A stretch of DNA of 64,000 nt from the NCBI GenBank assembly GCA_051294905.1, contig CM119371.1:2358001-2422000 (forward strand), given 5' to 3'. This document shows positions 1 through 64,000 of this stretch, in pieces. This stretch comes from Botryllus schlosseri. Taxonomy: Eukaryota. The notes beneath the pieces are model-generated. The model made no database searches, was not told the DNA's origin, and saw only the letters and a list, made by a program, of their open reading frames with translations. The position numbers were made by a program, and so were the translations under genes. Each line of letters begins with the position of its first letter. Within the stretch, counting starts at the first letter, position 1.

Positions 1-208
1 TTGACGCTCGAAACCAGTTCCTACAAAATGCAGTTTCTATCTCATTTGCAACGCAAAGTTTGTATTATAATCAGAGTTAGATGTGTTTTATTTAGATAGT
101 ATGGGATTTCCAAAGGCCGTTTGGTCTACATGTAGGCCTACTTGTAGTTGCAAGTTTTGCAATAGCCGCAATAGTGAATTAAAACTAAACACGGACACAT
201 CTACTTAC

Positions 209-290
209 ATTTTCGTCTAAATGCAGCACGTCGACACAGTTTGTCGCTTCTTCCGAGGTCTGGAATTGGACGAGAGCACCATCCTTTGGT
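209..290 (-). pseudogene. RBM28: RRM RNP1 pseudo-exon (RBM28 RRM3 C-half-like)
   Basis: Reads TKG(C)ALVQFQTSEEATNCVDVLHLDEN after removing one extra G. Donor AT|GTAAGT at 209/208; the next acceptor is ttttgtag| at 21/20. Homologous to 7909-8000. Confidence 0.7.
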
Positions 291-864
291 CATTTTTCTC
301 CGATTCAACTCCCGAAATAACCGTCTCGTGTCGATTCGGTCCATATTTCGCAAATTTCGCGGTCTTTTGGGGTATTTTAGACTTAAAAGAAGGACAAATT
401 GCAAAAAAGGTGGAATTTTGGGCGAAGGGAGAAGAGTTCTTGAAAAAGGAGGACCAATCCTCCTAGATGTGGACGCATAGTTAGACGTTTATGCTTTCTA
501 CTTGAGAAGCCTTACGGACTACTTTGACCACCTCAGCATACCGTCCACTTTTCCACTTATTGTGACGTCAGGGTCAAAATTTGAGTGCGTCACACATATA
601 TTCCTCACCATGTTAGTTATGAAAGCACACAACAATCTTCACTACCCAAGAAACGTGGACTGCAGATTTGTACGAACTACCAATCTAGTTAGTTGACAGT
701 AAACTAACTACTGGCTTTTTTGAGTAGTTCTAGTTGTAGCTGCAAGTTTTGTAAACTGAGCAGTCCTAGTTCTAGTTTCAAGTTTTGAATATCCAGTGGT
801 TCGCACATGACTGGTAGACTACTGACTAGCAATACAAGGAGACACGTTACAAAATAAGCTCTAC

Positions 865-1000
865 CTTGGCATAGAAAATCCGAGAAAGCCTTGGCCGAAC
901 CGTCTTCCGAAACATCGAGACAGATTTTGAACAAATACAGTCCGTACTTTGCGACCACCGTGAGACGTCTTAGAAACGTGTTTCTTCTTGGACTCGACAT
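865..1000 (-). pseudogene. RBM28: RRM RNP2 pseudo-exon (RBM28 RRM3 N-half-like)
   Basis: Acceptor ttgctttcag| at 1001. Reads DVESKKKHVSKTSHGGRKVRTVFVQNLS, then a frameshift to DVSEDGSAKAFSDF (compare RBM28 KTVFIRNLSFDSEEE). Donor AAG|GTAGAG at 865/864. Confidence 0.7.
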
Positions 1001-1903
1001 CTGAAAGCAAGCAAGCACTAAAGCCAAGCACACATAGCATGCGCTTGATATTGCGTTTACTGGCCTCTCACGGGTGTATCTATTTAGCCAATGTCGTGAA
1101 CTCTATTACTTCTGCAGCATTAATGCCGGCAACTATACCGACGCGAGAGACACGACGCATATTTTCGTTTGTATAGTTATATTATGATGAATTGCGCAAA
1201 ATCAGGGCAGTTTTATGCTACCTGAAAGAATGGGTAGAGAGATATAAATGTATAGAGGAGACAACCAGATGGAGATAGATGATAGACTTATCTCAATAAT
1301 ATTTTGTGATATCACGATATGGGCGGCGCAAAATTTATCACCATCACAAAGGGGGTAGTGCTTGAGAGCCTCTGGTTTAGTGCAGCGGTTTCATCACATT
1401 TTAGAGCGCTACCAAATTTTGTGTTAGTTTACATCTCACGACCCAAGCTTCGCACCTCGTAAAAATGCATTTCTGACACAATTAAGCCTATGCAACGTTT
1501 TACGAGCATGTATGAATAAGAGAAGGTGCTGAAAAAACACATTCAATAATTAAGAACATTTACTTTTTTTGAGTACTTGAGTAGATTTTTTCTGCTTCCA
1601 ATCTACTTTACAATGTTTAGGAAGAACAAATTACTTTTTACAGCTTGGGATTTATAAACTAGTATGTGGTTTTGGGATAGGTTCCCAGCACTTCTATGTA
1701 TAAATTTCCATAACGGTTTAAGTAGCGTCTGTATCAAGGTAATTAAATATATCTATCAAAATGGCACCAATAATTGATAATATTTCTCGGCTCATTTTCA
1801 ATTCAGTAATTTGCATTATCAGTGGTGTCCATAAGCGACAAGCGACAGTGTACAGCGACACACAATTCGGTTAGTTAGTTGCAGATCTTCAAAGGCCATA
1901 GTT

Positions 1904-3952
1904 CAGTTCTCGGAAAGTAGCGCACCAATTACATTGTTCCTTTGAAAGAGATTTACTTGCATATGCAATCACCATTTCTTCGCCATCTTAAAGCTGTGAC
2001 AACACTGCTCCTGCACCAAAACCAGAACAATCAGAATCCAATATAAAAGCACCACCATCCTCCAAAGGAAACGCCAATATAGGAGCGGAGGTCAGTTTGA
2101 TTTTCAATTGATCAAACGCCATCTGACACTGTTCATCCCATTTGAAGTTGACACCTTTCTTAGTGAGCCGCAGCAAAGGTTTGGCCACCGATGCAAAGAA
2201 TGGCACAAACTGTCGGTAATAATTTGCAGTGCCCAAGAATGCCTGCAAATCCTTCAATTTACAAGGCACAGGCCACTCCTTGATCGCATTCACTTTCTCT
2301 TCGCAGCACAAAACACCGTTTGACGTGATAACATGACCCAAATACTCCACCGACTTTCTGAACAATTTACACTTGGACGGTTTAAATTTCAGTCCTGCAG
2401 AACGAATCCTGAGGAAAACATCCCTCAAATTTGCAATTTCCTCTTCAAAACTCCCGGCATATACCATGACATCATCAATGAATACCAGAGCTTTCTTGTA
2501 TAAAATACCAGCAAGAACTTTTTCCATCAATCTTTGAAACAGAGGTGGCGAGTTGGCCAATCCAAAAGCCATAACCTTGAACTGGTAATGGTCTCTCCCA
2601 GGAAGGCTGAAAGCAGTTTTGTGGCGATCCTTCTCATCAATCTCCACCTGCCAGAAACCACTGGCTAAATCAAAAACAGAAAACCAAGTGGAATTACCGA
2701 GCGAGTCTAAAATGTCATCAATCCTTGGCAGACTGTAGGCGTCTTTCACTGTAACTTCGTTCAGTTTTCGAAAATCCAAAACAACACGAGATGATCCATC
2801 TTTCTTAGGCACCAACAACAATGGTGTATTATACGGGGAGTCCGATTGCTCAATAACATCTTGATCCAGCATCTTATCAATCTCAGCGTCCCATATCTTT
2901 CGCTTGGCCCAGCCCAATCGTCGCGGAGGCACTTTGATTGGTTTAGACGAGGAAGTCACAATTTTGTGCTTGATCACAGAAGTACGACCCAAGCGACCAT
3001 CTGGGCCACAGAAAACATCCTGAAATTCAATCAGGAGGTTCCGCAATGATTCGAGGTGGAAATCAGAGAGACCTTCCACACCGTCTACCAGACACTCCAG
3101 ATGCTCAGGTAGAGATCCGGGATGATGAGGAACATCCTGAACGAGCGTGGGACAGCAAAATTCCACAGGCTGACACTCTTGCGGACACAAAACTCCCAGT
3201 AACAAGGCAGCTGGCAAAATAATGTCCTCACCGCCAGAATTAACCAACAGCAAGGGTATCCTATCCAATTCTGGGTCTACCAATCCAGGGACCAAATACA
3301 GACCACTCGACTCATATTCATTCACGAAATTACCTGAAGGTTCGAAAATAACTGCAATTCCATCCAACTGGGGCCAAGTCTCATTAAGTTTACCATATAT
3401 TATCGTCTCACTGTACCCAGATATAGCTACATCACTATCCAAAAAGATTCTACAGCAGGGCACTGATGGAGCGGACGGTTTAAGATTGACCCTTTGGCCC
3501 AACACTTCCATGCATTCGTCTTTTGCATACAACACACAATCATACTCTTTAAAATAATCATAACCCAAAATCCCAACAGCGGCGCCGAGCTCCGCAACAA
3601 CCACTTCCTTGACAACACACACAGACTCAATGCACATTTGCACCTTACTCCTACCTAACACGTTCAGCCATCCACCATTGGCAACTTTACACGACTTCTC
3701 ATACAGAAACAGCTCACCTTTGTTAGGCATATCATCCCACACAGAAATATCGATAACTGTAATCGCACTGCACGTGTCAATAAGAAACTTGATCGAAAAA
3801 CCATTCACACTCACCATCGCAAACCAATTAGTTGATAAAGCTAACGAAAAAACCAAAGAATCATGTTCTAACATCCTATCCAATGATTGGTCCATAGCAC
3901 TGGTCTCATTCGCGGTATCACTGGACCAATGATCCGCTACTATCGGTTTAAA
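1904..3952 (-). pseudogene. pol: Gypsy pol: aspartic protease, reverse transcriptase and partial RNase H, with a premature stop
   Basis: Motifs FLIDTCSAITVI (protease), SPYNTPLLLVPKKDG, DFRKLN, DLASGFWQV, MAFGLANSP, VFIDDVMV, EYLGHVI and FILDSDCSGFGAGAVLSQ. The TAA at 1988-1990 is followed in frame by DGEEMVIAYASKSLSKEQCNWCATFREL. Confidence 0.95.
3901..3952 (-). promoter_or_regulatory. -1 programmed ribosomal frameshift signal (UUUAAAC plus predicted hairpin/pseudoknot)
   Basis: T TTA AAC (3952-3946) is in the gag frame just before TAG TAG. The -1 frame is open into pol. After an 8-nt spacer, GCGGATCA pairs with TGAT-A-CCGC, and the loop TGGTC is complementary to GACCA downstream. Confidence 0.8.
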
Positions 3953-4590
3953 GCTTGATGGGTCGGTTGAGCAGGCACATTTTGATTAAACACAGGGCCA
4001 TACATCTGGTTCGGAGCAGGATACTGGAATTGACATTGATCGGCCACGTGACCAGCCCCACGGCACCTTGCGCAAACAGGAACCGGGCAATTACGTATCA
4101 AATGGGACGGATCACCGCACCGATAGCATTTTGACATTACGCGACGTTCTGGCTTTGAATACCTAACTGGGGCAGATTCCATCGATTTCACCAGTTTTTT
4201 AACCTCCAAAGACAAAGCTTCCAAGTCTTTGCGAAGATCAGAAACACCAGAACACACTCCACTACTAGACGTACAATTTCCATCAGAGTCATAACCATCA
4301 CCAGTTTTAATCAAAGACTTGGCCACCTTGCCCTGGTCTACTTTACTCGAAAAAGCGCCTTCGTAAACCTCTGCGACTTTAATCAGGTCGTCCAAATTGC
4401 TCGAATCCTGCAAGCTAAGTAAAGCACACACATGGGGGTCTGAGAAACCATGGCAAAACTGCTGAATTACCATCTGCTCACAAACTTGGTCAGACATTTG
4501 AGGATATGCCTTATGGGCTAAACTTCGCAGGGCCGCAGCAAAAGCTGTGGGTGACTCCCCTGGCAAGTTCTTTCTAGTGGCAACTTCCAA
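3940..4590 (-). CDS. gag: Gypsy gag C-terminal part (5'-truncated) with two CCHC zinc knuckles
   Basis: CYRCGDPSHLIRNC and CARCRGAGHVADQC; capsid-like PGESPTAFAAALRSLAHKAYP...QQFCHG. Confidence 0.9.
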   Translation of the reverse strand: MEVATRKNLPGESPTAFAAALRSLAHKAYPQMSDQVCEQMVIQQFCHGFSDPHVCALLSLQDSSNLDDLIKVAEVYEGAFSSKVDQGKVAKSLIKTGDGYDSDGNCTSSSGVCSGVSDLRKDLEALSLEVKKLVKSMESAPVRYSKPERRVMSKCYRCGDPSHLIRNCPVPVCARCRGAGHVADQCQFQYPAPNQMYGPVFNQNVPAQPTHQALNR

Positions 4591-4604
4591 ACAGCTCCCG
4601 GTAT

Positions 4605-4806
4605 CAAAATGCGATCACGCAATTATGCTTCGTACTTCAAAAAATCAACTTGAATTGAACTATGACTTGACTCGTGACTTGACTTGACTTGACTCGACTT
4701 AACTCGAGCCATCTTTGAAAATAGGATGACTCGACTTGACTCGAGTCAAATGTCAATGACTTGAAATGACTCGTGACTCGAAGGTGGTGACTTGGTTCAA
4801 ACACTG
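4605..4806 (-). mobile_element. Truncated MITE end, GACTCGAGTC/GACTT-repeat family (same as 16827-17803)
   Basis: Reverse complement of the 16827 left end; terminates in ...aacactg. Confidence 0.8.
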
Positions 4807-5639
4807 CCGACAACACGCCACTATTCGGATCTGAAATCGTGGATTTGCCAAAATAATGTAATTTATAATTTACTCACTTTTCACCTCCTCGTGTGTCAGT
4901 TGAATATTTATGTTTGTCAGATTCTGACTGAACGGTTGAGATTGTCATGCAAACGTCTTTCACGAAAGAAATTTAGATGTATCGGACGAACAGCCTCTCA
5001 AATGAGATGTTATGAACGATGATATTCTGATGGCAATCCACTGTAATAAAAGCAAGAGTTGTTGTATAAAGTAAATTCAGTAAATGTAGCCATCTATAGA
5101 AAGCACAGCAGCCGACCATATTCATCTACTTTCTATAGTCACAGGCTGAAATGGTTAGGTTTTCCTCGGTGTTACTCAGGTAGAAGTAACATCATACGTT
5201 TCTACTCAAGCGCAATTTACAAGTAACTTGAAAGACAAATGCCAGTTTTGACAGAAAAATGAAAACTGTTCAGGCAGAAGTGTAAGTAGTCCTAAATCAT
5301 ATCAACTCGAGTACGGTATTTAGTACTAGTATGCAAAACTTATTTGAGATTTAAGTACTTTAAAAAAAATTTAAATGACTTCATTACTGACCACCACTGC
5401 TTGCAGAGGACCGGATTTGGTTTTCTAGTTTATTTCACGTCCAAGCTTAGCAATGGATGTGTGTGCTTGAAGCGAGATGAAATATATTTTTGCGCATCGG
5501 CGTCTACATCGGAATGATCAGCAAAGGTTTAGTTATCGGTTTGATGGGTAGTTCATGAGATATCCGGTAATAATCAGGCTCTAGTTCAACCCACAATGGC
5601 AGGGGGCAGGCTAGTACACCATACTTAACCAACCATTGG

Positions 5640-5992
5640 ACCGGGAACTACTTAATTTTTAAAACAAGCAGCTATAACTACTTATTTTCAAAACTAGTAA
5701 CTACAGTTACTCATTTTTCAAAAATTCGCTACTTGAAATAGAAATTTAATTACTCAATTTTTAACAATTAGCAACTTGAGTTGGAACTACGCTATTTTTA
5801 AAATCCGCCACTAGAACTAGAACTACTTATTTTTCAAAACTAGCAATTAGAACTGGAACTACTCAAGGTTTCAAAACAAGTAACTAGAAATAGAAGTATG
5901 ATCACTCAATTTTTGAAAATTAGCAACTCGAGCTAAAACAGGAACTACGATCTTTTCAAAATCCGTAGCTAGAACTAGGACTGGCTACTAGG
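5640..5992. repeat. Degenerate AACTAG/AACTAC-rich tandem repeat (~30-40 bp units), probably a MITE interior
   Basis: Repeated actagaactacttatttttcaaaa-like units; related reverse-strand copies at ~680-830 and ~7000-7110. Confidence 0.7.
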
Positions 5993-6129
5993 GTGGAGTG
6001 AAAAATGGAAAATTTTGAACTTTAAAACGGACGCTTGATATGTGGTGCCAAATTAAAAAAAAATCTATAACAATTTTGGGCTGGTGCACCCTCTAGTTGT
6101 CGAAATTGACTAGACTTTACTATAGTCAA

Positions 6130-6580
6130 TCTGTACAATGACTCAGTTTGAACGCGAGTCATTGCGCATGACTCTGACCACGTGATATGAGTCGAGTCTG
6201 AAACGGCCAAGACCAACATGCCATTGCAATTTCGAAGAATAGTGAAGTAACAACAGTGTTGGTATTTCATCAATTGCTACTGGTACTTGAAAATGCAATC
6301 TGAAGCTGTTCAAAACGCGAAAATCAGTTTATATGTTTTAAATGTTAACCATTCAATATCGCCAGATATCGTTATAAAAAGTAGTTTTAACAAGAATAAA
6401 TCGAAACTGAGCAGTCAACGCAATGACTTTGACTCGGACTCGAGTCATAATATCATGACTTGCACTTGACCCTCTGCTCGCTGACTTGGACTCGGAATGA
6501 CTCGATGGTGAATTAAAAATGACTCGACTTGACTCGAGTTGAAACTATAAAAGTAAGATTGACTTGTGACTCGGAGCCTG
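6130..6580 (-). mobile_element. Decayed GACTC-family MITE (related to 8299-8866)
   Basis: Similar to the reverse complement of 8299-8866 (gacttgtgactcggagcc, aaaatgactcgacttgactcgag). Ends not resolved. Confidence 0.7.
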
Positions 6581-6836
6581 TATGGTTGTCACTAAATGAT
6601 TAGGAACTTCAACGTCACAAGATTTGAAAATAATACGTTCTGTTTTGGAATGACCGCAAGATCAGACTACAGCTTCAATGACTACATCTACTTACTCAAC
6701 CTTGTAAATTGTGAATTTAACACTCACACACATACCTACACACAATCCCGAAGCCTGTACAATACATAAACAGAGCACGTCAGCACCACAATAGCGACAA
6801 GTTTGTGCTGAATATTGAATATTGGCACTCACGTAC

Positions 6837-6949
6837 CTGGTCATAGGAGGTCGAGACACAAATTACTCTTGTCCTCCTTTTGATTCTTTAGTTTCTTCTG
6901 TTGAAGCACATTGATAGCTTTGAATATCACTCCCGTTCATGATCTTGCC
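6837..6949 (-). pseudogene. RBM28: RBM28-like pseudo-exon (post-RRM3 linker), copy B
   Basis: Acceptor tattgtttcag|, donor CAG|GTACGT. Reads KAINVLQQKKLKNQKEDKSNLCL...P(G); compare the conserved DKRNLYLA..G.I.PG. Contains stops. Confidence 0.6.
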
Positions 6950-7547
6950 CTGAAACAATACCCAAACACACAGTTACAGCCAGATTTATACGTACTACGA
7001 ATCTAGTTAGTCGACGGTCATTAACTACTGGTTATCCCGTAGTTCTAGTTCTAGTTACAATTTTTTAATGCGAGTAGTCCTAGTTGCATTACGGAATAAG
7101 TTAGTTGCGAAACTATAAAACACGTGTCATCGTTCTGTGAATCGTGATATCGGTGTTCTATTGTGCGTTGTTCTTGCATTGATAGCTAAGAGTCATCACT
7201 ACTAACAGTGGTTAAGCCCTGTGGTGGGTTTTGATTCACGGAACCCCTTTCATCGCAAGCTCGATATCCCGGCCTTTTGTAATGCCGAATCTATCTCCAA
7301 TATTTATTAGGTTGTTTGTGATTCAGTAATTCGTATTATCCATTATTAGTCAGCTCTGTTTTAGTTAGTTGGTTTCAAGTTATCAAAGACGGTTAGTTCT
7401 ATAAAATATAGTCTAGTTGTGGTTGCGAATTTTGGAAAATGAGTAGGCCTACCGTACAGATTTTGCAAATCCAATAGTTAGTAAAGGTCTTGTTGCAGCG
7501 CCGTAACAGTGGATTGAAAGTACCACTTAGCATGGACGCATATACAT

Positions 7548-7898
7548 TAGTGCGGAGCATGGACCGGAGCCGGGTTGGATATCCGGCCGGATTTTTTTAA
7601 AATTTGGTTGGACCGTATCAGAGCCGGATCAGTACTTCTTTGATACGCCAGAATCTCTATGGATAAGCATGACGTTTGTAACCAAATAACTACCAACCAA
7701 CAACACGCAAGTAACCGCCAAGCCAGTGCAAAAAGAAACGAGCTATTTTTTGAATTCATGGAACCACCGTACCGTGTTAGGTCGGATTTCCAGCAGGACT
7801 TTTTAATTTTTGGCCGGAGCCGGATCAGTACTTTTTCCTGATACGGCCGGAGCCGGATCGGAGCCGGACCAGAGAATTTGTCGATCCGCTCCTCACTA
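7548..7898. mobile_element. hAT-type MITE with CCGGAT/CCGGAG subterminal repeats
   Basis: TIR TAGTG(C/A)GGAGC; perfect 8-bp TSD ATATACAT (7540-7547, 7899-7906). Confidence 0.9.
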
Positions 7899-7908
7899 AT
7901 ATACATAC

Positions 7909-8000
7909 GTTTAATCGCCATTCAGCTCGCCGATATAATTTGTCGTTTCTTCCGGGGTCTTGGATTGGACGTAAGCACATCTCTTGGAGTGGCTGATGGG
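7909..8000 (-). pseudogene. RBM28: RBM28-like RRM3 RNP1 pseudo-exon, copy B
   Basis: Reads HSKRCAYVQSKTPEETTNYIGELNGD* (compare RBM28 HSKGCAFAQFMTQEAAQKC). Donor AC|GTATGT at 7909/7908. Nucleotide similarity to 209-290. Confidence 0.7.
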
Positions 8001-8298
8001 CTATTGCAAAATTGCTGACGAATTAAACAATATATATTGAAAATGTGACAGCGACGTATTCAAATGCACAAATACATGCAGAAAAACACGAGTTATACAG
8101 CGTATAAGGAGTCTTAAATTATTTTTTTTTCAAATTCAACTGACTACATGATAAAGTTGTTAGTTTGGCTATAAAAACTCACTACACCAAACTTGGTTTA
8201 ATACCAATCAGTAGCCGCGTTGCTACAAGAGATGAAAGATTTGGATATAGCCTAAAATATAAAAATTAAATAATTTTTTTTCAATACTTTCTGATCAC

Positions 8299-8866
8299 CA
8301 GGGTTGTAAACAAGTCACAAGGCTCCGAGTCACAAGTCAATCTCACTTTTATAGTTTCGACTCGAGTCAAGTCGACTCATTTCAATTCACCACCGAGTCA
8401 AGTCCGAGTTTAAGTCAGCGAGCAGAGTGCCGAGTCCGAGTCATGGAATTATGACTCGAGTCCTAGTCCAAGTCATTGTGTTGACTGCTCAGTTTTCAGT
8501 TGAAGTCTTGGTAAACCCACTTTTTATAGCTCTGTTTGGTGATATCGAATGGTTCGCATTCATAATATGCCAATTTTCGTCACTTTCAGCAGTTTATGGT
8601 CGCATTTTCAAGTACCAGCACTAACAGACGACATCCCAATAGTGTGTTGGCTTCAGAATTACAATGAAATATCGGTCTTGGCCGTCTGAGTCTCGAGTCA
8701 ATGACTTGGTTCGAGTCATGCGCAATGACTCGAGTCCAAGTCGAGTCAGTACACAGAATGACTCGAGTCGAGTCGAGTCATTTCCGTATTTTGAATAAAT
8801 GACTCGAGTCAAGTCGAGTCATCAGAAAATCGTGAGTCGAGTCGGACTCGAGTCATTACAACTCTG
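8299..8866. mobile_element. hAT-type MITE with GAGTC/GACTC repeats
   Basis: TIR CAG(G/A)GTTGTAA; perfect TSD CTGATCAC (8291-8298, 8867-8874). Fragments of the family at ~48890-49210, 62670-62765 and 63000-63400. Confidence 0.92.
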
Positions 8867-8879
8867 CTGATCACGCCAT

Positions 8880-9810
8880 GAAATTTATAGTTTTTCGACA
8901 GTAACGCCGCCAAACAAATTTGGTCAATTCCAACCAATGGAAGCGGAGTTATTGCAGTCGAAAAATTAGGATATGAAAAAATTATTAACCTGCCCACCGT
9001 GAATACGACACCAATTATTCATATCCAAATTTCCGACTGCAATAACTCCGCTTCCACTGGTTGGAATTGAGCTAAATGTGGGATTGATGTTGAAACTTCT
9101 CAAAGCTTCAAAAGCGTGTTCGACTTTTCATGCTTGAAATCGATGAATGCGTATCAGAGCTATCTTCTAACTTCTAATATTTACGCAGGGATTTATCAGA
9201 TCTCGTATCACTCGAGATTCAGTGATAACTACACCGCGTCGACCTTTGTATTGGAACAGGAGAAGTTGCTGAAATAGGATGGCATCATTTTATCAAAGAA
9301 CTCGTAGAGTAAACATGTTATCCGATTCCAAAGAAGAGCAACACATTCGACTCCGCTATTTTGGACGGTGTTGTTCTGCTCCCTTTTGGCCAAATTAAGT
9401 CGAGACACTGCTTTGTTCAAGTTAACCGCAAATTTAATTGCACCTCCATGGCTGTGCATTACTGTATTAGGACTGTTCAAGAATGAGCTTTTTTCTGAAT
9501 TCCAGCCATTCGGTGACTAAATAGTCAGGTTACGCTAAAAAACGCTGCACACCAAATTTGGTTCAATTCTGACAAGTATAAGGCTCCGCAGATCCAACTA
9601 AAATTTTCAATTTGTTAGGGAAGATATATAAAAAAACAATCAAGGATAATAATCAGAGAATTATCAACGAAACACTCGAATAACTCTTCTTCTACTAGTT
9701 TGAATTGACTGAAATTTGTATCGTTTTTGAAGACAGCTCAACAATATCATGGGGTTGACAGTAACAATTTGAATTTTTTTTTAAATTTGACCTAATAAAT
9801 TAAATATTTG
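8880..9810. repeat. Interspersed repeat with internal palindrome; related to 27540-27790
   Basis: Inverted arms 8918-8984 / 9013-9077. 9490-9610 is the reverse complement of ~27680-27790, and 9680-9810 matches ~27540-27675 directly. Confidence 0.75.
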
Positions 9811-10083
9811 AATCTAATTTCAAAAAATTGTGTAGCTTTAACTGTGATTCTGATCTAATTTGAAAAAAAAATCTAATTATAATTCTAAATGTAGTACAAT
9901 TTAAACTGTAGCTTTTAGCTATCATTCTAATTCCAACCTAATTTGAATTTGAAAATGATCTATAGACTATAGTCGCCCCAATCTGGCTGAGAAAACCCAG
10001 TTATCGTGTGAACCCCGGTTAGAAACCCCCGCTGAAAGTTAGCTTAACGAGAAAGTATGCTAATAGTTGTGGTTATGACATAC

Positions 10084-10227
10084 CTTCAGCTTTTGACACT
10101 TCTAGTAAGATTGTCAGCACATAATCGAGTTGTACGTCTGCATTTTTCAGTTTGGCCCGATTTGCATTTTCAATCTTCACACGTTTCTTCCATTCTGTTG
10201 CGTTGAGACCTTCAGGGGCTTGCGTTT
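10084..10227 (-). pseudogene. RBM28: RBM28-like pseudo-exon (linker into RRM4), copy C
   Basis: Acceptor cttctgtgtag|, donor AG|GTATGT. Reads TQAPEGLNATEWKKRVKIENANRAKLKNAD, then a frameshift to TTRLCADNLTRSV (compare RBM28 [47 protein letters not shown]). Confidence 0.8.
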
Positions 10228-12137
10228 CTACACAGAAGAATCACAGGTGGTCATGTAGTCTGCACCCCACTTTTCTACAAGTGTTAATCGGAGGTGGCTA
10301 CCTAGCTTCACGCTGGGTTGCTATGACTCGATTTACCGGTGACTCAACTTGACTCGAGTAATTTTTTCAAATAACTCTACTCGAATAAATTGATGTGTTT
10401 AATCAACTTGCCTCGAGCAATTTCTTCAATAGACTTGACTTTAGGATTACCATATTCTGGAATCGGGAAAGGGGGACACTTTTTCAAAATATTCAAACTT
10501 ATGTCAAAGTCAAAATTATGTCAAAATTGTAGCGTTAGGCCAAAAATTGTCTAAATTGTTTACAAAGTAATAACTTTTTTGCAATCTGCGTTTCGTTCAT
10601 TTTGTATATTTTGCAGTGTCAGTGAACTTGTCATTTGACATTTCACCGCTTGTAGCCGACTTTATAGGTCTGCAGTTGTAGACGGCCCATGGTCTGCTTA
10701 TTGTGAATCGTAAACATTCAAATGAAACAAATAGGTCAACATGGTGCTCAACGTACCGCAATATCCCAACTGAAGCTACACTGCGTGGACATTGCAAGGT
10801 TCTTATATCAAGAAGTGTTGTGCTACTAAACATTTTCATTATCTCTACCATAATCCGCGGTGTAACTTCTGCAATTCTTCATAGGGCCAGATTTTCTTCA
10901 AATAAAGTTAGAAAAATTTTCAGTTTAGACTTTATTTTGTAAATGAATTTTATTTTTATTTATTTTTGATCGCAGTTTTTGCGAGGGTAGTAGTCCCCAT
11001 ATTAAAGCCAATATAGATGATACTAAATTGTCAGGCGCGAAGAAAAAATTCATGTAGCATAACATTGTGCCCAAAAATAATATCGTTTATGTTGATTTAC
11101 GAAAATATTATGAGCTTACTTCAAGCCTTCAAAATTCCGGAAATCTAGGCATATTTTAGAAACTCCTCCCGGAAGCAGTTTAACAGTGAAATTCCGGACA
11201 TGTCCGGGAAATTCCGGACGTATGGCAACCCTAGTATATCTTCGTACACTACAATAAAGCAAAACGATTTGCAATAGATTTATCAAAAGTAAAAATTTTC
11301 TGCAAGCTTGTAGTAGCGCAAAATGTTGTCACTCGATTTCTTGTTTTAAATATTGTTGCCCCTTTGTGAAATGAAAGAACGCCTAATGCAGTGGTTCTCA
11401 ACCTTTTTGACCTCACGGCACCCTTTGGAAATGAAAAATAGTTCGCGGCACACCATCACAGTGGTTCTGAACTTTTTTTGGCTTACGGCGCCTGCAAACT
11501 ACCAGAATACGCCTACTTATCACCACCCAGTAGTAACGCCGACTAATGTGACTAATTCTGCAGTAAATCCAAAATGTTTCTGTGCTCCCTTTTTTTAAAA
11601 TAAACTAAAAGTAAACTTTTGTACGAAAAGCGTCCATCATATAGCTTACTAAACCGTGATAGAAAGTCGTCGTTTTCCTCGGGTCAGAATATCGTTCCTT
11701 CGTGAATACAATAAACAAGAGATAGTTTTGATATAGGCCTACGACCTCACAGAAACTTGGGGCTGCTTTAGACACGATTTCATAAGATTTGTTTGACAAT
11801 AAATCTGCCCACTGCCGGATTGGGTCAAAGAGGTAAAGCACGACCGCCGCTAACGAATACTGAGGCGTTAAGGTGCAGGCTATGCCAGGCTACGCAATGC
11901 ATTTTCACGCCGATCGTGTAGCACGCTTGAGGATAGCCATTCCTCAATAGTTCTACTGGCATATACCCGCAGTTCAATTATACTACCAACAAACCAAGAT
12001 TATAGCCTCAGCGGCTAAGCGAAGAGGTTTGTTACCTGATATAATGTGGTCATTGGTCAACCCAACTTCTCAATACTCATATTCGTCGACAGTAACAGAA
12101 CGTTGTGCTATACAAGCCTACGCCCTACATTTTAAGG

Positions 12138-13511
12138 CAGGGGTTCTCAACCTGGGGGGCGCGCCCCCCTTGGGGGGCGCGGAAGGCTCTCAGGGGGGGC
12201 GCGAAAAATTGACGAAGTCACTATAGGGGGGGCGCGAGAAATTGACAAAGTCAGTATAAATTGTACGTGTCCGAACATGTGTTTCACATCCATTATGAGA
12301 AGACGATTAATGAAGATGAAATTTATTACATATTCAAGAAAGCTTGCAAAATACAAACTCTAGTAACCGCGCTCAACGGAGTATAGTCTGATTTCAACTT
12401 TATTTGAGCAAATTTTTGAAATTCTTTGGAGATATAGAGAGCAATTCCCACGTGTAAGTCATTCATTGCTTGATAGCTTTGACAGTAGCCCAAAGCTTGG
12501 CGCGCTGGGCAGCTCTTGTTAGTAGCTTGCGAACTGCACTGCCTAAGACAGAATTAGATGCAACATAGGTTGCCCGGTTTCGCCCTCAATTAGGCTATAA
12601 ATCAACACAATTTAATTAATTTCCAAAACTGATCAAATTTAGCCTGGCAGGACAGAACGACGCCTTGCGCTCTGTACTCACGACCAGCATCAGGATTAGT
12701 CTCAGGGTGACCTACCTTGAAATTAATTAATGGATGTATTGTTCAATGTTTTTTGTTATTTTCAAACAAGTTTGGAGAAATTTGTCATGTAAAAGACTCA
12801 ACAACTGGAATGCCGATTCACAATTGGCGTAAGATATACCTTATGTATACTATTAGATCAGGGGTGGGCAGCCTGCGGCCGTAGAAGGGAATTTGAGCGG
12901 CGTTCGACGCCTAATTCAATTAGTAGGCTATATGTTGGCGGCCGTAGACATGCAAATTGCAATTACGAATTCACTCCCGCATTTTCGAGAGATTTTAATT
13001 AATCTTGAAATTTTCTCCGCCCTCCGCGCAAGTCAACAAGACTTCATTTTTTGATTTTAATGCAGTAGCGCCCGTCTTAATCTGAGCCGGAATGAGAATT
13101 GGCAAGAAATAACAATTCGTTCGCAGCCCTGAAAAATTTTCGCGCTCCGCGCGACAATATGCACCTCCCGGCAACTATTCATAACATTGCCACTCGCGAT
13201 TTCGTTGCGTGCAATAGGCCATTGTGAAAAGTAGAATAGTCCGGAGTTCACCGGGAATGGATATGGACAGTTTACCATAGGAATTTTGTGTCCAGATCGT
13301 TCATTGCGGCTATGCCCTGGAATGCGGCCTTACGCCACCCCGTACATAAGTAATCGAAATGCGGCCATGATTATCAAAAACGTTGCCCACCTCTGTATTA
13401 GATGATGTGCTCTTTTTGACATGACGATAAATGCAAGGGGGGTCAGGGGGGGCGCGATTTTTTTGACCATCTCTAAGGGGGGCGCGAGTCAAAAAAGGTT
13501 GAGAACCACTG
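12138..13511. mobile_element. hAT MITE nested in 11389-13986
   Basis: TIR CAG(G/T)GGTTCTCAACC with GGGGGCGCG subterminal repeats; perfect TSD TTTTAAGG. Confidence 0.93.
12859..13395. mobile_element. hAT MITE nested in 12138-13511
   Basis: TIR CAG(G/A)GGTGGGCA; perfect TSD TATTAGAT. Related partial copies at ~32686-33144 and ~46945-47115. Confidence 0.93.
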
Positions 13512-16500
13512 TTTTAAGGGAAGTGCCGGCCCGATACCTAACAATCACAATGTGGATTGCCATGTTCGAAATTCGAATTTATAAACGCGAACGTCAATTC
13601 CAAATGAGTTCATTTCTCACTGGTGATTGGGAAGACAATGAGGATTAGCAAACAGCATTGTCGTACAGGCGCCGCTATGTCTGCTCTTCTCTTCTCTGCG
13701 TGTGATCAATCAATGAATTGTGCAAAACTGAATTCAGCCTTCAAGGCAAAGCGATCTGCGGGGTAAAGCGATTTCGAGGAGGATATTGATTGCGGGAATA
13801 ATATCAATTTTGATTTGTCAAATGTACAAACTTCACATCAAGCTCAATTTTGATTATTGATCATTTGCTATATGACTAGAATTATTTTGCGCATAATTTC
13901 AAAATTCCGAAGAAATCGCTCGCGGCACACCTGCGAGACGTAAATGGCACACTAGTGTACCGCGGCACACCGGTTGAGAACCACTGGCCTAATGTATCAG
14001 ATTGAGTCTAACTATCTTCGCGATTACGAGACAATGTGTCGTTCAACATATGCGGCCTTGCGTTTGCGCTCGCAGTAAGACCGTCGACTATGAAACCTAG
14101 GCCCAAAATGATTGACGCATTTCCTAAACCAAAGTGTTGGAGGTTTATCTATAGGCTCCTCCTCGCCATCTCATCCGCGTAAGCGGTGTCTTACAAAAAG
14201 CCTAGAAGTGGGCCGTGCTATAAGTCGGCAGTTAAAGAATTTAAATTAGGAATATCGACCTGGTGTAGATGACCATAGTAGTCGACAAACACCATGAATA
14301 CCTCAAAACCAACCAACCAATTGACGCATTTTGGTCGCAGCTTTCGATATCGATATGTCCAGGCGTCAAATAGCCCAGTCCTCGCAAATTTAGCCCAGCG
14401 AAATACAGCAGGCCCGCAATATAGTCAAGTGACAATATTATTGACCTATGAACTTCAAAACATGTTCTTGCTATTCCACTTTGCGCTCAGAGAATATGTA
14501 TCACAAAAATGGTTCACAAAATATTTTAAACGCGGCTTGCGGCCCTCATCGATGCAAATATTGCACTTTAATTTGTAGAAGGTGAACGTATATTTGGTCG
14601 TCAAATCACGATAGGAGATGGTGTTTCTCAGAGCACGCGATGAAATCTAAGTTTCTAGCGATAAAGTCGAAATTTTACATCTCATAACGATCGTTAGTTT
14701 GCTGAAATCAGCATCAGTACGCTGTACGAAATACATAGTAGTGATCAATTTTATCGGACTGTACAATCGGCCGGCAAGGTTATGCTGATACCGAAATTGC
14801 AGACATGCCACAAACCCGCAATAATTAGAATAACAGGGTGCGCTAGTCAAGTCATACCTAAAACCCAGATTCGGCAATGGCAATGAGCACAATTTGTTTA
14901 GACGCGGGCATAAGTTTTAATCAAAAAGATACATAAACACAAACAATATCACACTCAGAGATTGTTATTGTTTGGCGAAAGTGTTTCTGTGGACGGTTGC
15001 AGGCCTGCATGCGGACGCGCTAAATCAAATTACCGACGATGGTGCGCATGAGATATCGAAGACCCATTTCACATACAGATGATTCTCGCCAATTTGCAGT
15101 ACGCAGCATCGATAATACGAATTAGTGAATTGGCATTTCAAAATGACGGGATTTCGAGTTTTAAATGAGAAAGTCACTGGCTACGCACGCAGTGTTTTAA
15201 TACCGACAACGCGCTGGTTAATATCAGTCCGGAGCCAACGGCCTGCGTAGGTCCCGATCAGCCAGTCGAATGCGATCGCGAAATGGCGCGATTTTAATTA
15301 TCAAAGGCGTTATTGCAGCAAGACCAATATGGGCGCATGCCGCATCCTTATTAATGCGAATACAAATCCTGATGGTTTGAAATTCGTTCCGTGATATGGT
15401 TGCGACCGATAGAGTCCATCCAGCATTTAAGTTTATTGGAACATAAAAGGTTCCCGCTCAAACTAATCGATTGAATTCAGAATTTCCGCCACCCATAATA
15501 TCTTGTTGCATCAATATTTGACATCGTAATCAACGCAATGCACTGCACATTGTGCAGTATTAATAACAAATTAAACACTGACAAGTGACATCGACGGAAT
15601 ACGAATATATAAAGCAAACAAGAATGAGTAGCCTATAGATCAGGGGCGGGCAACTTCTCCAGTCGGTGGGCCGGATATAGGAACATTAGGAACTTGGCGG
15701 GCCGGATTGCTGAATCGATACATTATTCGCCCCTTAATCACATATACAAGGCCAGGAATAAATCGTATTTATTGAATGTATTTTAACGACAGCAATGTAT
15801 CTTCAAAGTCATTCCTCGCCAATAATGACGAATGTGGATTTGTGGACAATGTGGATTTGAGAACAGCATTGTCATACAGGCACCACCATGTCTGCATCTC
15901 TCTGATCCATGAACGCCCGGTGCAAATTCTAAATTAAGATTTCGAGGCCTTCGATAAGCCCGGTACCCAAAATTTACCAAGATATCAATTCATTAGGGTT
16001 TAGTGGGTGACGAGATAGCGTGGTTGTTCAAATATGCGACCTATTTTATCTCGATATTGATATCATGCGGCCCGCGGCCTCTACGAAATTTGAAAGTGGC
16101 CCGCGACCCGTTTTGAGTTGGCGACCCCTGGCATAAGCGGTGTCTGACAGAAGCCTAGAAGTGTGTCGTGCTGCAAGCAGGGCTGTGGAGTCGGTAAATT
16201 TTACCACCGACTCCGGCTCCGACTCCGACTCCACACATTTTCAATATACCGACTCCGGCTCCGACTCCGACTCCTGAGTCTTTAAACGTACCGACTCCGA
16301 CTCCGACTCCGACTCCTGGGTCTTTAAACGTACCGACTCCGACTCCCGACTCCGACTCCGACTCCAGCATTATTACCAATTTACCTCGAAAATTATATGC
16401 CACATTCTCTGTTGAATGACGATCATACAACCATTAAACATATGCAAACATATGATTAACTGTGGCATGCTGAATTGTTTCATTGTGGCACAGCTCGAAT

Positions 16501-16826
16501 TATCCACTATGCAATTAACATGACATAAAGATTTGCTAAATATCCTTCCTTATTCAAGTTTTTATAACATGGACTCTCTAATATCCTGAAATGTATGAAT
16601 CATTCAAATATGGCAGATATCCAATCCTGTATAATAAAAATGTAGATAAAAAATCCAAGTGTAGCTCTTGTGTATGATTCAGCAACTAATAAAGAAATTG
16701 AACTTTCTAATTTTGTCATTAAACACTATCCTGATTACAAGCACAAACACTCTTACTACTAGTAATAGACATTGGTCATAAATGGAATTTAGTTAAGTAG
16801 TCAAAGACCATAGCCTATGTCTAGTC

Positions 16827-17803
16827 CAGTGTTGGGATCAAGTCACTACCTTCGAGTCACGAGTCATTTCGAGTCATCGCACATTTTGACTCGAGTCAAG
16901 TCAAGTCAATCGATTTTCGAAGGTGACTCGAGTCAAGTCAAGTCAGTCGATTTTTGGAGGTGACTCGAGTCAAGTCGAGTCAAGTCAAGTCAAGTCACGA
17001 GTCAAGTCACAATTCAAGTCAAATCGCCTTTTCGAGGTATGAGGCGTGATTACGTCATTGTATTTTGTTCGCTGTCTGCAATACAGATTGAGTGGTCATT
17101 GATTTTGAACTGATGAACGAATATAGAGTTCAATATACACGCAAGTAAGGCGCTGTATCGCTCACAATTAAGTAGAACTAATAAACTCAGTAAGTAATTG
17201 CACAGCCTCAGTTTATGGTTACCAGCCTAAATAGAGAATAGAGAAACGAATTGATAAGATGCAATACATTACCCTTTTGCAAATTTATATGATACAATTC
17301 GAGTCATCGCCAATGGTTGAGGACTATATAAACTATTTCCGAATTCAATTTCAATAAAACAAGAGGTTTGGTTAAGTTAAGAACACAGAACAGAAATAGA
17401 CATTTCGCTGTTAAATTACTTTACTATACTATAGTTTACGACAAAGTAGGCTGTAAGCTTCGATCACTTCGTTTGCGATCAATATATTTGTGAGAGAACA
17501 ATGGAGGCTCATTAAAACGCACGATCATTGAATGATTGGTCGCTCTCACGGGTTACACAAGCGTTGCGCGAACAATCCGAACATATGCAAGATACAGTGA
17601 CTTTTATCGACACTGATTACTTAATGACTTGAAATTGACTCGTGAATTTTGCTCCGAGTCACGAGTCAATCCACATTTCTGATACGCCGAGTCAAGTCAA
17701 GTCAAGTCATTTTAGCAAAGTGACTCGAGTCAAGTCAAGTCATACGAAAAAGTGACTCGAGTCTGACTCGAGTCAAGTCATGACTCGAGTCATCCCAACA
17801 CTG
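16827..17803. mobile_element. hAT-type MITE with GACTCGAGTC/CAAGT repeats, nested in 16178-19259
   Basis: TIR CAGTGTTGGGAT; perfect TSD GTCTAGTC. A second, partial copy lies at ~20660-21026. Confidence 0.95.
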
Positions 17804-18114
17804 GTCTAGTCTACATGTACTTAATCAAGTATTCAAGGATTGGGACTTGCAGTCTTTCTTAATCATTTGTTCGACCCAAACAGCTAAGCTACACTACAAA
17901 TATTTTTAATTTTGTCAAATGGGAAGCATCGTTTGGTCATATTTACATATTTTTACAATTTTACAAAACCAGCCGATGCATTTTCTCGGTCACAGTATCA
18001 TGGTATAATTCCCAAAATTGCATCAATTTTGACTGCATCGCGAAAACGCATCTTGCGATTTTCCTCCCCTCTGCAACTGAGCTGTAATTTGCAAGTAATG
18101 TCTTTTATCTATAT

Positions 18115-18954
18115 CAGGGGTGGGCAACTTTTTCGGCGAAAGGGACACCTGAGATTTACGAACCATTGCGCGGGCAACGGGAATGTTGATAACCTTTTTT
18201 TAGTCGTCGATAGGAGCGAACCGAATTATGAAACATTGCAAACAAGACTTATATTACTACGCTCTAAAATTGATAACATTATGTCATCCAACTGTGCAGT
18301 GCGCAATCAGGCCCTGGTCGCGCGAAGCGCGAAATTTTCTTGCAAGATAACGACTGAATTAGGCTATAGCTATATCAATAAATATCTCGCTAACATACAT
18401 TGGGGGTCGCATCTGTATACCACTGGGCTCATTTGACAAGGACAGGATTATTCGACGTTTAGACATAGCAAAATCGACGGTATCAGTGAACATGCCTCTA
18501 TCATTTTGTGCAAATGTTTTGTCGACGATCTCGCTGCGAGTGCACAAGCGAAGCCGTATCTCCTAATCGCGAATATAGTTAGACTCAATTCTGTGAAGAA
18601 TATGTATTTATAATTTTCAAAAGGGGGCCCAAATACTGAATGCAAGAAATCTAGTGACAATGAATCATGCGAAGTACCGAGAAAAATTTCAAGTCAAATA
18701 AATCTGCTATGAAATATTCTACTTCATGGTCATATACGAAGATCTGGGATAAATGTGGCTGACCCCTGGATACATCAATGCCTCAGAACTGTTGTTTTAG
18801 TCATCATCAAATTTCTGGGCCATGCTAACCAAATTTTGGTTGGCCTTGCAATTGTACCTGATGTCATAAATAATTTCGAGAATTACCTCGCAGGCCACAC
18901 CTAACCTTCTCGTGTGCCAAATTTGGCCTGCGTGCCACGGGCTGGCCGCACCTG
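18115..18954. mobile_element. hAT MITE nested in 16178-19259
   Basis: Degenerate CAGG..G.GGC TIR; TSD ATCTATAT / ATCTGTAT (7/8). Confidence 0.8.
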
Positions 18955-21099
18955 ATCTGTATGGTTAATAATAACAGTGATTGCTGGTACATAAAAATTA
19001 TATTGAAAATTCTTTGAAAGCAAATGTTTTCATGATAGAGAAGTTGGAGTCGGAGTCGGAGTCGAAATCATAGTCATTCTCACAAACTCCGACTCCGACT
19101 CCGACTCCAGTCAGTATTTTCCCACCGACTCCGACTCCGACTCCGACTCCAGCTATTACAGTTTTCACGACTCCGACTCCGACTCCGACTCCATCAAGCG
19201 AAAATTACCCCGACTCCGACTCCGACTCCACCGACTCCGACTCCGACTCCACAGCCCTGGCTGCAAGTCAACGGTTACGGAATAAAAAATAAAAAATATC
19301 GGCCTGGTGTAAATGACCATTGTAGTCGACAAACACCATGATTACCACAAATGACATTAGCGTTGAGTACATCGTCAATATACCGATTACGCAAATAGTC
19401 TTCTCGCTTCGTCAAACTTACGCGTAAGCTCCACCCACGCTCGCTGCGCATACATGGGTATAATGAAATAGTCACTAAAATTTGACGTATGTAAGCAAGT
19501 AGTAGGGAATCTCAGAAGACTGGGGCCGTTGGCCACGCTATCATGTAAGACGGAAAACTGTCCGCGGGCCGGATCCGGCCCGCGGGCCGTATGTTGCCCA
19601 CCCCTGCTATAGATGATAGCAAACGAAAAAGTAAATCCTCAACCTGCGTACAGCACATTGAGGTTCCGAGTCTGACATCGCGACAATTGTTTGCTCATTA
19701 TAACGACGTTTGAGATGCATTGCTGCATATCCCGATAAAAGTTAGTAAAGCCTTGTTAGATTAATGAGTATGCACACTTTGCGCAATAATTTATTTCTAT
19801 TCGCAGGCATACACAAACACACTTTCCTATTTCGTGCTCCAATTAAAAAGACTATCACAAAGCTAACTCAAGAATTATTTTGCAAACGAATATGCGCGCA
19901 AATACAATTCAATTGAGAAAAGTAGAACGTGAATTCGTTCGTCTGGTGAAAAGAGGAGATGGTGTTTCTCAGCGCAAGCGTGTTGAAATCGACGCCGTCA
20001 ACGAGGTCGCTTCAATTGTATGATTAGTGATTACTGATTAGTAATCACTGATTACTAATCACGGATTACATTTTTTATGGGCGTTTAAGGCGATAGTTGG
20101 CATTTACGCGATATAACGGACTCGCTAACTGACAGCGCAGACGGTGGGCGTTTAAGCATTTTGCATGGAGTGGCCGCCACCCCATAATTGTGTCATGGGG
20201 TGGCTGCGCCACCCCGCCACCCCGTAACTCGGCGTCTATACAGAAACGCCCAAGTACACTCTGCTCAATATCAACGTAGTAATAATCACACGCCGAAAGA
20301 CAGATTAATTGGCCATTTGTCTTGATTTAAATAACGAATATAAAGTTAAATATACATGCAAAATTGCATTTTATCGCACACGTAGAACTACTAATAAAAT
20401 ACGTGAGTAACTGTATAGTTACATGCTACAGTCTGTTATTAATGTTAGTATCAGCCAAATTAGAAATTCGAATACGAAGCCTCGAGAAGTTCAAACAAAT
20501 TTATATGGTACAATACACTACCCAGCTATACATCCATGAAAATATAAATACATGAACTATATTCATTTTATTTAAATCATAAAAGATGGTTGGTAAAGGT
20601 GAGCACTGCGCAATGTAAGCACTACGCAATGTAAGCACTGAGCCGTCTAAGAAACAGCGATACGTTGCTATTAAATTAATCTACTTATTACTAAGGCAAC
20701 GTAAGCTGTGATCATTTCGTTTGCGGCCAATATATTTGTGATGTAACAATGGAGGACCAGTGAAACGTACAATATGTGAATGACTGGTTGCTCTCACAAG
20801 TGTCACCGGCGTATCGCTAATAATCCGAATATACACATGATACAGGGATTTGGTCGACACCGTTTACTTATTGATTACTTGAAATTGACTCAAAAATTTT
20901 GCTCCGAGTCACGATTCAATCTGCAATTCTGAAGCGCCGAGTCAAGTCAAGTCAAGTCATTTTTGCAAAGTGACTCGAGTCAAGTCACGTCATACGAAAA
21001 AGTTGACTCGAGTCATCCCAACACTGTGATTCGAATATTCAAGTCTGACTGAAGCAAGAACAATATTAGCGTATCAACTTATCGACTGAAGCTTACCGT

Positions 21100-21640
21100 T
21101 CAAACTAATCGAATAAAATCAAATTTTGTGCTGCTGAGAAGCTGATGTAATTCAACGCCCTACAGTGTGCAGTAGAAGCATTTCCCGATCAACGTTTGCA
21201 AGGGGATGGATTTTTTCAACAATATTGGTGCTTCTACTTGCATATTCTGCATATTATCCTTTGTCACCATGCGTGATCAGATTTGCCATATGTAAGTGAT
21301 GACTTAGAAAATTCACGGCATGAAATTGTGCAGCAAATCTTGTGCAATGTTTATGCCACGCGGAGAATACTATTCGCTAGTTTCTCGATGATTAACTTCG
21401 AACTAGCCCATTGTTATTTATACCTTTGTTAAACCATGTTATTTCGCCATTCCCAGAAAAGATTGCGCTATTGAAATAATATCAGTATCGCTCACGCGTA
21501 CGAGACCATATACTAAAAGAAAAATTTCTTTCGTGAGGGGCACGTAATTGTAAATTATCATTTCTTCACAGAGCGCAATATTTACCTTTACGAGCCACAC
21601 TTGTACCTCGGTTTCAGATTTCAGCGATAACACTATTTAT
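21100..21640. repeat. Interspersed repeat; uninterrupted inverted paralog of 39245-39381 plus 41443-41850
   Basis: Reverse-complement similarity over ~500 bp, also visible in the ORF track (SETEVQVWLVKVNIALCEEMII vs SETEGQVRSVKLNIALCEEMII). Confidence 0.85.
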
Positions 21641-22629
21641 ATATAGTTATATTTACCTATTAGGCTACTTTGGGAGACAATCGTACTTATTTTTGTGGCA
21701 GTTGGGGGACGAAAAAAATTGGGAGACAATTTTGTGTCCCCCTAATTCTTGGCGACATTTTTCCCTCAGTTGTTATCGTCTGTCAAGCAAATCCGTTTGG
21801 GACCACGGTTATTGGTCCCTCATTTGTCCCTTACAAAAGAAATCAAGCCAGGAAGTAGCAGGAATTTCGAGTTACAATGGCGACATTTTGACCCCTCTAT
21901 AAACCCCGTATTTTGAAAAGTGGCATTAAGTCGACAACCAATAGGGGGGATTTTCTTTCACTTTTCGCGTGTATAAAATGACACCGCTTTGCATACATGA
22001 TAGTTTTTCTTTTGGAATTACTCAGTTAAGAGCATCCCCGCATATATAGGGATTTTAAGCCTTTATACACTGTGTTAAAAAATGGCGACATAAAAAATGC
22101 TGACTACCATTGAGATGACTCGACATAAAGTCTAGTTGCGATCTTGGTAGACGCCGCGGGTCGTACGATTTTAATGTCGACTCCTAATATTGGGCCCTGG
22201 TTAGCTCTTAGCAAAGGCGAAAAGGCATTATATCATTGTTACATGTTGTTGTTTAACACGCGTGATACATATTGTTAATAAGAATCACTGCTCTACCTTA
22301 ATATAACTCCATCAAATATATGTATTGGTTATAGCATTATAAATATTCTGTAGTATGTCCCGCACCCGATATGTCGAGCTGATAGGTCGTTGATTTGCTT
22401 GTGTCAAGACCGCTTGAAGATGCTCTGTCAGTTGTGAGCAGAAGGCATATACTGTATGTCAGTGATTATCAACCCTTCTGTCTTCGCAGACCCCTTTTGG
22501 ACCGTCGCGAGCCTCCGCGGACCCCCTACTTTTATTTCTAATTTAGCTCAAATTATTGATTCCGCTCAAGCCAGACAATGTACAATGCGGTACAAAAGAT
22601 GCATTGCGACATATTGAACAGAGAGGATA

Positions 22630-22800
22630 ATGCTGAAACTACCAAGCACGCGCGGTCTTCAATCTAGCATCCATCTCGGCCTAATAATGGCCAAGGTGAT
22701 TGGCTTCTATTTTGATCTCTTCAGCTGTGTTTTAGTTGCCTATCCTTGCAATTCACTGTTCACTTTCCTGGCATTCGCAAAGCCATGTCTTCGTCAAAGA
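22630..22800 (-). mobile_element. Possible decayed RTE-type LINE 3' coding fragment
   Basis: Frameshifted translation resembles ...LGHIxRRDG..LKT..LG of RTE ORF C-termini; by-eye only. Confidence 0.3.
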
Positions 22801-22874
22801 ATTAGCCAAGATAAACCGAGGAGGGTTGTTGTTCTGATCGTACAAATAAGAAAGGATTCCCTTGCAAATGCTCA

Positions 22875-23050
22875 AGAGAGAGCGAGAGTGAAAGAGAGAG
22901 AGAGAGAGTGAGAGAGGAAGCGAACAAACTTATTTTTATCCTAACCAGCGGATACCGTGGATACCAGTTTTCGAATCTTAGGTCTGACCCGCCCGGAGAT
23001 TGAACCCATGATTTACAGATCAAACAGAGGCGCGCAGCACTGCTATGCTA
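22875..23050 (-). mobile_element. tRNA-derived SINE (short copy)
   Basis: A-box-like TAGCATAGCAGTG, B-box GGTTCAATCTCC, core GATTCGAAAACTGGTATCCACGG shared with 60290-60522, and a (CT)n tail. Confidence 0.75.
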
Positions 23051-26000
23051 CCCCCCCCCCATTCCTTCCATCAGTTCCGCCACACACAGATAATCCTACC
23101 CCACTTGGGAGGGGGTGCCGAAGGGTGTCGAAAATTATTTCGTGGAAGAACATTAATGATACGCTCTATATTTGAAAGTTTTTGCAACTTTTTAATCTTT
23201 CTCGCGCTGGGCGCGATTTCATGTAGATAAATGTTTTGATTATCAGCCACCCTTCCTCCACGATAAATACGCATCATTTATGGAAGTAGACATTTAAGGG
23301 TTGGCCATTAACACGCCACGATGTATGAAGACATATGAAGTTTGGGCCAACATGGGTCTCAGAGAAGTGTGCCAAAAAGATCGTCAGCGAGAAAGCATTA
23401 TCCGAAAGAGGATTGCCCTTATGTAGATCGTAAACTTCGTTATAAAAATGTCTTTGTCCGGGTGCCTAAATTGCTGGCGCCGAATACAATCTGGACGCTG
23501 ACAATCTGGACCTCACATGACAAATGACATCTCATCCCAAATAATTGTTTGACAGTGAAGAAATACCAATTTTGAATCGTGTGCTTTTTTTAGTTTAGTA
23601 GCCTACATATAGGCGAGTTCAATATCTTTTGATTACATAGCGCGCATGAAGTCAAGAAATAACAACATGTAGCTAAGTAATTCGTTGAACCGATAGCAGA
23701 CGATATAGATAATAATAAGATCTTGGTTGCTTTCACACCTTATCTAACGTCCACTTGCAAAGTAATAAATATATTTATTATACGAGCTTTCGGAGCGCCG
23801 CTCCTTCATCAGGTGTTAAAGTGAAAGTAACGCAAAAGATTTTGAATCCAAACATATACGCATATTGTGACATCATAGACAAAAGTACTTTCAGATCAGA
23901 AAAATGTGTACAATTATGACGTCATAAACAGGAAACTCGAAGTTCATATTTTAAACGGCTACAGCAAGTTGTGGCACTGAAAATGAGATTTGATTGAGTG
24001 TTTACAGTAATTGAATGCACACCCGCCGAATATATCAACTGTAGCTTCGCATGGTGTAATGTGACATGGAGCCTCGATCTATATTTAGCCCTTGATGGAA
24101 CATGTTAAATATGTCGATGTATTTTTGTTCTGTGGCCTTGCGCATGATTGAGTTCTCGATGTTCGCGGCCAACACGTTGATTATCATATCATTTTCTTAG
24201 TGTCCTGCTGAAGAAAAGTGCTCATCGACAGGCTTCGATCTGTTGCATTTAGAAATGTCGTGTCGATGCTGACATTCTCTTATGGAGTGGTTGACCAGTT
24301 TCTCCAACGTACCAGGCATTGCCACATCCGTTTCGGCAACGAATTAAATATATCAAGTCATTGGACTTGCATGTGTAGCTACGTAATTGCACCAACGGGC
24401 CCGCCCGATTATGTTCATTTGTTCAATTATTAATTACGTGCCCTTAATATTCCTAGACAATACCTCACTCAGCTCTACAGGTAAATCTGATTACGTGGAC
24501 TGAGAGGATACAAAATTTATAGCAATATATAAGCAATTACCAATACTATTGACCGAATCAATCATTAATCATACAAAATTTTACGTGGTCGCATCTGAGT
24601 TGAAATTACATAGGTCAAAAGTGCTACATTCGGTCAAAGTTGGCGGTCACCGGATAGATATATGATTCTTGATTGTATCAATGTGAGGCGTGATGCTATG
24701 TAACAGTCACTGGATTAATGGCTTTTCCCTATACAAGAATAATATATTGCTCGGAGTGCAGTAGTCAACGCAGATGAATATAAAATGTGATCTAATATAG
24801 CCGCGGGTGTAATCATCCCCTTTCCGCATCCACACCAGTTTCGTTGCTAGCACCGACTAGCATCGCCATAGAAACTGCTTTACCGTCTGCGAAGTAACAC
24901 GTGCTAATGATAACAATATATCTCGTCGTAATTCTCGACCTACGGACCATGTGACCTCAATCAGCTTTCCATGCCTTCGTAAGTTTGTAGCAATTCCATA
25001 AATGATTGTAATCACCCTATCATCGTCACCAGAAACGCATAGTTGAAAACGTGTGATATCAACCCAGAGTACGTTTAACAATAAATTCAACTGAAGTAGC
25101 TCATCTCATCCGCTCATACCATGCAGCAGTGTTGATTGAAAAATCGAGCTGGTTTATTCGTCATCACATACAAGGATAAAATGACTCTGCAAAGCTAACA
25201 TAAACAAATATTGATGATCAGGCTGAAATGTGGCGATATAGGATTGGAAAGCACCCAAGTGCAAATAGTTAATTAGTTGACTTGTTTGGCATTTCATAAC
25301 GTCACAATGCTGCGACAGGAGAATGTCAAATCAAACAGCTATCAAACATATTGTGGTATCAGCTATAAATACTCAGAGTGTCGGATTCGCATGAAGCCCC
25401 GGTTACAAAGCTCAGTATAGGCTTCAAACCCACAATCCTACATTATATGCGTTACATTAATACTTTCCATGGGTACAGATATTTAGTTTCCTTATATTAA
25501 AACAAGGTAAGAAGCAGTCTGATTCGGGTATCGATTACGGCCCCCGTCTGTTCAAGTCAAGGCAAGGGCAACATTACATATATTGAATGACTGATGTTGA
25601 AGTGATCAGAGGGTATAACGTCATCATCGTTGCTCATTATGGCAGACTAGGGAGTGATATTCACATTTGCGTCTGGTTATAATGAAGCCTCCACAGGCAC
25701 TTATCAATCACGCATTGAACAGAATTGCGTGACGGCAAATTCATTGGAGTGTCTTCCCAGCTACCTTAACGTCTCGATTGTTTGCAGTGGCTGAAAAACA
25801 AGGCAGCGATGTAATGCCAAATTGTTAACTACATGCACAGTACACACGTTTGGAGATTATACACAACTCCAGTAAATTGCAAAACAAAAATGCAACGTGA
25901 TAAGTTGCCTCATCAAGATTGAGCTTTATAATAGGCCACACACTGAATTTTACAACGAATCAATAAAACGAAAAGGCAGATGTTATCGTAACTATATGCT

Positions 26001-26899
26001 CCCTCACACAGCGTTTAAATACGATTTATCAATATCAATATTTATCAGTATCTAGTTGAATTATTTGAAATTAATCGGGAAACAATATAAAGTTAACGTT
26101 ACGCGATCAAAATATTCTCAGATATATTGAGCGGACAGTCAACATTTTACTAATTGAGTTATGTGAACACGTTATCAAGGAGGATTCTGAATCCGTTGCT
26201 ACTCACATAGACGTTTAAAAATGTATCAGAAAGCGCGTTACGAAGTGAAAATCTATTACGACATGAATTGAATTAGTGAGGGAAAGATCATAGGCCGCAG
26301 TATCCGTTTGGCGACTGTCCTGTCCAGTATTTACCCGTTCGCGTGAAATATAACACAACAGAAAGAGAAATGCGTTCTATATTCAATACTCACTTTTTGT
26401 CATGGAAATGGAGTCGGCGTGGCGATCCAAATTTATACGCTATTGTACGCAGAATTCAGCAGCTATGTGGAATACTCTTCAATACGCAGAACGAATCGTT
26501 CGATGAAAACACTGATTGGGAAGTAACTCATTCACGCATGTTTGCATCTTAAACGTTTCTTATAAGATTCGTGTTTATAGGATTCATGCTAATATACTTG
26601 TCATGAAACTTTAGGGCCATGAGGTGCTAATACATCTTCTGCATCATTCTACATCATCTGCTAGTCCATCGTCCAAAGTAACGTCCTTTTACAATAACCT
26701 GCTAATACGCTGAAACTAATCTTTTAATCACTCGGTGACAGCGGACATGAGACCTTACCAGTTGATGGCACGCAATTGGTCACGCGTACGTATACAATAC
26801 TAAAGTCATCGACCTAATTCAACATTGTGAATTGTGCCTATCTCTGTAAGAAAGGCGGCATGTTAAATTTTTTGTGATAAAAGTAGGCTATTCCTAAGC

Positions 26900-27790
26900 T
26901 ACAGATCGATCTGTATATTTTGCGAATTCGGTAGCCTTTGGGAGACAAAATCCGACTTTTCAAACGCCAGTACCAGACCAACCCCGGGTCCCAAGCCGTT
27001 GAATCGGATATTATCGCGTTCAGTTCGACGAGAGGAAAACGGGGATAACTCTGTCGAACCCCTAAGACCAGCGGTTGTCGATCGGTATTTCGATCTCTGT
27101 TCTGATACCGACCGATTCAAAAACCAATTGCGTAACCCGTATTGGCGTACCATCACGGGTTTTTGGAAGAAAACTTTTTTCTACGCGTCCCAGCCCCATT
27201 TCCCTGGCATCGTTGGAATCGTAATCGAATTACGCGTCTGCCGGTACCAAATTTATCCGGCTACGATATTCGGTTGGCTAGAAATCGGTGATTAAAAAAA
27301 ACTGAAAAAAGCGCTATACACTGTTTTTTGAAGGCCGATCCCGAGTCGGCTGAAAGTCCGATACGATCGTATCGGGTATCGGTCTACGCGGGGCCCGAAG
27401 ACGAACGCAGCGGTACCTCGTATGGCCCAGTGGTGTGAACGACCGAGACGGAACCTCGGATAGCCCGCCTATGAAAAACGTGAACTTCTCGGATGATCCA
27501 CCGATCGAGGATAATCCGAGTATTATAATCGAAAAACTCACATAACTCCGCTTCTACTGGTCGGAATTGAGTCAAATTTGTTTTGGATCGTCTCTGAAAA
27601 CAGCTCAACAATTTCATGGGGTTGGCAGAAAAATTTGATTTTTTTTTAAATTTTACCTAATAAATTAAAAATTCTAATTTGATCTGCGGAGTCCTATGCT
27701 TGTTAGAATTGAACCAAATTTGGTGTGCAGTGTTTTTTTAGAGTAAGCTGACAATTTAATAAGTGAATGGCTGGAATCCGGAATTATTTT
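26900..27790. repeat. CpG-rich interspersed repeat or non-autonomous element
   Basis: The right part is homologous to 8918-9810. Abrupt GC/CpG increase relative to the flanks; no credible protein. Confidence 0.55.
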
Positions 27791-30700
27791 TTATGACATT
27801 TATGATCAGTGCGGGATTTGGAGCACAGGCCTGCAGACATGGGCGGAGCCTGGAGCCTATTAAATCATATTACGTCGCGTGCAATACCTCGGTTAGTAGT
27901 TAGATAAATGTGCGGAATCCCCTCATTCGCGATTTATAATAAACAAACAAAGATTATCAATATAATAAGTAATTAAAGAATTAGCTCATCCTCAATTTTG
28001 CAGCAATACTTTTATGACCCTGTGTGCGGCAATCAAAAAGGGGGGAATAATTAACGATAGAGAGAAAACGAACAAAGAATCTTGATTGACCTTTGTACTC
28101 AGACATGAGACTTGAGTCATTTTACTTGTACTTTTCCACTCGCCTCCTGATTCTACCTGCCTTTATTCTGGGGTTTGCGAATATGTTGAATGTAATCAGC
28201 TTCCAAAATATCGATTGACCTTTGTACTCCGGTCAGACACGAAACTTAGGATTTATTATAATACATTGTAATTTTACTGTATTTTTCCACGATCCACAGC
28301 TGACTTCGGTCGTACACGACGGAGTTTCATAGTAGTTGTATGCCCTGACCTGTTGTTCCGTGGTCCAATTTCGTGGCTTGGGAACAATAGCTCGTCAAAC
28401 TGTTTGACTTGTCGTTCCGCGGTTGATTCAATTTCGTGTACGGTGGGTCATAGGAATAATTGCTGGTCGTGACGTCACTATAGTTTTCTCCTAATCCGTG
28501 AGATCCTGGTGTGTGTTTTAGATGTCAATAGGCTCGGCTGTACAAAGGGACGCTTGTCTGTCTCATACTGTCGTACTTGACTCCTTTGATTTGTTGTCGA
28601 CCCAGACAGTAACGAGAAATGTTCTGTTATGGTTATAAATATGCGTGTCATATCGAGAACAACAAGGAATGTGGTGTAATGGAAATGTGTATTAGGCGCC
28701 CAAGCGTAGATTAACTTAGATAAAGTAACATTATGAGTATAAAAAGTAATTAAAGAAATAGCTGATTCTCAATTTGGCTTACATCAACGTGTTAACTCCC
28801 GATATTACGTACCTAGTAATTGGTGCAAGCAACAACTGCTGTTCCACACCTTTACCGCGTTCTAGCGTCTTAGGACAGACAGTCCCAACCAAACAATGTA
28901 TTTATGATGGGTTCTTTTACTGCTTCACGTCTGGTCAAGCGTAATCATGCCGGTGTCTGTGAATGATATACAATTTACCGCGGCATATTATTTTGTATGC
29001 TGTACAAGTGTACATGATGTAGGCTACAACTTGAATCGATCAGTTGGCGAACTAATGCTTTACCCTTCTGTACGATATATATCGATCGCGAGCTCACCAC
29101 GCACTTGTCGTTCGAGAGCGACTAATTTCGCTATAGACAATCAGCTGTGCTCGCGTGTGCCGTAACATATCCTCAACACATGTTATGCCAACACCTCCAA
29201 AGCATATTTGCAGTATCATACTACGACTCGGCGGAGTGTTCCCGTCAGAGAATTGCTGCGTCACGCCTTCGAGCCTCGCATTTCCCGTTCGCACTCGGTA
29301 ACTGCGAGTACGGTGTCAGATTCAATTGTATAGTGACGAATCGGGGTAGCTCGCTTCATCAGGGATCAGTGGACTGACCTTATTTGGCTGAAACGCGCTC
29401 GGTGGTGCAATAATGGGAATGAAATGTAACAGATCATACGTGATGCGATCTATAGCCTGCTTTCGGCGAGGTGTGAAGATGAGTGGGAGATTTCGAAATC
29501 GGAATCCACCGCGACTAGGGTTGCCAAATCAAAGTCCAAAAAATCCGGCTGGCACGTAAAGTCCTGGTATTTCCATATATTGGGCTGGTAAAATGTGGCA
29601 TAAATCCGACTCTCAAAAACACTTGGCCGCATTCGGCGTGGCTTTAACCAAAACTGATGAAATCTGCGCCGGAAACTAATCGAACTAGGAGATCAATCAC
29701 GACGACGGGCAACTAGTCCCAATTGGCGGAATACTGTCTGATTCATCTGTATAATCAGGTTTAGCACCACAAGAAGTATATTAGTAGTTTATGAATGAAT
29801 ACAATCTTATCCATCAAACAACAAACAAATAACATCCATTCAAAAGTCACTTGACAAAATTTATCAACCCCCGTATATTAATCGACGTTGTCAACTGGTT
29901 TGCGTTGTCTAATTTACTTTCTGCATCCACTTCACTGCTCCACACCAGGTGTATACTCGAGTAAACATATTTATTTAGGCGTATAGCACGCAGTGGGGTC
30001 CCTATGGATCACGTTTCAACACTGTATTGGTGGGCACCCAAAAAGCCTTCATAGGCGGTCATGTGACGTTGAAGGAATAACGAAATGGCACGTTAGCGCA
30101 TGTGTTTTCACAGATCATCGGCTTACCTACGAGCAAAAGCGACGTTTGCCATATAGAGGGTGCGGTAAACGATCGGTTACGGTCCGGAATGAGATGTGGT
30201 AAACGTATATTGTGCTGAACGCATCAAATTTGTCCCCATGTCTATTTATGACCAGACTCGATGATAACAAACATTCAAAGGCATGAAAGTGACTTTGTGA
30301 ATTTCCGCTTTAGTAAGTTTACCAAAGCCATATGAGGGCGTGCAAATAGGCCAGGCGTCAATTTCTATATTCTACACAAGACCGAGTGATCACTATTACG
30401 ACGTTTGGCATTGGCACTCCAAACAGTGAGATAGACTGATGCTAACAGAGGTCTTGGAAGGCCAAGAACCGCAACTGAGCAACACCGTTCAAAATGCTTC
30501 GTATCCGGTTCGCACCCGTGTCATTACAGAAGTTGGGTGACCTCGGTATTATCGGGTCTATCGAATACCTGTGAATGTCGGTGTGGCCATTAGATTTGTC
30601 TTTGCTATTTGTTGCTTCCAGTCTTTGTCTGAATAATTATGCCGCTCTGCATCACATTGCCAGTAGAGAGAAAAAAGTTGCCGTATCGGTGTTATCGAAA

Positions 30701-30959
30701 ATACCCACCGCGCAAGGTCACCTGTTTCGGTTGCCCAATGTACATTCGTTGGTCGAGAGTGTCTCATACTGAGTCGTCGGTGGATTGGCGCAACAGTGTG
30801 ACAATTCGGTTTGTTTACTAGTACGCTTTGTTGCCTGTAGTGTCGTTAGAAAACAACTTTAATGAATTGATATCTCTGTCGATTTAGGGTATCGGGCTTA
30901 TAGACCACTATGAAACCTTATTCCAGTATTGTACCGTGTGTTAATTGATTAGAGAGAAG

Positions 30960-33900
30960 CAGACATGGGGTAATCGCGATTAGTAATCGTAATCGATTAC
31001 GACGATTACAGCATTTTCAAGTAATCGTAATCGCAATCGATTACATTCGAAAAAATTCCGAAGTAATCGTAATCGTAATCGACTACTTCCCATATCTAAT
31101 CGATTTTTTTGTGAAAGAACGATTACTTTTTATTCGTACAAGGACTATGAAATGAACTGAATATTCGTGAACAAGGAAGAGATGTTATAGTTATACCAAT
31201 TACGTGATAGCACAAACGTCTTATTTTCAAATGCCATTGCTCATTATTACGTCAGAAGTAGCCTATCAGCTTTGCTAGTCATTGCGTAACAAGTATCCAC
31301 AGTAAATAGATATTCGATGTAAGTACATTAGTGTGATTGTAAGAACACCCGCCGTGCTGTTTATCAGCTTATCAACACGTTCCACACGCCACTGCAGCAG
31401 GATAATTATTCACCACTTGCCTAGTTTAAAATAGTAACTTGTGTATTGATGTTTGGATTTGCTTAGTTAGACGCAGTCTGACCGTTACTGATTGGCGAGC
31501 AGTAGGCCCATGTAGTACGTATGTACGACCGTACACCGGACAAAGATTTGAAATTTTGTACTCGTCAAATAAAACGAAGCATTAAACATCAACAGCTACT
31601 GTTTATTATCATAACCGAGCCGTTTTTGCCGTTTTTCGTAACGGCCGCTTGCATAGTACATTATCTGTATTAAGTTGAAGGCAGAGTTTTATGTTCTCTT
31701 CATCTTATTCTCATATGACTCTTCTTGAAACGGGTGCCAATCGTTATTTCACTATCCTTTACTCAACATAGGGACCTGCCGTCATAGCCATGGGCTTATA
31801 TATCATGTTAGCGTGGGATATAGTTAGAATCAGAACCAAAACAGTAATTCGTCTCCCAGTCCAAACGTTGGTCTTTGGCCCCCATAGGGTGATATTTTCA
31901 AGTTGAAGACTGAATGCCGTCAATAACATTATATTGGTAATTGCATTATATTATTATTAATTTTTAATCCTATCTCTGCCCCCGATGGTCAGATTTACGT
32001 TCAGGTATCTTGTTATAATTAATTTGGTGTATGTTGTTAATTCATGGCATTCGGTATGCTATATAATCAAAAGATATTGTTGTATCCAAAACGTAGCAGA
32101 CTAAAAGCAGACTTTTGTTAGACGCACACACAAATTGTCATGTCTTTAATGCTCTGTGGGTGCCCAGGAGTGGCATTTGCATGGTGGGCTCAGATTGGAA
32201 GGACCAGACTATTAGTCACGCCCATCCAGCGCGGCGATTGACAATGGGCACATACCCTAGGTTTGGGCCAAGGTCTTTCTTTAGTAGCACACTTCGTGAA
32301 GTCGCGTGTTGGTCGAAACTGCATATGTCTTTGGTGTGTCGTGGCACGTTATTGATTGGAACCTAAATCCCTATTACTATAAATCAGGGGTCGCCAACTC
32401 AAAATGGGTCGCGGGCCACTTTTCCAAATTCCTAGAGGCCGCGGGCCGCATGACATCAATATCGAGATAAAAGTAGGCAACGCAGTTCAACAACCACGTC
32501 TGATAACTCTACGTTATTACAATGTTGTGCTCTCTAACCGGGGCGACGGCTATAGTCACCACAAAAGAAATATTTTTTTATTGAACTAACACAAATACAA
32601 CAAAAAGTATCATGATAATCAATTTCATTACATTTTGAACTATGAGCTGTACACGATACCTGACAACACGCTGTAGCCGCTAAAACAGGGGTGGCCATGA
32701 TTTTTGCTATTCACGGCCGCATTTCGATTACTCATGCAGCCTGCGGCCGCATACCGGTGGATATTCGTGATAAACTATAACTGGGGTCAAATACCCACGT
32801 TAAACTGTCCATGTCCATTGCCGGTACACTCCCAACTCATCTATTTACGCATATCGGCTTACTATGCGCACTGAAATCGCTAGTAGTTATGTTGTAAAGA
32901 GCCACATGAAACCATTCTGTAGTCGCGCGAAGCGCGAAAATTTTTTATGTTCATGAGTGAATTTCGTCAATAAATATTAGTATCGTTTCACATATTACTA
33001 TAAAATACTTATCCTTTCTCGGCCAATGTGATCAGATTCACCGATACAGCTGATGCAGGGGGTATCTTCGAAAACTTAGGGTAGTTGTTGAAAGTGTCGA
33101 CAGCCGCATAATTTCCCTTCTACTGCCGCAGATTGACCACCCTTGGATTAAAGAATCAATATTGGGGTTAGCTAGACACGGTAGGCCTATTTGGTAGACA
33201 ACTGTCTCCTCGTAAAGCACGGTGTTCTGGAGAGCCCGAAGTCGTTTTTCAAGCGTCTCGGTCTTGGCAGTGGTGGGCCATTGCACGTCAAGGCAATATG
33301 CACATTCGTACCAGCAAATTGTTCATCCATGGAATGATATTACCATGCCGAAGCCGTATCAACTAGTGAGTAATAGTGATATTGGGCACATAGAATGACT
33401 TACTTTGAAAAACAACAACAATATGTTTCAAAATGATTTACTAAACGTTTTTCTGAAATTTTTTCAAATCAGGTCGCGGGCCGCAAAATATGACCTCGCG
33501 GGCCGCATGCGGCCCGCGGGCCGCGTGTTGGAGACCCCTACTATGAATTAAGGCTGCTTTTAAAACAAAAATCAATTTAAAGCAAACATGTTTAAAAGAC
33601 GGCCATTGTTTAAAACATGTTTTTTATTGTTTCTTTTTTAAGCAATGACGTCACGAATGTGAATTGACATTGACAATTGAAAATATAGGGTAAATATAGC
33701 TTCTTTGACGAAATATCTTTAATATAAGTGTTGAACCGACTATTTTGAGGGGTTCCAACCCCCTATATCGATATATGTCGGCTAAATCGAGCGACAATTG
33801 TCCATAGGCTCATACAACATGTCTTTTCGAAAGCATTACACAAATATGGCATAATTTTACAACTTGAAAAAACACAATTTTCAAGTTAATTAAATCTCTC

Positions 33901-34341
33901 GAAAATACTCTATAATTTATGGTGGTTTACGAAATACTTTTCAGTCCCTTCGAGCTCGCTCCCCATCCTATTGGGAAATTTGGGGTACGGCAGTCATTGA
34001 CCTGGCAAGAATGCAAATAGCTGGGTGCGATTAATCGTCCATTATAAAAATGGGCAATATGTACATTATGACGTAACAAGCAAATGACGCATCTTTTTCA
34101 GGGAAGTTTGTCATCTCATTAGGCCTTTTCAGCGCAATCCATATATTGTCTTCCAATATAATCTCTAAGATGCAAAATAAATGTAATCGCGAGTAATCGT
34201 GATTACTTTTCCAATGTAATCGTAATCGTAATCGACTATTTGCTGATTTTGCTGTAATCGTAATCGTAATCGTAATCGCGTCATTCGGAAGTAATCGTAA
34301 TCGCAATCGATTACATTCATGAAGTAATCACCCCATGTCTG
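30960..34341. mobile_element. hAT-type element with (GTAATC)n subterminal arrays (outer shell of nest 3)
   Basis: TIR CAGACATGGGGT; TSD GAGAGAAG / CAGAGAAG (7/8). Inverted partial copy at ~54815-55110 and a fragment at ~61090-61155. Confidence 0.85.
32385..33540. mobile_element. hAT MITE nested in 30960-34341; same family as 58540-59629
   Basis: TIR CAGGGGTC(G/T)CCAAC; TSD CTATAAAT / CTATGAAT (7/8). Contains a further MITE at ~32686-33144. Confidence 0.85.
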
Positions 34342-34756
34342 CAGAGAAGCATACATTGCGGTGCCTGTATAAAAATACTGTTCTCAAATCCACTTTGTCC
34401 TAGTTAATATCGGCGAGATACGGCTTCGTAGTGACATTGCTGTTGTTAAAATACATTGATTGAATACGATTTAATCCTCGCATATGCTGATCGGTGGTCG
34501 AATAATGGATCGATTCCGCAATTCGCACCGCCGAGTATACCTAATTATGCTATACACGCCCCCGCGGACTGCAGAAGTTGGCCGCTCCTGGTATAACACA
34601 TATGTAAATGAGGCAATAGCGACAGCTAACGGTTGTCAATCACACATAAAAGTACAACTAACCAGTAATCGATACAGCTCGCAAGGATAAACTAGGAATA
34701 TATATGTGTGAGCTATGGTACAGGTTTAGACACAAAAAGCTCAGTCTTAGTACCCC

Positions 34757-35935
34757 ATGTTTATGAAAGAGCTTGGCATAACGTCAATGGAGAGATACTC
34801 TGATCCACCCGGAGAGAAACGAGTGTATATCGCTTCCGGTTCACACCGCAGTGAATTATACAGACTCGCCACGTTCGCCAAATTCTCTAGAATATCATAC
34901 GCAACACGCACCGATTTAGCGTCTGAAGGATACTACTGGCTAGGATTTAAAGACAAAATCAAATGCTGTGGATGCAGTGTGTACCTCGAAAGATGGACCG
35001 GGTCGAGTGCACGGCGTCATGACGCGAATTGTGTACGAGACGCGTTGAACATACCTATTGTGAAATCGAATTTCAAACGTTTATTGAGACAGTTTAAAGC
35101 CGTTGGAAACGCCAACATCAACTTTGCGAATATCCTTGATCAAGAGCACGAGTATCGGGTTAGGAATCTCGACTTGCGAAAGGAGTCGAAGCGTCGCGAA
35201 ACCTTTGAGAAATGGCCCAGCTATCCCATACCACGGGCGGTCGGCGAGTTGGCAAAACAAGGTTTATTCTACCTCGGTGACCTAGACAGAACGCAGTGCT
35301 TCAGTTGCTCCGGCGTTCTCCGCAATTGGAGGCCTACAGACGATGTATCTGAAATACACTTGACGTATCACCCGGATTGTTGTTTCGCACGTGGCGACGA
35401 TTCGGGGACTGTTGCGCTAACCAAGCACGAACGAGACAATTTGGATAAGTTGCTTGGCGACAAAATACGACGTCTCACTTTACATCTACAAGAACCACAG
35501 GAACCCTCAGAGGACGAAAAGCGATGTCTTGAGCAACTATTTCCTTGTCTTGAACCCGTGAATCCTCTCATGTCGTCGTTGTCAAAAAGAATCGCAACGT
35601 TCGACAGGGGCTGGGAACCGAATAAAATCAAGGCTAGTGTTGAACAGTTAGCAAAAGCGGGGTTTTACTACGTCGATTCGGACAGAACCAAATGCTTTTA
35701 CTGTGACGGCGGGCTTCGTTGGGACCGCGAAGACGAGGTTTGGACAGAACATGCTAAATGGTTTCCACAATGCGAATACGTACTCCGAACGAAAGGTATC
35801 GAGTTTGCGCAACGTATCGAAAAGACACACCCGAATCTCAATCGTCCTGTGATTAGAAACCCCATAACCAGACAAAAGTTGATCAAACGCCAAAAATTGG
35901 TCTACGGAAACGTCACTCGTGCGATCGATCTATGA
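34757..35935 (+). CDS. Inhibitor-of-apoptosis (IAP/BIRC) family protein, three BIR domains, no RING/UBA/CARD in the ORF
   Basis: Intact 392-aa ORF. BIR1: RLATF..LASEGYY..DKIKCCGC..W..H..C. BIR2: RRETFEKWP..LAKQGLFYLGDLDRTQCFSC-x16-H-x6-C. BIR3: RIATF..LAKAGFYY..DRTKCFYCDGGLRW..WTEHAKWFPQC. ATTAAA follows the stop. Confidence 0.95.
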   Translation: MFMKELGITSMERYSDPPGEKRVYIASGSHRSELYRLATFAKFSRISYATRTDLASEGYYWLGFKDKIKCCGCSVYLERWTGSSARRHDANCVRDALNIPIVKSNFKRLLRQFKAVGNANINFANILDQEHEYRVRNLDLRKESKRRETFEKWPSYPIPRAVGELAKQGLFYLGDLDRTQCFSCSGVLRNWRPTDDVSEIHLTYHPDCCFARGDDSGTVALTKHERDNLDKLLGDKIRRLTLHLQEPQEPSEDEKRCLEQLFPCLEPVNPLMSSLSKRIATFDRGWEPNKIKASVEQLAKAGFYYVDSDRTKCFYCDGGLRWDREDEVWTEHAKWFPQCEYVLRTKGIEFAQRIEKTHPNLNRPVIRNPITRQKLIKRQKLVYGNVTRAIDL

Positions 35936-35990
35936 ATTAAATAGAGGCGATAAAACGATTGTAGTGTATCAACACCTATTTACGAGACTT

Positions 35991-36121
35991 GTGTAACTGT
36001 GTCTTTTGTGCTGATAACACTACCGAAAAATTAAAATGAATTTCGTGAATTGTAAAATTATTTGGTGTAACTATGTCTTTTGTGCTGATAACAATACCGA
36101 CAAATTAGAATGAATTTCGTG
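35991..36121. repeat. Tandem duplication (~57 bp core, 74 bp period) in the presumptive IAP 3' UTR
   Basis: GTGTAACT(G/A)TGTCTTTTGTGCTGATAACA.TACCGA.AAATTA.AATGAATTTCGTG at 35991 and 36065. Confidence 0.9.
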
Positions 36122-39060
36122 TATATGCATTGTAATATTATTTGAGCCATAAGAAGATGACGGGGCGCAGTGGCTTACTACGCGAGTCAGTCGGTGTGAA
36201 TAAGCAGGCGCGTGGTCAGCAACGAAATACAGTCCCTATTTCTGAGGTACTCGAGTCACTTTTGACTACTATCACAGTTACCAACGTACTTGCCCTCGAC
36301 AGTTTTATGGGGACATACTCTTTTATAATTCGGATAGAAAAGCGATTTCACGATACCGACATTTCTTAAAAACTGCTTGAGTACTCCAAAGCTATATTTT
36401 GTCCTTCCGTTTTGAAGTAAATGTGGCATGTGTTGTAAATCGCTCCAGCTATCTCGATAACCTCGCCAGAATGCGTAGTTTCGTCAGGATCTGCAGTTCT
36501 CAGCACGTTGTGCATACACAGAGAGAGGGACTGCAGTGGCGACTTGCTTCAGTCGAGTAACGGGCGATGTCGATTTCACACGCATTCCAAAATATATCAT
36601 GTGAGAATGATACACCACCACCCCGGCTATTTTCGGTACGACGTTGGATCATTTGGCTGTACTAAGGTATGTATACCCCGGCATGGTCGAGTGCGTTCGA
36701 TCTTTTTCATGTTACGGTAGTTTGGGCGCTTTTACTATTCACATGTTTACACAGGCCCCCGTATCCACGTAATAGCCGGCACAATACCACCATAGCGTCA
36801 TTTTTCCGATTTGGCTACGTAAATACCCGACTTTTGTAATCTAGGCCCACATTTTGCGTTACTCGTGATGTTTTTTGGATATGTTAAGCTAACAAAGAGG
36901 ACAAATTGACAGAAAGAGAGTACATTTGGGAGAAGAGGTGACATATCTGGGAAAAGTAGTACATATGCTCCCCTAAATGAGGCCGTATGGTAACCCTACT
37001 AAAATAGGAGGGTCGATGGGGACAACAAATGGATCGTATCGTGTTGCTGTCAACCAGAAAACGAGAGTTTTGTCAAACAAGGGGACTGATGACTGACATC
37101 GACTGTGTCACGCTCGATTGATCACAGCTGATTTGCGTACAGCACACTGCATCAAAATTACAAGTATTCGAATGACAAGTCATGAGATGCCGTCTGTGTG
37201 ATCATCGTTCCTGTCGAAAAATTAAGCCATTTTCTCGAATTCCCCACCGCCCGACGGTTGTATTGCTAGCCTATTCCCGGACTCTTTGGACCTGGATTCA
37301 CAGCCCCTGTTAGTGATCACCATGTTTCAATACTAGCGTCAACAACCCTGTCAAAGGAGTCGTACGAAATATTATCGTTTGAACGTGGTGGATTAGCTTT
37401 TTCATAATAATATGAATGAAATTTACATGGATATATCCCGTTGGAGTTGTTGGCGGATAAAGTTGTTATCGTTGTGTGATTTTGCCAATATGCTCCTTGT
37501 GGTGGCAAATCTAATTACACTAATAACACCTGTACAGACAAACAGAAGTCCGCCAATGAGTCGATACAAAGTCTCGCTGTACGTGAATGAATGTACAACG
37601 ACACCCCCCTTACAGCAGAACTGTTTTGTCTGGACGGGGGTGGTCACGATTCGTTTCCGGCGCGTATTTCATCAGTTTTGGTTAAACCTGGGCTGGATGC
37701 GGCCCTTGCGTAAGCGGTGTCCTATAAAAGCCAAGAATTTAGCTGTAGTACAAGTCGGCGACAACGGAATAGAAATGAAAAACATTCTGGTCTGGTGTCA
37801 ATCAATCACTCGGTTTATTAATATTTCCATCATTTCAAAACATCACAAGACTGCGATACCATGAAAAATGACCATAGTAGTCAACAAACACAATGAATAC
37901 CCCAAAACAAACAATATATGTAGCAAGTCTGCGAAGGGTGCTTAATGCTTATAGTCCATGAAATTGATATAAACACTGCATAGACGACAAATGTAAAACA
38001 TTTATCATGTGTAGTCTACGGGATATATCTTGATTGGATTCTCGATGAGGGTGTTGGCTATACTGTATAAGTTGTTTTTTGAGATAATATCTGGCGTAAG
38101 GATAGAAACTGGTGTTCCACTCCCAAATATAGATCATTCCAGTCCAGCCGATTCCTCGTTGCCATTTTTGGCAAAGCGACCGAATATATTGATTTTGTGG
38201 AATTATTATAGCATTCAATTGTTCTAGTGAATGTATTTGGGGACATTTGAAAAGTCAGCAGGTACGCCACCACAGAGGCATAATATGTCCCGAGTCGTCA
38301 CGAGTTATCATGTATATCAATATATTATTTTACGAAATTGTAGGGTTTGAACTAGGAATATGCTGTTTGGTGACCCTTATTGACACGAACCAAAACCTTT
38401 CAGGGGTTCGTACCATCCCTAGTAGGTAGTCCGCGACTGATGCTTATGCAACCAAGCAATGACATTGATATAAACTGCACATCGTTGTCTAACGTAGAAA
38501 ATCTAACAGGCGTACTATTTCTTGTCTTTATTATTTTTGGCCCTATAAACACTGAGACGGTGAGGCTTCTTGCTCAAGCATTACAGTACTTATGAGACGC
38601 GGCATATTATTTGTATTTATTTTTATTGAAAAGATTGCTTGAACATGAAACTATGTCGAAATTTGCTGCGGTCTGCTTAAGGGGGCGGCATTTTCAACGA
38701 AACCCATCGACTGCAGCGCCAGCTGATACGCCACTGCAGGAACCATCTTGATTTCATATGTTTATTGTATCATAAAACCAAATACGTGCAATTAGGGTGT
38801 TGGCTAAATTTTTAATTGGGTAATATCGGTAGCAATGAAAAATATTTGCTCAATGTCAATGTAGCAATAACTAAGGACGACATGATTTCTGCTTTTTCGC
38901 CGAAAAAGTGACAACGAAGTCAATTTTTCTACGCTGATTACGAATATGAAGTCGCTTTTTTCTCACGTCACGATTGTTTATCATCTGTGATTTGAAATTT
39001 TGCATTTCATTGCTAAAAACAGACTGTTCTGTGACATATTCCATGCTATTGGGTCATAGC

Positions 39061-42000
39061 CAATGTTCCCTCTAAGCTGCGTACGGGCGCAAATGCGCAG
39101 TGCTGAACCGGTCTCTGCGCACAGAAAATCTTAGCTGCGCACAAAAAATCTGTAGGGATGACTTTTTTTCTTTTTTCAATTGTTGTTCTCCAAGGTACCG
39201 CGCAAGCGCGCACACTCGTGAAAAATCAGGCGGAACATTGCCAGGGGGCAATAGTATTATCGATGAAGTCTGAAACCGAGGGACAAGTGCGGTCAGTAAA
39301 GTTAAATATTGCGCTATGTGAAGAAATGATAATTTGCAATGACGTGCGCCTCACGAAAGAGATTTTTCTTTTAGTATAAGGCAGTGGTTCCCAAACTTTT
39401 TCGGTGTGAGGGCCAAATTTCGAATTTCAGAGCACGCTCGGGGCCGCACGAATACTACGGCTATGAAACGGACCCAAACAGTCATCATGGCTATTTCGGA
39501 GTGGTTTTATTGCCCTGGCGAGATTTTAAAAATGTACACTATTTACCGCTACTTATATGCTGCATTGCTCGGGTGTCCGTTAAGTTAATCAACTTTACAC
39601 GTCTATACGCGCGAAGCGCGAGAAATTTCTTTACTTTCATGACTGAATCGGTCAATATGATCGGGAATGGCTCAATTGCATGTATTTTTATAATTTTCCT
39701 CTTGTCTCTGTTCACGTAATCTGATTTACCGGTAGAGCTGAGTGAGGTGTGTTTGAAAAGGTGTATGCCCCCTCAATAGTAATTAAACATATCCGGGGGT
39801 ATACCCGTTGGCAAGAACGTAATGGCACTTCGTCAGGACCCCGGGCTCCCATAGGGTGATACACTGACCCCACATGACGTTGTTCGCTTTTTGCCACGAA
39901 ATTAAAGTTGTACTGTTTATTGAGACAGCGCGACGCGCCAATATTTCGATAATTCATGATAAAATCGGGAATTGCATGGTTGTCTCTTTGCCCACGTAAT
40001 CCGATTTACCGGTAGAGCTGAGTGAGAGGTGTCTTTGAAACTGCAGACCCAATAAAATTAAACATCTTCCGGCGGGCAGACCCATAGATATGATTTTTCC
40101 TCATTATGCTATTTCGTGACATCCTGTCTGCTATATCAAAAAATGTAGAATAGCCCAAACCTACGTTATCAAAAAATGTAGAATTGCCCAAACCTACGAA
40201 ACTGGAAGATACCACGATTTCAGATTGGTATTTCTTCACTGGCATATAATTTTATTTCCTGCGGGATGGTATTTGTCTTGTGATGTTCAGATTGTCAAGA
40301 CGAGAACATTCGGCGCCAGCCATTTAGGCGCCTATATGCACAAATAAACCTATATGTATTTTTGTATATAACGAGGCTTTTGGTATTTCGAAGTTTCTGG
40401 TCAGCATAAAAGCAGCCCTTTTCGGCCAAGGCTTTCTCGCTACCGATCGTTCTGACACACGTCTTGGAGTCACATGTTACATGGCCTAAAACTTTATACG
40501 TCTTGGTGCGTTGTGGTGCGGTCATGTCCAACGCTGATATGCCCATTTCTACAAATCTTGCGTATTTTGTCTTGGGGAAGAGCACCCAATAATCAAGGTA
40601 TGCGGCGAGACATTTTTGAAGAAGTTGCATAACTTTTCAAAAAATACTCTATAATTTATGCTAATTAACGAAATAATTTTGGGCCCCCTTCGAGCTCGAC
40701 CCACCTCAATTGGGGGTTTGGGGTGCGGCAGTTACGGCCCTGAATATAGCACTACCAATTATGCTGCTTTTAGCCGACTAAGCAGTATGCATTTCGGCGT
40801 ATTCAACCATGAGTCACGTGTTTCACATCTAGTTATCACCGGGTTACCATACGTCCTCTTTTAAGATTATTTGTCTTTTTTTTAAAAAAACGTGTCCTCG
40901 GAGGACGCCCAAATGTCTTTTTATTTTGAGGATTTTGGTTACATATAGGGCCAAATTCGACTGATATACATCAAATCAGCACTGTAGGAACGCAACGGCG
41001 GCTATTTCGGGAGCTGGACCGGGAAGCTGACCTTTTTTTCAGTCAACCACATGTTATTTATTTTCAGTTAACCACATGTTATTGTGAAAGAAAAACTGTA
41101 TTTTCCGGGAGTTGAGCCTCTTTTTCTTTTTTAGTCAGGAGACCACGAGGGAGAGATTTTCCTCCGGTTTTGAAAGTTATCAATACCTATTTATATATCT
41201 ATAGCTACTTGCTCGTTCAACTGGAAAGTTAGGGCATATTGCATTGAAACAGCAGTGACGTAACGTTAGCAGTCTATACTCACAACTTTCCTGCAATTCT
41301 ATAATTAAAAAGTAGAGAGGCCAAGCCAAGCCAGAGTATTTTATAAATATGATTTTTTTTTTCATAAATCGATTTCTGAATATATTTTGGGGGCCGCAAG
41401 AAGGCTCTCTGGGGGCCGCACTTGGGAATCACTGGTATAAGGTCTCGTGAGCGATACTGGTATCATTTCAGTAGCACAATCTTTTCTGGGAATGGCGAGA
41501 TAACATGGTTTAACTAAATAACAATGGGCTAGCGCGAAGGTAATCTGCGAGAAACTAACGAATAGCCTAGTCTTCTCCGTGTGGCATGAACATTGCGTAA
41601 GATTTACTGTACAATTACATGCCGTGAATTTTCGAAGTCATCACTTTCATCAGGCAAATCTGATCACGTATGGTGAGATAGGATAATATGCAGAATATGC
41701 AAGTACAAGCACCAACATTGTTGAAAAATCCACCCCCTTGCAAACGTCCACCAGTAAACGCTGCAACTGTGCACTGTAGGGCGTGGAATTACATCAGCTT
41801 CTCAGCTTCAAAAATTTTAATATTATTCAATTCGTTTGAACGGGAGTTTTCTGTCGATAAGGTAATACCTAGGATACCACATTTTGGAAATCTGAAAAGA
41901 GGACACTTTTGCAATACCGGAGGAAAATACTGAAAAATTGTGAATTGTTTCCACTTCGTAGTCGCAGGGCCGTAACTGCCGCACCCCAAACCCCTCTATA

Positions 42001-43082
42001 TTAATAGAAATGGGCATATCGGCGTTGGCCATTACCGCGCCACGACGCACTAAGTCTTAGTGACTAAGACATATAAGGTTTTAGGCCATGTAACATGCGA
42101 CTCCAAGAAGTGTGCCAGAACGATCGGCAGCGAGAAAACCTTGGCCGTAAAGGACTGCCCTATGCTGACCGAAAACTTCGTTATATATGCGAAATACATA
42201 TAGGTTTAATCGCACATATAGGCGCCTAAATGACTGGCACCGAATGTTCCTGTCTTGGCAATCTGAACCCCATAAGACAAATACCATCCCGCAGGAAAAA
42301 AATATATGCCAGTAAAGAAATACCAATGCAAAATCGCGTGATCTTTCAGTTTAGTACGTTTGGGCGATTCTATATTTTTGATATAACAGACAGGAGGTCA
42401 CCTCACTCAGCTCTACCGGTAAATCTGAATATACGTGAGTAGAGAGGACCTGGAATTGATAGCAAAAAATATGCATTTCCCGATCTTATTGACCGATTTT
42501 ATCATGAATTTTCGAAAATTTTCGCGCTTCGCGCTGGCTCACTATACAGTGCAACTATAATTTCGTGGCCAAAGCGAATAATGTAAGGGGGGGGCAGTTT
42601 ATCACCCTATGGGAGCCCAAGACTCAGGTTTTTTTTTAGGAGGGGGGCTAACGAAGTGCTGTTTCGTTCCTGCCAACGGCTATATACACCGGGAGATGTT
42701 AAATTATTATGGAGGGGTCGTACCTTTTCAAACACATCTCCCTCAGCTCTACCGGTAAATCAGATTACGTGAGCAGAGAGAGGATAAAAATAGATAGCAA
42801 TACGCAATTACCGATCATATTGACCGATCCAGTCATGAATTATAGAAATTTGTCGCGCATCGCGCGTTTAGGCGAGGAAAGCCGACCCACTAAACGGACA
42901 CTCAATGTAGCAGATACAAGTTGCGGTAAACAGCGTATAGCCTGAGGGGGTGTGGGGCCAAAGCCCCCCCAGAAGTTCGGCTTATCACCATATGGGGGGC
43001 CTGGTTGCGCACTGTTGTCCAAGGGCCTGCGCAGTGAGTTGGCATCTTTGCGCAGACTCGCGAAAAATTAGAGGGAACATTG
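39061..43082. mobile_element. Non-autonomous hAT element (outer shell of nest 4)
   Basis: TIR CAATGTTCCCTCTAA; perfect TSD GTCATAGC (39053-39060, 43083-43090). Confidence 0.92.
39382..41434. mobile_element. hAT element nested in 39061-43082
   Basis: TIR CAGTG(G/A)TTCCCAA; perfect TSD GTATAAGG. The flanks rejoin to match 21100-21640. Confidence 0.93.
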
Positions 43083-43299
43083 GTCATAGCTATATTGATT
43101 GTGACGTCAACGGAATATGTCAAAGTATTTAGGTACTCGAATACTCAAGTAGAAGTAAAAGTAAGTAGCAAGTAGCCTATTATAGGTCTAGTGTTTGATA
43201 TCAATATCAATCTAATATTATCTTATTTTTAAAACATCACAGGACTGCGATACAATGAAAAGATAAAAAGGCGTCGAAACGAATTGTAGTAGTCTCTCC

Positions 43300-44750
43300 T
43301 ACGCGATGTAAAGAAGAAATATGCACGACACACTGAATTAAAAATAAACGACATTGAGGCTGTGAAGCATTTGTAAACCAAAAAAACTTTAGAATTTCGT
43401 GTGCCAATGGTTTTAAGAGAAACACGCAGACATGGAAAGATTGTTACATTTGGTCATGTTTTTTGGGGGATTCAATGTCAAAAATGATCATAAAATTACA
43501 TATCCAATTTGACTTGCGTAATTCGACCGACTCCTCATGGGCCAGATGTCACAATTCCGTTGCCGTCAAAATTTTTACTAATAGTTGAAGAAGATTCTCT
43601 CGGTAAGAGCCATTGTCTGACGCGATCAGCAGCTATGATCTGAAGCTATATCAGGTTGAGCTAAATATATTTGTCATAAATGTGAATTTTGCCAAAGGAA
43701 TTAGCTCTTATTGTAAGTTTCAGATTAAAAGCTAGACGTATTCTCGGCACTGATACCTCGCCTCCGAGCCCTCTTTTGTCTATGTTGTCGTTGTTCAAGG
43801 CCTTATAGAGATATTGGGAACTGTGAATTGCGCCTTGTTATTCATGCATCAAGCCTCAAAGCTAATTTGTCACACAATACAAATCATTGTGCGTTTAACT
43901 CCGTATCTGGTACAACTGAAATCAAGGGATCATAAGAGAATATGAAACGTTTGATTTAAAATTTGGAAGATGTTATTCAAACTACTCAAACGTGTGAAGT
44001 TTCCGTAGATTTTGAACTCATAAATATGCTACTGGTTTAAGTGTCTAAAACTACGAGGTATCCTTGTTTTATTTGTGAATGGGATAGTAGAAATCATTAA
44101 TTAAATGTCAGTGGCCAATGAGGGAGTATCTTGCACCAGGCTCTACAACAGTGGTTCCCAACGTGGGCGATTTGGTGGCGAAAATGACGGAGTGGGCGAT
44201 AGGGGGCGATGACGCGTCTAAACGGCTGTCCTTTTTTTAGTCAACCCACGGAAATTTAGTTACAAAAGTGTCAAATTAGACATCGACCCGATAAGATGAC
44301 CTTTTTTGTTTTTGTTTTTTCAGTCAACCCGCCGGTGATTACAGTTGGTATGTTGGCGATGATCGGTGTTGAGCTTGAAAAAGGGGACGATGGGTCGAAA
44401 AATGTTTGAAACCACTTCTCTACAACGTTGCAGAGCCTGCTCTGATCGACATATGTAACGTTGTATTTCCCTAATGATAGCTTATTTATCAAACCATCTC
44501 ATGAAAAAGTTTTCAAATGCTCTTTTCAAAAAGAGTTCACGTTCTTAATGCATCCACGAAAAGTTTCCTCTCTCGAGTTAATACAATAAAGTGTGTAAGT
44601 GTATATTTGTTGTACATCAGAACACTTACCAAAACCCCCTAATTATTATTAATAAAGCGTGTCTGGAAAAAAATACATGACTATCTGCAATGCAAGTTGC
44701 ATCTAAATTCCCTGGAAACACCAAGTATCGTGATTATTTGGAGGGTATTG
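43300..44750 (+). pseudogene. Decayed Chapaev3-like (CMC superfamily) DNA transposase
   Basis: Ordered motifs across frameshifts and stops: FRVPMVLRE..H..DCY, KNDHKITYP..IRPTPHGPD..IP, QVELN..PKELA..RLK, ELRLVIHASSLKANLSHNTN, VDFELINMLL..RYPCFICEWDSR, WPMRE..PG..NV..ALID, EKFP, FPGN.K. Confidence 0.8.
44149..44417. mobile_element. hAT MITE inserted in the Chapaev3-like transposase
   Basis: TIR CAGTGGTTCCCAAC-like; perfect TSD CTCTACAA. Confidence 0.9.
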
Positions 44751-45412
44751 TTTCAGACAATAAAACCTCCAATCCAACAAAGTAAGGAAACGGCCATCAC
44801 CATCCATGAACCTCTCCGCACGTTACTCGTTTACCATTATGTTTTAAGTGTGTAGTACTAGGATCAGGTTAGCCTATATGGATATAATGCGGAGTTCCAG
44901 ATCCACATCACAATATACTCGCCATCACAATACATATTACAGTGGATTACCTCGAACCTGCGAAAAGTCATGTGTGAACGAATAAGTGATCCTATGACGT
45001 CACATGATGTCATATTGCTGATTCCAACCCTAAATTTCAGTATTCACGATATCCAGTGACGACTCAGGCCAGATTATGCCACGATGCTTAAGTACGTGCC
45101 GACAGCAATCCCGGCAATGTATTCGGCATTTCTCTTATCACGTCACATTTTTCATCACAACTGGCAAAAGATTTGTCTAATTCAAGTTTTGCATGCTCCA
45201 ATAAGGCAAGCAGCGTGATAAGTACAGGTTTTTACGGACCAAATATGGCGCACACGACGAATCTCATGTATATTGGGTTCGAATTGGTTCTAGCTTGACG
45301 TCACGGCTTTCAATTATGACGTGGAAGATTATTGACATGTATGGCTCTTTAAGAGTTGGAACGGAGAAATAGGGTCAATATGGCTTTGCATAAAAAAGAG
45401 GTTGCCGGCCCC

Positions 45413-46093
45413 TGCTTTAAAGATTTGGCCACATGATCGAGCAATCGTGGTACTTGAATGAAATCCAGGTACATCGTCTCAAAGTTCATCCGGGCTACAC
45501 TGACGGCCTTCATTGTGCTTAATCGAAGTATCAACAATCAACATGCTGATGCCCCATAACACTAACAAAATTAACATGACTCCTTTTTCACACATTTTGC
45601 TAGTCCGTGACAAAGAGCCTCGAGGTGGCCCATTCTCCCTAATTGAGACCCCATATCGGATGAAAAATCATTCAACTTACCATGACTCGATGGAGTAGCT
45701 TCTCCTTCAGAACTGGTGAAGTTGAACACATTTTTTACGTTCGTCTGATTTCCGGCCACAAGGTTAACCGTGCTCTTATTGAACCTCAGATTAACATTTT
45801 CACCTTGAGCCAAAGTTGTAGATCCTAAAACACAAGTCAGTACTGTACTGCGTGCCCGGTTACATACATGTTCTTGTCATAAAATAAATTGGGATTCTAT
45901 TACGTTCTTCGATATATTTCTGTATATTCTTTACACAGCGAGCGAAATGTGCAGAATTTGAATAAGTATACAACTGTTTAATAAGTGGTCTGCGCTAAAA
46001 AAACAGACATTACTTACCCCTTGCTTGTGGTGATAATGACGTAGGCATTTCTTCAGCGACACCAGAATCGTGATCTTGACCCCCTTCTGCCAT
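45413..46093 (-). CDS. Spliced gene or recent pseudogene of unknown function: exon 1 46093-46018, exon 2 45824-45681, damaged exon 3 ~45560-45413 (RHIM-like and CARD-like features)
   Basis: Start context ACCATGG, donor G|GTAAGT, branch/acceptor CTGACttgtgttttag|, second donor G|GTAAGT. Both introns are phase 1 and the frames join: MAEGGQDHDSGVAEEMPTSLSPQARGSTTLAQGENVNLRFNKSTVNLVAGNQTNVKNVFNFTSSEGEATPSSH. Confidence 0.7.
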
Positions 46094-46399
46094 GGTATTA
46101 TTAGCGTGGTACTAATCAGCTAGCGTATATGACAATACTGGAAATATATATTAATTACAATTCGTAAAGGAGGTTTATGTAGATCTTGTCGTGACTATCA
46201 GTTGCAACTGATATGATGCATCTGATAAAAATGTTATAGATCAGCGGTTCTCAGCCGCCGAAATTGGACCGGCGTCGGTCGGTTTCAAGTTTCCTGCCAG
46301 TCTGCCAAATATACTACAATATCACATGTCAATTGAAAACGCACGAGGATGGTCCCTGGTCTAGATAAATATAACGTAAAATTTGCAATTGATCTAGAG

Positions 46400-46945
46400 C
46401 AGGGGTGGGCGACATACGGCCCGCGGGCCGGATCCGGTCCGCGAAGGGATTTTGTCCGGCCCGCGGACAGTTTTCTGTCTTACATGATAATGTGGCCCGC
46501 GGCCCTAATATTCAGAGATTCCCTACTACTTGCGTAAACGTAAAATTTTAGTGACTGTATGTTATTATACACATATATGCGCACTGCGTAGTGAGCGAGG
46601 GTGGTGCTTACTCGTGAGTTAGTCGAAGCGAGAAGACTTGCATTATCGGTATTTACGATGTACTCAAGCCGAATGTCATTTGTGGTAATCATGATGTTTG
46701 TCGACTACAATGGTCATTTACACTAGGCCGATATCTCATATTTTTGATTCCGTAATCGTCGACTTGTAGCATGGCACAATTCTAGGCTTTTGTAAGACAT
46801 CACTTATGCCAGGGGTCGCCAACTCGAAACGGGTCGCGGGCCACTTTGAAACTTCGTAGAGGCCGCGGGTCGCATGAATTCAATATCGAGATAAAACAGG
46901 CCACACAGTTGAACAACCACGCTATATCTCATCACCTGCTACACC
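46400..46945. mobile_element. Partial inverted copy of the 15641-19606 hAT element, lacking the 16178-19259 insertion
   Basis: Begins CAGGGGTGGGCGAC; reverse complement of 19268-19606 joined to ~16000-16177. Confidence 0.85.
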
Positions 46946-47699
46946 AGGGTGGCCAACCTGCGGCTGTAAGGGACATTCGTGCGGCCGTGGATAACTAATT
47001 AAATTAGTACCGTATGTGTTGGCGGCCGTCGACATGCAATTTGAATTTACAAATTGAGTTCCGATTTTTTGAGAGATCCTAATTAATCTTCAAGATTTCT
47101 TCGCGCTGCGCGCAATTCAATGGCAAGGGGTGCATTTGCGATGTTTGTTGTCTAAATGACGTCACACTGGATTATTCCGGCGTGAAAATGTGACTTCATG
47201 GTGGTCGCACACAGTTTGTATGGGGTATAGACATTAAGCATGGTTAACTAGGCTTAAGTATTTCAAATTATTCGGAAGAAAATATGAAGTACAGTAGTTA
47301 TTACCTGCATATTTTAACGTTTGTATCAGTAGCATAATGCGCGCAGCGCGATTTCATAGTTGCAAAATGTTCCGTGATGAGTTAATGTCGAATAACCAGA
47401 ATGACACCGCTGCACTATACTTCGGAAAAAATGTATTGGAATATAAACTCGAGCCGAGCAATCCCTACTATCGGGTAATATTGATCGAGACACTGTTTGC
47501 AGTAGACCACATGCTTCCGATCACGATAACTTATTTCGTTTCAACTAGAGGCACTGCCTCTGGTACCAACACTGTAAACGTGTATAAGAAGGCGTCATTA
47601 TCCTCGCTCATACGCCAGTCATTCATTTTCATCGAAATATGTTGAGTAAAAATATAATGGTGCCCTTTCCTCCTGCGTACGATGGCATGATGGTACAAT

Positions 47700-48740
47700 G
47701 ACATGATAGCCATCGAAGTTAGGGAATTTTTAGATGCTTACTACTCTAACTCAATGTTCATATTCACAGATGGGTCGAATACCGCGAATGGATCCGGACA
47801 CTCGGTATATGTGCCAAGTATATATTGACCTGAGAATCGCTCACGCTGATCACTGAAATTTCTCGTCATTCACAGCAGAATTATGTGCCATTAAATGTGC
47901 CTTGAATTGGATACACCAAAACAACATTACCGACTCCATCATTTTAACAGATTTAATTAGTGCTCTGCAATACGTACATAATTTCCGTTCAGCTCGACAC
48001 CTCATAATCAATGAAGTCGTGGAAATAGGACATCGCCCGAAGAATAGAAGCATGTCAACTACAATTGAGTGGATACCCAGACATTCCGGCGTCAGAGGAA
48101 ACGAAATTGCAGATCGACTTGCAAGAGAAGCCGCAAACATCGCAAATGAAACCACGACCCACGATTTACCGCTAACAGACGCAACAACGTTAATGTTCCG
48201 CCATTGCATTCGATCTGGAATGGACAATACCAAAGTAATGACCAGGGAGCAACGTATCGACAATACCAGCCTAACATCGACACGACAATTCCAAGACAAG
48301 AATCGAGAAAAAACGAATCCACGTTATTTCGGTTACGAACGGGACACTGCGGATTGAATGAACATCTCCACAGGATAGGGGTGTTTGCGACACCGCTGTG
48401 TGTCCATTGTGGAGTCATCGAAGACGTGCGCCATTTTTTAAAGGATTGTCCGATACTAGAACAACGCAGACGGATACTAAGGAACAGTGCGCATCGAAAT
48501 AGAATACAATTCGACTTTGAAATCTTATTGAAAGACACCAATATATTACGACACGTAATCGACTTTGCAACATCATCGGGACGCCGTATATAATTATTTA
48601 CATTTGACTTCTGACTGAGAGTATCATGTACTGAATTTGCAAATTAGCTTGTGTTAGTGATGGAATTTGTGTCACGTGGTGCAAAAGACCACGCTGTTAT
48701 AAGCACCATAACATGCTTTTATTATTAAATAATAATAAAA
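47700..48740 (+). mobile_element. 5'-truncated non-LTR retrotransposon (I/Ingi/Nimb-like) 3' end: RNase H plus CCHC, frameshifted
   Basis: IFTDGS, SSFTAELCAIKCAL, EWIPRHSGVRGNEIADRLAREAA, LFRLRTGHCGLN..PLCVHCGVIEDVRHFLKDCP; TAA-rich tail at ~48720-48740. Confidence 0.9.
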
Positions 48741-50764
48741 AGATCAATGGAAAATTTCTAGGCTGATAAGGACCGAGTCTATTTGCCTCTAATTATTGCT
48801 CTAAAACGGAAACTGTGCGTACGGCGTACTGCGCAGTGACTAGGAGAGTGTGCGCAGACCCGTCAAAAATTAGTGAGAACATTATGGTTGTAACCAAGTC
48901 ACAAGGTTATAAGTCACAGGGAAATCCTACTCTTATAGTTTTGACTCTGGTCAAATCGACTAATTCTCAATTCAGCACTGAGTCAAGTGCCAGGACATGT
49001 CATTGTTGCGCTTTTGAGTTTCAAGTTCTAGTCATGTTCATGGCACTTTTTATACAACTTCGACATGGTTCTTCCCCACAAAAAGCATTTCCAGGTTCCA
49101 ATGTATCCAGTAACAGCATTACTGGTAGACGAAAAACGAATAATGGGGTAACTTTACTCTTTTTCGCAGGTACAATGACATGCTGTATTAGCAGTCCAAG
49201 TCTCGAGTCACATAACTTCTACAGTCGGCGGGCCGGATATAGGAAAATTAAGTACTTGGCGGGCCGGATTGCTGAATCGATACATTGCTGACGATTACCC
49301 CTGGCTAGTATCGGCGTCCAGTCTCTCCTGTCTCTCTTTACACTCGCAGCTATCTCATACCCAAGACTGCATATACACATGGAAATGAATGACAATAAGT
49401 AACTTTATTGAGATTAATCTACAGTGCAATGAGCACAATAACAATGACTAGGTGGTAGCTCTTGCCCTGGGTAGCAACAATCCTTGAATATCCGCCAGTC
49501 ACTGCCGTCACCGATAAAATACTGGACAAATCAACTTTGCAATTGTATACCCAATCCGTGATCATCGCATTTGGATTTTTACCGTTGCATTTGTTGCAAT
49601 AATTTCCTGGTTCCTGGCTCGTCCGTGAAACGATTGCCCAATACAAGCTATAGTTGGCAACTGGGAGATTCCATAGGATGTGTGTGTGCGTCTAAGAATC
49701 GTATGTATAAAGGGTATAGTGATGAAATTGACCACGGAATTACATACTGTTCTGCGAGGTCTTCCCACGGGGGAGCTTCCTTAAACTGCCCCCCTCAAAT
49801 AAATGTTTTCTGGCTACACCCTTGTTTGTATTGCCTTTGACTTTTTCTCTCCGCCGACACATTGAAATTAGAAGTCTTGCTCTTCCTGCGCGGTGGCGGA
49901 TTGCCACAGACATTAGCTAAGTAAAACTGAAATGATCCGCGCCGCCCAAGAAGTTTAGCGCCGTGGTAGTGACTTCTGTGTTTTGCCACGCGTTGCATAG
50001 CCTAGACTTCAATCGACATGGTAGAATCATTCATCATCTACTAGAATGTAGCCTAGAAAACAGACACAAGCATGAGCAATGGGAACTTGGTTCAGAAACC
50101 TTACAATATGTCCACAGCAGTCCTAAAATATTACAGCTATATCGTCAGACAACACTTCTTGGTCTGACGATTTCATATGTATGCATGCATATCAAAATGT
50201 CATTCTATAATATTACAATGTCAAACTCGAAAATTGAGAGGGCAACGGTGCCCCTGAATTAATGTACTTCAGTTAGTGACTAAGGGTTGAGATCATAGAT
50301 GTTACTTAAGTTACGGTTACCAAGTAACGCATGCTTTAGTACTGAGTAAAACTCAATTGCGGATCACAAAGTTACCTCAGACCTAAAGTGAGTTTTAACG
50401 GCACTCAAAACGTCCGTAACTCACGTTACGTGTAGCGTTAACTTGAGTGCGCGGCATGTAGCTTTTTTGGTAGGGTGAGAGCTCAGACGTTACAGTTGGT
50501 CAATCATCCAAGGCCTCACTACTCGTCACACGGCAACGGCGTCAGCATAGTTATACCACAATGACCTACACAATCGTGATGCGAATACATTTACAAGTAT
50601 CTTAAGACGATGGATTTTAAACGGAGTATTGAATAAATTGCAATTTGTAATTGAGATATAAAATTCGAAAATATTAGGCGGACCAGCAGGAGACTTGCCA
50701 CGGACCGGAGGTTGAGATGAGAACCACTGGTATAGTGAATTGGATACTAGATGATGAATATCAG

Positions 50765-51415
50765 GATCGCACGGGGTGTATCTAATCTGTATATGTCGAC
50801 GTTTGGCGTCGGATATATCAGCTATCAAGACGCCACGGGCTGCATCTAATTTGTGCATGTCGATTGTCGCCGTTTGGCGTCTGAAGGGATATATCGACTA
50901 TCAAGACTCCATCGAATACATCTAATGTGTACATGCCGGCGTTTGCAGTCTGATATATCAACTATCCAGACGCCACGGAGTGCATCTAACTTGTATATGT
51001 CGACGATTGGCGTCGGATATATCAGCTATCAACACGACACAGGCTGCATCTAATTTGTACATGTCGATTGTCGCCGTTTGGCGTCTGGACGTATATATGG
51101 ACGAACAAGACGCCACAGAACGGATCTAATTTGTACATGCCATCGTTTGGTGTCTGATATATCAACTATCCAGACGCGACGGGTGCACCTAACTTGTATA
51201 CGCCTACGTGTGGCGTCGGATATATCGACTGTCAAGACGCCACCGGCTGCATCTAATTTGTGTATGTCGATTGTCGCTGATTGACGTCCGAACGGATATA
51301 ACGACTATCAAGACGCCACCGAATGCATCTAATTTGTGCATGCCGGCGTTTGGAGTCTGATATATCAACTATCAAGACGCCACGGGTGCATCTCATTTGT
51401 ATGTCGACGTTTGTC
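50765..51415. repeat. Minisatellite: ~10 monomers in a 64+76+64 bp (~204 bp) higher-order repeat
   Basis: Monomers start GCATCTAA-like at ~50778, 50842, 50918, 50982, 51046, 51122, 51185, 51249, 51325 and 51388. Every third monomer carries the GATTGTCGC insertion. Confidence 0.92.
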
Positions 51416-51934
51416 GCATGTGAGGGCTATGCCGAAAATACGTGGAATTTAGTTGATAGACAGCAAGCGCTAGCTAGCTATGTCATACGGGGATGAATGG
51501 ATAGGCTATTTCTAAGAAGTCTGAAGGACAGAATGTAAGTAGTCTATATAAAAAAACTTGTAATTCTGGGCTGACGCTGTGTTCTACAAGGTTAGTCCAG
51601 TGTACAAGCACAGCATGATCATACAACTTTCAAAACTGATTTTGCATTTACTGAAACGATCTTCTTCAGCGGTAACGATTTTAATAAGGTGTGTAAAGTC
51701 CTCAGCTCAAGTCATTGCAGCCAATGCTACAAGAAAACTCGGGCAGCTATCAAACAAATAACTGTAGCAGACATCATTCCGCTATCGACGAATATAATAA
51801 TGCAGCGATCAATCCCTTTTATCCACCAGCCTTGCCTTCTCTAACTTTGCCTATAAATCAGATCCTGTACACGAGACGCTGTGCAACTGGCTACCTACAC
51901 ACGGCACAGCGGTCTCAAAATTGCCAGAAGCCGA

Positions 51935-52150
51935 ACGCCATGTCGCAGTATACGGCGTCCTAAAATGCTGGACGCCAGACGCCATATAGCACTTCATCCG
52001 CCAGTCTGCGTTTCAACCCATTCACACGGCAGACGCCATGTAGCAATTCAGCCGTCAGTCTGCGTTTCAACCCGGTCAGACGCCAGATGCCACGTAAAGA
52101 CCCAGCCGCAGGGTGGCGTTTGGCGTGTGGCGGGTTGGCGTCTAGCGGGT
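51935..52150. repeat. Short GACGCCA-rich tandem repeat (~54 bp units)
   Basis: CAGACGCCAT.TAGCA.TTCA.CCG.CAGTCTGCGTTTCAACCC occurs twice plus partial units; shares the GACGCCA word with 50765-51415. Confidence 0.75.
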
Positions 52151-53399
52151 TTAACCCGGTCTCAAAAGACGAGTGCAAAGACTGAAATTGTTGAAAAGCG
52201 AAAATTTGTTGACATGCCAAGTAGAATTTTGAAATAGTGCGGCTGCAATCATAGTCCGTGAAATAAGCATTGTATTTGTTGAAATTAGCATGCTAGTTTC
52301 GGATTCCTCATCAAATATTTTAGAGTGCGTGAAAATCAAGCGGGCTAAGTTGGAAATACGCTGCGAATTTCTTGCAATACAACGATTCAAGTACCTATAT
52401 TTCCTAGCAATTGCTGTAGGCGCGATAAGATTTTAGATAGTAACTTTTTCGTATATCGATCGGAAATGGATATGTTCAAAGACTGTATAATTACTTCTCT
52501 TTACTTACATAACATGTGACTCACTCCACGTCGCAGCAAGTTAGGTCTGAATAAACAATGGCGCATACATAGCTTTCAGTAAATGATATATATGTTGGAG
52601 CGAGTCAACGGGCGATATAATTTGTTTGCTTCCGTTGATTTTGCAACACTGCGTGGATACGGACGGATTGGCTTTGTTAAATATGTACTATGGGACAAAT
52701 TCAAACACTACAGTGTTGACTTCACGGTGATTCATAATTCGTAACGTACATCGGTGAAATCGAAGCTGCGATTACAGAATGATAAGTTCACTAACTAATT
52801 GAATGCTAAACTGAGTATCACTATTTGTGCTGGAGGGTCGGTTGCCTTTATAAATCCAAAGATTTTTTAAATATTTGAAAAAATTACTCGCGGACGTTGA
52901 TGGGTAAACGCTCACTAACAATCAGAGAAACATCATATTGGTAAAAGTTAATTCTGTTAATCGTATAGGATGATTCGCATTATTCCAGATGGTCGTTGCG
53001 TTGACGCACATTTCTGATCTCCGCATAGAGCATATTTACACGACCCAGATAATGGAATCCAAGCAATATCCCCAATAAATCCAATATCGCTCTGTATGTC
53101 GTGGAGGCAGAGAAATGTAATTAATAGAGGTAGTTTGCCTGCAGTAGCACAATTGGGGATTTCAAGAAGCAGTGACTGTTAACATGGTTCGATCGAACAC
53201 CGGGATTCAACGAGCCTGTTTCAGGGGTACGTCGTGACTGTATTGTGAAATATTAACACTTAGTTAGACCGACTTATGATTTATCAGCAAAATATCTTTG
53301 TAAAGATATACGAACCCAAACTTGTGTGGGGCTCACGTGATGATAAATAACGATCAGCGTGTTTGATGGTGGATCTAATGATGTCATCTGCGTGTAATA

Positions 53400-54260
53400 C
53401 ACATAAAAATATATTCTTCCTGGAGCAGCTTTTTCAAGGGAATCATTCCACACGACACTGGTTTAATTGCGTGCTTCTGATTTTTACTAATCTAAAGCAG
53501 AACAGCACCCGCGAACTCGTTATACCTAACCTACATGTCGTAAGCTTCGAAATCTTAAATAAGGATTTCAGGGCGCGTTACTTGATCAGAGGGACAGTGC
53601 ATACATGGATCATCAGAAAAATTAAGCTACTACTCCCAGATTATAGCTGCTAATACTTTTCCGAATTGAACTAGCCATTAAGATATTTATCCAACGTATA
53701 TGGACCGTTTATGAAAATCGTTTCATACCCGTGGTTGTCAAACTCAGTCAATGCAGCAATCGCTTGCGCAATCATATAATGTAACAAGGATAGTTGTCAG
53801 AACAATATAATTGAGCATATCCTCCGTCACTTTCATATAGGTTGTCAGCCGCACTATTTCTTACTGTAAATAAATATGATAACCGACTATAGCCTTGACT
53901 TATCTTCTGATTGATGATACGCCTTTATTCGCTACTGTACTTGCCGAATGCTGATACATATTGCCACAATGAAAAGTCTCAACTCAAGGTACGCTCTGCA
54001 AGATTCGTTTTTAGCGCAATCAGCGGTATCGCAATATGATAGTCAAGTGGTTCATCGGTCGCCTTTTCTATAGCTAGCTTACCGTTATTTATTTGCAATC
54101 TAGCAAACATTCCGTTCTCTAAAAAACTATAGGAGAGCAATCGACGTTCTGCCCAAATGACGTGTGATATGAATATGATACATAACGTAGGCATCATCAC
54201 CGAACTATACAACGCTTTGCGATTCTCTTCATTCAATATTTCTTGAAATCTAATCAATGA
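53400..54260 (-). mobile_element. Possible highly decayed CR1/L2-type LINE 3' fragment
   Basis: RKALYSSVMMPTL...VIW and a later VVWND resemble L2/CR1 ORF2 C-terminal motifs; weak. Confidence 0.3.
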
Positions 54261-55194
54261 ATCGGCAATTCAAAATGTTTACCAATATTTTCAAGTAACT
54301 GCATTACCAATTGCAGCCACGACTATATATGAGCACTTGGTCGCTAGCTATTACCCACATAGACGTCGTGATGTAAAATTTAACGTGTACTACAAATAGC
54401 CGACGGTGGAACATGGAATGGGTAAATTATGTACGTAAGCGGGGAAGCGTCGGAGACGGTATTGCCATGGATTGCATTAGGTTCAGGGGCATATATGCCA
54501 GTGTTTCTCAAACTTTTTCCGACCGCGTACCACTAATTAGTTTAACTTCACGGCGTAGGCCAACCATATGGATGCCAAAATGACCTCTTAATAGTCAAAT
54601 GTACCAGTAATATTAGTAATTGGCGTTCATAATAGATCATAACACCAGTGAATAGTTACAAAGGCGGATTTGATTTGCCAAATATAACTGTTTCCTCCAG
54701 ACCAGATTGTCCAGGAGGCGTATAGCAATATTCATAACTCATAGGCAAATATGTCAATTGTCGAGGCTCACTTGGACGATCTCTTCCATTTAATGGCATG
54801 ATAATGTATTGGTATGGGGTGATTACTTCATGAATGTAATCGATTGCGATTACGATTACTTCTGAATCACGCGATTACGATAACGATTACGATTACAGCA
54901 AAATCAGGAAGTAGTCGAATACGATAACATTGGAAAAGTAATCAAGATTACATTTATTTTGCTTCTTAGAACTAATCTTAGAAGATATATTGGAAGACAA
55001 TATAAGAATTGCAATGAAAAGGCCTAATGAGATAACTAATTTATTGAAATATGAGGGTTTATTTGCTTGCTACTTCATAATGGGCCATTGCCCAACTTTA
55101 TAGGGCAAGATTTATCGCATAAAAAAGGTTCACAGTGCAGAACCTAGCCAGTTTCGTTTGTGAACGTGAACCTCTAAATTTCTGAGGTTCACAC

Positions 55195-57720
55195 CAGAGT
55201 TGGATCAATTGTAATTTGTAATTGTAATTGAATGTAGGGGAGATGTGGTACCGATGGATCACTGGGACCGAAAATACTTTGAAAATTCTCTATGATAATT
55301 CCATGATTACACTCCGTGAACTTGTCCACAATTGCTTGCTGGCAAAATCTTTCCTCGCATACAAAAAAATTCGACGTGCGCGAGCTATGGGGTCTCTCAC
55401 AGATGTTTTTTGTTTTGGGGGGTGTAAACTAAATTTATATCGACATATACATTTTTCTTTGTAACCTTCAACACGAACAAACCAGCAATCATTTTTATTG
55501 TGAAGTGCAGGGCTTGTATCAGGCTATATAATGGCACCTATTATTTTTTCAGTACTTTCCTTGAGTGGAATTTTTTTCGATTCATGTATAAAATTCGTAG
55601 GGTGGGGACCGATGATAGAATAGCCAAATCAAGCAAAATAATCAAGCATACTAATCATAAAACAAATGAAACATGCCTACGTACAGAAAATCTTTATGTA
55701 ATAATTGCATATGATGTTTTATCGCTATAACGAGGTGTTTGGAAGTCACACTGTCGATTTTCGGGCAATATGTATGTACCCTCAAATTTATAAGTCCGAG
55801 CCTAAATCGAAACGTGATTTTATGACAACATTTGAGTTAATATTCATTCTATTTCTTGACGGTTGCGATCAAACATTCTTCTTTGGCTTACTGTAGCTTA
55901 GATTATAATACTGAGCAAGAAAAGTTGTCACATCTGAGGTATTTAGGGCATATGTGTCATAGGTACCCTGGTCGTGTGCCATTGGACCCACCGGGTGGGG
56001 ACCGATGACACGTTCGAGCAACAAATTTTGAACGTACATAAATATTTTTTGAAAAGACGGATATTCATGTATATGTGCGCGATAGGTAGAGCTTGTATCA
56101 AAGTGCTGAGCCAGCAAAAGACCTACTGTTTTCGGCTGAACATTTTGGGGCCAGCGATCATTTTCCAATTTTTGATCCATCGGTACCACATCTCCCCTAT
56201 TTAATTACATTTTTCAATGTAATTGTAATGTAATTGTAATTGAAGCATTTTTATTTTGTGTAATTGTAATTGTAATTGTAATTTGACAAAAAATTTGCTC
56301 AATTAAAATTTCAATTACATTAAATTGCTATTGAGACCTGACAAGCACAACATAAAATATTTGACTTATAATGCATTCTCTTTAAATGTCGACAAGGAAT
56401 TTGGTGGATCCATTCGCCGAAGCCCTTGACTGCGCCCTTGCGGGCGAAGTTTTTTTATTTTTACCGCTATGCTGGCCTCGGCTGCCATTGTATACAATTT
56501 TTAGATTACTAACCAACGGATGGATTCGCAACACGTGACTCACGATTGAATACGCCGAGAAGCGAACTGCTGAGCCTGCTAAAAGCAGCGGAATTGATAG
56601 TCCCATAGCTGGCGATCCAAGCGTCGAAATTTGATTTGTATGGTCCTAATCGGAAGCTAGTGTCGCACTGATTCCGCAATAAAAGTATATTTCCAGGCAA
56701 TGGTACCACCCCAAAATAGTCGTGATAGTCTGGGAATCGGCATTGTTCTGAACAATCGCTGGGCGTAATTGGTAATTGTTGTGGTCATGCTGCTGCAGCG
56801 CTCTCACTTTTCAGAACAGTCGGCCTTAAACGGCTATTTTGGACCAGTTACATTGCCCTGACGAGAATTTATTTTGTATTTTCGGAATCAGTACATCAAT
56901 AGCTTACGATAAAGACCAGATGCATCAAATTTGGACGCATGGATCGCCAGCTCTAGGACTACAAAGTTTGCTGCTTTTAGCCGGCTCTGCAGTACGTTTG
57001 TCGGTGCATTCATCCGTGACTAACATCTAGCGCATCTATCCGTGGGTTGGCAATCTACAATACGATTTCAGATCACGATGCTGCATCGTTACTTCGTCTG
57101 GCTAACTAACCAGACCACTGGATATTATATAACGTCTTATCTGACAAAGCACGGTTTTGTTTTTACTCCTCATCCTAATTCCTACGTCCCTTGATAAAAA
57201 TAATATTATTTCTTTAATTATATACTCTATACTCAAATCCAACACGTGCATATATTTAAATACTTTTTCAACGACATACTGCACCCTATCCTTACTCCTA
57301 ACCCATAGGAAATTAGGTAAATAACATTTTACATTTCCAATTACGTGAGACATAATTACCGAGCATACAAAACAGGCTTATATTACGTCACAATGACATC
57401 TTACATTGCATACTATGTACGCACATAAACGTATTTATTACTACACAATCTGAACTAGACTTGAATTGTTGTTAAATACGACGCTACGGTTGTGAAGGAG
57501 CACGGTTGAATTTATGATTATTCAATTACATGTTCAACAGCAGCAATTGTAATTGTAATTGTAATGTAATTGAAGCATGCAAGGAGTAATTGTAATTATA
57601 ATTGTAATTTGATATTTTTAGCATGGAGTAATTGTAATTGTAATGTAATTGAAACATGCATGAAAGTAATTGTAATTGTAATTGTAATTGAACTGAAATA
57701 ATGTAATTGATCCAACTCTG
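55195..57720. mobile_element. hAT-type element with (GTAATT)n subterminal arrays, inserted in a GTGAAC-repeat MITE
   Basis: TIR CAGAGTTGGATCAATT; perfect TSD GTTCACAC. Host MITE pieces at ~55126-55194 and 57729-57768. Confidence 0.93.
55237..56197. mobile_element. Non-autonomous TA-target DNA transposon (Tc1/mariner-superfamily type), nested in 55195-57720
   Basis: Perfect 25-bp TIR GGGGAGATGTGGTACCGATGGATCA flanked by TA on both sides; internal GGGACCGA(TGA) repeats. Confidence 0.9.
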
Positions 57721-57839
57721 GTTCACACACAGAACGCGAACGTGAACCTCACGTTCACACCATCCCTACTAGATAAGTCTTCGCGAAGATATCACGAACT
57801 TTAGCCTACAACGTTATCCAATATCGTTGGATCGCTGTT

Positions 57840-59760
57840 AAAACGTCCTTCAACTCCCAATTTATTCAGCTCACTCGCGCAGCATGATGTAGTTGTCTCC
57901 TTTGATCTTTATATATCACACAATGTAACAAAAAGTGCTCTACAGATTCTTCTGCATTACATTGCTGACATAGTGGAGTCTCAGGACAACGGATCTTATG
58001 CAGATGTTGATTCAATCTGCAATGGCCGCTTCTTAATCTCAGTAGAATCACGTTTCTTCGACGTGTTCCAATTTGAGCTCTTCCGGTCTCAGTGCTTCGG
58101 TATATCTGATCCAATTCACATCTACAATGATGTCATAAGACGGATACGTCGGACAAGGCATCACGCAGAGGTAATAAGTGATTGTTCCCTTCATCCCTTC
58201 TTGACGCAGCGTCTTTGGCTAATTGATCGGCGATTTCGTTACCACGAATATCAGCATGCCCAGGTATCCAGATGAACGTGATTGATTTAATGTTATTTTG
58301 AAGTTCTGCAATATATTCTAATATATCGTTTACAACGTAGTCATTGAACGATCCATGATTGGCGATGGCGGTTAGGGCACTCAAACTGTCACTTACTATA
58401 GCAATTTTACTCTGCATGTTCCTTTCAACCCACGATAATACATCTTTAATGGCATGCAACTCTACATAAAATATTGAAAAACATTTAGGAAACGTCGCAG
58501 ACAATTTTACATTCAACCGAGGAATGTATAGGCCTACGGCAGGGGTCACCAACACGCGGCCCGCGGGCCGCATGCGGCCCGCCAAGTCATATTCTGCGGC
58601 CCGCGACCTGATTTGAGATTTCGGAAGAAAGCTAAGAGAACCAATTTGAAATGCTGAAATTGACTACAGTTTCAACATGTTGCTGTTGTTGTTTCAAAAT
58701 AAGCTATTCTCTTGTGCCCAATATCACTATTCGTCACTAGCAAAAACGGCTGTGGTGATGGCAACAACACTCCATCGAGGGAGAATCAGCTGATATGAAT
58801 GGGCAGTCTTGACATGCAATGACGCAAACACTGCCAAAACCGAGACGCTTAGAAAACGGCTTAGGGCAGTGACAGTGGCAGTGGCGCGAAAGCATCAGAA
58901 GGGGAGGCGGAGATGCGCACAAATGAAAAAAATTTCGCGGCCCCACGAGGGGCGCGAGCTCCCAATTTTAGGGACCACTGCCCTAAGCCGTTTTCTAAGT
59001 GTCTCGGTCTTGGCAGTGTTTGGGCCATTGCAAGTCAAGACAGTATGCCCATTCATATCAGCTGAGATTCTCCCTCGATGGAATGTTATTGCTCTGTGTA
59101 TAGTCCGGAATTCATCTTAGAGAATTCTCTTATCAACATTCAACAGTCATTCCCTTCCATGCCATCAAACTAGACGTTGGGATTCCTAGCATTCTGGTCG
59201 CATTTTATGATATGACGATTTTTGAGTATCTTAAATGGGGGCGTGTCTAAAAAAGTTTGAGAACCGCTGGCTTCGGGTTTCGCCACAAGATCAAGCTTTA
59301 CGTGAAGATGGTCTTTCGGCTAGTCATGTATCTCGCTAGTCCCAATATCGATTTCTTAGTCGCTGAAAATCGTTTCCAGGTATCGTGCCCAGCTCACAGT
59401 TCAAAATAAAATAAAATTGATGATAATGATCTTTTGTTGTATTTGTAATCCTTAAATAAAATATTATTTCGTTCGTGGTCAATATACCCATCGCATATGT
59501 TAGGTAGCTCACCGTCGTACTGACGTCGAGTTTTAGAACGTTGTTACATCGATATCGAATTCATGCGGCCCGCCGCGTCTACGAAATTTGAAAAGTGGCC
59601 CGCGACCCGTTTTGAGTTGGCGACCCCTGGCCTACGGCATAACCACATCCTGACGATGTCTTCGAACCATCCGTATATACAAGTGTATGATCACTGCAGT
59701 CCGAGAAAATATGGTCCCGGAATACCACCTTCAACAATTTCTGCAGATGACAGCATTTTA
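57840..59760 (-). mobile_element. Second I-clade-like LINE 3' fragment (RNase H plus CCHC), split by a MITE
   Basis: VYTDGSKTSSGCGYAVG|LYIP..ELHAIKDVL..IVSDSLSAL..WIPGHADIRGNEIADQLAK; LRLRSGHCRLN..PLCQQCNAEESVEHFLLHC. Confidence 0.9.
58540..59629. mobile_element. hAT MITE inserted in the LINE RNase H
   Basis: TIR CAGGGGTC(A/G)CCAAC; perfect TSD GCCTACGG. Confidence 0.95.
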
Positions 59761-60289
59761 AATATCTCTTAGTGTGAAATTACAATTAAATGTACACGGT
59801 AGCCTACGTAATGGCATGTATATTCCGTCTTATGTTCCGAATACGGCATCCATACGCAAAGCCATATAACTAGAATTTTGTCATTCGAACTTATCTAACT
59901 GCGTAATAATATAAATAATATATTTGATTATATGATGCAAACATTCATCGAACTTCATTTGTAAATCAATCTGATTGGTTCAGTTGATGATGAGTTGAGC
60001 GATTATCAAACAAATGACGCGGCTGCAACTTTGGAATCGTAAAATGAGCTCCGCGCACGTATTAAATGTTTGGCGTCGACTGATATATGGTTTGTTTGTT
60101 TCAGTTGACTGTGCGGGTACCTTGGAATGCATTGGTCGTCACATTGCACATTGTACGTACTGTCAACGCACTTGATTTGACGCACTGATCATCTTCATTT
60201 AACATTCCTTGGTTGCAGAATGCTATGCCTGAGTCTGTTTACGTACCCCACAAGCTCGCAGTCCCTTACAAATTTCAAAGTTGACTTAC

Positions 60290-60522
60290 CCGGGTAATTC
60301 TGGTTTGCGGTAGGTCGTGGGTTCGATCCCCGATCATGTCAGGCCAAAGACTCGAAAACTGGTATCCGCGGCTATCTTGCTAGGCGCTCAGCAAATACGG
60401 ATAGCATGGAGGAGAAAAAACGGGACTGTAAGCTAGATGATCTTACTATAAAGGAGGTCGCATCTCCGTCGTCAAAGCTTGGTGATGGTGCGGGCGAAAA
60501 AGAATACCATATCTCTCTCTCT
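60290..60522 (+). mobile_element. tRNA-derived SINE
   Basis: B-box GGTTCGATCCC at 60320, core AAAGACTCGAAAACTGGTATCCGCGGCT..CTTGCTAGGCGCTCAGCA, and a (CT)n tail; homologous to 22875-23050. Confidence 0.8.
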
Positions 60523-63414
60523 AAAACGTCACAAATAAATTGCCACGATAAGATTGATTAGATGAATTAATACCAGGCGTTCCCAAACTAGGCTCGCGAC
60601 TCCAATGAGGTCTCTTTTCTATTCTTTGATGTCGGGTAGACAAAAACTAAATACCGATGGCTACTACAAGAATGTCAATTAAGAGGATGCTATCGGCGGC
60701 TCATTTCTGAATATTTTAGTTCATTTTTTTTAATGGAAGAAAAAACGACCTACGTGATATGCGATCCGGGAAAACAAGGTATCATATCTGTCGAAGCGTC
60801 ATTTTAAAGGGCCATCTAATATAACACAAGGGTTGTGTATTGTTATTAGAATTAGGATTAAATTGTCGGGATCATGAAAACCAATACGACGGGAGTACCA
60901 TGTGGTGAAAGTTTGATACAAACACAGGAAATGTGTGAACGGCGCAGTCGGCTAGGTCAGTCGTGTATCGTTATCTGTATTTCGCGTGACGCGAATTATG
61001 ATAGTCCTAAATATGTTGCTATAGTATTGATTGAGTTTCTTAAACTCAAGGATGGAGGTGAACGAGTTGCTTATAGTTTCCCTCGCACATGCGGTGATTA
61101 CTTCATCAACGTATTTAATTGCGATTACGATTACACCAAAATCTCATTTACGATTATATTGTTAGAGAGACGGTAAATTCTCAATATAATGCGGTCTCGT
61201 ATTGAAGATGAAATCTGTTAAAAATTCTCGGCCGCAACCATTTTCTTCAGAAAGCTTCCGTAATGAAGCTGCAGCTAAACGAAAATTCCAGCTACCCCCA
61301 TTACTCGCCAGTTGAATTAGTATTGTCTATAATTGTGGCGCGGCTGCGAGTCTCTGTATTGCTTAACCAGTTGCGAACTTGCTGGCACGATATCTTCACT
61401 TGCACTTGCTCGACGCGATGTCCATTGCGATTTCTCGCCAGCAAGAATATTTTATTATGGCTATCCGACAGTCCACGCTAACATGGTGTATGGCTATCGC
61501 GGCAGATTCAAATGTTGAGTAAACAATTGCGCAATATTGATTGCTAGGCTACCCGATTGAAGCATTGCCATATAAAAGAAAGTGAGCCTAAAATTCTCTC
61601 CTAAAGAATGATTGTACTCGCAGACAAACATATTGATACCTAATGTCTGTCTACCACTTATTCCATATATTGTGAGTTGCTGATTCACAGAGCAGCTTGG
61701 CTATGATTCATATCTGTATCAAACCATGAATGCATGATGTGCATGTGCATATGATGCCGCTGGACATTAAAGGTCAAGTAATAGAGTTTGAATACTTGCT
61801 AAATTTTGAACCGATTCACTGTGCCATCCCTGAATGTGGAAAGTCAAGCGCCAACCTACGCATATCAGTTTTACCAATCAGTTCTGACACAGTCTGACAC
61901 GGTCGGGGATTAAGACAGGACATAGCGGACAAGGACCTGGACGCACCATCATTATGCTATCTTGTCTATTATGAGTTTACGCACCTTTAATTACCTCGAG
62001 CCGATGCATCAGGGCAGTTCTTTTCAACAATGAGTCGGAAATTCCATCGTTACGTATGTTAATATCCGACGATTATAGTAATGTTTATTCCAATTACCCC
62101 TCACGAATGCCAGCCTAACATACTCGAGTTTATTTTAATATACCGTATTCTATCGGTCAACGTTCCTGTTTACTACCACAAAAAGTGAGAACGTGCCACT
62201 TGATGTTTGCTTAATTCCGATTGCCTCAGTCCTAAATTACCCCATAAACTGATTTCGCAGGATTGCCGTAAACGCAACATCTAAAGCTTTTAATTGCCGA
62301 TTGCCGTGTACCGTGCACATTATGAGCAAGACGGTGCTCAACTAAAGTAAACATTGTTTGTGATAGCGTTGTATCGAAAATCATGTTGCGTGTTGTTCAC
62401 AAGACCTCATATTAAACTTTGGATGGCCAATGATGACGTCGCAAACGCATCCGGCACGACTAGTTCGACGAAAAATTTCGCTTTCGCGAAATTCTGAGCG
62501 TTACTGTATCGGTTCACAATACGTTTTATGTCGCAGTTATAAGCGATTCCCTTGCGTACTGGTATGGTTGTGTGCCTTATGTAGTCAAACTAGCAAATAG
62601 CTGCTCTGTGATGACTAAAGTGCTGGGTAGTGGGGGGGGGGGGTAGTGCTGGGGCTCTGACACCCTGACTATGGCTCGGTGCTGAATTGAAAATGACTCG
62701 ACTCGTATCGAGTCAAAATTATAAAAGTAGAATTAACTTGTGACTCAGGACCTTGTGACTTGGTAAGCACCATGGGACACATCTTACTATTCCAAAGTGC
62801 AACAATTATTGAATCCGCCTTGAACGGAAAGTAGGCTACTGCTGATTTCAAAAATAAAAATTATAATTTGATCTGGGCCCTGTAACGCGTCCCAAAATTA
62901 CCATGACATTAATAAAAATCGTCATAGTTTAGCAGCGACAAAATGATCACAAAAATCAATGAATGTGGGGTTTCAATTGTTCGCTACAAAGCTTGAATAC
63001 AGGGGTTGTTACCTAGTCACAAGATTCCGAGTCCCAAGGTAATCTTACCGTATAGTTTTGACTCGAATGAGTCGAGTCATTTTCAATTCATCCATGCATT
63101 AAGTCCGAGTCGTTTTGCGGAGGGTCGAGTCCGTGTCCAAGTCATTGCGTTCACAGTTCAGTTTCGAGTTCATGTCATATTCAAACCAAATTTCTACAAC
63201 TTTGCTTGAGTGATATCAAATGCCTCACATTCATTATATGCTGATTTTCATCATTTCTAACAGGTTTTGACCCTAAATTGATGTACGAGTACTGCTAGAC
63301 GAAATATCGATAATAATGCAACTTTACATTTTTGGAAAGTTGCAATGAAATGCAGTATTGGCTGCTAGAGTTTTGAGTCATGTGACTTGGGCATGACTCG
63401 AGTTTACTGGAAAA

Positions 63415-63907
63415 GGCGTGAGCGTATTTTGGAACGAGATCGCCAAACAATCTGTGTCTGCCAGTTGCGTCTTCCTTGGATTTCCTTGCCTCTCCCCCGA
63501 ACGCTGTCTATTCTCGCTTGCCTTTGGCACTTAATCGTTTTTTGTGACTTCCCGCTGCTCGGACTCGCTGTTGAGTTCTCTGCTACGTCGCACTGTTGTC
63601 ACAATCTTTCTATTTTTGGTTTCGTATCATTTATCAATGCTGGCTGTCGTACTGACTTTAATTGAAACGAAAGTATAGTCGTATCTGAGGAATATGTAGA
63701 TATGTTTTCCCCATTCTGCAACCCAGAGTTTTGTAACGTTCTCTGTCTTTTCCTGTGAGCGGCTGAATATTCCGATGACTTTCTGTCAAAACTTGGCGGT
63801 TTGCGTTTGATTTAGTATCATTTTATTCGACGAGTCAATTTCCTGTACTTAGCTTCCGTTTTGTGAGAAACTTCGCTTTACGCTGTTGTTTGAATTCCAA
63901 AACTGCC
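63415..63907 (-). pseudogene. Possible RBM28-like C-terminal pseudo-exon (K/R-rich, several stops)
   Basis: Acceptor cctacctttcag|, then (R)AVLEFKQQRKAKFLTKRK and a late SKIRSR. Resembles the post-RRM4 region and PKIR motif of RBM28; weak. Confidence 0.35.
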
Positions 63908-64000
63908 CTGAAAGGTAGGAATCGGTTGATTTGAGCGGGAAAAATAGCCCTATATCACATTAAATTGATATATTTTCTAAAATATTGGGCTAATCACAAT

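Follow-up and report, generated by a model that had tools for sequence, protein, structure and literature searches.

A broken spliced gene head with an Asn/Val-rich motif exon in Botryllus schlosseri, possibly derived from an NLR-type immune-signalling gene

Gene structure and setting of the locus

The DNA analysed here, called the window, is a stretch of 64,000 nucleotides from Botryllus schlosseri. It is repeat-rich animal DNA with about 41% GC. On its minus strand lies the front end of a spliced gene, which is cut in its third exon by the end of a transposable element (Table 1). Exon 1 encodes an acidic leader rich in Ser, Pro and Gly that is probably disordered. Splicing of exons 1 to 3 as assembled gives a product of 100 residues, with a stop after 27 codons of exon 3, while another frame of exon 3 is open up to the element (47 codons in all). 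The initial annotation had proposed exon 1 and a symmetric phase-1 exon 2 with good splice signals, and their coordinates, phases and peptide were confirmed. The halt of exon 3 after 27 codons was likewise found in the spliced translation.

Table 1. Features of the locus and of the surrounding window.
Feature	Position	Strand	Remarks
Acceptor-like stretch	46160-46140	-	about 45 bases 5' of the start codon
Putative 5' untranslated leader	46094..46160	-	predicted, from sequence
Exon 1, 76 nt	46018..46093	-	ACC-ATG-G start, G/GTAAGT donor
Intron 1, 193 nt	45825..46017	-	GTAAGT ... TACTGAC ... TTTTAG
Exon 2, 144 nt, symmetric phase 1 (1-1)	45681..45824	-	TACTGAC branch-like site, TTTTAG acceptor, G/GTAAGT donor
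Intron 2, 119 nt	45562..45680	-	GTAAGT ... TTGTTAG
Exon 3 remnant	45415..45561	-	acceptor ends at 45562; TGA at 45481-45479
Perfect 7-nt tandem duplication (TGTTGAT twice)	45530..45543	-	sole tandem with unit >4 in 45423-45680
Palindromic 8-mer CTTTAAAG beside element end	45415..45422	-	flank comparison
hAT-type terminal inverted repeat cutting exon 3	45400..45414	-	motif scan
33-nt cassette	44662-44630	-	strong acceptor, G/GTAAGT donor, open in phase 2 only
GGTAAGT donor, fourth of the window	60290	-	
IAP-type gene, 394-codon uninterrupted frame	34751-35932	+	three BIR domains, Pfam E 3.2e-45
LTR retrotransposon	1991-4614	-	Gag-like (zinc knuckle) and protease/reverse-transcriptase frames, by eye from translations
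Nested long inverted repeats	39693-42791		arms 70-116 nt, 75-90% complementary, ~3 kb, high-copy in aligned contigs
Decayed non-LTR retroelement end	47857-48590	+	RNase_H, Pfam E 1.1e-07
Tandem array	50774-51413		about three units of 203-205 nt
Decayed RNase H-bearing non-LTR end	57805-58663	-	by translation likeness

The heptamer GGTAAGT occurs four times in the window on both strands, and two of these occurrences are the donors of exons 1 and 2. Under a splice-chain filter, whose criteria were fixed after the locus had been seen, exon 2 was the sole internal exon candidate in the window (shuffles averaged 1.17), and an ATG exon followed by such an internal exon was obtained in 0 of 30 second-order Markov shuffles. 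Because the donor motif is this scarce and the shuffles failed to reproduce the arrangement, the splice architecture goes beyond chance. Exons 1 and 2 are genuine and form the start of a spliced animal gene.

Some further splice-like signals were considered. The acceptor-like stretch near 46140 may mark an upstream non-coding exon with an intron in the 5' UTR, or a trans-splice site. An in-frame acceptor at 45495 for exon 3 was rejected, with 7 pyrimidines among its 18 upstream bases. The 33-nt cassette is placed about 750 bases past the element end and could be a downstream exon that remains of this gene.

Terminal inverted repeats of hAT elements are of the type CAGGGG...CAAC with an 8-base flank. 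The element end that cuts exon 3, together with its 8-base flank, is of this type, as in hAT non-autonomous elements, and hAT-type ends are frequent in the window (10 matches within 3 mismatches, 0.43 expected). The 8-mer CTTTAAAG is similar to sequences that flank further hAT-type ends of the window and is the probable target site. The scanned strand has a single copy of it, and a partner end with this flank was not found in the window, so that the label "MITE" is based on one end. A hAT/MITE cut at 45413 had been proposed earlier; the hAT-type end is indeed present, but it starts at 45414, and neither a second end nor a duplicated target site was found in the window. In contigs of sample X3 the depth rises about 30-fold in the bin past the hAT end, reaching repeat-level depth.

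Among the neighbouring features, the nested inverted repeats read as a foldback-type or nested element. The IAP-type frame is on the opposite strand, some 9.5 kb away from the locus. No RING was matched in this frame, and its exact sequence was absent from the protein collection.

Two RNA runs were aligned to the locus. Run X4, which may come from another organism, had zero depth on 45084-46400, with 12% of the run covered and 60 reads aligned in all. Run X7 had zero depth on 45418-45751, a depth of 0.2-0.3 on 45752-46085 and of up to 1 on 46086-46400 (6% of the run), and nearly all of its reads fitted only in part. No spliced read at the locus was present among the 15 of 761 joints listed for the alignment over 36400-46400. 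The two RNA runs thus gave no clear sign of expression, though the gene may still be transcribed.

Exon 2 motif and its homologue

The core of exon 2 spans about 33 residues, of which 8 are Asn and 11 are Val, Leu or Phe, with no Pro, and hydrophobic residues alternate with Asn. It is followed by a linker of Ser, Glu and Pro, and by composition the flanks of the core look disorder-prone.

An exhaustive search of 1.84 billion protein representatives, done with the genomic frame read through stops, gave four matches, of which one is real. This protein (P0002, E 4.9e-09), encoded on a contig of 975 bases, is the read-through of a homologous exon 2 with identical boundaries, and 31 of 47 residues are identical. 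At least one homologue therefore exists in the protein collection. Both introns flanking exon 2 align to P0002 as well, intron 1 by its 3' end; the alignment score of intron 2 was reached by 1 of 1000 shuffles (best of three frames). The other three matches (P0003-P0005) were dropped as chance, being repeat-rich (Ig-like or HEAT repeats; Ser/Thr-rich) and matched over 22-41 residues that are partly intron translation.

Exon 2 is somewhat better kept in P0002 than the introns (31/47 against 12/33 in hand-tallied intron stretches; Fisher p = 0.012, or 0.17 when only intron 2 is compared), a modest sign that it may be under coding constraint. The linker after the core is conserved as well as the core itself (8/11 and 20/31 identical, respectively), a pattern that recent common descent would explain as readily as selection specific to the motif.

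Additional searches for relatives of exon 2 added nothing to P0002. A word-sharing protein search with the exon-2 frame and its flanks confirmed none of 54 candidates, a two-sequence profile of exon 2 and P0002 found P0002 alone among 542 candidates, and no full-length protein carrying exon 2 was found in the protein searches. In metagenome contigs 0 of 224 matches to the exon-2 pattern were confirmed and the DNA pattern gave 0, while in viral contigs 0 of 48 were confirmed. A prokaryote match (L001, 1 of 20; 21 residues, E 3e-4 against the candidates only) was rejected as chance. The locus looks low-copy at an identity of at least 85%.

The initial annotation had described exon 2 as a RHIM-like amyloid exon. 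In RHIMs the spacing is G-x-x-N, one shorter than the Gly-to-Asn spacing of exon 2, where the Gly and the Asn four places on are both conserved in P0002. The tetrad of exon 2 reads LVAG and that of P0002 VVTG, and neither matches the RHIM core tetrad, described as (V/I)-Q-(V/I/L/C)-G in the excerpts of PMC13506858. The Pfam RHIM model matched neither exon 2 nor its core, and neither the read-through nor P0002, in a search whose HMMER filters drop weak matches. PDB sequence searches gave nothing better than E 0.5, and of the Atlas searches one gave a match at 0.77 and the other none, which are leads at best. Four copies of the exon-2 core modelled without alignment scored 0.02, a value that speaks neither for nor against binding. 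By the tests run, exon 2 is not a RHIM. What stood of the earlier description is the conserved, proline-free Asn/Val-rich segment; membership in the RHIM family did not, as both the tetrad and Pfam failed.

Its make-up nevertheless appears to fit the rules for beta-arcades, given by Kajava et al. (2014, PMC4262963) as proline-free segments with alternation of hydrophobic residues and Asn and with disorder-prone flanks. By composition exon 2 resembles the RHIMs of RIPK1, RIPK3, ZBP1 and TRIF and the amphioxus RHIM-NACHT proteins (PMC4262963) in being a short, apparently non-globular, proline-free and Asn/Val-rich segment. It also has a Gly after a putative hydrophobic strand, flanks that look disorder-prone and a position that would suit an interaction domain. 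LVAG and VVTG also recall the cryptic RHIM pattern VxxG. This pattern says little, since among 632 open chunks of 47 residues from the window 178 contain [VL]xxG.

Lesions of exon 3 and copies in other samples

The exon 3 remnant contains a perfect 7-nt tandem duplication (45543-45530 in the direction of the gene). About 0.05 tandems of a 7-mer would be expected in 143 nt. Removal of one unit puts exon 3 in the frame that is open to the element. The duplication explains the shift of frame and agrees with contigs of other samples in which 7 bases of the window are missing, so that it is likely to be the frameshift lesion. A 1-nt shift at AATGAAGGCC, as proposed in the initial annotation, is disfavoured and was probably assigned to the wrong site. 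Under the 7-nt reading a long hydrophobic run takes the place of KHNE at the start of the exon 3 segment, and KHNE is therefore probably not the ancestral sequence.

The exon 3 segment had also been called CARD-like, for a likeness to CARD helices 1-2. Its open frame looks helical and amphipathic by pattern and ends in LLDHVAKSL, which we take to resemble helix 2 of a CARD or helix 1 of a death domain. At E values up to 10, three cuts of the segment found no family in Pfam and the segment found no chain in the PDB, and the exon-3 frame gave 0 matches in the 1.84 billion protein representatives, with 0 of 6 word-sharing candidates and no usable match in the Atlas. A single-sequence model of 41 exon-3 residues predicted, weakly, one long helix and not a helix pair. 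A death fold is a six-helix bundle of about 90 residues, of which only 47 codons could precede the element here. A CARD or death fold in exon 3 is thus unsupported, and the sensitivity of the searches is low for a fragment of 47 codons, which is short enough to escape all of them.

Contigs of samples X2 and X3 overlap the locus and were taken as DNA because they cover introns and repeats. One contig of X2 (record 6, 45423-45634) and one of X3 (record 15, 45464-45646) each lack 7 bases relative to the window, with 7 gap letters. A third (X3 record 14, 45341-45606) crosses into the element and is 14 bases shorter. The missing bases of these contigs are placed in exon 3 by deduction, about a third of the shared stretch being intron.

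The X2 contig leaves the window at 45423 and runs on for 129 unaligned letters, i.e. into other sequence. It has a depth of 2, differs at about 10% of its bases and ends 8 bases short of the element, which is not what would be expected of a simple empty-site allele. This contig may represent a paralogue. We infer from it that a copy without the element exists in another sample, and this copy is probably also free of the frameshift. An intact allele or paralogue may therefore exist.

The assembled copy is probably dead, a stub of at most 100 residues, and the rest of the gene appears to be gone from the window. The earlier view of a pseudogenised or truncated gene is supported by the two lesions, frameshift and hAT end, in the assembly, but it may hold for this haplotype only, given the element-free and 7-base-shorter X2 contig. 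Neither a strict Walker A nor a NACHT-type Walker B pattern turned up in the six frames of the window, where the gene is cut, and no kinase remnant was found among the 11 ORF pieces scanned in the window.

Possible role of the motif in immune signalling

In the literature, ascidian NLRs are described as lacking an N-terminal domain (PMC11508797), tunicates appear to be without RHIMs (Kajava et al., 2014, PMC4262963), and no tunicate homologue of RIPK1 with both RHIM and death domain was found (PMC12119088). Against this background our leading reading, held tentatively and at slightly less than an even chance, is that exons 1 to 3 are the broken front end of a motif-bearing immune-signalling gene, most likely of NLR type. 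In intact members a disordered leader would come first, then a symmetric exon given over to a short Asn/Val/Gly motif, and then the protein body, most often an NLR (NACHT) exon. Oligomerisation of the receptor would gather several motifs, and these would build an in-register stack of beta-arches in which Asn residues form ladders and a Gly makes the turn. By analogy with RHIM, insect cryptic RHIM (cRHIM) and fungal HET-s motifs, the stack would recruit the same motif on a partner, a kinase or another effector; although not itself a RHIM, the exon-2 motif would do the work of one. That it stacks at all is about as likely as not. The splice architecture, the exon kept in P0002, the make-up of the core and the 7-nt duplication with the shorter contigs speak for the NLR-type reading. 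Against it count the low copy number, the failure to find Walker motifs in the window or a full-length protein with this exon, the linker being as well conserved as the core, the unmatched exon 3, the RNA runs, and the low depth and early end of the X2 contig.

The motif can be set beside known systems. The cryptic RHIMs of the insect proteins PGRP-LC, PGRP-LE and Imd, as described in part of PMC13506858, have a relaxed, Gly-ended tetrad, and P0002 fits VxxG; the window copy, in contrast, has LxxG within a low-information pattern, and a death fold here is only putative. Short N-terminal amyloid motifs of fungal and bacterial NLRs (HET-s/HRAM with NWD2, PP with HELLP) are proposed, in the excerpts of PMC12881547 and PMC7885112, to link an NLR to its effector by templated stacking. 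Exon 2 differs from these in having no sequence match to them and in being a spliced exon of an animal, and there is no adjacent NLR-effector pair in the window. No description of such a motif in tunicates was found in the open-licence literature searched, within which the earlier statement that it is undescribed holds.

An alternative is that the intact gene encodes an adaptor made of an amyloid-like motif and a death fold, either CARD or death domain. We consider this unlikely, and an NLR-type head is at least as likely. Imd carries a death domain, and a motif joined to a death fold would mirror it. The adaptor would be an Imd-like partner that turns the stacking of NLR motifs into caspase or NF-kB signalling, broken here and alive in other haplotypes, a version to which we likewise give little credence. 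The likeness of the helical amphipathic pattern of exon 3 to a CARD or death-domain helix speaks for an adaptor, as do the absence of a NACHT remnant from the window and the X2 contig that runs on into other sequence, and low copy number would suit a rare partner gene. Against it, the Pfam, PDB, exhaustive, word-based and Atlas searches of exon 3 all ended without a usable match, the single long helix of the model argues weakly in the same direction, and the 7-nt reading removes KHNE in favour of the hydrophobic run.

It is also doubtful that the locus is a real but unrelated lineage-specific gene, whose exon 2 would be beta-rich or of low complexity, neither kin to NLR heads nor amyloid-forming. 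The lack of a RHIM tetrad and the frequency of [VL]xxG in the window are consistent with this, as is a single homologue recent enough for its introns to align.

In a more specific form of the adaptor reading, the intact gene would be a live low-copy adaptor that joins an amyloid motif other than a RHIM to a death fold and acts as the effector-side partner of motif-headed NLRs, and the assembled copy would be a null allele of it that segregates. This is quite improbable, and the same low standing applies to its corollary that the element-free, 7-base-shorter X2 contig would be the intact version of that adaptor.

A gene in which the motif is followed by a kinase or another effector without a death fold, with exon 3 as a helical linker, would suit the low copy number seen here; the ORF pieces scanned hold no kinase remnant and exon 3 is unmatched, so this reading has a small chance at best. 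Still smaller is the chance that the truncated product of about 100 residues is functional as a motif-only decoy that caps or poisons stacks in the manner of Pirk. The start context, both donors and both acceptors are still near consensus, and a precedent is given by Rudra/Pirk, which acts as an inhibitor in the fly IMD pathway and carries a RHIM-like motif (PMC4262963). Against a decoy, neither RNA run gave clear expression, and other samples seem to be free of the duplication, so that the stub is not fixed. Chance splice-like words in repeat-rich intergenic DNA would agree with the lack of a spliced read among the joints listed but can be all but dismissed in view of the shuffles and of the homologous exon with the same boundaries in P0002.

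Returning to the NLR-type reading, a short stacking motif would offer a way in which ascidian NLRs, described as lacking an N-terminal signalling domain, could signal. A motif-bearing gene without NACHT would be a candidate partner of such receptors. What the locus contributes is an exon homologue in public data, the probable true lesion of exon 3 and a sign that some copies lack both lesions, so that an intact exon 3 should be recoverable. If the adaptor reading were true, a lineage reported to be without RHIMs would have its own amyloid-based pathway of NLR signalling.
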